A DNA stretch of 62,030 bases, filler included, from Sluysia triapertura (taxonomy: Eukaryota): assembly GCA_046118255.1 (NCBI GenBank). It is 5 parts of 5 records of this genome, joined end to end, with 100 filler letters (N's around TTAATTAATTAA, not from the genome) between each part and the next. Parts side by side here need not be neighbours in the genome. Positions count along the whole stretch, not along the records: positions 11,377 to 24,324 come from JBJNIA010070173.1; 4 more parts are not named here. One strand, 5' to 3'. The translations under genes and the position numbers were made by a program. Below the pieces are notes generated by a model that did no database searches, was not told where the DNA came from, and worked only from the letters and a program-made list of their open reading frames with translations. Shown one piece after another: positions 1 to 62,030 of this stretch (the stretch's first letter is position 1; each line of letters starts with the position of its first letter).

Positions 1-71
<71 letters not shown>
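1..71. repeat. (AAT)n microsatellite
   Basis: Perfect AAT repeat at the contig start. Confidence 0.95.
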
Positions 72-612
72 CGAGAAGAAACGGGAATAATTAGAGATTA
101 TGAGAACAGTAAATTAAAGAATAAAAGATAAAGATACAACAATAATGTTGAAACAAACTTTTAATAATAATGTTAACTTGTGTAATACTAAATTTTGATA
201 TAAAATTGTGTAATATTATAAAAGTTGTGTTTGTTATCTAGAACATGTATTGAATTTGCATTGCGGTATATTTTATTTGGTGATAAATACGTTAGATTTC
301 ATTTATTTAAAAATGTTGCATTTTGATGATTTTTGCATGACTGTAATTGGTGAGTTTTGGTCTTGAGTTCACTATACTAAACTCTAGGGTTTATAGTATA
401 TGATTTACACTTTTCTAAGCGGCGTATCTAAAGAGAATTTTTGTCGTAAGATGGTCTAATTTTAACTATAAAATAAGATAAGATAAGATAAAATAAAGAT
501 ATTGTAATATATAATATACGTTAGACAGTCAATAATTAATTTGAAAATAATAGAAAGAGTAAATATAAAATATTAGAAATAAATATTCAAAATAAAATAT
601 TAATTATAAATA

Positions 613-1640
613 CACTAAACTCCCGATTATCCGTGTATAAAATTTAGAATATCTATAATTGTTTGAATAAATACACATCTATTTATTTTAAGAAGTACAA
701 TTTTAATTTCATTGATAAGCTATTGACTTACTGGTATGTATTGTTTATTTTTCTTTAGGTTAAATTCGAGTTTTTTAAAAAGTAAAGGATTGCTACAGAA
801 GACGGAACTGTTATTAAATAACGCTCCTTGTTATCCAAATGAAAGCATACTGAAAACACACGATGGCCTTATAGATGCAAAGTTCTTACTACCTAATGTA
901 ACATTTTTAATTCAACATATGGATCAAGGAGTTACCTCTTTAATAAAACGCCATTATCGCAATGATCTCCTAGAAGCTTCTGCAGGAGAATGACTATTTA
1001 ATGAATTTAGAGAAAAAATGACAATGTTGGATGCAATATATGGAGCTGCTAAATCTTGGAACAAAATTAAGCCAATAACACTAGTTCGATCGCGGTTGAA
1101 AATTTTGTCAAATGTATAAAGTAATGTTCGGGCTCTATTGGACCTGAGATATGTAACATTTCATAATTATGTGAACTAATGAAAAATTTAAATGGACTTG
1201 AAAATTATGATGACCAAAATATTGAGAAATGGATGAAATTTGATTTCTCTGATCCAGTATTCCAGATACAGGGTGACAATGATATTATTTCAAACCTAAT
1301 TTCAAATCCAAATAAAAATGAAAGTGAGATGGAAAGTGAGGTAGAAGATATTACCAATCGTATTAGTCACGACACGGCATTAACTTCTGTCGATACTTTA
1401 CTAAAATAGGTCGATACTTTACTATAAGAATGTAATATCCTTAAGGAAAATTCGAAATGATATTAAAATTCATTGAGAAATTCACTTAAACCAACTAAAA
1501 TTACCGATTTTTTAAGCATTGAATGTATTTTCACTGTTTTCAATAAACTAGTATTTTTTATTACTATTTTGTATTATTATTTTGTGGATTATTCGTGCTG
1601 TCCCTAACCATTATTAGCCCGAATAATCGGGAGTTTGCTG
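613..1640 (+). mobile_element. Internally deleted Tigger/pogo-family DNA transposon with degenerate DDE transposase C-terminus
   Basis: Left end TA+CACTAAACTCCCGATTATCCG (613-633) matches the reverse complement of the right end CGAATAATCGGGAGTTTGCTG (1620-1640). ORF 736-993 has LLLNNAPCYP...LLPNVTFLIQHMDQGV, like the pogo/Tigger DNAPxH...LPPNxTSxxQPMDQG motifs. ORF 1179-1409 resembles the acidic C-terminal tail. Stops are present. Confidence 0.85.
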
Positions 1641-2149
1641 TTTTGTAATTGAATTCGTAATTAAATATTTAATTATGTGTGAAATAAATTTGTAATAATA
1701 TTTCAAAATATTATTGGAAACTGAACTATTAAATTAATTAAATGAAAAGTAAAAGCTGAAAAACATTTGAATTGTTGAATATTCCAGTATATAAAGCAAG
1801 TAAAATCGTTTACAAAACATACAAAAAAAGTGTAATTGTTTAAAAATTTCGCGAGAGCAAAAATAAAACACTAGTGCAAATTAGTTATCAACGATGACAT
1901 TCTCAGAAGATTAACGGATTATCTTTTAAAATATTTAAAGACAAACTTCACTAAAGGCATAGTGGTTGGAAACGACAATATTCTAGGAAGATATCAAATA
2001 CTGGATTGGATCTTTTAAAATATTTGATTTTGTAAGTTATTTCTTGTTAAGTATTGATCTTCCTTACGTGAATATATAAAATCTGCGTTATATATATTAA
2101 TTTTTATTTTACTTGTGTATATTTTGGTCTGTTTTTAAGTCATATTTAA

Positions 2150-2620
2150 AATAAATTTTGAATGAGGAGTTCTGTGTTAAAATTGTAACTGTGTATGTAT
2201 ACGTTTTAAGAGATCGTCCGATGAAGATAAGGTTTGGCCGAGTTCATGCGAGGAAAACCTCCACATTGAGGAAAGTCGAATTTCAGTTAATTTTTAATTA
2301 AAAAATGCTGACATTTTCATATTTAGAATGATGAAAAGATAATGAATTGAATATGAAATGATTGCTACGACATAGGAAAATCCGAAAATGAGGTTAAATT
2401 GTTGATTTGGGAATGAGAACTTTAAACATTTCCTATAAAAAAATTAAGTGTAAGAAATTGAAAAAGTATTAAACTACAAAAACTAAAGTTAAATTCATCA
2501 TTTTTAGTATGTCAATAATAATAATTGCTATTTTAATGTAAGTAGTGATTCATGAAATTATAGATCGCGTAAAGTATAAGAAAATAAGATCCATGTATTG
2601 GTAATGTTTATTTTATTTTA
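2150..2620. repeat. Dispersed repeat family R1 (unclassified), copy 1
   Basis: Shares CGATGAAGATAAGGTTTGGCCGAGTTCATG and TTAGAATGATGAAAAGATAATGAA blocks with 38930-39060, 51420-51730 and 57750-58110. Ends are approximate. Confidence 0.7.
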
Positions 2621-5469
2621 TTGATTAAATTATAATTATGTTAAAAAGCAACGTGAAATGTAAAGGAAAGTAAAAGATTTGTTTGTTCTTAACTGTGAGT
2701 CCCCTATAATCTTAGACTTACACACTTAAGGGCTAGATTATAGGCAGTATTTTAGAAGAAATTATGAGAAATCAAATTTTTCGCAATGATAATATGGCGT
2801 TTCATCACACAATAATTAATTAGATTTATATTAAACTTTAAGTATATCCTTCTGGGCAATACTAATTTTTGTCCGATTAATATCTAGAACTAGATTATTA
2901 ATTCTTCAATTCTCAACAAAATAAAATTAGGTGAGCGATAATTGTACGGGGCAAAATAATATCACTTTATTGTTTAAATCAATTAATGAAATGTTTTTCC
3001 TAGATTTTACGTCCGCGTAAAAACGGCGTCCCTTAATTTCTTTTATCAATTTGAGTCTGAGATTTTGATGTAGAATTTTACCTCCGATTAAAATCGGGGA
3101 CCTTATGATTAATCTTTCAATATAATTAAAAATTGGGTAAAGAAAATATATATACAAAAAACAAAACGTATATATATAAATACAAAATTTAGCAGATTAT
3201 AGTATAATATTTTTATTTATTTATTTTCAGCTTCTTAAAAAAGGGGTTTCAATGAAAATATGTAAATGACGGATTTTACTATAAAATAAAATTGAATAAA
3301 CTTACAAAAAACAACTAACGGTTGAATACAAAATAAAATTATCAAGGAAGTAATTATTATCGTGTAATCCTTCGAGAAAATTTTTGTTCTAACAAAACTT
3401 CACGTAGAGAGAAGAGAATTCCAATGTAAAATTTATTATAGAAAATTGTGCCTTTATGATTTGTATGTTAATTTATACTAGAAATGTGGTTACCTTGACC
3501 TATATTTAAAAATTAGTATATTTAAAGAAATATAATAATTTTAAATAGCAATAATAAATAATATAATAATAACAATAATAGTGATAATAATAATTCCAAA
3601 ATAACTTTTTAATTATTATTTTTTACAATTTAATTTAAAACATAATTTTTTAATTTATTTTTAGAATAATATATATTAATTTTATATGCGTAATTTACAA
3701 ACAATTTATTTTTAGAACAATTTATACATACAATTTATAATAGAAACAATTTATAATATACAATTTATAACAATTTTTATTGATTATAATACATTGCTCA
3801 ATATATTTTTATAATATATTGCTCAAATGTCCAAAATTCGCCCGCTTTTCATCTTTGATTGGGGTAAAAAATTACGATGTTAATTATTTCACCGTGTTCT
3901 AATAGTCTCATCACATGTAAAGATGGATAAAGCATCTTTATCAATTGACTTTTATTGCATAAATTGTAAATAATATTGGTAATAATTATTATTATAAATA
4001 TAATTATCTTTTATTTCTTCTATTTCTTGATGTAGAAAATGAAAAATTCCAAAGGAAAGCTTATACCAGTAAATTTTTATTGATTATTTATTTAATATTT
4101 ATATTTAAAAATATCAGTAAATCAGTAATATGAAATAAAATCTATTAATTTACCGATTATATTATGTAACTAAGACATTTTTTCACGCGATACGATTTAC
4201 TTTTATTTCTTGATTTAGAAAAAGAAAAGTTCCGACGGAAAACAGATACGCGTAAATTAATAAAAATTAATTTTTTGTTTAAATTTGTAAAGTAGTTTCA
4301 TTAAATATGTTCATTTGTCCAATTTACAAATAGAGATATAAGATTTTTTCATTCATATAATTAAAATAAATGAAAAATTAAGTTAATCATAATTAAGTTA
4401 AATTAATTTTCAACTATTTGGCTTTTAATCATTATTTTATCATTAATTTTAAATCATAATAATTGGATGGTAATAAATAAAATATCTTTCTAATGATGTA
4501 ATTTTTGTATTGGCCGATATATTATTTTTAAAAGTTGTCTTTTCTAGTTTCAAAATTATTTTATTTAAATATTCTACTTTAGTAATGTATTGTGTGATTA
4601 TATTATTGTGCAATATTGACTGATAAACATACATCTGCTATTAAAAGTACTTAATTTCTACTGATAATTTAGTAGAATAATTGGGCAATATTATATTTTT
4701 AAATAAAATATTAAATAAATTTAAGAAATTATTTGAATCAAAATCGTCCTTGTATTTCAGATCCTCATACGAGTTTTATTTAATTTTTGTATAACATTAA
4801 TTAATTCATTTATAAAATCACTTAATTTAAATATTGCTAGCAAAATAAGATAATCTTAGGGAAATATTTTTAAATTTAAAGTAGTGGTAAAATAAATCTC
4901 AAATATTTGGTGATCATTAAGTTCGTAATCGACTTTTTATAATCGTTACGTTCGCAATCAACATCTTTAGTCACTTCACTGAGAGTAAATAATATAAAAC
5001 CTCTAATAGTCGTATTACCTTTAAAAGTCAAGTCTATATTGAGTGGAGTATGTATTTTCAGAATGATACTCTTTATTGTTGTACAACAGTTAAATTTATT
5101 TAATGAATAAAGAGTCAGATTAAATAAACACATTATTAATAAATTTCTTGATTCAGGCATTGTATATTCTAAACTATAATTAACTAGCTAACAACACCAT
5201 TCTGATCATCGTTCATAAAGGGAAGACATTATGAATTTGAATCTGCATACGTTGTACCTTTTTCTGATAGTATCAGTTAACATGTAACTAATTTCTTGGA
5301 AGGCCTTCAAGCTTACTAAAAACATATGTTCCTTAATTTGTACATTAACATTATAAGTAGGATTATTGCGTAATAACCTTTTTAATTGTCGATATTCATC
5401 TATCGTCTTCATGACATCTTGGAGCGTACAAATAAAATTTGGATAAGAAATCTGGGTTGGATTTATTTG

Positions 5470-5927
5470 TTCAATTGACATTGCCTTTCCAAAATAAGTT
5501 ATCTTCAGTAATTATTATTTATGAAAACATTAGCAAGTCTCAAGTATCCGTGCATCACTGCAGACGAATAAATGTAATTAAAGCCACAAAATAATTGACC
5601 CATAAAATAACGGATTTGAGCATCAGAGAATTCTTGCTTAGATGATATTATACGATGTAAATCTGTTTCCATTAAACTAAACGTTTCTTCGTCATTAATA
5701 ATCAAATCATTAACGGGTTCTAATATAACATATTCATCTTTAACTTCTTTAACTAATTCGACATTTGTAATTACTTCATCAGAACAATCAAGGGTTATTT
5801 CATTTTCTATCTGTTTTTCTGATTGGGATTGTGGTTGTAGCTCATTCAATTTTTTATTTTTCCAAATTTCAACAATACTGAAATTATTTTTTTGTTCTTC
5901 CGTAGATTCTAATATAAAAGTAGTCAT
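5470..5927 (-). pseudogene. Chimeric ORF ending in a degenerate MAP kinase (ERK-type) catalytic fragment
   Basis: METDLHRIISSKQEFSDAQIRYFMGQLFCGFNYIYSSAVMHGYLRLANVFINNN, then a frameshift to LKITYFGKA, matches MAPK subdomains V-VII. HRDLKP has decayed to HGYLRL and DFG to YFG. The N-terminal ~85 aa are acidic and not kinase-like. Confidence 0.75.
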
Positions 5928-7992
5928 TTTTTGTAAGTACTGCCAAACAACAATATGAAATAAATTTGTGATTATTGATTGGTCATCAAACCAGAAGTGT
6001 TTTTATGATAATAGCAGTACTTTTTATTCTGGTTGGATGGCCAATACTAATTAACAAAATGAATAGTGACTGAGTTACACTGTGATGCCAACCATCATCT
6101 ACAGTGACATGAAATTATAATTGTAAATGAAAAATGTCACTGCCGATTATGGCAGTTACTCAGTTAGTTAATCGACTAAATTGAGTTAGAAATAAATAAT
6201 GAAAATTAAAAATAGTAATAGTAATAATAACAACAAAATGTCTGAATGCTGAGTGAATTTATAAATAAGATTGTGTGATTAAGATCAAGGGTTTTGTCTG
6301 TTTTGTCAATTGTGATTTGAAATGGTTTATTATTGTTTGTGTATATGCATATTTAAATATCAGCTGCAATAGAAGATGAATATAAATTAAAATAAATTTA
6401 ATATAATTGATTTATCAATTTGAATTGTAACAAAATTGATGTTGCATTATCATATGTGACAATATTTGTTGGAGAATGTTTTGCATTTATTTTAGTATCT
6501 CAATTTGTCGCAATAAAATATTTGATATATGCATTCTCATGTCTTAATTAATTTCATTAATTATAATTATTATATGTTTAATAGTATTCTTTATTTATTC
6601 AGTCTTCTGGAATGTTAAACGATGAAGTAATTTATTAATAATTTAAACATTAACCGAAATAATTCATCAGCATAGAAAAGAATATATAAAAATTACAATG
6701 AAACATATATTATTTTGATCATAACAATAATCAAATAAGCAATTTTAAAATGTTGAAATTACTTAAAATATGTTTTATAATTTACGATATTTCAGTGAAA
6801 ATTTCAATCTAAAGAATAAAACTTTTACTTTGTTCCATAAGTATCGCTCATTTTTATAATACAATTTTAAATTGAAGTAATACGATATATTCAACAATTA
6901 TCAAAAAATAATGTCACTTTAATTTAATAAAATTGAAATTTTGAATGTGAAAAATAACTGCACTACTAAATGGATTAGTTTAAAGCTTGGAGTCCGCCTA
7001 CGGTTCTAGTCTAAAGCAATTAAAGGCTTGTTTTGTAGAATTTAAGAAGATTTAGTAAGAACTTATGAACGTCGTGCACAATATTTTAACGCTAATAATG
7101 TTTTCTAATTTTAATTCGTAATGCAAAGGAAATTAATTATGTCGATATGTTAGATTTGCGATTCTCTTTCCGCTTTAAAGTGCTATTAATTTTGTTTGAT
7201 TAGAAGTCTTCTTTTTAAGCGAGGTTAGTTTTTACATGATCTACCAATAAAATAGTTTGCGACCGTTTTCTTGTAAAATCACCTCAAAAAGCAAATAGTA
7301 ACATTTTACAAACTTTGTAAATATATAAATTAAGTGCGCAATTTGGATAAATTTATTTAAGATTACGCTTCTTAATTGTAAATTTAAACGTTTACAACTT
7401 TTTCGAGACTACGTAATTGATAATCAAAGTTTACATAATTTATAGAAATATTTTAGTACGAACAAAATTAAAAGTTCCTTAGGATTTTGAGTTCAATATT
7501 AATAGGCACGTTAAAGAGTGCCGAAACTTATAAACATTAAACTAAGTGTTATTTTATCAAAACTGTTTTCCATTTTACGAAAAGATCTTGCAACCTGAAC
7601 CAAATTAAAAGTCATAGATAGTAATATAAATTTGTTACAAAACTATGTTTGTTTTGTATGTTTTATAACTTGAGAAATAGAAATATTACATAATAATGAT
7701 GTTATATTTATATAAAAAATAAATTTTTCTTATTAACATTTAAAATAAAATTTTCTTATTATTTATTCCTATTGCAATAACAGTTTTATATTTATTTAGC
7801 ATTCAAGACCTAAGGATGCAAAAATGGTTTGATTTATAAGTTTAATTTTAAACTCATTAGTTGAACAATAAATGCTAGTACCAATTTTTAACTTTTATAT
7901 AACTTCTTATTTAAACATTTAATGTACCAATTAATTTACCTTTAAATACGCTCATAAGCTGCGGCTTATCTAAGAGAAAAGTTGTTTCTTAA

Positions 7993-8221
7993 CCCCTTCT
8001 CGGTTTATGCCGTATATTTACGGCATAACTAAAACTGACCAGAGCATAAAATTCCGTATATATACGGCACCAAAACAATCAAACGAAAAATAAGTGTAAT
8101 CTTCGTAATATTTATAAAACGACGTCGGAAATATCTTTATACAGTACTTTTGTTTTTTTGTTAATAAGAAAATAGCCAGTTTTCGACCATTCACTTGAAA
8201 AATAAATAAACCGGGAAGGGG
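7993..8221. mobile_element. piggyBac-type MITE (229 bp)
   Basis: TTAA at 7989-7992 and 8222-8225. TIRs CCCCTTCTCGGTTTA / TAAACCGGGAAGGGG. Internal palindromes ATGCCGTATATTTACGGCAT and CCGTATATATACGG. Confidence 0.88.
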
Positions 8222-9003
8222 TTAATCATTGCTACGATTTGTACACGGGATTTTAAAACAGCAGGAAAAAACAACTTTAGTTTGTGAAAAGTGAAGTTTA
8301 ACGTAGCTTTTAAATTGTAGAAATGTAAAAATAATGTACAAAAGTGTAAATAATGACCTCAATGTTTTAATATTTAAATATTGTAAAAATTATAATTTTA
8401 TTATTTTGAATAATTTTATTTAAAATTAACAATATATGGACTAATTTAATAATTGAGAAAAAATATTTTTAATATAATAAAATTTTTTATAGTAATTTTG
8501 TTTTTATTTTTCGTTATAATAATTTTATCTTTATTTTTATTTTTCGTCGTCCTGAAAATTTTATTGTTGAAAACTCTAACTTTTATTACTCAATTCTGGA
8601 ATATTTCAAAACTTTATTGTTTACATGGAGTATAATAATTAATTAAATTTAGAAAATTTTAGCATGCAAAAGTCGTAAAAGAAAATTGAAATATAAAATA
8701 AACAACTCGATAATTTTACACACAATTTTGTGCAACAATAATTTTGTTTAATTTTTGTTCAACTACAATTTTGTCCAACAATAATTCGATCCACTTTTAA
8801 TTCCATTTAGTCGTAAATTGATTCCTTTTGATCCGGTTTTGATTCAATTTAGCCGTAATTTGATTTTGGTCCCGATACATTTTTTTACCTACGACTGTTC
8901 CATGTTAAATAAGTAAGTTTGTTTTTGTAAGGACACAGTATAAAATTTAGCGTTAAATCCACGTAAAATCACAAATATTTCGACACCTGCGTTAAAATCG
9001 TAT

Positions 9004-9330
9004 TGTGGGATTTTAAGTAAGAGTAAAATACTTATAGAATAAAATAACGTGAGTCCACCAACGCATTAGGTTTACCAGTTAGGGCTTGTAATTAAAAAGA
9101 TTAAAAATATAACTCAATGCTTGCTTAAATGCTTAGTGAAGTTAAGTTAAGTTCTGGGCATATTTTAAAGAATGAGAGTAAATTCAAATATTTTTATTAA
9201 CTGAAAAAATAATTATTTAAGGAATAGTTTCGTAAATCCTATGAAAAGGATTTGTAATAAATGATTTTACTTGATCATAATTAAATGATGATAAAGCTTT
9301 AATGCACGGCAATTTTTATGATTTTGAAAC
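9004..9330 (-). mobile_element. Degenerate copy of LTR family L1
   Basis: Carries the L1 GC-rich core (GTGAGTCCACCAACGCATTAGGTTTACCAGTTAGGGC, 9049-9086) and a TGTGGG terminus at 9004. The far end is uncertain. Confidence 0.55.
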
Positions 9331-11276
9331 TATGAAAATTATTTGGGTCTTCAAATATTCAAATAACAAAACTTTTTCCTTGAATATGTATTAATAAATG
9401 TAATTGTACAACAATTTAATAATTATAATTAATAGCAGAGTTCATATTTTTTGAAAGAAATTTTATTTTTATTTTTCGTAGGAACCATTAAAAGGTTCCG
9501 TATATCTTCAAAAATAGATTTTAAGTGGAGTTTGCGTTTGATACTTACAAGTATCGAATCCTACAAAAATAAGCTAACGAATTATTTTCCGAAAATTAAA
9601 AATGGTATTGTTATTCCAAATTTAAATCAATTGTTATAATTATGTTAAAATATAAATAGTATTATTAAAATCAATAAAGAAAACATATTAATAATGTACA
9701 CAACAGTTAGTAATAATATTAAAACGTCACATACATAATCAATCATATCATTATGTCATAACCATCATCACAATATAAAAATTAAATAAATAATTTTTGG
9801 AGTAATTCCATCATTTTTAGTATCGAATTTCTGCATATTATATATATAACTTTTAATTGTTAGGTTGTCATCATAACCACTTAAAATCACCAAATTTAAT
9901 ACAAAAAGCAATTACATTACTTAAGATAAAATTATTTTCTAAAAAAGAAAAGAATATTCCATCGCTACTTATTGGTTGATAACTAATATGTAAACAAGTA
10001 TCAGTTTAATGATATTTTTGGATTTATTTATAAATTTTTAACAAGAAAAACTATTAAAATATATAATCTAAAATTTATCAATAATCAGTTTCAGTCGGCC
10101 ATCCTCATCAGATAATTCAGCGATGTTAAGATCATTTATTAGTAGGGCATTTTAGGAAAACAAGCTGAATCTGATTTAACACTCTAGCAAAGATTCAGTA
10201 AGACACCTTTCTGTAAGTTCATTTAAATAACGAAAAATTATTTATCTAATTTTACTTTCCCCGATCTATTGAGGAAAATTTTCATATTCATATATTATTA
10301 AAAATAGAGAATTAAAGATCTTTTGGGATTTTAATTATAAAATATCCATTTTATTATTGTTTCTATTTGATTACCTTCTTCTATTGTTTAATTGTATTAT
10401 TCCATCGTCATTTGAATTTTGGAAACGACTTATAATTTGAGCTTTTAATAGAAAAGATAAGAATATAATCTATTTAATAAAAATATTATTTGTTGGTTTA
10501 GCAAGTCTTTTATTTCTTTACTCTAATTAAGCCTGAATTCCACTCAAAATCACTTAATATCTTTTCAAGGTACTTTAAAACATTACTATAATATCTCTAA
10601 TTTAAATAATCATATTAAGTTCAAACTTAATATTTAAATTTCGTGTTTTTATTCTTATAAATTAATAAGTGTGTAATTTATTCATTAACAATTCGTTTTT
10701 CTAATGTAATTTTGTGTAAATATAAAAATTTTGTTTTTGAATAAGATAAAATACTAGGCGAGTCAGAACCTCAATCATACAAAATTTAAGTTTTGTTTGT
10801 TATAATCCTATAGTGGTGATCATCAGTAATATTCTAAGAATTCGTTTTAAATTTCATTTTGCTTAGGCTAGAGTAAGTTAAAACCCATAACAATATATAC
10901 AGTAAAACCGCGTCCATCTAATGATGGCAAAGTAAACCAGCTCCTAAAAAGCCCCAGACATTAACAAGACAGTTTCATAATTAAATTTTAAGAATCACTG
11001 TATTTTATTTATTCATAATATTATTAATTAATAAAACAAAACATGCTATAATCAATTTATTAATTAAATGTCTGCTTTAATTTTATATGTTTACGATTTA
11101 CAATTGATTTATTTTTAATCAGAAAAAATTGTTTTGTTTTTTTGTCTTTTATCATTCATGAATAAATCTAATTTTTACTTGATATGACAATTTTGTTATG
11201 GTAAAAAGGCCTAAAAAGTGCCAAGTAGTATAATTGAATATATTGAAAATGAAATTGTTAGACGGGGCTGATAGCT

Positions 11277-11376
11277 NNNNNNNNNNNNNNNNNNNNNNNN
11301 NNNNNNNNNNNNNNNNNNNNTTAATTAATTAANNNNNNNNNNNNNNNNNNNNNNNNNNNNNNNNNNNNNNNNNNNN
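11277..11376. other. Artificial contig linker
   Basis: N44-TTAATTAATTAA-N44 gives stops in all six frames and recurs identically four times. Confidence 0.95.
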
Positions 11377-11559
11377 GAAGTAATTTCGAAAGTAGTAATT
11401 TCGAAAATTTTTTATTAGATTTGAAAATTAATTCGGGCGACAAGAGGTTAATACTAAAGATCTTTGTAGTCATGTTTTTAATTTTATTTATAATTTTTAC
11501 AATTTTAAATTCATTGTTATTAAAACAACATTTAACTTAAATTTTAAATTTAAATGCAA

Positions 11560-11830
11560 ATCATTATTACATCACTTACAAATTCAGTGTAATATACTAA
11601 TTTTTAATCCTTTCACTTATTTTTCGTAAAATTATTGACTTTAAATTTTCTTAATAATTTATTTTAACCTACTCAATTATAAATCAGAGAATCCTTAAAA
11701 ACATTGACCTCTTACACATACAAATTTCTAAAATTGAGCGGCTAGCCCTAGTCGGTAAGTCTAGTACGTTGATGGACTCACAATAATTAATCTTTTATTC
11801 TTAAGACTAAGTTAAGTAAAACTCTAGCAA
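11560..11830 (+). mobile_element. Degenerate copy of LTR family L1
   Basis: Core GCGGCTAGCCCTAGTCGGTAAGTCTAGTACGTTGATGGACTCACA at about 11738-11782, followed by TTTTATTCT as in the other copies. Ends are approximate. Confidence 0.55.
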
Positions 11831-14745
11831 TATTAAAATTAAAGCTTTTCTTGTCTTTAATTTTGTAACTTTAATTATTTTAATGAATACATTTTCCCCT
11901 CATTAAAACGGGATTAAAATAATTAATAAAGATTTTAGAGTTTACGGTTTATAATCTCACGAGTAAAATCTTCCTTAAAATTAATCAAACTTACTAATTT
12001 TAATGAATAATGGTGCAAAAATATTTCCATGAAGGAGAGTTGTATAAATTGATTCTTTAATCAAATAATTTGCGTGGAAAAAAATGAAATTGCTTGTTGT
12101 TCTTGTGATTGAATTGATACTGGTCGTCAGTCAGTCACAATCAAATAGAATTCCTGAAAATTTCAGAATGTACTAAAATTTTCGTTTTCTTTTTTTAGAA
12201 ATTTTGTAACTTGATGGTTTGTGATGACAACCTATAGTCACTAGATCAATTTCCTTCAAATAAGAGTATCCACAAAAATCAATTACCATTGTGAATTATT
12301 TCACTTCACCAAATCATTTATCACCGAGTCGCATTCAACGTCGATGACTGATCACTGCCGAGTATTATTTAATTTTATAAAATTACAAGATTCTAATTTA
12401 TTAAATTTTTATTTGAAATCATCACCATCTATTTATACATAAAATTTATTATATAATTTAATACAAATTGAGCCAATAAAACAATAAATACGAGTTTAAA
12501 TTATTATTAAGACGAAATATAAAAACGACAACTTCTAACTAATTTTTTTTATAATTATACAACTATAATGTGTATCGAAAAATGTAAATTTATCAATTGA
12601 TAAACAATTAGGTAATGACAGAATCATTATCAATCCTCTAAATACAATACAAGGATTCCAGTTGGTAATAAAAATGATAATCTTTTACATGGTATTATGA
12701 TTTTTGCAATAACCGATTTTTACGATATTTCGTGACAGAACACAATAATAAATGAAACAAAATTTATATGAAATTGGCATAATAGAGGATTTATTGTATT
12801 GCTACTACCAACGAATTCTTTCAAATTTTAAATAATAATGATAATATTATTATTAATCATCTGAAAATGAATAAGTATTAGTATGAAGATATTGATACGC
12901 AGATACGTATTGAAACTATTAATATGAAGCCTTAGTAGTAATATTGTGTTGTTATTACAGTAGACATGTATTGAAGTATGCAGTGGCTGAAAATTAGAAT
13001 AATATTTAAAATTATAAATATTAAATAAATACAATTTATTAGAGAATAAAATTGGACATTGCAGGAAAATTAATTATAAAGAAAATTGAATACATAGGAA
13101 TTATTATGGAATAGATGAAACCAAATCACTGGCTGGAATTTTGCACTAGCAAAGACTACTAGAATAACGAAAATATTTTAAAAGTTTAAAGCACTGGTAA
13201 GAAAATGCTTGAATTTTAGAATTGATTTTCGCTGTATAAGTGACAAACCAGTGGAGCTTTCAGAGCTTTTATTTAATATTGGTAAAGACGATTTTAGTGG
13301 CGGTAGTGAACTCTAAATCTACACATCGTAATCACAAAGACATTTCATCACAAATCAACACTTCATACATTGCTAATCAAGTTACTCGATATATTCAAAA
13401 TACAAATTCAGTTATAATTTATAAATACAAAAAATTCATCATTATTGTTATAATTGCTAGTGTTTTATATTTATCTTATACTTAATAGCAAATTAGCTGA
13501 GAGATCGGTCCACCTAATAAGTACGCACTATACCACTGTTGGAGACGTATTATTAGGATTTTACAAAAAATTTATTTTAACTTAATTCGCAAGCGAATGC
13601 AACTTAATAAGTTGAAATCAATCTTTTTAGGTTTAAGATTTTACTAAATTACACAACCCTTTATTTTATTTATATTCCACAACCCTTTTATTAAGGTGTT
13701 GTCACAAAATAGGAATTTTAATTAACTATTTATTGAGTTGCACAATTCTTTAAATCAACCAGTATTTTAAAGTAACTTAATCAAAAAATTCAATACTTTA
13801 TATTAAATTATCAAACTAAAAAATACTATACGATGTTAATAACAAAAAACTATTGTACAAACTGTAGACAGACATAATAATAAAATGTTTAAAATAATTC
13901 AATATTGGAATTTTAATTTAAGATTACCCAACCCTATTTAAGGTGTTGGTACGAAAAATGAACAATGATTTTAAGTTTGATTTTGGTATTCCCACTTAGG
14001 GTGAACACGTGTGAAACCTATAAATAAAAAATTAATTTGCAACTTTTGAAGACATCATGGAACTCAGGAAACTGCAATTTAACTTGAAATCTTAAACTTG
14101 TTTTCTTAAAAATTGGCCTTCTTACTCGAATTCTTAATCTATTTATACTAAATGTTAATAACTTACCTATTTAATTATTTTCTTAAATAATTATTTCTTT
14201 TGTTTTCTAAAATATTATATTTAATATTTTTTCCTTTGTTCTTAAAATTAAATAATTCTTTTCTTTAATATTTTTCCTTTGTTCCTAAAATTAAATAATT
14301 CTTTTCTTTATACCTAAAATATTTAAAATTTTTCTTAATTTAAACAAAACTTACAAAATTAATTTATATTTTTATTTTTAATTTATATTTTTTATTTTTA
14401 ATATTTTTATATTTTTTTATTTTTAGTATTTTTTAATATTTTATGTATAATAATATTTCTAAATATTCACAAACATCATAAAACGTATAACTCTTACATA
14501 ATAAAGACTTTCACAATATTAATTATTATAATAGTTTTCAAGTTATCGAATAATAATAATAAACCGTTATAATAATTCTGCATTGTAATTTTCTAATTAT
14601 TTTTGTAATAACAGTTTTCCTTTTCGTTCTCTTCTTGTTTGTATGTATGCATGTTTAGTTTTATGCACGTTTTTGTCGTTTTTCCGCATGCACAAATACT
14701 TTCTTCATATTCATCCCAAAAATATAATGAAGTATCTGTCGATAC

Positions 14746-15145
14746 ATGATAATAAAATTTCCCTATAAGCCATATCCTTAACAGTTGTCAATGATGAAGA
14801 TAATAGTTAATGGACTTAATTCTAGAAACAATTGTCTTTTTGAATCACCAACTGGTACTGGAAAGACCATGATAATATTATGTTCAACTTTGGAATGGCT
14901 TAGAAATTATAATGAAATTTCAACCTATGCTGACAAAAAAAATGAAGACCGTACGAATTATTTAAGCATCTAGAACCCACAAGTAGGTTTTTCAAGTTGT
15001 TCGTAAATTAAGTAATTGGGAGTCGTCGTTACAATTCCATAAACACTAAGGCGCTTAATTCAAATAATAGTGATCAAATATGCAGGGATCTCTGTGATGA
15101 AAATTTATGTATTTTTAGAAACAATGTATCTAAGAAAAAAAATTG
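14746..15145 (+). pseudogene. FANCJ/BRIP1-like (XPD-family Fe-S helicase) 5' fragment, pseudogene
   Basis: [38 protein letters not shown] (Q motif plus Walker A), then II*ASRTHK*VFQVVRKL (motif Ia) and IGSRRYNSIN...QICRDLCDENLCIF (Fe-S region). It has stops and frameshifts and ends at the 3' end of the retrotransposon. Confidence 0.8.
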
Positions 15146-15149
15146 TAGA

Positions 15150-18100
15150 TAATGTACAATAATATAAATAATATACAAACTAAAAACATAAATCTAAAAC
15201 GCACAATAAAAAGATAATAATAATAATACCGAAAATATATTAATTAAAATTGAAAACAGTCGCTCGAAGGCAGTTTTAATATAAAAATGATCAGTCAAGA
15301 GGATTAGAATGTAAAATCACATAAAAGTTAATAATTTATAATATTGTTTATCTATGCAGGATCAGCAGCAGCAGCAGTAACTGTATCTGGAACCACATTT
15401 GGGCTTGGAAGTTTTGGGTACCGAGAAAGAATGTGATTGACGTAGATGTGATATGACATCTTCACCATATCCAAAGAGATGTCTACCAAGAGTTTGTTAA
15501 TAACGTGTTTATTGAATTTGAATTTTTTAAGGATAGCTACTTTTTCTGGGTTCATTGTGCCAAGTATTGGGAATATTAGGGTGAAAATTTTAACTTTACA
15601 ACGAACTATTTTACTTAGATGTTGAGAGAAAGATTAATATTTTAAGGAATTTTTTTGTGAATATCAGGGTTTTAACATCAATTAAGTAGTAACACTTGTC
15701 AAATTTAAACAGTAAGTCAGGGAGTTGCCTTTTAATTTCATCAGAAACATCAGAGAAATTGGAAAAATGAGTGCACTGAATATCGCAATCTACATCAATA
15801 CCATTATCTTGGAGAAAGTTTGTAACAAGTATGAGTTCAAGACTGTGGCGCATAGTGATAAGGCTAGAATTTAAGGTGTAATGATTAAGTACATGTGTAG
15901 CAGATTCACATTTGAATGTACATCTTCGATAATTTCTAGGAATGTTAAATTTCCAGTTCTGCCCAGTAAAGTTAAGTGCTAGAGTATTCGTTCGTGTTTT
16001 AAGTAGAAAAAAGAAAGTGTTATTAGGAAGCTCAGCATTCAACTACAGTCTATTTGTGATGCGAAATTGTGCAAGGGATGAGCTGAGCAGGGATTGACAC
16101 TTCAAGGATTGCCAACGATAGAAATGAGATAACCCAATTAGTTGGTGGAAAGCCTGAGTAAGGTCATCCTTTTCATCCTCTGTGAAAGAATACAACGTAT
16201 CTTGAAGGGAAAGATTGATAGAAAAGGAATCTTCAGCAAAGGCAAACAAAACATGAATATTATGTTTAGATTTCAATGCTTTACAGCAATCCCTAACATT
16301 AGGTCAAAGCGTAGATTTAGAGGGTTGTAATCAAGTCAGGATTCCGAAAGTATAGTTTGGCATCTAATTTAAGGTAATCAAGAGAAAAATAGCGTAACGT
16401 TTTATCACTAGAGGTAAAAATTCTGAAGCAGTGAAGTACTGTTTGAATTAAGTATTCTCTGTGGTATAGTCAACAGTGGTATAGAATAAGTCAATAGAGG
16501 TAGAGCGAAAATATAATTCAAGGGTAGGTAGAAGAAGGTTTCTAAAACTTCTATCGAAAGAAGGAGTATAATTTTCAATATTTGAATCATTAGAGTGCAT
16601 TTTGCCTTTCCAAGCTGGGTTCTAAAAATTTTGCATTCTCTAAAACGATAAGGAAATCGTGAAAGTATAAAGATTGTTATTGCCCTTATTTTCTGTACTG
16701 GATGAAGGCGAGAGTTTAAAATCTTTGAAGAATCAGAGAGAGTAGTTTGAAGTAGAGATATTATTGATAGATGTTTAGCACTACCAATGTTTGAGCCGAG
16801 ATAGGTGTAGTGATTTTTAGAATCAATAATAGGAACTGGAATGTTATAAATACTCAAAGATGGTTCTATATTTTTCTTAATAGTATTCAGATAACCACAT
16901 TTATCAGGGCGAAATTTCAGATTAATGTAAGAAGAAATACTGGAAAGGTTCCTCTTATATGGTGTCGATTTTCTTCTGGAGGGATGTTCTTTTCTGTTTT
17001 AAGTTTAGAAGGCACAGCATGATAGGCAGTTTCCAAGGCAGCTGTAGAATCAATAGCACCAGAGAAAAGAAGGGAAATGGCATGCAGTAGAATTGGATGA
17101 ATTTTCGTATTCTTTTTAGACTGGTGTGATTCAAGAATTTCATCAATAGATGAAAGTAATATTAAAAGTAATATTGAAAGTATCAGTAAGATTAAAAGGT
17201 CAATGTAAAATCTAGCATACTAATAGGAAAAATGTAAAATGCAATATCCACAGAAAACACTATCAGAAGGTTGGACGGAGGCATTAAGAAGGTTACACTG
17301 AACAATCGAAAGGGAAATATCATCATTATCATCAAGGAAGGAAAATTTATTAACGATGGAATTCAAAACAGTATGCAGTTGAGTAAGATTATACTTATTG
17401 TCGAACTAAGAGGATCATAAAGATAAGAAGAATTGGTAACTCGATCTGCTATAAAGTGAAGCCAATGATTTTGTTCCCAAAGTATATATAATTCTCCATT
17501 GGAACATTCGTGCAGATCACCAGCTAGAAGAAATATAGAACAAACAGGCTTAATTATCTTGGTTGTAGAACAGAGGCAAGAATTTATCCTATGAAATGCT
17601 TCAACTGCATACTGTGATAGTCAATCAGACAGTTTATCACTTTCCGTGACAGGAATATCTACAAGTCTATCAAGTTGAAGGGAAAAGTCAGTAATAGTTT
17701 GAAAATGATTAAAAAGAAAAGAGACGGTCATGATTTGAGAGCAGTGTGAGCAAAAGAAACAGACATCTTTTGGATTTTGTGAATGAGTAGCCAAATGTCG
17801 AATTAATTTATTATTGGAACCAGTTAGAGTAAAAGTTTTAAAACATCGATCAATAAGGCATTGTGCAAGGCAAGTAGAATGATTGAAATAGAGTGATAAG
17901 ATAAAGCAAATGAAACTGCACTAACACCAGCAAGTTTCTTTTCAAAAACACTAACTCTGGTGCAATGTTTTTGTTGAAACAGGCGAAGAATAAATCCACA
18001 AACTAAGGAACCGCAATCATAACAATTTGTGTGTAACGAATGGGGGCGGGGAGGAATAACGGAGTAAGATGGATGATGGTAAGAGAGAAAATTCTGAAAG

Positions 18101-19900
18101 AAATTTCTGCACTTTGGAGAGTTGAACAGCATCAAGATCATTGGAGAGGGGATCAAATAATTCTGCGAATGCAATAATTTTATAGGCAACAACCAAGAAC
18201 CAATGTTTATGATGGTTGAAGATAAAGAATAACTTCGTTGAAGCAGCTGCAATATTTTTGTTAATGAAGGCTTGATGAGTAGGAGAACTACGAAAAAAAG
18301 ATTCTATAGCAAAATCGGAAATAAAGAAGTGTGAAGGGGGTATCTAAACTAGAAACAAACTCAACGATATCATCCGATGCGAAAAGATAAGTAGAATTGC
18401 TGATATCATTGGGTGAAGAAGCAAAGCGAACTCTGGGCTCTAGTTTTTTTTTCAGGTTCTGAAGATATCGCAACTTAAGAATTCTGGAATCCATCCTAAC
18501 TGGAAGATATGTATCATCTTCGAAAAGAAATTGAAGACCATCTAAGAAGTCATCATTAACGGAGTGAGAAGGTAGAGTTTCAGAAGTTAAACTTTCATTC
18601 TCTGTAAGAAAATCAGAATTAGGAGAGGATTCTGAATCAAGAATAATTCAAGAAGGTTTAGCAAGCATATCAGAAGAAGTGGCAATAGTTGGTGTTGTAA
18701 AATCATCATTACACACTAGTTCATTAGCTTTAGAAAAATCATCATTATGCAACAAATCATTAATTTCAATTTTAATGGCATTATTATGCAATTTATTAAA
18801 TTGATTAAAAATATAAGTAATTTTTATTACGTCATTGCGTAATTGATCAGGAAAGTTCTTTATGAAATAAGGACTTATCATTAATTAATAATTTATTGCT
18901 GAGAGAACGATTAAGTTTTCTAACAATGGGAATAGTTTTACTAGAAAGGTTTTTTAAAGCAGTTTTGGTGAGCGTGACCAGCTTTGGTTGCTTAACATAA
19001 AGGTAAGAGATGGAATTGTTACCATATAAAGCTTGGAATTCGTTATTAATACGACTAAGATAGATAGAAGAAGTGTGAACAAACTCATCAGTTGTTATAA
19101 TGTGACTTAAGTTAGCAAAAGAGTAAAAAGAATATTCCGAATGTGTTTACAAAATGAAGGAGGGAATGGAGTTCAGAAATTATGAGAAGAAGAAGAAAGT
19201 TTCTTAATTCATAAGCAATCCGATCAGAAGCAAGCTTAGGAAGTAAAGATCGAAAAAATGAGTTAAAATAGAAAAAGGCGAAGCAGTAACCTTTAATTTT
19301 AGTTTGAAAATTTAAAAAGTTTAAAAAATGGGATTTTAAATTTAAATTTTGGCACAATGAACATAAACTAATCTTATCTGGAGCAACATCATTCTTACTT
19401 CTAGGGTCATGTAGTTCTCGAGCAGGAACCATAGTTGGGATTGAATGCAGTGCCGCTGTAACTTGCTGCGCTGATTTCTTCGGTTTTCGAGCCCCTCCGC
19501 TACTGGGTAAAACATGCGGAGCATTATTTTCATCAGCTGGAATGATCTTCTTTTTCTTCCTGTTGCATTGATTATGTAGCTGTAATTCCTTCTTCGTATT
19601 CTCAGCCTTCTCCATTGCAGTAGTTCGATTACACGTGGAGCAGAGTAGAAACCATAAAATCGTCGGACTCCTTCGCGACTAAGTCCATCGTGAATACGCG
19701 AAGTTTTGATATTCGAAGGTAATCGTGTTTGATCCATATCTATGTTGTCGACTACCATTTTCGAATCCCTCCGCGACTGGGTTTATCATGTATCCACAGA
19801 GTTCCAAAATTTCGATAGCGAGGAGTTGGTACTGATCATGGAAATGTTGTTGGAATGTTTTGCAGGTCCACCTGCCCAATTTTGACAATTGAACAAAATA
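15150..19900 (-). mobile_element. Degenerate RLE-type non-LTR retrotransposon A (NeSL-like) with two Ulp1-like protease domains, zinc fingers, RT thumb, CCHC finger and PD-(D/E)xK endonuclease
   Basis: On the minus strand, in order: protease 1 (KHWFLVVAY...FDPL at about 18200; TNCYDCGSLVC at about 18010); C2H2-type finger CLIDRC...RHLATH and CSHC (17690-17865); protease 2 (NHWLHFIAD...YDPL at about 17465; QPSDSVFCGYC at about 17250); RT end LKFRPDKCGY / YTYLGSNIG (16790-16930); YRRCTFKCESATHVLNHY; RQLPDLLFKFDKCYYLIDVK. Many stops and frameshifts. Ends are approximate. Confidence 0.85.
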
Positions 19901-20224
19901 ATAATTTTGCTAATTGGGTAAGATTATACTGAAAACATTGAAATAAGATTCTTGATGTCCGACGATCACAAAGTTTAAATAAGACGTTTCTGGTAAATAT
20001 ATCATTCATATTTGCCTAAGAAAGTCAAAGAAACAGTTTGTAGAGCAAAATTTCTATATATTTATTGATATAATGCGACTGACAACTTATATAAAATCAA
20101 TGTAAAAACAAAAATTTCATAATACTATTAAATTTCTTTAAAAAGCTTATTATTAAAAATTAAAAATATTAATAAAGCTCAGAGTTTTTTATTTAATTGT
20201 GTATATATTTTTTTAGAATAAACG

Positions 20225-22094
20225 TCAAACTTCCGCCACACTTCGACTTCTGTTCCTATAAAAGCTGGTGTTAAGCAAGGATGTCCTTTGTCTATGACAC
20301 TTTTTTTGCCATGCTGTCTTCATACATCAACCTTAAATTTCACCCTGAAAATGTGGCTTTCTTAACACCGTCAAGTTTGAAGTGCCCCTTACTATTTATA
20401 ATACCCATTTTCCTATCATTAACTCCAAAGTAAACTATACTTATCTCGGATCGAAAATTGGAAGTGCAAAACACTTATCAATTAAGTCTTTACTTAACAC
20501 CGCCCTCTAACTGCACTAAAATAATAGGATCCCGCCTTCATCCTGTTCATAAAATTAGAGCCATCAAAATCTTTATCTTGTCTTGTTCTCCTTATCGATT
20601 TACAGCTTACAAGATATTAAGAAGCAACTCGAGAACGCACAATTGCACTACAATGCTGAGGATACTAATAGAGACACTCCTCCTTTCGACCAAAGCTTTA
20701 GAAACATCCCAAGATCCGCTCTTCCGGTCATCGCCCATTGACTACTTTTACACTACTATTGATTACGGAGGACTCGGCTTTACTTCTCCCTATAGCGAAT
20801 ACTTCAATCAAACTATAGTCCGCTGCTTCCGTATCTTTACCTCTGGCGACAATACTCTTCAATGTTTTTCTCTAGAATATCTTAAGGAAGACTCTAAACT
20901 ATACTATAGGAAACCAGATATTATTACGACACTCAACTGGCTTTCTGGCATAACTAATTCTGAAATGTACCCTCCAAAGTCAACCCTGTTGTCCAACGTT
21001 AGGGACTGCTGTAAGTCTCTTAAATCAAAGCATGATATACAAGTCTTGTTCGCTTTTGTAGATGATTCCTTCTCTATCAACTTAACTCATTTACTTTCTC
21101 CAAAGATGAAAAGGATAACGTCACTCAGGCTTTTCATCAACTGAGAGGTTTGTCTCACTTTCTACGATGAAAGTCCTTGAAATGCCAATCTCTTCTAACT
21201 TCTTTCCTGGCACAGTCTCGCCTTACAAATAGAATGCTCATGAGTTCCGAAATCCCAGATAAGACTTTTTCTTCTTACTCAGAGCCCGAACAAATACTTT
21301 ATCTTTAAACCTCACTGTGCGAAACTTTAAAGAAAATCTTCCCATTAACTGTCATCGATGTTCTTTTAAGTGTGAATCTGCACCTCACGTTCTTAATCAC
21401 TGTCCTTTCAATTCCAGCCTTATCACTTTGCGCCACAACTTAGCATTTGGACTTGTTGCTTCTCTCTTCAGGGATTATGGCATCGATGTCAACTGTGATG
21501 CTCAACGTGTCCTCTTTTCTAACCGACTAGATGTTCCTGACTACATCAAACGTCAGAACCCTGACTTACTCTTTCTATACAATGATTGTTACTTTCTTAT
21601 TGACATTAAAATCCCTTTTGATAAAATCGAGTCTTATCCAGATATTCTTACGGAAGACTCAGTGAAATAATCACAATTCTCCATGCATCTTAGCAGAATC
21701 GTCAGGCGTAAGGTCAAAATATTTACCTTAATCTTTCCGGCGCTGGACACAATGAGCCCCGAGAGTATTAGCATACTTACAAGTTTCAAATTCAGTAGAT
21801 CATCCATAAATAAATTGCTTATTGACATTTCTATGGGAATGGTAAAGATGTCATATAGAATATACATGAACCATTTCTTGTCCCGGTACCCAACAATCAG
21901 ACAATCAACAAATACAGCTAAAACAGCCACACCTCCAGGAGAGGCTTTAGTCCACATACACCAAATTCTGCCCTTCTGAATCCAAAGGAAGATTCTGAAG
22001 AAGTATCCAGTTCGAAGAAAAAATCATTATTTGTACAGCCTTCGAGCAAAGATTTTAGTTAAAATATTTAACACATTTTTGCTATTACTATTAC

Positions 22095-22148
<54 letters not shown>
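20225..22148 (+). mobile_element. 5'-truncated RLE-type non-LTR retrotransposon B, same family as A
   Basis: VPIKAGVKQGCPLSMTLF (RT domain 4), SRLHPVHKIRAIKIFILS, GGLGF, CHRCSFKCESAPHVLNHC and RQNPDLLFLYNDCYFLIDIK. Collinear and clearly similar to element A. Shares the 3' UTR motif GCCTTCGAGC and is followed by (TAT)n at 22083-22148. Confidence 0.88.
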
Positions 22149-22149
<1 letters not shown>

Positions 22150-22150
22150 T

Positions 22151-22390
22151 TGTAACGTTACTTTATTTCATTTTAAGGTTCGATACTAAAACAGTATCTT
22201 CGTAAAATATACTTAAAATACATTTACTAAAATACTTTGAAACTTTTAACAGTTTCACGGAAAATTCTTTTTTAAACTAATTTATCTAAAGATTTAATTA
22301 ACTAACAGTTAGTTATGAAAAATTTTATAAATTTATTATTGATCCTATTTTCTCATTGTGTTTGATAAATATACCTTCACGGAAAACGTC

Positions 22391-22447
<57 letters not shown>

Positions 22448-24050
22448 GAACAGATATTAATTTTCATGGTTTTTAAATACGTAAATTTATCACTATAAGT
22501 AAAGATTTAATGAAAGTATAATTTTGACAACCTAAGATCATTTATCTCCAACACAAATCCTTTTAATAGGATTTCCGTAAAATAATTTATAAACGATTTT
22601 CATTGTTATAGTTAAAATTACAAACCGCTTTCAGTGTTGTAACTAAAATACCTCCAGATCTTGATTATTGTGAATTGTCCTTATAAAATTGAAAAGCAAC
22701 TAAATACCCACAGACCTTAACTTTAGAGCATTTGTAAACTTAAGCAAACATTAAGATATTTTCCTTAGTGAAAATCCTTTCAATTATATCTATAAATCAA
22801 ACGGCTATCCCTAACTGGTAAGTCTAGTACGTTGGTGGACTCACATTAAAATCCTACTTTATTCTATCTCACTTTACATTCCCACATAAAATCAACTGGT
22901 GCCCGGAGTGAGGAACAGTAGTGAAACAATACTTTGTAAACATAAAGATTAAGAAGAATTTAACGACCAGTATTGATATATTATAAAATTAAAGAATAAT
23001 TTGAGAATCAATATTAAGATTTAAGTATTTAAGCATTTAAGGAGAAGCTTTAGACTAATTGTATTACGATTTTATTAAGAATAAGTTAAAATTTGAGCAA
23101 AATTATTATTCCTTAAGTTGATTATTAATAGATTAAGTAAGTTTTAAGAAAAATAGATAAACAAATTGTACTACACAATAACTGCAGATCAAAATTAAGA
23201 AATTGTATGGATATACCTAATGATTTTAAAGAATATATGGCTCATTTAGCCAGAGAAATGCGTCCATTAATGGAATTACGCGAAATGAAAAAATTGACGG
23301 AGTAGAGGAAGATCTCTGCGATTTCTTATTCGAATATGAAAGCACGGCTGAAGCAAACGGCTGGAATTAAGCCGAAAAAATAAAACGAATCCAAAATTAT
23401 TTAACTGGAGTAATAATAATAAACAGACTTGGAATGAATTTGTTAACGCATTTACTGAAGAAAGATCACTTGGTGACATGAGAAAATATTATGTTAAAAT
23501 GTTAAACTCTAGGATACAAAAGCCAAATGAATCTGTAAATGAATACGCTTGTGCTCTTAAAAGCCTTGTTGCTAGAGCTAAAATCCCTGACGATAAAAAG
23601 GAAATAACATTAATAGATAAATTAAAAACTGGGTTACGACCAGAATTAATAACATATGTTACCTTAATAGAAGGAAAACATTTTAAGGAAGTAATTAAGA
23701 AGTGTAGATCTTTCATATAAGTATAAAAAGAATAAGAATAATATTGATTATATAAGTGACAATGAAGAAAAGGAGATAAAAGTCCGAAATTAAGAAGAAA
23801 TAATTATGATGATAATAAATTTAATTATGAAGGATATGACAGTAACTACAATAGCCCACGCAGAGGCAATGATAATTCAAATTCAAATAGAAATAATTTT
23901 AGAGGTAATTCAAACAATTATAGAAGTAAGTCAAATAATTATAATTATAGAGAAAATAATAATAGAGATAGAGGATTCCAAAACAATAGAACAAATAATT
24001 ATGTAACAATGAGATTAAATACCTAATAATAACGGAATTACTAGAACATG
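22151..24050 (+). mobile_element. Ty3/gypsy-like LTR retrotransposon remnant (family L1): 5' LTR, PBS and degenerate gag
   Basis: LTR from about 22151 (TGTAAC) to 22886 (CCCACA), delimited by similarity to the solo copy at 25647-26240. PBS at 22897. Gag-like text DFLFEYESTAEANGWN and RIQKPNESVNEYACALKSLV...LKTGLRPEL, followed by an Asn/Arg-rich tract. Confidence 0.8.
22897..22914 (+). promoter_or_regulatory. Retroelement primer-binding site, probably elongator tRNA-Met
   Basis: TGGTGCCCGGAGTGAGGA has reverse complement TCCTCACTCCGGGCACCA, a CCA-ended tRNA 3' end resembling animal elongator tRNA-Met (..TCCTCACACGGGGCA-CCA, from memory). Confidence 0.7.
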
Positions 24051-24324
24051 GAAATACCAAATTGGGAATTGAAAATTTGCTTCTATTTATAGGTAAATTT
24101 TAAACAACCATCTTACTTGTTTATTAAATTTTTTTTATTTTATTATTTTAAACTTAAAATTTATCATATCAAATTTTGTTGATTAATGTAAAACTTATTT
24201 TAGAAATTATTTATTTTAAAATATTATTTTATAATAAAAATAATAAAATCAAGTAAGGAAATTAAAAAATATAATAATAATTTATCACATAAAATTTAAC
24301 CCTTTGAGTGCCAACAAGCGCGAT

Positions 24325-24424
24325 NNNNNNNNNNNNNNNNNNNNNNNNNNNNNNNNNNNNNNNNNNNNTTAATTAATTAANNNNNNNNNNNNNNNNNNNN
24401 NNNNNNNNNNNNNNNNNNNNNNNN
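24325..24424. other. Artificial contig linker
   Basis: N44-TTAATTAATTAA-N44. The preceding contig ends inside a piggyBac-like terminus, TTAA-CCCTTTGAGTGCC. Confidence 0.95.
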
Positions 24425-25646
24425 AGTGATGTTAAGTGATAGATTATTGTAGTTTAAATGTATTAATATAATATATTTGAAGTACATAATAAGTTTAACG
24501 TGTGTTATATTTTAGGTGTTATTATGAGTGTAAGATGTGGCGGAGGTGTAATGTGTATTGGATATTTGTGATTGCATGTGTTAGAGGTTGGTGAATGAGT
24601 TGAACACTACAGTATGTTAAGAACTAGCATTACAAAAACAGAAAGATTATGTTCTTTGTATTTTAAAAGATAATTTTTTTAATAATAAAAAAGATAAAAT
24701 TTTAATAATAATATTAACATTATTGTTATTATTATTACTATCATCATTTTATTTATGCATTATTTGTACAAACAATTTTATTAATTTATTAATTTTGTAA
24801 CTACTTCTATCAATGATGACACTATTAATTTATAAGGTCAGTTTGTTGTCATTATTGATAGTGGTTTGGTCTTCAGCAGAGATAAAATTTTCTTATCTTT
24901 TAACTTGCCATCAGTCGACAGGCATTTAAAATCATTTAGTGTTGGTTTATTAACTGTCGAATGATGACAGTTGATCATGTGTTATTGTCTGCTTGTTTTG
25001 ATTCAACACTTTACTGACTGACAAATTAAAATTATTAATATTGTTCTCTTCTCTTGTTTTGATTAGGCAGCCACTCACAACGTGCAAAAATTGTGTTGAG
25101 TTGAAAGCAAATGATTTTATTGGATTAATAAACAGTAGTTAGTAAGAGAGTTGCATTAGTAAAAAAATTTTATCATCAAAAGTACATAATACTACTTGTT
25201 TATTGTAAAAATTTTAATAATAAACTTAAAGTATTTAGATTATAATTTTATTAACAGAAGTTAAAAGAAAATTTGTCGACAGTATTAGTTTGTCAAGTAT
25301 GTTAAAAATTGAAATAGCAAAATCTAATGAAGATTCTTCGAATGATGTAATAGTAACAATTGATGATATTATTACTGGATAATAATATTACTATCACCAA
25401 ATAATTACAGCTCTTGAAAATTATATAGAAACAAATTAAAAATTAGGTAATGGCATGTTTGTAGTTCCTATAAATTTATCTCATACAAAAACAACGATTT
25501 ATTCCAAATTTGCTACATTAGATGATAGTTGTGATGAACTATTTAGTGATTTATTAAAGAATCTTAATGATGATCATGATTGAAAAGAGTCGCTAAATTG
25601 TAAGTTATTAGATGAGTGGACTACTATAGGTCCAGCTGTAATATAT

Positions 25647-25849
25647 TGTGAGAAAGTGTAGAATAAAATTAAGAACTTATTGTGAGTTCACCAATGTACT
25701 GGGCTTACCAGCTATGGCCAGCCGTTGGATTTTTTGATAAATTAAAAGAAAGTCTCAAAATGTAGTGTGCACTAAGAACTTTTAGCTGTTTGGAAGCAAA
25801 TGTGTATTAAAAACTTTTAGTCGTCTGGAGGTAAATCAATTTTAAGAGA

Positions 25850-25891
<42 letters not shown>

Positions 25892-26240
25892 CAAATTTAC
25901 AAGCAGATTTTTCGTTGATTCCTTTATAAGGAATCTTTAAAAATTATTTTACGTAGCTAGAGATAAAAAGACGGACTTTGTAGTTGAAGCTATATAATTT
26001 ATAATAATGAAAATCCAAGGGAATTAATATAATTTATTATTGACAATGTTTTACATCAATACAATAATAATATAAATGTCTATTTTACGTAAATTAACTG
26101 TATAAGTTAATTTTAAAAATAATATTTTGCGTAATAATCTATGAAAAGATCCAACAATTAAATAAAAGAATTTGAGTAAGATTTTTCGTATGATACTATA
26201 CAGTATCTACCTTAAATATAATTAAACTAACGTGGTTTAT
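25647..26240 (-). mobile_element. Solo LTR, family L1
   Basis: Its reverse complement aligns with both ends of 22151-22886 (ACGTTA...TTTAAGGT.GATACT...AGTATC at the start; the GC core and TCTCACA at the end). It contains an internal (AAT)n. Confidence 0.7.
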
Positions 26241-26639
26241 ACCAATAAGTTTGTAATCGTATAAAAATATTCAAGTCGTATTGAAATCGAGATTGAGTCT
26301 CTCAAAGAGTTGTAATTGAAAATTATATTTTTTAAAGTGTGTCCGAGTTCTGAAATTTGGTAGTTTAAGTAGTATCAATTCGGCCTTGACCGAATTGAAA
26401 CAAAATTAAAAATCTTTATAAAAAATTTTATAAACCACGTTAATTAACTAAGATTCAAAAATTTTAAACTAAAATTAATATTCTAATATTTTAAAAATTA
26501 AAAATTATAATATTCAAAGTTAAAATTCCAAATTTAATAATGAATTTGATAATAAAAATTCAACAATTATAATAAATGTATAAAATCAATAATTATTCGA
26601 TTTGTCTGCTATATTTACAAATATTGTGTTCAAATGATG

Positions 26640-27606
26640 ATATTATATTTAGATGATGATGCATTTACGTATTTACAATATAAAGCTGTTGCAGAAGCAT
26701 TTGTCATGGGGGTCACAATGGCAAATTGATGCATATTTGTTTGGATATTATGAGTCAAAATGAGCACGTTGCGGTCGAAGTGACAGCGAATTTTGATAGT
26801 GAATTGAAATTGGCGATCTCAGATATAGGCTTTAAAGATAACATAAAAGAAACGAATGCAGTAATAAATAGTAAAACATTAGTGCATAGTCGTGATGAAA
26901 TAATTCACAATTTCCGATCATCAATTTTTCGTCGCTGTTTTGAGTATATTTGTGTTGTCAATCTATGCGGATCATCAGTTTCAGTGCATAGTGGGTCATC
27001 CTATTTTGGTGCATATTTAGTAATCAATGAATGTTCTATCAATCGTAAACAGATGAGAATATCAAATAAGCAATTGATTCAAGCTTGCGAATTATATGAT
27101 ACAATTCCAGATTTATTGATGAAACCCATATTTCGACACGAAATTGTATGGGCACATATTGAAAATTTAGAGGCTCAAACTGTTAATCTGACAAAAACAT
27201 ACAAACAATAGACTTCGCCGTCGAGCCTGATGTCTGTACAACCAGAATTCAAATGATTCAATCAGATTTGCAGGCGGCAAAGTTTTCCAGTAAACGTCAA
27301 TCTTATGATCAAGACTTTTGACACATCAAATTCGGTTTGTGTCGATACGGTAGGACCCAAGGTGAGAAGTGTTCAAGATTTGGCAGTGCCTGTTTATATT
27401 CGCATGATGCGTCTGAAATCGTGGATATTTTTGCTTGGATGTCAGACTTGACAAACCACCAGTATAGGATCCAAGAATTGATTTTATCATTAATAGCAGC
27501 ACCTGTCCACAATGAGAATGAACATAATTCAATAGTAATTATGATTTTCAATTCTGACTATATTTATATTATTATAATCATATATACTTATCCGTTAATT
27601 TTTTAG
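26640..27606 (+). pseudogene. Degenerate unknown gene with a C-terminal CCCH-type zinc-finger-like motif
   Basis: Coding-like composition, a 161-aa ORF at 26726-27211, and a frameshifted continuation CRYGRTQGEKCSRFGSACLYSH (C-x9-C-x6-C-x3-H). Confidence 0.4.
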
Positions 27607-30054
27607 AAACTTACATGAACCATTGTCGATACATGCCCAAGAAATGACTAATTTAAAACACAGTTCAAAATTAAATGTCAGATGATTTTTAAATATAAAT
27701 AAAATACATGTTAATTGTTTTTGTTGTTTGGTTAATTTTATGATAGATTTCCGATTATTAAACATATTAAGGATCTCATGAACCTTAAGCCTTATTTAAA
27801 ATTAAAAATCATAAATGTTAAACTTTATTTAAAATCAAAAGTTGTATATAGTAAATGTCAGACCATATCACAACAAAAACATCTTTCTAAACCCCTCTTA
27901 AGCTTTCTTAAGGGTCTTAATAACATGTCTTTAGAACTCCAAGCTATTCGTCGGCTTCAAATATTTTCTTATTCATCATTCGTACTCTGTCTATATTTAA
28001 GTATGCTTGTGCTATTATGTTTCAGATATTTTATATCACTTTTTCCTACATATATTAAATTCTCCAACCGTTTAACCTATTTTCTATTCACAATCCCAAC
28101 AATTCTACTAATAATATATTATTCGTAATTATTTTGCTTGCTATGTTTGGCATAAATAGGAGAAATGGCATTAAGGCATTTCACTGCAGTAGATCTAAAA
28201 TAGGAAAGTTTCATTACTCTACAAAGAAGATTGTCCTGAGTCAAAGCCTAATAGAGTAATCATAAAGGTTAGTAAGATAATGAATGTTTCAACATTTGTA
28301 AGGGAATGTTCAGTAAAACAATCAGTTATAATATGGTATTGAGGACATCATTGTAACTCATAAATCATTGATATTTCAGATGTTATGAAATACTAAGATA
28401 CTACCTAGTAATTGTAATGATGCCTTCGAAATTGGCTAAGTGAGATAAGTTGAAAGTAAAGAATAATAAATAATATACAATCTAAACACTACAGACAACG
28501 TCTTATTAAATGAAACATGCAAAAGAGGTTCTATAGAATATGAAGATAAGTTAATAATGTGTTGTACAAGAAACATACCTTGTAAGTCTAAAATCTTTTA
28601 ATGAAAGTTTCGATATTAAGAAAGGTACTATGATGTCTCATTCATTTGTAAAATAGATCTGATAATTGTGACACAGGAGATTCTATACTACTGCACGAAT
28701 TAAATAAGTTTCAATACCAGTTAATATTTCTAAAAAATTTAAATTTAATCTTGTACCAGGATTTACATTTCACAATAATCACGACTTGCCGATTGAAGAA
28801 TTAAATAAGAAAGAAATAGATGAGGGAACTTTGGAAAGAAAAAGACTGAATTAAGTAGAAACTTATGACAAATAAGAAAGAACACGGCTTAATATTTATT
28901 TCCAAAAGCTCAATTATTAGGTGCAGCAAGGAAGGGACGGAGACAAAATACTAAAGTATTTACTTGTCAGGACATGTAATTCCACAAGCTAATATTTTAA
29001 ACACTAAGAATTTAAAATCAAATACATACTTTAACAATAATATTGATCTTTATTATCAATTTTAATGGGTTAAGTGTTATATAGGTATAAATGTAAAAAA
29101 GTACAAATGCGACAAGAATCAAAGTGCACTAATAAATGACTTGTAACTTATGGAAAGTTACAAACATATTTAGAACCGGTTACACGAGTCTTACAACCAA
29201 AAAATAAAATTAAGCCAAAAACTGTGCTCTGCTCAAATATCGTGGAACCTGAATATAGATAGAAGACAGTTTATGCATATCTTTAGCACAGAGAAGCCAA
29301 GTTAAGACAAAAGAATTTATAGGTTTAAATGAATTAAGAGGTAAATTTAAATTTTTAAATAAATTAAAATTAAAATTCTGCTATTTACACTAATGATGAC
29401 ATACAAGCCTCTTCGTAATTAAGAGATCTAAAGATTTAACAACAATTGTTGGTAAAGTGATCTTCGGGATAATTTCAAGAAAGCTGCCCAAAACACATTA
29501 AAACAAATTTGGGATAGTTTATTAGGAAACTATATCATTATTAAAGTAATAACCTTGATTTTTTTCAGTATTTTCTGTAGTAATACATTTCAGGATTAAC
29601 ATGTACATTAATAATCGGGTGTTTCCTTTTCTTACCTAAATACCTACTTCATCATCAAGCAAATTCTCAAATAAATGCGTTTCAAATGGAAGGTACACAT
29701 ACTAAAACAAATGAAAATACACTTATACAAACTATATAAAATGCAAGTATGAACCAAAAGGAAGAAGCTAAGGACGAAGATAATATAAGGATCCAGTATC
29801 AAGATCTGAAATTACAAATAATATTAATGGAAATAATAACTTACTGTTTTTATTTTAATAAATATGTAAATATAAAATAATTAAAACTTACTCTTAAATT
29901 CAATTAAAAAGTATTTACCTACATTATAAAATAAATTAGAATGTACTAACTTCTGAGTCCTGATTGGTATATAAAGTGTACTCATACAAAAATCTAGTTG
30001 AGATATAATACTTTTGCTTGTGGTGAAAATTTTGTGCAAATAATTTTGATAATT

Positions 30055-30240
30055 TTGTGTTCGAAATACAGTGATACATTGTTCAAGATATTTTGGTGAT
30101 TTGGTGATTCGAGGTATATTGTTCGTTATACATTGATACATTGTTCGAGTCATACTGGTTTAGTGATAATTTAGTTCGAGATATATTATTCAAAAAATAT
30201 ATTGAAACATTGTTCGAGATACATTGGTAAATTGGTAAAT
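30055..30240. repeat. Degenerate tandem array of ATACATTGTTCGAG-like units
   Basis: Repeated variants: gatacattgttcaag, tatattgttcg, gatacattgttcgag, aacattgttcgagatacattg. Confidence 0.6.
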
Positions 30241-30479
30241 TATTTAAGACACTGTACCTGTAGTCAATTTTCAAGAGACTTAATTCCTGGGATATTGATT
30301 CAGTTTTTAGATTAAAAAGAAAAAATTTTGTAAATTGATTTAATAAGATTTAATCTTAAAACATAATTTAAATACTTAAAATATTTTGTTAGGGATAATT
30401 TTGATTATTAAGTTCAAATTAATAGTATTAGAAAAGGTTTACGGTTTATTTCTAATAATAATTATGTACATATAACTAT

Positions 30480-32625
30480 TTTATATTTTAGACCATTTTT
30501 ATAATTCAGCAATCGTGTCGTACTATTTTTATTATTCATTATGTTAGACTTCATAAAAGGATCTCTCGCTACGCAGTTCGATGATTAAAACATGTATTAA
30601 TATAATAGTTTTAGTCTCTTCTTTCTCTTTTTTAGAGAAGGTAGGTAATCTTCTTTCTTCTATTCAGGGACCTTGTAGGACATGGACGCGGTATGCATTA
30701 TTCGAGCACTCCACAGCTACTCGTACACACTTTCGTACTAGGGTCTTGATTTCGGTCTTGTGGAAGCCAAGTGCCTTGAGAAGCTTGTCATTCTCGGGAT
30801 CCCATGACCCCAAGGCTCCTACGACGAATGTATCCTAAGACACCTTGCACTTAAGTTGTTCCTGCAGTTTTCACTATTGGTGATTCTGGCTATTTTGAGA
30901 ACATTTACTATGAGGAAGTATCGCAGACCTCTATGTCAGGTCGTCGAGTGTCATCGATAATTGGTGTAGGTCTACCCTTCGGGTCATTTTTTTCACTGGG
31001 TAGTTAAGAATTTTGTTGTACCGGACTGTTCTGGCTGTGCTTGTGTGAGGACATAGACAGAGCACGTGTAGAAGGGATTCAGATTCGAATCCACATCATC
31101 GACATGATACTGGTAGATGGAGACGTGTGTTCCAGGCCTTGATCATAAACATCCATATATTATTTTCCAGTTCAAGTGACAGGGATTTGTTGGAGAGTGG
31201 GTACTGCATGAGAGAGTCGACGTAGATACCCTGGCACTTGAGAGACTTCCAAATATTGGTATTGCAAGTGCTGATCAGCTCGTGTAAGTATTTTCCAACT
31301 TTCTTTTTGCAACCTAGCGCGCTTCCATTGGGCCATGAGAGAGCTTGGGTCAGATCCACACTTTCCATTCATCCGGCTGTTGGCTATCCGCATAACGTCC
31401 CGATGTGCCATTTGCGTGTTATCGGTGTATGACATATCACGTTTTGACACATGTAGTCGTCATAATCTGAAGTAAGGCTGAGTCCTCCATGGTTCCTGTG
31501 TGCTAGAAAGAAACTCCTGTTCAGTGGGTACCTTTTGAGACCGAGGCACATTTTCAACAGTTCTTGTATCTTTTCATCGTACCTTACTTATTTGGATATG
31601 CTTTTATGATGGGGATTGCTGAAGGATTGTACACTGATGTTCACGTTTCTTAGGTGGAACGGAAGTCTGGACTGCACAATGTTCCGGAACTTATTCGAGA
31701 TTGGTTCGGTTTTGATGTTCTTGTTTAGTAAATCATTAATACTTTGCCGTTCATAGTCACCAAATATAGTAGCCAAGATATAGAGTTTGGTTTTCGCTGG
31801 TGACACAGGGGAATCGGAGTATTTTCGATTAGTATAGAATATCTCGAGTCGGGGATGTTGTATTAGAAGCATTTCGTAGGCAGGAATATGAGGTTGGCTG
31901 ATTTCGCATTTTGGACAACTCCGTTGACAATTTCTTGTAGTCTGTCGAATGTAGTGCCGATGAGGACTATGTCGTCAACATAAGCCAGTTATGGAAGAAA
32001 TTTCAGATCATCACTTATTTTGATACAGTCATCATCCGTGAACTGGCAGAACAGATATTCTATTGCCAGACTGAATAGTGTCATGGACAATGGACATCCT
32101 TGCTTCACTCCATAGATGATCGGTACGGGTTTGGTTATAATGCCGTTGCATTTGTAGGCGGTACTGTTGTCTTCGTATAGGTCCTTCAGGATGTTCAGGG
32201 TTTGCTGTTGGAGTCTCATACCTGAGAGAGTATGCCATATCAGATTGTGCGGTACCGAGCCAAATGCATTCGACAATGTGTAATTTGATTTTGCGCTTTT
32301 TCCTGTGATTAATCGACTACACTATTTCTCTAAGTGAGTAGAGTAGGAAGTTGCGCTCGGTGCATCCATCTGATTGGCGTGTACTGATGAGATTACCACT
32401 TTGACCCATACCAGTAAGCGGTCATTCAAGATATTGACAAAGACTATAGCTGCAGTCCAATCTAGCTATAGGTCTCCATGAAGTGACGCCTTGCGCCAAA
32501 TCATATTTATTGGGGTTGAATATCGGTAGAGTGTTGTAGTTCTTCCAAGCAGTAGGGAATTTTTGGTTGACCAGGATTCTGTTAAAAAGTAGGGCTAGCA
32601 GTTGACCAGTGGGATCGGCATACTC
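30480..32625 (-). mobile_element. 5'-truncated RLE-type non-LTR retrotransposon C (Utopia/NeSL-like), distinct family from A/B
   Basis: FPTAWK, SWRPIA, SNAFGSVPHNLI, GVKQGCPLSMTLF, LAYVDDIVLIG (31956-31988), CR*CGFESESLLHVLCLC, RRPDIEV, and the C-terminal FVVGALGSWDPENDKLL characteristic of NeSL/Utopia-type RLE elements. Stops and frameshifts are present. Confidence 0.88.
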
Positions 32626-33559
32626 TAGGCCTATCCCCCAATAATCTTAACGTAAAAGAACTCATAATTAAGAATCATTAAGTTTCTGAAACAATTTTTG
32701 CCAAACTTTATAAAGGACCCTCATTTCTGTAACATTATTTGCAACTAAGAGTGTTAAGGAAAACTTTAATCCTATAATTTGTCTTCTGTACGATATAAAT
32801 CAGAAATTACAGGCGGACCCGACACATATGCATTTGTTTCATAATAGTTGATAGTTCAAGAAAAAACACAACAAATGAATTAAAATAGGTTTAATAGAAA
32901 TGAGAAATTTTTGAAGTAATAAAATGATTTTAAGTTTAGTTTACTTTATTATTAAAATATTGTTATAAATAATAAAATAAAGACGTAACATTTCAACTTA
33001 AGTTAATCGATTAAAATACTCAAAGACTTGCCAAATCTTCATTCCTAAGGCATGTGTCAAATAAAAACATGTTTGAAATACTTTGTAATGACTCATCGAA
33101 TTATGAATATCACAAACATTTGAATAGTCATCAACTTATTTGAATAGATGATTCATTAATAACTTATTAACATCATTTATCTATGTACAAACATTTAAAT
33201 GTTAGTTTTATTTGTTATAATGCACATATATTTATTTTATTTGGATATTTGGAAATAATTTAATTTGGTAAGAATTTTTATTTATTTTTAATTAATTTTA
33301 TGTTACCATTTAATTTTAAAGAAACTAACGTCACTAAATTTTAAAAAAATTATTGATGTTTTTGTTTAAATGTTTTAATTTAATATTTTTGTTTTAGTCT
33401 GACTAAGGTCTACATTTCCAATGCTAGACACACAACAAAATTTTTTAAAATTTTAAACAAGACCTTTTGGACAAGACAAAGATTTTTGTACAAAATTGAA
33501 ACAGACCTTTTTGGATCAAGTCAGAATATAAAAACAATTCTACGACGCTGGTTTGACAA

Positions 33560-34094
33560 TTTGTAAGATTTGATAAATTTTATATCCTAAAAAAAATATA
33601 TTCATAATTTGGATCTTATAAAGATCCGTGGAAAAATCTTTTATAAATTTCAATTAAGCATGACTAATAATAGTTAGTTAAAGTAATTTCTTATCATTAT
33701 TATCAACATTATTTGTATAATTTTTATAATTTTGTACTAAATAATAAAAGAATTTTCCGTGTTACAATCTTTTAAATTACATAGTTATAAAATCTCACTA
33801 TCTGTAGCTTTCAAGAATCTAGAATTTAATTCTAGAAATTAAATTTCCATTTATTGATTCCATATAAGGGAATCATACGAAAAATACATAATTAAACTTA
33901 AATTATTTAATAACTCAAATTAAAATCCTTAGAAAAAAGTATCTACCCTCAGACAAAGAGGCATTACAGAAAACATTTATTCTTTTGCATTTATCTTATA
34001 AAAATCCAACGGCTGGCCCTAGCAGGTAAGCCCAGTATGTTGGTGGACTCACATACTTAACTTCTTTTATTCTACTTGCTTCATTTTTCTCACA
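33560..34094 (+). mobile_element. Degenerate solo LTR, family L1
   Basis: Core CCAACGGCTGGCCCTAGCAGGTAAGCCCAGTATGTTGGTGGACTCACA (34006-34053), ending TTCTCACA. The 5' end is uncertain. Confidence 0.6.
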
Positions 34095-34129
34095 ATTTAA
34101 TACTATCCATTGAAACTAAAGTTGTCAAA

Positions 34130-34393
34130 TAACTAATAGATATTGACGGATATAACTTTCAATTTTCGTAAGCGCCTCGCCACCTAACTGCAATACTTGA
34201 AATATCACGGTGAAACAATTTATTACTTTCTATGAGCCACAATACTGACCAACTCTACTTTATTGCAAATAGAGTTCACTTCATATATATGCAGATCAAA
34301 CAAATTAATGACTGTTTGAATTGTTTCGTTTCAAAGTTCAATAAAACATGACATAAACAAAAAAATCGTTACGTACTTTTTAAGTAACCTAAT
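34130..34393 (-). mobile_element. mariner-like terminal remnant
   Basis: The minus strand begins ATTAGGTTACTTAAAAAGTACGTAACG, resembling mariner TTAGGTTGGTGCAAAAGT-type TIRs. No intact ORF. Confidence 0.4.
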
Positions 34394-35159
34394 CGATGTA
34401 TTGTATAATATTATCTAGTCAAATCAAATGTTGTATTTCAAATTCTATTTCAAAACACCTCATAATTATAAACCAATTTTAGATAATCCACAATTTCCAT
34501 CTTCACGTAGATCGAAGTCTCTCTTCAATTCAATAAACATTTAAAAAGAAATAGAATAATTCTAAAAAACACTGATCTTGTTGGCCAATAAATTAAAAAA
34601 TACATACCAACAATAATAATATATTAATCAAAATAATAAATTTAATAATAATGATAATTCCCAGGAAGCAATAACTCAAATTTATTAAAATATGAAAAAT
34701 AAAAATAATATAAATGCTTTAAGATCTTAAAGGAATTTTTGTGACTTAAGTGGAAGAAAGGTAATTAAATATAGTAGTTTGAAAATATTTACTATATAAT
34801 ATAAAAAAGTTTATAAAACCGAGATTATCAGAAGCTCAGTTAACTTGTTTAATGAAGACTGCTTTGCAAAATAAATTAGTTTTTATTTATTGTATTTATT
34901 TATATTTTGTTTTTATAATTAAATTATAGCGTATTAATTTAAAGAATTATTTATGAATATTAATTAATATTATATTGATAATTTTAAATTTAACGAAATA
35001 TTTAACAATTTTAACTAAAATTGTTTTTTAATTTTATAATTTTAATTTTATAATTTTAATTTTAAGAAAAATGGAAATGCTGATATTCCAAATTTGTATG
35101 TAAAAATAACAATAATTATAAATGAAGTATTTAGTTTAATATTTTTATTTCAAATTTAG

Positions 35160-36288
35160 TCGTAATAAATCACTTCGTGATCCACAAAAGCGTATTAAGG
35201 CCTTAATGTCAGAAGCTGAAAAATTGAATGTGGAAGTCGGAATTCCGATTAAATTATATCTTAGATCAGCAAAAAATCTTATTAATAGTATGTATAATTA
35301 TTTAGATGATAAGGATGTGGAAAGCGCTTATATATTAGCGTCAAAATTTGTTATTTTGTTTGTAGAATTATTACCGAAGCATCCAGATTATAAAACAATG
35401 TCACTAGAAATAAAACAAGGGTGGTTGAAAGAAGTTGAAAAAACATTAAAAGGTGCTGAAAAGATGAAATCTATGATTCTTGAAGAATATATAAAGCAGG
35501 AAGCAGATATTAAAATTGAAGAACAAATGCAAGAAGAATTACGTAAGAAACGCGAACATGAAATGAAACTTCTAGCTGAAAAAAAATGGATGGAAGAACA
35601 AGAAAATAAAATGAATAAAGAAGAGGTAGAAACTATTGATAATTTGCAGAAGTTTGTTTCATCGAAAGTTAATTCTACAACAAACAATTTTCATTCCAAT
35701 GTAAGTCCAACTCAGGAATTATTTAACGTAGGAATCGATTCGAGAAATAAATACGGTTGGAGAACCATGATTATTCCATCATCAATATTTAAAGAGTTCC
35801 TGTGTTTATCGCAATGTAATACTGTGCGTAATGTGGAAACTTGTGGTATTTTGTGTGGAAATATTTCGAGTGGTGAATTAATTATGACAACTGTTGTATT
35901 ACCTAAACAAAAAGGTAATAGTGATTCTTGTTTTACGGAATCAGAAGAAGAGTTATATGATTATGTAGATCAAAATTCGTTAATTACTTTTGGTTGGATT
36001 CACACACATCCAACTCAAACCGCTTTTTTATCATCTGTAGATTTGCATACACAACTAGCATATCAAATTATGCTTCCAGAAGCTATTGCGATCGTTTGTT
36101 CACCAAAATTTAACGACAACTCTATGTTTTCTTTGACTCAATATGGTTTGAATTTATTAAAAGCCTGTAGAGAGTCAGGGTTTCATCCTCATCCAAAAGA
36201 TCAGAAATTGTTTGAGGATAGTTGTCATGTTAAGTTATCTGACAACAAACCTATTTATTTTTGTGATTTACGTGATAAGAATAATTAA
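35160..36288 (+). CDS. STAMBP: STAM-binding protein / AMSH-like JAMM deubiquitinase, main exon
   Basis: Uninterrupted ORF with an N-terminal MIT/USP8-dimer-like region (YLRSA...LFVELLPKHPDY), a coiled coil, ETCGILCG, and the JAMM motif GWIHTHPTQTAFLSSVDLHT followed by GFHPH. The frame stays open back to an AG acceptor at 35158-35159. Phase-compatible candidate upstream exons lie at 34852-34878 and 35067-35095. Confidence 0.93.
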
Positions 36289-36697
36289 AAAAGATTATAT
36301 ATTTTACTTAAAATTAGTTGTTAAGTTTCAAGAATATTTGGATCATATTTTCTGTTTTAAAACAGGTAAATTTAATCATAATTGAGTTGTCGATTTAAAT
36401 ATATGTTCTTGAACTCTTTAAAATTAATTGTAATCTATAATTTAAATGAGCGAAATAATTAAAACCCTGTAGACTTTTCGAAATTGTTTTGATGTTCTTT
36501 TAAAAATTTTTGATATTTATGATACTGAATTAAACCAAAATTACGTAATTGAAATTAAGTTAAAGGATTTTCGATCATGGCTTTCATTTCAAATAAAAGA
36601 ATCGACTAATTCATTAATTATTAAAACAACCGTTTCTCTTAGTATTTATAATGTAGCACTTTTGAAGCATGCATTTTACAAATGCGTTATCTTAGAT

Positions 36698-36747
36698 CAG
36701 TGGTGTCAAAGTGGCGGCCCGTAAAGCAAAAAGGTTTGACACCACCG
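36698..36747. mobile_element. 50-bp hAT (Charlie-type) MITE
   Basis: TIRs CAGTGGTGTCAAA / TTTGACACCACCG and a perfect 8-bp TSD TCTTAGAT (36690-36697 and 36748-36755). Confidence 0.88.
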
Positions 36748-38519
36748 TCTTAGATGATCTGCCACAAACATTTTTGCACAATGACTTCAAGTTTACTGCA
36801 GTAATGTCCATTACTCTTAACAGTCAGGAAAGTAACATTTCTAACGATTTAGTTAGAATGCATAATTTGAAACGAGCTTCATTTATGGCAACTAAAATTG
36901 TTAATAGTGATGTGTCTTTAGTTTTACCAAGTAGAGTTTCAGTAAATGATATCACAAAATTGACTAAATTATCTTAAATCTTATAATTTTTACTCTAATA
37001 TATTCAATCAAAATATTATATGTATTATAATAAGAATAATAATTTAATAATCACAAAATCAAAAAATTTTTTATTAATTTAGACTTTAACAATAATATCA
37101 CTAAGTTAACTACGAATAACTAAATAAAGAAAAATCACAGTAAATCATGGGGTGGCGCAACTATCAATTGCTAAAACTATTATGAATATATTTATTTATC
37201 TTATGTGAGTATTATAAGTTAAAATAATAAAGGGGAATCCCTAAAATTAAAATCTGAAACAAAACCGGGTATTCCCTAAATCACTTATAAGTATTAAAGT
37301 CTGGAATTCTTAAAAATATTGTTGGTGTTTATCTATGTAATTACATGAACAGTTATAATGTATTTGCGATTTATGTTTTAAAGACGCGATTACATGATTT
37401 AGAAGAATGTGTCTACGTAAAGTTTTCTTAAATCTTCTTGCAATTAGTCAGAAATACACTTTTTATAACCAGGGTCTTTAACTTCTTAATTAACAAATTA
37501 TCTAATAATGAATAATTCTCTTCTTTACTAATTTCCTCAACTTAATCTCAATTATTTACTTATCCCACAATTAATTTACTATTAGCTTACTATTAAATTA
37601 GTTAATTTACTTTTAGCTGATTCGACTACTAATTCTTAATTTACTTTTTTACCTTATTATTCGCTTTCAAATCTTATATTCAATTTACTATTCGAAATAA
37701 TAGAACAAATAATCAATGGAGTTTTATTATAAAACAAGGAATAATAAACAAATGTTGATAAATTCAGAGATTATCAAATTTAAAAATCAAGATAATAGTA
37801 AAATATATAGGTGTTAAAGATGTAGGAATGAATTCCTAAATTTAATTGCTATTTTAATTATCAAATTAAACCAGGTGAATACTTGGATTTTGAAAATATT
37901 ATTAGATTTTACGTAAGATAGTTAAGTTTAACAAAGCTATCTTACAATTATTAACTTACGTGATCAAAAAATCTAAGATCCGAGAACAATGATTGTTAGA
38001 CAGAATATATTCGCGAAATTCCCAAAACTTCTATCAAATTGACGGGATACACCGAGATAAATTCGAGCTGTGTAGTAAAAATATAATTTCACCAAATTTT
38101 CCAAAAAAACCTTGTAATTCACAATCACGGAATTAACTTACAAATATTTATATCTTACGTTAATGTGCTAATATTGTGTGTTCATAAAAACTTTCTTGCT
38201 TTATATACGTATAAAATGATTATAAAACTAGTATAAAAATATTTTATTTCATTTTTTATTACTTTTATTAAGATCAAATGAACATTTTAAAGCTATAATT
38301 TTCTCGAATCATAATTTAAAAGATAATATTGTTTTTATGTTTATAAACCGCATTATAAAAATATCAAAAAGATAAATTAAAAATAAAAACATTTTACAGG
38401 TTAGAAAGTAGTAAAAAAGTATAAAAATAATTTTAGAAAAATTGTTTACAATTAGCAATATTAATTTTTTACAAAATTTTTTAATAAAATAAAAATGTAT
38501 CCAAACCTTTGTATAGACT

Positions 38520-39060
38520 TAAGGCTTGGAAAGATGTTTTGAAGTATGATGATACTTTGAATTTCTGAACCTTGGGATCATTTTAGACCTTGTTGATCTT
38601 TCGGAACCTTTGAAGACATTCAAGATCTTAATAAACTTTTGAGATCTTCGAATGTTTGGAACCTTTGAAATGTTCAAAGATTAAAATTATGGTTAATGAT
38701 GTGGAAGATAAATTTAATGCATTGATAATTGAAATAAAAAAGTGGAAAAGGGAATCAGAGTAGTGAAGGTGAAAGCATCTAGAGCCTCCTGAGTACCTTA
38801 TAAAGTATTTAACAACTTTATAACCATGGCAAGACCTTTAAACTTAAAATAAAATATGTTAAAATAAATAATTAATTAATTAAAATCTTAATTAAATTAA
38901 TTAAGGAAAATTACGTTTGAGTGAATAACTTTTGAATGAGGAATGCTATGATAAAATTGTAATTGTGCATGTACGTGTTTTAAAGAGACGTTTCGATGAA
39001 AATAAGGCTTGACCGTGTTCATGAGAGGAAAGCCTCTATATTAATTAATTTTTAATTTAA
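38520..39060. repeat. Dispersed repeat family R1, copy 2
   Basis: The GAAAAGGGAATCAGAGTAGTGAAGGTGAAAGCATCTAGAGCCTCCTGAGTACCTTATAAA block is shared with about 57570-57630 and 48430-48490. The downstream part matches 2150-2290. Confidence 0.75.
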
Positions 39061-39218
39061 ATGATTGTAGGGAATTCATCACATAAAATCCATCACATTG
39101 CATCACATAAAAACACTCCACATGTACACAAACTATTAAACAAACTACTAAACTCATTTAAAAACAAACATGACCATCACATCTAATTATCATGAACTAT
39201 CGCTATTATTATTACGAT

Positions 39219-39318
39219 NNNNNNNNNNNNNNNNNNNNNNNNNNNNNNNNNNNNNNNNNNNNTTAATTAATTAANNNNNNNNNNNNNNNNNNNNNNNNNN
39301 NNNNNNNNNNNNNNNNNN
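39219..39318. other. Artificial contig linker
   Basis: N44-TTAATTAATTAA-N44. Confidence 0.95.
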
Positions 39319-39324
39319 AGGTTG

Positions 39325-39500
39325 TATACTGTTTATGTCTCAAAAATATACAACCAGTTACCAGATAATGTCAAATTGCTGGAAGATTATGAAATTTAAG
39401 AAAAAGGCAAAGTTCTTTCTGTTTCAGAAATATTATGGTGAATGATTTACCTTAAGCGTGTTTGAGTACTTTCGCAGTAGATATGAGCGCAATATAAATT
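39325..39500. repeat. Dispersed repeat R2 (DNA-transposon-like), second copy at about 50196-50370
   Basis: Both copies share CAAAAAATATACAA, TTTAAGAAAA(A)GGCAAA, CAGAAATATTAT, TGAATGATTTA and AGCGCAATATAA. Confidence 0.7.
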
Positions 39501-39656
39501 ATTATATTATTATATTATTACAAAACTAATTTCATCTCTAAATAATAATTACATCAATTTCTTTACTACTATCAAAAAATTACTTTAAAATTAAATAAAA
39601 TATTTTATTAAACATAATCAAGATATTTATATAACTATTACGATTTTATAAATCAA

Positions 39657-39842
39657 ACCTGCATATGTTGATTTTCCAACTAAAGGATGCGAAATAATTC
39701 TACCATTATTTTCATGAAGTATAAATGGACCTTGGCAAGTAACTGGTTTAGAAATGCAGTATTCAACAGATGAATTATTAGAATTAGAATCATTTAATGT
39801 AACCACAATATTCAACAATATGAAATAAATGATTAATTTCAT
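39657..39842 (-). CDS. Probable first coding exon of a secreted CUB-domain protein
   Basis: Signal-peptide-like MKLIIYFILLNIVVT, then CQGPFILHENNGRIISHPLVGKSTYAG, which resembles a CUB start (CGG.l....G.I.SP.YP..Y). A CAG/GTTTG donor-like site follows, and the rest would lie beyond the contig end. Confidence 0.55.
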
Positions 39843-42800
39843 TATTTGTATTTTAATTCACCTTTGTTGTAATTCTAGACTTTTATCTAAAATTTTTATA
39901 AGGTCATACAAACTCTTTATAAGGTTGCGATCCAATATCGGTAAACTTTGATATATGATGTCAGGAATTATCAAATTTATTGTAATCATGCTTATTCCAA
40001 AAATATAATTATAAAAAATAAAATCAAAATTTATACTTTTGTGGATTCACAAATGAATATGAAAGAAAATATTAATTGCATTAATAAGTGTAAATAACAA
40101 TTAAAGAAAATATAAAATATTCGAAAATTTATTAATAGAATTAAGGCTAAACTAATTGGTCATTCATTTATAACTTATAATATGGATTTTAACAATGTTA
40201 TATTGTATTCAATTTCATGAATAAAAGTACAAAATTTAATAATGATTCAATAAGCAAAACTAATTTTCGAAGTATGAAGATCCCATATAACACCTGGTCT
40301 TAAGGTATTGCAATTGTTTCACTCAGAAAACTAACTTACAAAATGAAATTTTGCTTCTAGTCAGCGATTTCCGAAAGACATATCTATAAGATATTAAGGT
40401 GAGAAAAATTCAGTTTTATGTTATAATAAATTCGACGGACTCTTCAGATGGTTTTTATTTCTTCTTTTTTAATATTGAGGGTTTCTTATACAATCTTTAT
40501 CAGATTTTACTCCTAATATTTAAAATCGTTAAAATGATGAGAAAATCTAGCTTAACTCCTTGTCTGGTTTTATAAAAGATAACTAGTTCTTATGAATAAC
40601 TAGTGTGGTGACCAGAATCATTACTCAAACTTTTAACCATTCATAATACAACTTCACAACCAAAAAACTTAAAAAATTTCAAAATTTTGTACAAAAATGA
40701 ATTTTCTATAAAACAAATGCAAGACTTCTTAATTCCTTACCACAACTCTTTCGCTCACTCTCACTTCTTTTATACCTTCTAAATTACACTTTTATAAACT
40801 CGTACTCGAGATGGGGAAGAAACAATCGACCGAAGATTATGGGAAGAGTTGGAAGACTGTGAATTTGAAGAGCCTGTTCTACCAAGAAGTTATGGAGATG
40901 CGTCAGATTCTGAAGTATGGAGAAATGATAGAAAATTTTATTACATTGATGTAGATAACAACTTTCACTTTGTTTTAGATTAAAAACACATGGCAACTCG
41001 TGCATAGATTTCATTATTATGAACACCTTTTAAGTGTCGTTGCGCAATCCTATTCATCCTTTTTTAATACTAACAATACCACTGTGCTACACTATCAACT
41101 GAAAACACAGCGAATATTAACATCGAATCTTCGCCTGTGATTGACATTGATTCTGATAAGTTACCAAATTCATTTACTTGTAGAGAATCGGAAATAGATC
41201 CATTTTTTCATATGATTTTATTTTATAAAACGTGTGTCTCGAAATGTGACAATTTATCAAATTTCTACCAATGAAAATCGTCGCTTCGAAAATGTTCTTA
41301 AAACTTAACTTAATCGATTTTTTGTTGATGTTTACAAGAAATCAAGATTTGCAGAAGACGAGTTCAAGAAAAACTTCAAGAATTTAAAGAAGCTTTGAAA
41401 TCGAATCAACATTATTAAATTTCATCATCTCAAAATCAATAACGAAAAACACAAAAGCAGATTTCCTATAACTAAAGGTATAGCAAGATTGTTGGCGAAT
41501 GATGAACATAAATTCGGCTTACGATCACCCCTCTTTTGATAAAAATGTGGATGAAATTAATGTATCTACTGTAAATGTAATTTTATGTTTTCCTACACAC
41601 AAAATGATAATGGTAAAATATTTGCAACAAACTTGGATTTCTGCCTTTTAACAAATACTATGATGATATTGCCTTGGCATTTAATGTTTTTTTTGTCATA
41701 TTAGTATTGTCAATGTGGTGGCCAACCCATTATTTTAAAATTTTATTTTAACATTATATAACAAAATCACACTTCAGAACATTTCATAATTTGTAATACC
41801 TTCAAACACTCTAAACATGAAATTTCATATCATCAAAATCATACCCAACATCGAAAATCATCAAAGAATTGCTTTAAAAAAATTAATTTAAAACATTGCA
41901 AACTCAATTTAACACATTTCACTTAAAATCACATTCTATAACATTTCACTATTGTTCTTCAAAACCTTTTTCATATTTTATTTTCTTCACATCTACTGAA
42001 ACCTTATTCTAACCTTTTCAAAACATTCCTAATACATAATCTAACCACATCGGAGTCACATTCATTTTCAGAATTAACAAAATACATGTAAAAAGTTCAT
42101 AAAAACATTTTATTTATAGTTCCATAGCAGTACAATCATAAGTACATTTGTTAACATTGTACAACTACTCTTAGAATGTAACAAGATTATTTATATATTT
42201 CAATTATTTCAGATCCTCTATAATAATTTTTTAATATCTTAGGACATTTTAATTCATAAGTTTACAACATTCGAACCGTAATTCCAGTTAAAAACTATCA
42301 ATTTACAATTTTAAGTTTATTCAGAACATTTCAATCCAGAATTTCAACATTCAAATCATATTTTCACTCAAACCATTGATTTACATCTTTAATTTTACTT
42401 AAAACATTTTTATTTAGTTATTTTTAAACTAAAGAAATAAATTTATGTCAAGAAAATATTTAAAATAAAAAGAAAGTTCATGTTTTAAGATAATAAAAAG
42501 TTTATGCTATTATCGTACAAATACATATAAACTAATTATTTTTGCCTGTTATCAGCCGACAGTTGAGTTGAATTGAACCAGCATGTCGTTTCAACTGTTG
42601 ACTGATGACAGTTGTCTGGTGTTGTTTTCCTATTTTTGTGATGTAGTAATTCTAACCAGTAATTCCAATCAATCACAGTTTTAGTCTAATGCTTATCATT
42701 TAAATGTGAACGTCCAATCAATGTTAATCTCTTTTTCTAGCAGGCAAGTGTGCACTCTCAATCATGCCTACAAATGTTTTCATAAATGAAAGTGTGTGCA

Positions 42801-44801
42801 CAATAATTATGTCATTGTATTGAATTTTTCCTTCACGTATAGACATTGTATTGGACTCTGTGTGTATTTGCTTAAAAAACAGACATCTAGCGAAATTAAA
42901 AATTTTAATCAAAATTTAGAATTAAAATTAATGTACCAGTGAACATCATTTTGATAATATTATTGGTGATCTGGTTGTGAAGAATTTTGTAGTAACAAAT
43001 AATAATAGTTTGTATATTAATGTGATCTTTTTAGTGAAAATTTACAAAAAAAACTCAGTTAATTAATAATCTCTTTAAAAAGTTTGTCAACATTTTCGTA
43101 AATTATTAAATATTAAATAATTAGTAGATGTCTGATGATATTGACATGAAACAGAAGAAGATTATGATTCTAAAGATGATTATAAAGCTAACGAACCTGA
43201 AATAGACACAAATGTTCAAAAACTAACAATGCTGGAATAAAGTTAAATAAAATTATCGATGAATTGGAGAATAAAGTTAATGTTTCTTTTATCATCGTTA
43301 AAATGTTATTTATATCATATAATTTATCATTAGATAAAATTTGTTTAGACATACCTAATAATGCTTACAACGTTTTGTTCAGAACTCGCGTTACCTAATT
43401 ATAGCAAATCTCTTTTTATATTCCGAAAAATACAAACTAATATATTATGTCTTACCTACCCGTCATATTTGAAGAAGATCTACAATACTTTGAAAGTATT
43501 GCCTATGAATAATATGGATAATTCAAAATAGTTGAAAAAGAATCAATTGCAACGACATGTCATTTCAAGTTTGATTTTCGCAAAGATGTGATTCGTCTAT
43601 TCGAAGCTTGTTGTGGAAAACCGTACTTGCTATGTTCAAATTATGCAGCATGTTTTATAGATTTTCATTACTACAATTAATTCGATAGAGAAAGAATGTG
43701 GCAATTTACTGAAGAAAAATTTAGAGATGACTGTTCGAATTACTGAACTTGGAGATTTTTATGTCGACACGGCTGCAGCAATTCCTAGTCGAATTTTGAT
43801 GATGCTACAACATGAGAATGTATTTAGACAAAGATTTTGTTGTATTCAACTTTTAGCATTAAATCAAGCAGATAGAGCGAAAAGTTGTCATCTTATTCGA
43901 GTTCTATCATCCGAATCAGGCGGTGGTGATAAAAACAATGATAAAAATAATTTTTTAAAGTCACAGGTAATGCACTTTGCAGAATCAAGAAATACACGAG
44001 ATGCAAAAATGTGTTTACAAATTTAAAATTTGATAAATCAAAAGCCGCTGATTTCCATCTATCTAGAATTGGTTCTAGTTCATCAAGTTTGAGTACATGT
44101 TCTCAAACGGTTCTTTGTCCATTTACAACAATCAATGATGAAAGGTGTATAAGATTTTGTTTAAGGTGTACATATTTACATTAAATCAATGAATTAGAAG
44201 ACATTGATGTCGACCCAACAGTCCGAGATGCTCACTACAATAGACTGCCCACTTAGTTGCAGATGTTAGTAATAAAGTTGACAAGACTACGATCAACTGT
44301 CCTACAATGCAACGTTCAGATACATATTCTACTAATAACGATGAAGTAATCATTAATTGTACTTCCTATGATATTTTAATTATGTATTTATATTTAGTGA
44401 AAAAAGATGATTCTAGAAAATTATAGCATATTCTGAAACTAACTAGGATGAACAATTCTAAATTAAATAGTATAAATAAATTTAAGTGTTTAATGTTGTT
44501 CCCTCTTAATATGTTGTACTTTAAAATAATTTTCTTTAGTAAAGTGAATAGTAATTGTAACATTATTCAACATCATAAAGTTATAATAGCAAATTTTGGT
44601 AACATAAATAAGTTATTAAAGATATTTATTGAATCTCATAAAGTACCAAACTTACTAAAAACACCAAAGTCAATTCATTAAAAGTCAATTTATCAAAAAA
44701 TTGAGAATATTAAACAAAGAAATGTTTTGGCAAATAAAGTGTTAAGCGCAAATAATGTAGTAAAAGATAAAATACGTAATTCACTAATATAAAAGGAAGT
44801 A

Positions 44802-45312
44802 TTGCGTGAAATAAAAAATGTTGAATTTTATCTAAAAAAGGTTCCAAAAGAAATTCCAGAAAATAATACAATAGGATTTTGTATATCCATGTTCGAGAAA
44901 TTGAAATGTATAAACAGATGGAAAATAAATCGTCATACTTTAGCTAAGTTTCGGTTAAGTGTAAAACGAAGTTATCGTCAAGTGTTTTATCATAACTGGT
45001 TTCATGCAGTAACTGTTAATCATTTTGTTTACGTAGAAATTGAGGCATTTCACTTGAAAAACTACTTAGAAGAAATAGAAATGATTTCTAAATTTGTAGC
45101 TGCCAATTTATCATGATCTAGATCGCAGAGGTACCAATAATTCTTTTCAGACAAAACTCATTCTGTATTGGCATCATTGTACAGCTCAGAAGGGTCGATG
45201 CTTGATCAACATCATTTTGCACAAAGTGTTTGTATTTTACAATCAGAAGACTGTAATATCTTTGAAAATTTAAGTAATTACGAATATTTAAAAATATTGT
45301 ATCTTCTGCGTA
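44802..45312 (+). pseudogene. Cyclic nucleotide phosphodiesterase catalytic fragment (PDE2-like), pseudogene
   Basis: VKRSYRQVFYHNWFHAVTV, then frameshifted HDLDRRGTNNSFQ...LASLYSSEGSMLDQHHFAQSVCIL...CNIFENLS. The YSSEGS insertion is PDE2-like. It is cut off at a mariner-like end near 45311. Confidence 0.85.
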
Positions 45313-48300
45313 CATTGGGTTGTCAGAAATAAAGTGACTGAAAGAATATTTATTTTATAAAAATTTACAAAATATTTATAAATACATTAATTAATTTAAT
45401 TAGAATTGTTTGAAAATCATTTTTAATCGATAACTTTTTTCATGATATTTGCATGGAGGTGGGTATCATACATAATAAAATACATAATAAAAAGACGGTG
45501 CGAAACACGTCAACGTAGATAACGTAAAAGCATTATTTTTAATTAATTTTTTTTATTATAAAGTTTAATTTCTACGTATTATAATGAGATATATAATAAA
45601 AATATATATCAAATTAAAGCTCATTAACAGATCATTCTAAATATATTATTGATATTAACGTGTTTCGTATTATATAAAAAGTTATTGAAAATTAGTTTTA
45701 TAATAGATTAGATTTTTATTCAATTTAAGTTAATCTGTTATTGTGCTGATAAGTATTAATATAACTACGATCTTAAATTTTAATTTTATCATGACCAAGA
45801 GTTTGTTTGCCACAAAACTCATTATCTTTGGATAATTGCTAGATAATATTAAGACAGAAATTCGACGGAAATTTATGTTCATATTTGATTAATAAAATTG
45901 GTCGGCAGAAAACCGACTCTAAGAAATAAGCATGTCCTGTCTACATGCACAATAATTAAGTTGAATTCCCGACTTTCTAACAATTATCCAAACACTATAT
46001 AAATAACCACATTTTTCTATAATTCACACAAAACAAAATAAAAGAAAATTATTATAACTTTTGCTGTAAGAAAGCTGATTCAATAAAGTAGTGGCACACA
46101 CTGATTGAATATTAAAATTCTTTAGAAATCGGACTAAATTTTATTAAAAGAGCCAACTTATTGGTGGTTATTGGATTCCTGAACTTTTATTATTTATTTA
46201 TTGTATTTTGTGTTGTGTATCCCCTGAGATTATATAACTATACAATCGAATTTTATTTTATTAATTGTCTTAAAAGACTGTGTTATATTGACTTAATTTG
46301 ATTTTTATTGTGATATAGTTGTAATATATTGAGATTGAGACTCATTCAGTTGTCCTTTAAAATTTAAAGAGTACTAAAAAAGATAAAAACACAATGGATT
46401 TAATTCATCATTTAGTAAAATTTAGAAAAGAAAGTATCAAAGATCGCACTTTACTTCTCTGTTGGTAATAATAATAATATTATTATTATTCAATAAATTT
46501 TAAAGTTTTACAATAAATAACGGCAACGTAAAAAGTTGCCTTTTTACAAATAATATAAAATACCGCATACGTTATTTTTATCACAATTTATTTTTTGGCA
46601 ATAAATGAAATTCAGTCTTATTATTGACTTTAATTACTCAAAAAGACGACTATTTACTACGACCTTTAGTTAATCTCGATGTCAATGAATTTGATATTAA
46701 ATCGAGTTTTAAAATAATATTAATATGATATTATTTTTCCAATTATACCATTACTAAATTTATAATTGTTGGTGAGTTAGAAATTAATGCAACTTGTAAT
46801 GCAGTGGTATGTAAAGATGGAAAAAAACATACATCAAAACTATTAACAAGTCTGTTCATAAAGTTGGTTCCGGTAACAAAGAATCGTATGATGGTCCATT
46901 TAATTTCACAAAATGGTTTACATCTGATGTTTCTAATTTTATGATGAAATTTCGCCAAGTGATAAAAGAGAATGTACGGTCTAACCTTTTACAACATTAT
47001 CTGGCTGCAGAAGATGACAACCATTTAGAGTTCCTGTAGGATCAGTTCAATTCTCTAGAAGTAAGCTTTCTTATTTATGTACCTTCTACTGTCTTTGGTG
47101 ATTACTTTCAATTCATTCTCAAATTTCGTAACATTTTAAATATAAGCGTTTTAGTGTTTTATTTTAAAACTTTGAAATTTAATTTATTTTAAAGGAAATT
47201 AAAATAAATGTTCACTTTTTAATTGATATTGACATGTATAACAATATCATTTTATAATTTTAAACTTAAATCAATATTATATAATAACTTTCAACCTAAA
47301 ACTAGTAATTTATGAATTCGACTGTACACAATGGTTTTCCTCAACTTTCTTTAATAGTGGTAAAATACCCTTACATGATAGCTCTACGTAATAAGGAACG
47401 GTGTCTTTGCTTGTTCTTTAATTCTAGAATTTCTTTCAATTCGATTCTAATTTTATTAAAAAGCACAAATAATAAACTCAAGTATGTATATTCATAGGTA
47501 TAATGTTGTAACTAAAAGGATTAGCCTAAACATACAAAGATTTTAAATGCTAATTTATTCCTAAAGTCAGGAAGAACCTCACGGTTAAAAAAATTTACAG
47601 AATCAGAAGTTCAAATCCGAGTTATTAGTTTCTCACTCTAGAAAGTAGTGAGATCGAACTATTGATTGATAATGTGGTCGTTATATTGATAATCACCACA
47701 ATAGGATGTAAATCAAATAATCGCGAGCTCGTAAGTTTTTAACCTTTGGTTTATTCAAAAATTTCTATTTATATTGCTTGGTGTCACACTTTATTAGTGT
47801 CTTGTATTGTCGCTTCATTGCTTCGACAAGATATATTATATTTTTTAATTATTATCTTTTTATTTTCTAAAATTTATAATAATTATTATTATTGTTATTA
47901 TTACTATAATAATAATTATTATTATTATTACTATTATTATTCAAAATTTTTTCTTTTTGTTACTATTTCTAAAATTTATTATTATATTATATTGTTATTG
48001 AGAATACCCAACAGTTGAAGAGAAAATGTTTACAGAAGATGTGGACTTTAAAAATGTAGGAAAAATAGACACAAATGATGGACAAAACATTGTAGATATT
48101 ACGAAGTAAGAATGGTAAAGATTAAGACACCTAGGATCATCATACCTTCGGGTTCCAAACCACTGAAAAAACCTGAGATGGGCTTGAAAGACATTTTAAT
48201 CGTCTTCGAAACCTTGTTAATATTTGAAATCTTGATAAGCATTTGAGATCTTTGAGTAACTATGTAAATTATTCAAAAATTTTGAAATATTTGAGATATT

Positions 48301-49920
48301 ATTGTTACTAATATTAATACGTTGACGCACTTTTTTTCTTCATCATTCATTAAAAACAAAAAATGTCGCTTATAGCCGCTCTTTTCGGCAACATGTTAAA
48401 GATAAATTGATAATTAACATAAGGAAGTTGAAAAAGAAACCAGAGTAGTGCAGGAGAAAGCATCTAGAAACCCACGGTTGCCTTATAAAGTAACAAACAA
48501 CTTGTAGAGGTTTCAGTATTTAATTTGCGCGGCGAGTTATAAATTACATTTGATATACTAATTAATTTTAAAACTTTATAAATTCGAATTTTTGGCGCTA
48601 ATTACAAGATGTTTATTTGAAATTTTGACATTAATTATTATATGATAGTGCTTAAAACCTTAATTTTAAAACTATTCAAAACCAAAATGAAGACATAAAA
48701 GTCTAATTTGATATATTGGCTAAAATTTAGAACTAAAAATATCTAAAATTTTGTTTCACATTCATATTTATATTACAAATAATTTTATAATAATACTTAC
48801 ATCTTAAGTAATTGTCAGACCGAGTTTCAGATATGGAACGAACAAGCAATCTTTCATTATGTACCAATCATCTATATTTCGAAACTTAAGTAACCAGGTA
48901 ATTACACGGTAATTGTAAGGCTTTATTGTCAAAAAGAATATTTGAATGTGGCTTTCTTGAACAATCAACAAAGATCTTATTTGAGCATTTCAGGAAATCG
49001 ATTGAATTTAAAGTGTCATATAATAAGTTCTTAAGGAACCAATCATCAATATTATTCAACATTTTGAAGTCTGTAATATCTTAAAAATATAAAATGAAAG
49101 ATTTATATAGTCAAGAAATAAATCGTGATACTAAACTATTTTCAGTTAATTTCAAAAAACCAGAAATATTTAAAGTGACACCTTTTGAATAATTTAGCAA
49201 ATTCAAATTACAACATGAACATTTTCTTTTGGTTCTGTAAAGAATCATATGAGTGCTAAGTGTACTATAAACTTTACAATGTATTTAAATTCGCTTATTT
49301 AAAATATCAGATTTATTGAGTGCATTATAAATTATACTTTATAAAAATTATAAAAATAAATTATAAATTATAAAAATACTTTAAGTTAAATTTTAAATTC
49401 TTAATGTCATCGCTAAATATTTCTGCTTCATGACATTAGTACTTAAGATCAGTGAATTTAAATAATAAATCAGTTTGAGAATCTTTAATCTTTTGGGTTA
49501 ATCTTTTTAATCTTTCTCATTTTCATTTTCATTTTCTTCTTTACTTTTCATTTTGCATTCAATGGTTTTTTATTTTTTCCCTTATTTATTTTCCTATATT
49601 CTCATTTATTTATTTCACCCACTTAATTATATGTCTGTGATTTATCATTGTGATTTAATATCTTTAATATGATTGTGATTTAATATCTTTCTTTGTTCTT
49701 TCTGACATATCAATTGTGTGCTTGTGGCCCCTTGTTCAACAATAATTATTAACATGTTCCTTATCACCAGTAGCAGCAGCACGAATATCAATTTCTTAAA
49801 TGGACAATCAGTATCAGTCTTATTACATTAACTACTTTGTATATAAATATGATCCATTTATTTATATTTATTGTACCATATTATTTGATTATGTACGTGC
49901 TTGTTGTTGTTGTAAAGAAA

Positions 49921-49957
49921 ATCTAACCGGGCCCAGGTTCGATTCCTGGTTAGTCCA
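49921..49957 (+). other. tRNA 3'-half-like fragment (T-arm/B-box)
   Basis: CCAGG-TTCGATT-CCTGG forms a T stem-loop with B-box GGTTCGATTCC. No D-arm or anticodon arm is visible upstream. Confidence 0.45.
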
Positions 49958-50439
49958 TATTATGAAGTCTAACAATAGGCTTTAAAAGCGTGCTGCCTTG
50001 ACAGAATAGCATTTGTTAATAATAAAAGCAACAGTATAATTCAAAATCATGACAATAATTTATAAATGCTTACATTATGGAATGTCCTTCATGTCTCTTG
50101 AAAATAATAAAGAAATTAGGAAACAAAAATGAATATCATTAATTACAATAATTTATACAGAATCCACTGTGGTAATAAGTTAGGTGATAGATGAGATACT
50201 GTGTTTCAAAAAATATACAAACAGCTACCAGAATCTGTTACATTACTTAAACATTACAAAATATTTAAGAAAAGGCAAAAGTTGTTTCTGTATCAGAAAT
50301 ATTATATTGAATGATTTATTTTAAGCGATTTTGAGGACATATTTTACAGCAAATATTAGCGCAATATAAGTTAATAATGATGTTATTATTATTATTACTA
50401 TTACTATTATTATTATTATTTTTACTATTATTATTATTA

Positions 50440-50539
50440 NNNNNNNNNNNNNNNNNNNNNNNNNNNNNNNNNNNNNNNNNNNNTTAATTAATTAANNNNN
50501 NNNNNNNNNNNNNNNNNNNNNNNNNNNNNNNNNNNNNNN
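50440..50539. other. Artificial contig linker
   Basis: N44-TTAATTAATTAA-N44. Confidence 0.95.
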
Positions 50540-50613
50540 ATTCTGGGGGGTAAAATTACCCCCCAGGTTGACTAAAACGTCACAATTACATTCGGTTGAC
50601 GGACAAAGGTTAA
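50540..50613. mobile_element. piggyBac-like terminus
   Basis: Ends GGACAAAGG-TTAA, with subterminal palindrome CTGGGGGGTAAAATTACCCCCCAG. Truncated by the contig edge. Confidence 0.6.
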
Positions 50614-50782
50614 TAATTAAAACACTAATAAACTATGACTTAATTATAGTTTAAATTTTAGCACACTTTTAATTACTATATCGCCTTTAGTTAAATGAAT
50701 TTTGTTTCAAAATTAAATATATCATTATATTATATTAAGACTTCCATCATTATATTTATATTGTTTTAATATTTACCGTGTA

Positions 50783-51373
50783 ATGGCGCGTTGATTTAAA
50801 CTTAGTGAATATGGAAAAGGAAATATTGATGCATATTCCGAAAAAATGGGAAAGTAATGCAAGTATTGCCAAAAACTTAAACAGATCAAGATATGCGATA
50901 TCCACTTATTTGGATAATAGTTATAAAAACCAATGGAAACAAATGGGCCGTGCTAAGGATCAGCTGTGGCATCATTTGCCATAATTTATGATAAAAAGCT
51001 AGCTTTACCATCAAATCTTAATGGTAATAAGTACCATGATTTGATAAAAGAAGTAGTAGTTCCATATGTCAAACTTCTAGAAAATATTAATGTAATCTTT
51101 CGGCAGGATCACGCTCTTTCTCAGCGATATAAAATTACACTTATAAGTTCAGTGAAGATGAATTTAAAATGTTAGAGTGGCCACCAAGATCCTCCGACCT
51201 CATTCCAATTATCCTTTAAGGCAAACAGTATAACAATGTATCTGAGTAAAAAAAATGCAATATTGGATGCGTGTGAAATATTGAAATAAAAAAATGTAAA
51301 TATATTGATTAATTCGATGACAAAAGGGTGCGTAGAGGTATTGAAAAATTCAGGAACATCAATAAAATACTAA
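50783..51373 (+). mobile_element. Tc1/Tc3-like transposase remnant
   Basis: MAR*FKLSEYGKGNIDAY...SNASIAKNLNRSRYAISTYL (Tc3-like HTH), IFRQDHA (FQQDNA) and LEWPPRSSDLIPI (WPxxSPDLNPIE). Internally deleted, with frameshifts. Confidence 0.82.
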
Positions 51374-54300
51374 TTATGTACAATACGTTGCATTGTATCT
51401 TAAATAAAAAGTTTATATATTCGATGAAGGTAAAGTTTGACGGAGTTCATGAATGAAATGTTGAATGTTTTATAATTAGAATGATGAAAAGATAATGAAC
51501 AGAATATGAGATCGTTACTATGAAAGAGGAGAATCCAGAGCTAAGTTTGAAATGTTTGTAAAGTTATTTGTTTCAGAATAAGAATCTTAAACATTTTTCA
51601 TTAGAAAATTGTGTAAGAAAAGGTGAAGATCAATTTAATTCTAAAAGTTAAAGTTAAATTTGCTATTTTTATGTACGTTAAAAATACTAATGATTGTTAA
51701 TATGAGAAGTAGTGAAGATCCATGTACTGGGTTGAATTTTGAATTTATTTTATTATTTTGATTCTTGGTTGTTCATTAATTTGTCGTGGTTAGTTGAGCC
51801 TTGAGGCTTTATTGATATTTGGGTACTAATATTTATATATGTTGTGTTATCCCTGGGTTTAAGTATTATATTTTGGTAATTTTTATTTATTTATTTATTA
51901 AATCATCGCTGAGTAAATGTTGAGTGTATAATTGATTCTGATACAATGATAAAGTTAAATATATTCATATATGAATTTGTTGATTTAAAATAAGTACATA
52001 ACATTTAGTTCCAATTCCTGTTTGATGGTACCAGTGGGATACCTAAAATCAAAGTTCATTATTTATTGAAATGTTTAAAGGAAATGTTAGTTAATTAGAC
52101 TGGTTATTTGTGTTTTAATGATTAAAAAGGGTCACTTGATTTTTATTAATTGGTGATATTATTGTATCAGTCGATATATCAGAACATAATTATAAAATTT
52201 GTAATAATAATTAATCTATTGTGATTAACAATAGTATATTCGAAGCTGATATTCATTTATTTTCTTGTGATTCCTGGGATTTGTTAACTAAGATTTTGGA
52301 TAGCCAATGTACAACCCATAAGTTTGTGGTGGCTCACTTCATAATGTACATTTTTTTATTGTGCAATACCATATAATCACATGACAACTCATAAAATATC
52401 TAGAAAAATTATTAATCGTAATCAATTTAAATAAAAATTCAATTCATTAAATTCACTTTACAAGAGCACATTACATCTAATAGAACATTTATGAAAACAT
52501 ATGAAGATTATGTATTATGTTTATGAACTTTATTTATTATTGCGTAAAATTTTTGATGGACGAAACTTATAATTATTCACTTTTAAATTATTCGTAATAG
52601 AACTTTTTATTCCTAATGAAACATTTATTTTAATTCTCTTATAGCTACTCAAGCTAAACTTTATGACCTTAATTTATTCATAAATAGTCTTTATCTGAAA
52701 ACCAGAGTTCTACTCATCACTGATGTAAGAGATAAAAATGCTAATGGAATTTTAAATTTTCTTTCAATTTATGTAAGTTAATGATTGAAACTGCATTTAA
52801 TATATTTTACTTTTATCCAATAATTAAATTTAATTGGGTTATTTTTAAAAGAATTAATTTAATTTGATTTAGGATATTATGTTGTGTAACCCCTGTGATT
52901 TTTAAAAAATTAGACAATAATTTATTAAAGAATTATATTTAAAGAATTAAAAAGTTTGATCTATAGAACTATAATTGTGATATAAAGAAGTTGATTTATA
53001 GAATTATATTTGTCATATAGAGATTTGATTTGTATAACTATTATATAAAAAATATATCGAGATTTAGTTTTATTTGATTTTTAGTTATTAAAGAGGGAGA
53101 TTAATAAACGAAGAAGCACAACAAATCACACAGCCGTTTATTCATTGTTGACGATTACTTAGATTCTATTTCGTGTCAGAGATGACGGGATTATGTAATA
53201 TTAAACAATTTGACTCTAACTAAGTTTATCTGCAACATCTCATCAGTTAGCTGTGTATTTTTGTAGAGTCAGGAGAAGTTCTATCAATAAATTATTAATT
53301 GGGGAAATAAACATAACAAATTAATAAATAAAATAGAATATTTTTATAAAACAATTTATTTGTAGCCCTTTTTTCAAAGTTTTTACACTTGTATACATTT
53401 GCGTGTAAAAGGTTTAGACCATAAAATGTTTGGAAGTTGTACTTTATAATATATATTGAAAGTATATTACAAACATCGAACAATATAAAAATCAATATAT
53501 AATTATAATTATACAAAATTAAATGGAAATTTATTAATTATAATTATTCTAGCACAAAAAGTTTAGTATCCCAGACACTTATGTTCATTTTTGTACACAT
53601 CTTGATGAAATAATCCTTTTATTTGATAATTATTTTTATTTATTTCTAAGACTACGAAATCATTATCTAGTTCATGTGCTACTAATATTTTTCTTTCAGT
53701 AACAATCCGATATACAAGTAATGAATGCTTGTTCATTTATTTGATTAATTAAATCCTTTTCAATAAAATGCGTAATTCTTGTAATATAATCTGTTACATA
53801 GTTTCGTAGCTTTAGTGACAAATATTTCTTTTTCTATATATTCTAATGTTGCTGCACTTACTAATCCTAACTTTTTATATTTTACTTGAACAAATTCAGC
53901 GTCAAAAATACGAACCGATCTTTAATTTAATTTAATTGTTTCTAAATATACACTAAATAGTTTATTAGTGAATGCAAAAGATAATTATTTATGGCAAAAT
54001 TTGATGTTGTTTTATAATGTAGCTTCTTTATTTCATTTTTTACTGAATAAATTTGAATATCCATCCTAAGGCAGTAATTAGGAAGATCATTAATCAAAAT
54101 CAATGTTCTATTTCTATTATTGAATTTTAATATGTTTGATATTTTACTTATATTTTCAAACTCGAAAACTTTAGACTCAGATGCTGTGCTTATTCTTGAA
54201 AACTTAATAGCAAAATAAATTTGTCTTTTTCTAGTGGGTCCGCTTGTAGTATACGGCTTATGGAGGCGCACCTACAAGAACAATGAGTAACTAAAGAAAT

Positions 54301-54559
54301 ATAAACCGATTTCGCTTTCACTCCTAAAATATATTTAGTTTGAGGGTCTATAGATATAAATATTTTATTTTCAAACAATTTATTAACACTCACAATTACT
54401 ATGAAGGTTTATTTATCAAATATGTTTAATACAAATATTGTAACACAAAACTTAACTAAAAATTGTCACTATAAAAATCACATTTCATTAAACATATATA
54501 ACGATATAATAATGATATTGATAAAGATGTTATCTATAATGTTTTATATGGTACGAGTT

Positions 54560-56325
54560 TGCCTACGATCCTAGACCTACAAGAAATGGCTAGTCTGTAG
54601 GATTTTTGAAGAATATAAATTAAAAGTAGTAATGGAGGTCAATTAACGTTTTTATTAACGTTTATAATTACTTCTTTTATTTCTTTAATTTGTTCATCCT
54701 TTCTTTCATTGGTTGACTCAGTATTTCTTGGATTCTAACCTGGATTGGTAGAATTGTTAATCGGTTTTCCTCTTTTTCTCGTTGTTCTCTTCGTTCTTCA
54801 AATCCAAATAACTCAAGAAGACTTTTTCTTCCTGTTATTTTTAAATAAATCACAGTCTAATCCAGTAATATAGAATTCTCGTAGCATTGCATTATTTTCC
54901 TCATCAGTTATTAATTTTAGATATTTATAATCTTCTTCTTCATGGTTAATCTCTCTTCCTCTTGGTTCTTTATTATTGATTTTCCTATTTATTCTAGGTT
55001 ACTCTTCATATTGATATTTTTCTTCATATTCATCCAATCCATCTCTAAAATTGTATTTTGTTTGATTTCTTTAATTATAATTTATTTGTCCCTTATCACT
55101 TTTATTATTATCATTGAATCTTACTTTCCTATTAGGACTTTGATATATTTGTTGTGTAGCCCCTTATCTTAGTAAAGTTTTGAGTAAATATATTTTGTTT
55201 TAACTTTCCATAATTTCTTGTATAATGTCCATACTTACCACAATTATCACAAATTATTTCTCCATCTAAATTTGTATATGTTTTGTTATTATTTTCATAT
55301 TTCAATGGTTTTCTTTACTTCTATTCCTATTTTGGTTATTTATATTAGAATTAGGCGGCCATCTTTGTTTACAGGTAGATGCACCATAGTTGTTTATTCT
55401 ACTGTTCTTGAAACCTTTAATCCTATTATCATTATTCATATTATAATTGTTTGGATTAACTATTTGAATTATCTCTACGTAGACTATTATATATATTATA
55501 ATTATTATTTTTTCTGTTGTTTTTTATTAATTTTTAAATCTAAACCTACGGCAAAATAGAAAATTGAGCAGGGTCCGGTTACAGTAAGGGTCTTACTTCG
55601 TAAAGAAGGCACCTCTGTAACACAATACTCTCACAACTAGAAGGTTTAATAAATTTACAAACAATGAATTAATGAATTAAAATTAATGAATTAAAATTTT
55701 ATACAATTTAAGTTATAATACAAAATAAAGGTAAAAGAATAAAAGGAATGTAAAATTTATTATTAAAACTTTTATAAGTCTTTAATAATTAACAATTATT
55801 AGTTTAGAGTAGATTTTACTCCTCAATATATCGGGGAACCTTAAGACTATCAGTATTTGATTTTAAGTCTAGTTTACGATATTAACTCCCTTAAACGAAA
55901 TTAATATCAATCCTAACAATAACAAATTACTTTTAGCATGGAAAAGTCTATAAAATTCCAATGATGATTCTTATTAATTTGCTGTAATGGATGTGAATTG
56001 AACCACGTTATCTGTTGTTACAATTGCGAATTTATCGGGCAAACTGGCTGCTTACAAATGACCAGTTTTACAAATGGCAATTTTCATTGTATTGATGCTA
56101 GTTTATATGCTAGTCATCGATGGAATGTTCTAGAAGCTTCTATGCTATTTATAGAAGCTAATTTTCTTTTTTAGAAAAAATAATTTCTTTTTTGGAAAAT
56201 TATTTTTTTAGTTAATTTTAATTGATTTTAGGATAGTTTTATGATTTTAAATAGTTTTAAATAATTTTATGACGTTATTATGTCAATATAAAATTATTTT
56301 GTAAGGTTGTGATGGCAACCTAACA
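54560..56325 (-). mobile_element. LTR retrotransposon remnant, family L2: LTR 55616-56325 plus decayed gag-like region
   Basis: On the minus strand, TGTTAGGTTGCCATCACAACC...GTGTTACA (TG..CA) is followed by the PBS-like GAGGTGCC. The same terminus recurs at about 9858 and 12215-12233. Downstream are Asn/Lys/Glu-rich decayed frames. Confidence 0.55.
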
Positions 56326-56479
56326 TTTCTATTATTGTAATTAGTAGGGTTACTTTCATGTCTATGGTAAGAACTGTTCAGTTTATTAGTGTAACTGTTT
56401 TTATCATTATAATTATTCTTATTTGTATTTCTTATTTGTATATCTCTTTATATTTATCATCATTATCATTTACATAATT

Positions 56480-56990
56480 AAATTATCCTTATCATCAATA
56501 TAAGATCGTTCTATATTTCTTAACTTTTTAATTACTTCATTAAAAGGTTTTTCTTCAATTAATGTAACATAAATATTTAAATATGCACTTTTTAGGCCAG
56601 TTTTTGGTTTATCTATTAATACCGATTCCTTTTTATCTTCAGGGACTTTTGCCTAGCAACAAGATTTTTTAGAACACAAGCGAATTCATATACAGATAAA
56701 TTTTTGGCCTTTGTTTCCTAACATTTAACATTTTATCATAGTATTTTCCTATGTCATCGAGTGCTACTTTACAAATTCGTTCTAAGAACTGTTATCATTA
56801 TTACTTATCTCCTTATATGTCTAGATCGCCACTTCAGTGAAAGAGTTTCGAACTTTTAATTCTTTCGGCTTCATTTCAGCCATTAGCTTCGGCGATGCTA
56901 TCGTATTCAAATAGGAAATCGCAGGGCTTACCATCTGCTTGATTAAATTTTCTCATTCCAGGTAATATCATAGTAGTGCTCATAGTCATA
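56480..56990 (-). mobile_element. Degenerate gypsy-like gag remnant (L1-related)
   Basis: PCDFLFEYDSIAEANG*NEAERIK and AKVPEDKKESVLIDKPKTGLK...YVTLIEEKPFNEVIKK are homologous to 23300-23720. Confidence 0.75.
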
Positions 56991-57289
56991 TATTCTATAA
57001 AATAGTTTCTATTTTATAGTATAATTTCTAAGTTTAACTCTATAATCGTTGTATAAAACAACTTGAGTATCTAATTTTGTGTAACTTATAATTTATCCTT
57101 AAAACTTACTTAAGGTATAATTTTAACTTAGGGTATAACTGTTGGGATTGCCCAACTGTAAGATCAGAAGAAAAAAGATAAAAGAAAAAACTGATACAAA
57201 GTTTGAACATTGAATTGAACATAGGAAATATTGTTGAAATAAGAATCATGAAAAAGAAAACATTTATAATGATCTTAACAGCTAAAGAA

Positions 57290-58110
57290 TATCTTAAGGT
57301 TCCAATGACCCATATAAGGGTTTGAGACCTTATGGAAGCTTGAGATGGACTTGAAAAACCTTCAGAAGCATTAAGGTACCTTTGAACTTGTAAACCTTTA
57401 GATCATTTAAGACCTTAGTAACCTTTAATTAATCTTAAAGTATCTATAAGCATTTAATATTCTTTATTAATCTTATAAAATATTAAAAATCTTTAAAATA
57501 TTTGAGAAATAAAATCATTGTTATTGGTATTAAAGATAAATCTACAATGGTAATAATTAACAAAAAGAAGTAGAAAAGGGAATCGGAGAGGTGAAGGTGA
57601 AATTATCTAGAACCTCCTGAATGCCTTATAAACAACCAAATAACTTTAGAAACTTAATAAAACCTTTAAACATAAAATAAGATTAAGTCTCAAAATAGAT
57701 GAATTAATTAAAATCGTAATTAACTTAATTAAAAAAAGTACATTTTTGTGAATAATGCTGCATTAAATTTGAAACTGTGTATGTATTTGCTTTGAAAAGA
57801 CCTTTCGGTGAAGGTATGGTTTGACCTAATTCATACAAGGAAAGCCTTAATATAAATCAAAGTCAAATTTTAATTAATTTTTAATTATGGAATATTGAAT
57901 ATTTTATACTTAGAATGATACAAATATAAAGAATTGAATATGAGACGATTGCTACGGAAGTTGGTTTGTTGGAGAATAAGAAGCTTAAACATTTTTCATA
58001 AGAAATTGGATGTAAAAAACGAAAAATCAATTAAATTCTGAAAAATAAAATTAAATCCATTCTTTTTTATGCATGTTAACAATAATAATGATTGTTATAT
58101 TAATGTGAGA
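57290..58110. repeat. Dispersed repeat family R1, longest copy
   Basis: Contains both the GGGAATC.GAG..GTGAAGGTGAAA block and the GGTTTGACC...GTTCAT / GATTGCTACG blocks seen in the other copies. Confidence 0.75.
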
Positions 58111-60227
58111 ATTAATTTAATTAAAAATAGATTGAATAGAGTAATGGAAAATAATAGATAATCGTAAATCAATTTTTTTGTGTTTTGAGTCTAATAAAGT
58201 TTTACAGTCTGCACCATGTAAATGTCAAAGTTATTATTGTTGGATTAATTCTCAAAGAATGTTTAATCAAAAATTTTGGAATGATTGGATGATAAGAAAA
58301 TAGAAAATAAATACCAAAAAATTTTTATAATAACACAACAATTAATAATGCAAATAAGAAGATCCATTCTTTAAGTAATTTTTGAATTTATTTTATAATT
58401 AAAAATAATATTATTTTTAGGGATTTTATTAAAATAGTTTTTGAACTGATTTTGGGAAATTTATATTTGATTATTATTAAGAAATAATCGTGAATATTAA
58501 TATTAATATTTTTCTGAGTGTTTATTTAGATAAATTCTTATATCCTTGATACTATTATAAACGTTATTGTTAATCTCGTCATTTTAGTCATTTTAGTATT
58601 GTTTAGTGGAGATTTATATTAATAAAATTTGTATTTGATTTTTTCTTTAACCAGTAAGTTATTGTGTTGTTGCTACTGGTTTGATTTTCAAAAACTTAAT
58701 TATGGAGTGAATAATTATTATTATGAAAGCAAGATAATTACTGAACAATTGTACTTGATATAGTGAGTACTTAAATCATTGAGATTTTTTAAGCTAATTA
58801 CGTTGATATTGATTTATTGTAGCTAATAATTTATAAAGACGCAACAGATGGTGCCTCTCGAATGGTGCATGGTCAAACTCTTTTGTTTCATACCGCTTCA
58901 TAAATATTTTGATTAAATAGTAGCCAAATTTATTCCATTTTTATTTCTGTTTATTTTTTTTTAGAAATCAAATTTTCGCCACAAAATTCTCCATATTCAA
59001 TTGCATTTTTTGTTCTTATGTTGAGCAGAAAAAGAGTTCTGGTAAAAAGCTAAGGAAAATTGAAGTTAAATTTAAAGAAATTTCATTGTTACATTAATAT
59101 GATTATGTTTGATTTTATGTTTGAGGCTTTTATGTTGATGGTTAAGTCTATAAGTAAATGTGTATTTGTTTAATGTTTCCTGTAACAAATATAATGTTTT
59201 GATGAATATGATGTTTTGTTCATTTGCACATTATGAAATTTTAAGTAAATGGGTTGTATTACTACAATAAATTCTTATAGTTAAGCTTAAAGTCTGTTCA
59301 TAAGACCTACATTATAAACATCAAAAATTAAAATATAATTTGCTCATTCATAAAAATAATGACACCAATATAATTATTTCCCATTATTAAAACAGAAAAT
59401 TGTAAAATTGATTATTGTTAAATTTTCAAGATGATCTTCAAATTGATCTTCGCCTTTATGGAATCAACAATCTTCTGCGTTCACCTTGAAAATTTCTATT
59501 ACCAATGCCAAAACACTCTCTACTCCGGCGCCTATCTGAAAAATTGCTTTTAGGTATATAACTAATACTAGACGCAAAATTAGATGCTTTTATGACAAGC
59601 CCTCTATTGGTTCAATATTGATTTAGTGAGGTCTTACTATTTATTTTTCGGTAAGAGATTTTAATTTTTAAATTTAATTTGCTTTATTTAAGAAAAATAA
59701 CTGAACTTTCAACTTAGGTTTAATGTCTTTAATTGTAATATACAAGAAATTTAAGCACAAAATAGGCTAAACGCCTTTTGAAACATTATAAAATTTTAAG
59801 AATACCAAATTAAGCAATATGAAACATCTTTTTTCATTATGAAATAAATAACTTAAGAATAAACGCAAAGAATAAAACGCAAATAGAATCATGCACATAA
59901 AAACATACTTGATTAAAATTTAGTATAACAACTTCTTAATTATGAATTCTCTTGATGGTATGGCATAAAATGACTTTTAAAAATCATATTGTTTCGTAAC
60001 ATTGTTCTCTAATTTATTTGATTATCAAATTGATTTCCTGCTAGCCAAAACAATGATATAATTGAACAATAAATAAAGGATTTTCATCGTCATAAATATA
60101 AACTATCGATTATTTTAAACTTTTCCTCAGCAATTAATTAATATTCATTTTATTTATTTAACATTCTATAATTTCAGGTTCACTCAAATATCAGATTTGT
60201 ACTTTTCACTTATTTGTCTTACCTCTG

Positions 60228-61372
60228 TTAAAGTTCTATCTCGTATAGTGTTGGTGAAGCATAAAAATCACTTTTAATTATATCTATAATTCTGACAATT
60301 CTGATAAAATTTTCAAGTAAATTTAAATTACAAATATCATCTTCATCAGCTTCTGACATAATTAAGGATCTTTCCGGTTCACATGCTAGTTTCATCGGTT
60401 TACCTTTAAACTCAACAGTTCTCATTAAAAGTATCTCAGAAATTCTTGAACATAATTCAGTAAATCTTCTGTTTTCATAACTCTTTTCCAGTTATCCAAA
60501 ACTGCTTTCAGTTTAGCTAAATCTTTGCTTATTACTTCGAAAAAATTTTCGAGTTTATTTGTATATTTCTCATCAGAATTATTAATTATGTTTCCGCGAT
60601 AACTATTAATTAATTCTTTCATAAAAGCTTCAAAATCTATAGCAGTTAAGGAAGTTGACGCTCCATATTTTTTAAATTCCTCACATTGAAACAATATTTT
60701 TGATTGTTTCACTAAACATTTATCGATACCATCAATTTGAAAATCACTTTCCGATTCTTCTTGGTTTTGACAATCGGTTCGTTGACATTCAAAACCTTGA
60801 TATTGTCCACCTATTTGAAGATCTTTTACAACTTGTCCTTAAGGGGTTCCAAGTCGATATCTACATCGTTATGCACATCTACATTGACATTCATTTTCCA
60901 AGTGACAGATTTCGTAGTACTCAGTGAATTTCGTTGATTATATAGACTGTCATTACGATGAGGTGACACTGAATGATGATGATTTGGATATCCCAGTTGG
61001 AATATCAGATTGCTGAAGTTGAAGATGTACTTGTTGTAATATAAATAGACATTAGTGAGTGACATTCGAACATTGACATATTTTCCAAATATAGCAAATG
61101 CTGTCGTTGCGCTAGCATAGATATGTGACTTTCATTTCCATTACCTTTGTGATCTTTGCATAAATGTTGCAATATGCTTTATTTAAGCATCTAGTTTTGA
61201 ATAGGTTATTAATAGAAGTAGTATAAGAACCAGGATAATAAGAGGGATAGAATGTTAGAAGCAAGAAAATTGTGAAAAAGACAAAAAAATACATACATGC
61301 ATATATACAAATATACATGCATACACACAAGAAGAATGTGAAAAGGTAAGATAAAATAAGTTTGAACACCAA
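60228..61372 (-). pseudogene. Degenerate unknown gene (hydrophobic N-terminus, helical charged C-terminus)
   Basis: A chain of same-strand ORFs (61112-61372, 60826-61065, 60425-60712, 60228-60425) with coding-like composition, broken by stops and frameshifts. No family recognised. Confidence 0.35.
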
Positions 61373-62030
61373 AAAGTAAAAGAGTGTGTGCTATTAAAAT
61401 TCTCTCATAGTGAAAGCTAAAAATAGATTATTGCTTGTGTATCTGGCACACAGTGATTTGTCATAAAAGTAAACTTAATTGGAAATTTGGAACCAATAAA
61501 AAACTAATACAGCTATTGATAAAAAGTACATTCTTTGTAGTAAACAATTTTGGCAGCCATATTAGAAACACAATAATTGGTTCATAAAAAAATCAATAAT
61601 TATCATTATAATTGTTAAACAATTTAACAGCCAATTGTGATTACGCATATTGATAAGCTAAAAATAAATAAAGATCAGACGAGAAAAAATTTACAAAAAT
61701 TATTTTATGGTCATCATTATCAATAAAATAGCAGCCATTTGATAAACAAAAATCCAGACAGTACAATAAATAAAAATAATCGGCCATTAGTAATCAATAA
61801 ATTTCAAGATACTGATGAAAAAAGAATTTTCAACATTTAGATTTTATTCCTTACCTGTAAATGAAGGTGACTTTCGAACTATGACAGAGGTGTTCAATTT
61901 AGAACACAAAGGAAATTGTGCTGCAATATCGTTAATCTCACATGATGGAAAGGATGTTGCTGAATTACTTTATAATTATTTTAAAGATAAATTAACATCT
62001 GATTCATTGTTATCGCTGCGCAATCTTAAA

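Follow-up and report, generated by a model that had tools for sequence, protein, structure and literature searches.

The window, the whole stretch of 62,030 nucleotides of Sluysia triapertura DNA analysed here, carries in its part from JBJNIA010070173.1 (positions 11377–24324) two inverted copies of one retrotransposon family. The minus-strand copy holds two Peptidase_C48-like domains, D1 and D2, which together with the zinc fingers between them lie within 17223–18430, followed by remnants of a reverse transcriptase (RT), a CCHC knuckle and a restriction-like endonuclease (RLE). The initial annotation had read this region as a non-LTR retrotransposon with two clan-CE, Ulp1-like domains separated by zinc fingers; all of the motif strings that it quoted were recovered in place by minus-strand translation and, as it had said, they fall in different frames, D1 being spread over three and D2 over two. 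Feature positions are collected in Table 1.

Table 1. Features of the two element copies, in the reading direction of the minus-strand copy; positions are those of the window.
Feature	Position	Strand	Basis
Decayed RLE-type LINE copy	15215..19376	−	L001 homology, composition
First Peptidase_C48-like domain (D1), spread across three frames	17950..18430	−	HMM, relatives
D1 FASDDIVEFV	18354..18383	−	Minus-strand translation
D1 HW (His codon 18203..18205)	18200..18205	−	
D1 Asp (of FDPL)	18152..18154	−	
D1 His replacing the oxyanion Gln	18031..18033	−	
D1 Cys (of DCG)	18013..18015	−	
KKLAGVS, likely Gly-Gly motif remnant	17920..17940	−	Matching place in relatives
Two C2H2-type zinc fingers	17705..17860	−	Direct reading
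Finger 1, C-x4-C…H-x4-H	17783..17860	−	
Finger 2, C-x2-C…H	17705..17761	−	
In-frame TGA then CTA, between finger part and D2-RT-endonuclease; proposed readthrough site	17621..17623	−	Relatives
D2, second Peptidase_C48-like domain, over two frames	17223..17620	−	HMM, relatives
D2 LSQYAVEAF	17594..17620	−	
D2 His	17465..17467	−	
D2 Asp	17414..17416	−	
D2 Gln	17271..17273	−	
D2 Cys	17250..17252	−	
D2-RT linker, ends at RT-core deletion	16920..17219	−	tblastn
RT C-terminal part (thumb) and linker, frameshifted	16046..16998	−	tblastn to L001, 55% identity, E 4e-31
CCHC knuckle and restriction-like endonuclease	15614..16042	−	Direct reading; tblastn to L001
CCHC knuckle	15878..15928	−	
Endonuclease PD	15707..15724	−	
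Endonuclease D-x-K	15671..15685	−	
Second same-family copy, diverged, inverted, 5′-truncated	20222..22090	+	Direct reading, tblastn, alignment
Second copy, RT motif	20267..20293	+	
Second copy, CCHC	21350..21403	+	

The 3′ end of the minus-strand copy is marked by a trinucleotide repeat near 15215, up to which it aligns with the second copy; its 5′ end is uncertain, within 18650–19376, and a similarity search with the 5′ part of the copy found nothing. The copy is dead: it is frameshifted, and about 1 kb of the RT core is gone near 16940. Matches (tblastn) to the reading frame of the near-intact relative L001 run colinearly from 18036 to 15379 and place the deletion junction near 16935–16947, with L001 residues 620–767 stopping at 16935 and residues 1106–1217 beginning at 16947; the gap between them means that about 340 residues with the RT core are missing, and only the thumb of the RT is retained. 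The absence of the RT core had not been registered in the initial annotation. The endonuclease region is 39% identical to L001 across 220 residues, and the last Cys of the CCHC knuckle is now Tyr. The plus-strand copy retains one RT motif, the thumb, the CCHC knuckle and the endonuclease, has no protease part and terminates in (ATT)n. The two copies agree at a mean column identity of 78% across their final ~950 bases, and the plus-copy equivalent of the RT thumb region, used as a phmmer query, retrieves P0001 (E 7e-18). Contigs of the source organism show that the family is abundant there, and high-depth source contigs carry small indels exactly at the frame changes of the window copy. This copy is badly decayed, and other repeats lie around it.

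The intact relatives are metagenome and Logan contigs. In L001, D1, a TGA, D2, RT, CCHC and the restriction-like endonuclease follow one another in one frame of 1,667 codons, otherwise open, while in L002–L006 and L023–L026 the order is fingers, TGA (GAA in L004), D2, RT and endonuclease. In the clade as a whole, one reading frame encodes: variable N-terminal part (with D1 in the window/L001 lineage), Gly-Gly motif, fingers, in-frame UGA, D2, RT, CCHC, endonuclease. In the RT tree it is well supported and stands apart from the R2-like proteins of arthropods and others, and Pfam RVT_1 is matched in P0001 and relatives (E 1e-29). The CCHC and PD-(D/E)xK motifs are invariant in the family alignment, and there is no APE domain; the RLE assignment rests on these motifs because Pfam has no model for the RLE. 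Judged by these motifs and by the RT of the relatives, the window element is a restriction-like-endonuclease non-LTR retrotransposon, multi-copy and dead, and the annotation as a non-LTR element can be narrowed to the RLE type.

Profile HMMs of D1 (built from L001, P0002 and P0006) and of D2 (from six relatives), with the window rows left out of both, were searched against all 531 six-frame pieces of 11377–24324. The D1 profile matches 18020–18343 (E 3e-7, His box) and 17827–18303 (E 7e-5, Cys box) and the D2 profile 17366–17620 (E 1.5e-10) and 17223–17405 (E 2.8e-4); the matched pieces are exactly the D1 and D2 pieces, in colinear order. The broken window pieces by themselves reach no Pfam or PDB-sequence threshold, so the C48 assignment of the window domains rests on the intact relatives. 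In these, every one of the ten intact D2 domains tested lies above the Pfam Peptidase_C48 cut-off of 20.7 bits (E 2e-8 to 2.5e-13), L001 D2 scoring 34.8 bits (E 2e-8) and L001 D1 44.3 bits (E 2.4e-11). Against the PDB, the D2 profile reaches Ulp1 (1euv, E 4e-6), SENP1 and adenain (1avp, E 2.6e-4). The D2 model (pLDDT 81) matches Ulp1 2hl8 (E 4e-5, TM 0.72) and the L001 D1 model (pLDDT 69) matches SENP5 (E 5e-8, TM 0.67); the top of both match lists consists solely of clan-CE proteases, with deSUMOylases and bacterial deubiquitinase effectors as the closest structures. By sequence and predicted fold, D1 and D2 are Ulp1/SENP-type C48 domains, and the two-protease architecture with C2H2 fingers in between, as given by the initial annotation, holds up.

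The order His-Asp-(Gln)-Cys was likewise read correctly: D1 of the window keeps His, Asp and Cys but carries His at the Gln position, and D2, which carries a small deletion ahead of its His box, has H, D, Q and C, a set kept in D2 of 10/10 intact relatives. The adenain-type reading of D2 does not survive. The Peptidase_C5 score of L001 D2 is 13.9 bits (E 0.045), short of the 21.3-bit cut-off, and the Q-x6-CG spacing that had suggested adenain is a one-residue insertion of the window/L001 lineage only, most relatives having the canonical Q-x-N-x-x-D-C-G. D2, adjoining the RT, is universal in the clade, while D1 is an extra domain of the window/L001 lineage; that D2 rather than D1 is the common one had been missed. 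D1 may be weakly active or inactive because L001 has Asn in place of the catalytic Asp and the window has His for Gln.

The finger pair lies just upstream of the TGA position in L002–L005 and L023–L026; the L006 contig, which breaks off shortly before, still shows the second finger, and L001 is without the two C2H2 fingers. The window fingers match Pfam zf-C2H2_4 weakly (E 0.69). After D1 or before the fingers, the relatives have a Gly-Gly motif: IYGG in L001, LVGGG in L005, LVGSG in L002, HAGG in L004, DYGGG in L023, DFGGG in L024, THGGG in P0002 and RKGGG in P0006; L003 has no clear one at the matching place. The motif is a putative cleavage site.

The chief new finding is the TGA between the fingers and D2, which the initial annotation had put down to decay of a TGG. 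The window shares it, at an identical codon position, with nine relatives (L001, L002 (= L008), L003, L005, L006, L023, L024, L025 and L026), which makes ten lineages from six samples, and the relatives sharing it sit on branches of 0.2–1.4 substitutions per site. This pattern takes a single gain and a single loss on the RT tree, the loss being that of the nested L004 with its GAA; the stop is thus not essential, since L004 does without it. In each TGA-bearing relative it is the sole in-frame stop across 1160–1889 codons, and Trp is otherwise encoded by TGG, 15–22 times per ORF, and never by TGA. Judged by this distribution, the TGA is ancestral and conserved, not decay.

A shared TGA arising from independent decay or assembly error, or a two-protease array arising from two nested or juxtaposed insertions, might be imagined from the state of the window copy and the repeats around it, but we find either scarcely credible. 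L001 has D1 and D2 in its single frame, source-organism contigs bridge D2, fingers and D1, and GC content (~0.33) and positive GC skew are uniform across 15377–19376, all of which argues for one element, as annotated, rather than two nested. The recurrence of the TGA in all ten lineages also speaks against decay or assembly error, as does the finding that L002 and L008, from two separate metagenomes, code for an identical protein, TGA included, across the ~800 residues that were compared.

TGA is the internal stop in every case, whereas 6/6 loci checked close the ORF with TAA or TAG; the next base is C in 10/10, and the next codon is CTA in five, CTT in two, CTG in two and CAA in one. Conservation of the D2 protein begins with the very first codon past the TGA, yet there is no conserved AUG downstream of it: the first in-frame ATG comes 16–361 codons on, and in L001, L002 and L005 it lies past the catalytic His. 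In the sister clade, the homologous position of the N-terminal C48 domains is occupied by Trp (W-F-T-D-x-D-I-x-x-Y). Cellular Ulp1/SENP enzymes are known for a Trp at this position as well. Trp is among the residues usually inserted at UGA, so readthrough would restore the normal residue of the C48 domain.

We therefore lean, by a little, towards programmed UGA readthrough that would give a short product and a rarer enzyme fusion, the latter then being cut at the conserved Gly-Gly. Most ribosomes would halt at the UGA, leaving the finger-bearing product, and a minority would pass the leaky UGA-C(U)A and go on to make a fusion with D2, RT and endonuclease; the readthrough rate would set the ratio of structural to enzymatic product, as in retroviral Gag to Gag-Pol, Trp would be inserted at the UGA, and the C48 domain or domains would then cut the polyprotein after Gly-Gly. 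For the RLE-LINE clade as a whole, retroviral-style readthrough at a protease Trp codon with a rare, Gly-Gly-cut fusion, and a second, upstream protease in the lineage of the window, seems to us an evenly balanced proposition. The data establish the order of the domains, the C48 family and fold of D1 and D2, and a UGA that is conserved and unique; readthrough, the cleavage sites and activity on SUMO-like proteins are what we infer.

A conserved stop with coding resumed at the next codon would look the same in the genome if the UGA were the true terminator of ORF1 and D2-RT-endonuclease were made separately, by reinitiation or an AUG-independent start, with no fusion. Unconventional reinitiation is established for human L1 ORF2, for which AUG-independent reinitiation just after a stop is reported, and the clade has no stimulatory RNA structure in common: no shared structure was found after the UGA, with a strong hairpin only in L005, which alone folds better than its shuffles (z −3.6), and values of −0.8 to +0.8 in the others. 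Short-context readthrough needs no downstream RNA structure. We consider termination distinctly unlikely: the stop is always in the leakiest context, UGA-C, in elements that end their ORFs on TAA or TAG, there is neither a conserved AUG nor an overlapping stop-start such as UAAUG, and the stop takes the place of a conserved Trp within a folded domain, where an N-terminus one residue into the first helix would be an odd design.

Recoding of the UGA is very unlikely in our estimation, whether as selenocysteine through a SECIS or as Trp through A-to-I editing to UGG. Editing of a stop is known from the amber/W site of hepatitis delta virus and would yield exactly the expected Trp, and Naiad Penelope-like elements do read in-frame UGAs as selenocysteine (PMC8557442). 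Yet neither the six relatives searched nor the window gave any Rfam match, SECIS included, at E up to 1, the residue aligned with the UGA is Trp or Glu and not Cys, as is the rule for the Naiad UGAs, no conserved double-stranded structure surrounds it, and the assembled contigs all read TGA.

As for the proteases, the initial annotation had suggested that one may serve polyprotein processing and the other deSUMOylation or counter-silencing. Alternatively, they could target conjugates of SUMO, ubiquitin or NEDD8 in the host, for instance to counter SUMO-dependent silencing, or be inactive binding modules, with no self-processing in either case. The deSUMOylases and deubiquitinases among the nearest structures are in line with this, as are the Asn for Asp in L001 D1 and the sister clade, which combines one predicted-active C48-like repeat with two degenerate ones that lack catalytic residues. 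Against it stand the recurrence of Gly-Gly motifs at one conserved place of the polyprotein and the full catalytic set in D2 of all intact relatives, and we regard it as rather unlikely. Host-directed and self-processing roles are compatible with each other.

Among known elements, the clade invites comparison with NeSL-1 of C. elegans and Utopia-1_TSP of Trichinella, two RLE LINEs from the NeSL group (NeSL, R5, Utopia, YURE, LIN) that carry a single Ulp1-like protease at the N-terminus (PMC4640811). Like them, its members are single-strand RLE LINEs in which an Ulp1-like C48 domain precedes the RT, with zinc fingers and, at the C-terminus, a CCHC knuckle and the endonuclease, and in L002, L023 and L025 the element is followed by tRNA 3′ halves, recalling the tRNA targets described for NeSL-group families (PMC4640811). 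Unlike them, its common protease is directly before the RT, after the fingers, one lineage has a second C48 domain upstream, and the reading frame is interrupted by a conserved UGA; PMC4640811, on NeSL-group elements, mentions neither a second protease nor an in-frame stop. By its Ulp1-like protease upstream of the RT, as in NeSL-1 and Utopia-1_TSP, the clade is NeSL-like in architecture. If the proposal is right, the long-unexplained Ulp1-like domain of NeSL-type elements would gain a job, Gly-Gly self-processing. Tandem C48 arrays, with two domains here and three in the sister clade, offer a natural series for the duplication and retirement of protease domains in mobile elements.

Clan-CE proteases that process viral polyproteins after Gly-Gly-type motifs are known in adenain (Peptidase_C5) and poxvirus I7. 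They share the fold with D2, whose profile reaches adenain as given above, whereas D2 itself falls below the C5 and above the C48 cut-off and has Ulp1 and SENP as its top structures.

Naiad elements, which encode selenoproteins with several UGAs at conserved Cys positions and a SECIS (PMC8557442), resemble the clade in having a conserved in-frame UGA taken as a stop by annotation pipelines, but the clade has a single UGA, which sits at a Trp position, and Rfam finds no SECIS in it. Such pipelines break these elements in two at the TGA or label them pseudogenes, and repeat libraries may under-report intact copies for that reason.

Short-context readthrough at UGA-CUA or UGA-CGG is used by alphaviruses and several plant viruses, and at UGA-CUAG in animal genes; it is not known from LINEs. 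The clade resembles these cases in its UGA-C, mostly with CUA (L002 has UGA-CUAG), and differs in having CUU, CUG and CAA as well.

Finally, in the usual view LINEs make ORF1 and ORF2 by separate initiation or reinitiation and need no protease. Murine leukaemia virus reads through a UAG between gag and pol, with a downstream pseudoknot. In Candida Tca2 the arrangement is gag-UGA-pol, the bypass mechanism itself being described as in question (PMC2194720). As in these Gag-stop-Pol systems, the in-frame stop of the clade parts a nucleic-acid-binding region from protease and RT, with the protease after the stop; the LTR elements, however, have aspartic proteases, whereas the clade consists of LINEs whose protease is a cysteine enzyme, and no structure common to them follows the stop. 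A LINE clade with a leaky stop before a cysteine protease and RT would, if the proposal is right, represent a convergent Gag/Gag-Pol strategy.

Three-frame translation of the minus strand from 14500 to 20100, with the key residues placed by script, recovers at the same coordinates every motif string quoted in the initial annotation for D1 and D2, the first and second of its two Ulp1/clan-CE protease-like domains, and bears out that the motifs lie in different frames, D1 being spread over three and D2 over two. Because these broken pieces match nothing in Pfam (nothing relevant for ten window pieces) or among PDB sequences (no match for the His-box pieces), intact relatives were needed. A phmmer search of 1.84 billion representatives, with the thumb of the second, plus-strand copy as query, gave only seven hits. 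The best, protein P0001, starts within the D2 Cys box and runs on through RT and endonuclease; its contig, L001, encodes in a single frame an N-terminal region, D1, one TGA, D2, RT, CCHC and endonuclease. Two further searches and contig look-ups added the relatives L002–L006 and L023–L026, and D2 is immediately upstream of RT in all of these loci, L001 included. In a word-based protein search, D2 alone as query retrieved nothing beyond itself, and a metagenome scan with the D2 alignment found one true relative, L008, whose protein is identical to that of L002 over the stretch compared; the same scan returned unrelated C48 proteins without RT (L009–L013) and matches over only ~20 residues (L014–L022).

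Features of the window copy, its inverted relative and the sister-clade proteins (nucleotide positions in the window; residue positions for P0002 and P0006)
Feature	Position	Strand	Basis or remark
D1 HW	18200-18205	minus	translation
D1 DCG	18010-18018	minus	translation
C2H2-type finger 1	17783-17860	minus	translation
C2H2-type finger 2	17705-17761	minus	translation
In-frame TGA	17621-17623	minus	translation
D2 HW	17462-17467	minus	translation
D2 CG	17247-17252	minus	translation
Second copy of LINE family	20222-22090	plus	inverted, diverged, 5'-truncated
Degenerate C48-like repeats, P0002	248-364, 423-528		without catalytic residues
Degenerate C48-like repeats, P0006	258-368, 434-534		without catalytic residues

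Against Pfam Peptidase_C48 (cut-off 20.7 bits), L001 matches with E 2.4e-11 for D1 and 2e-8 for D2, and the D2 domains of the relatives pass in 10/10 cases. Among PDB sequences, a D2 profile finds Ulp1 (1euv, 4e-6), SENP1 and adenain (2.6e-4). AlphaFold models (pLDDT 81 for D2; 69 for D1, with a core at 80–90), a check that the initial annotation had proposed, match Ulp1/SENP structures, with clan-CE proteases alone at the top of the lists, and HMMs built without any window sequence pick up the window D1 and D2 pieces, colinearly, among 531 six-frame pieces. On these profile matches, predicted models and HMM recovery, the observation of two proteases with fingers between them is real and both domains are assigned to C48; the observation is thus confirmed, its interpretation partly right. 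The suggested resemblance of D2 to adenain-type proteases falls away, since the proposed profile comparison puts D2 of L001 above the Pfam cut-off for C48 and below it for C5 (E 0.045 only), and the Q-x6-CG spacing on which it leaned is a one-residue insertion found in the window and in L001; D2 in the remaining relatives reads Q-x-N-x-x-D-C-G.

Nor do the two domains come from nested insertions, the alternative raised at the outset: D1 and D2 share one frame in L001, and in the source-organism run, where the family is abundant (253 contigs), contigs run across D2, the fingers and D1. Small indels set the high-depth contigs apart from the window at 18335, 17889 and 17393–17400, which are the frame-change points of the window copy. 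That copy is an ordinary dead repeat. GC is uniform at ~0.33 over 15377–19376, against 0.20–0.28 outside, with constant GC skew; 3' of D2 on the minus strand follow a linker, the C-terminal part of RT, a CCHC knuckle and a PD...D-x-K restriction-like endonuclease, and the colinear tblastn match of the L001 frame places a loss of ~340 residues of the RT core at ~16940. The plus copy has an internal deletion between the RT GVKQGCPLS motif and the thumb. Both copies terminate in a trinucleotide (TAT/ATT) repeat, (ATT)n in the plus copy, which may be either a tail or a microsatellite used as target; the minus copy has a short terminal (TAT)n run near 15215, and of two long (ATT)n microsatellites (22082–22150 and 22395–22447) the first adjoins the 3' end of the plus copy.

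The 5' end of the window copy falls somewhere within 18650–19376, its 5' parts resembling none of the relatives. Directly upstream, segment 19377–19876 is GC-rich (0.44), lacks GC skew and has long ORFs in two minus frames; neither Pfam nor Rfam matches it, the 5' parts of the relatives do not resemble it, and it may represent a 5' UTR, a piece of the target or a further repeat. Elsewhere, a short plus-strand ORF at 14785–14973 with the Walker-A helicase motif ESPTGTGKT (weak Pfam DEAD/ResIII matches, E 4e-4 and 1e-3) is likely to be a host helicase exon, a plus-strand ORF at 23352–23717 is an LTR retrotransposon fragment (Pfam Retrotrans_gag, E 1e-5, above cut-off), and a 56-nt direct repeat (11731–11786 and 22794–22849; 84% identity, 11 kb between) may belong to another dispersed repeat. 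Rfam searches of the window and six relatives gave no family (no SECIS, ribozyme or rRNA, tRNA or snRNA target), and ARAGORN gave no tRNA in the window.

The in-frame TGA between the fingers and D2 had been put down to decay of a TGG, which it is not. The matching codon is TGA in L001, L002, L003, L005, L006 and L023–L026, and also in L008, a locus of another metagenome with the protein of L002; in each relative it is the sole in-frame stop over 1160–1889 codons. Trp is written TGG 15–22 times per ORF and never TGA elsewhere, so the hosts do not generally decode TGA as Trp; general reassignment of UGA is rejected, the codon occurring once and always at this site. ORFs end in TAA or TAG at 6/6 loci checked. 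In the RT-based tree, whose alignment still includes some D2 columns for some rows, the elements with TGA group together (clade support 99), and L004, with GAA at the site, falls within the group, which indicates a single gain and a single loss. In the sister clade the homologous position is Trp in the N-terminal C48 domains (W-F-T-D-x-D-I-x-x-Y); Ulp1/SENP enzymes read W-L-N-D there.

The base after the TGA is always C, and the next codon is CTA (5), CTT (2), CTG (2) or CAA (1). The UGA-C(U)A is best read as a leaky stop subject to programmed readthrough: termination would yield a finger-bearing product, and occasional readthrough, for which Trp is one of the residues usually inserted, would yield a fusion with D2, RT and endonuclease. 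This reading is weakened by L004, which lacks the stop, and by RNA folding downstream of the UGA, which gave no structure common to the relatives. L005 has a perfect 11-bp hairpin one base past the UGA (896–930; z −3.6 against shuffles), and no other relative has one. Protein conservation starts at the codon right after the TGA, no conserved AUG lies downstream of it, and the first in-frame ATG is past the catalytic His in L001, L002 and L005 (361 codons after the TGA in L005). Reinitiation directly after the stop is a less likely alternative. Conversion of UGA to UGG by A-to-I editing is conceivable and unsupported. Selenocysteine, as which UGA is read in the precedent Naiad (PMC8557442), is unlikely, since no SECIS was found by Rfam and the UGA is not aligned with Cys.

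D2 is universal in the clade and D1 is not. No C48 was found in the parts before the stop in L024 (733 residues), L026 (607), L005, L002, L025 and L023, and none was seen in that of L003. In L001 (1588 upstream) D1 is present and no zinc fingers precede the TGA; the pair occurs at this place in every other clade member, with only the second finger visible in L006, as its contig is cut. D1 as a recent copy of D2 is rejected, since within L001 the two match at 27 bits only and D1 groups elsewhere, clustering, with a long-branch caveat, with the N-terminal protease of the sister clade (P0002, P0006, P0090). Those proteins have a single ORF with one C48 predicted to be active, then two weak degenerate C48-like repeats (domain E-values 2.5e-5 to 0.1 in P0002 and P0006), the last adjoining RT. 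Aliphatic/aromatic-Gly-Gly motifs recur after D1 or immediately before the fingers (IYGG, LVGGG, LVGSG, HAGG, DYGGG, DFGGG, THGGG, RKGGG), the likely window remnant being KKLAGVS at 17920–17940. Ulp1-like and adenain-like enzymes cut at sites of this type, and the motifs are candidate protease cleavage sites.

In the literature searched on RLE LINEs, with Repbase and the original NeSL-1 paper outside the search, we found no two C48 domains, no C48 directly before RT and no conserved in-frame stop, and nothing relevant in that on readthrough in non-LTR elements. The layout of the family is unreported in that literature, and its conserved stop is of the recoding type. Downstream of L002, L023 and L025 lie tRNA T-arm-like 3' halves, which suggests insertion into tRNA genes; a T-loop-like GGTTCGARYCC with flanking stem (at 4637, 4252 and 4519, respectively) stands ~350–400 nt past the ORF2 stop, preceded by short A/T-rich repeats and, in L002, followed by a T-run. 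Some NeSL-group families target tRNA genes (PMC4640811), and the halves fit that group, a likeness by target. For NeSL elements and Utopia-1_TSP, Kojima and Jurka report a single Ulp1-like protease at the N-terminus (PMC4640811), whereas the window copy and L001 carry two C48 domains, with D2 directly before RT.
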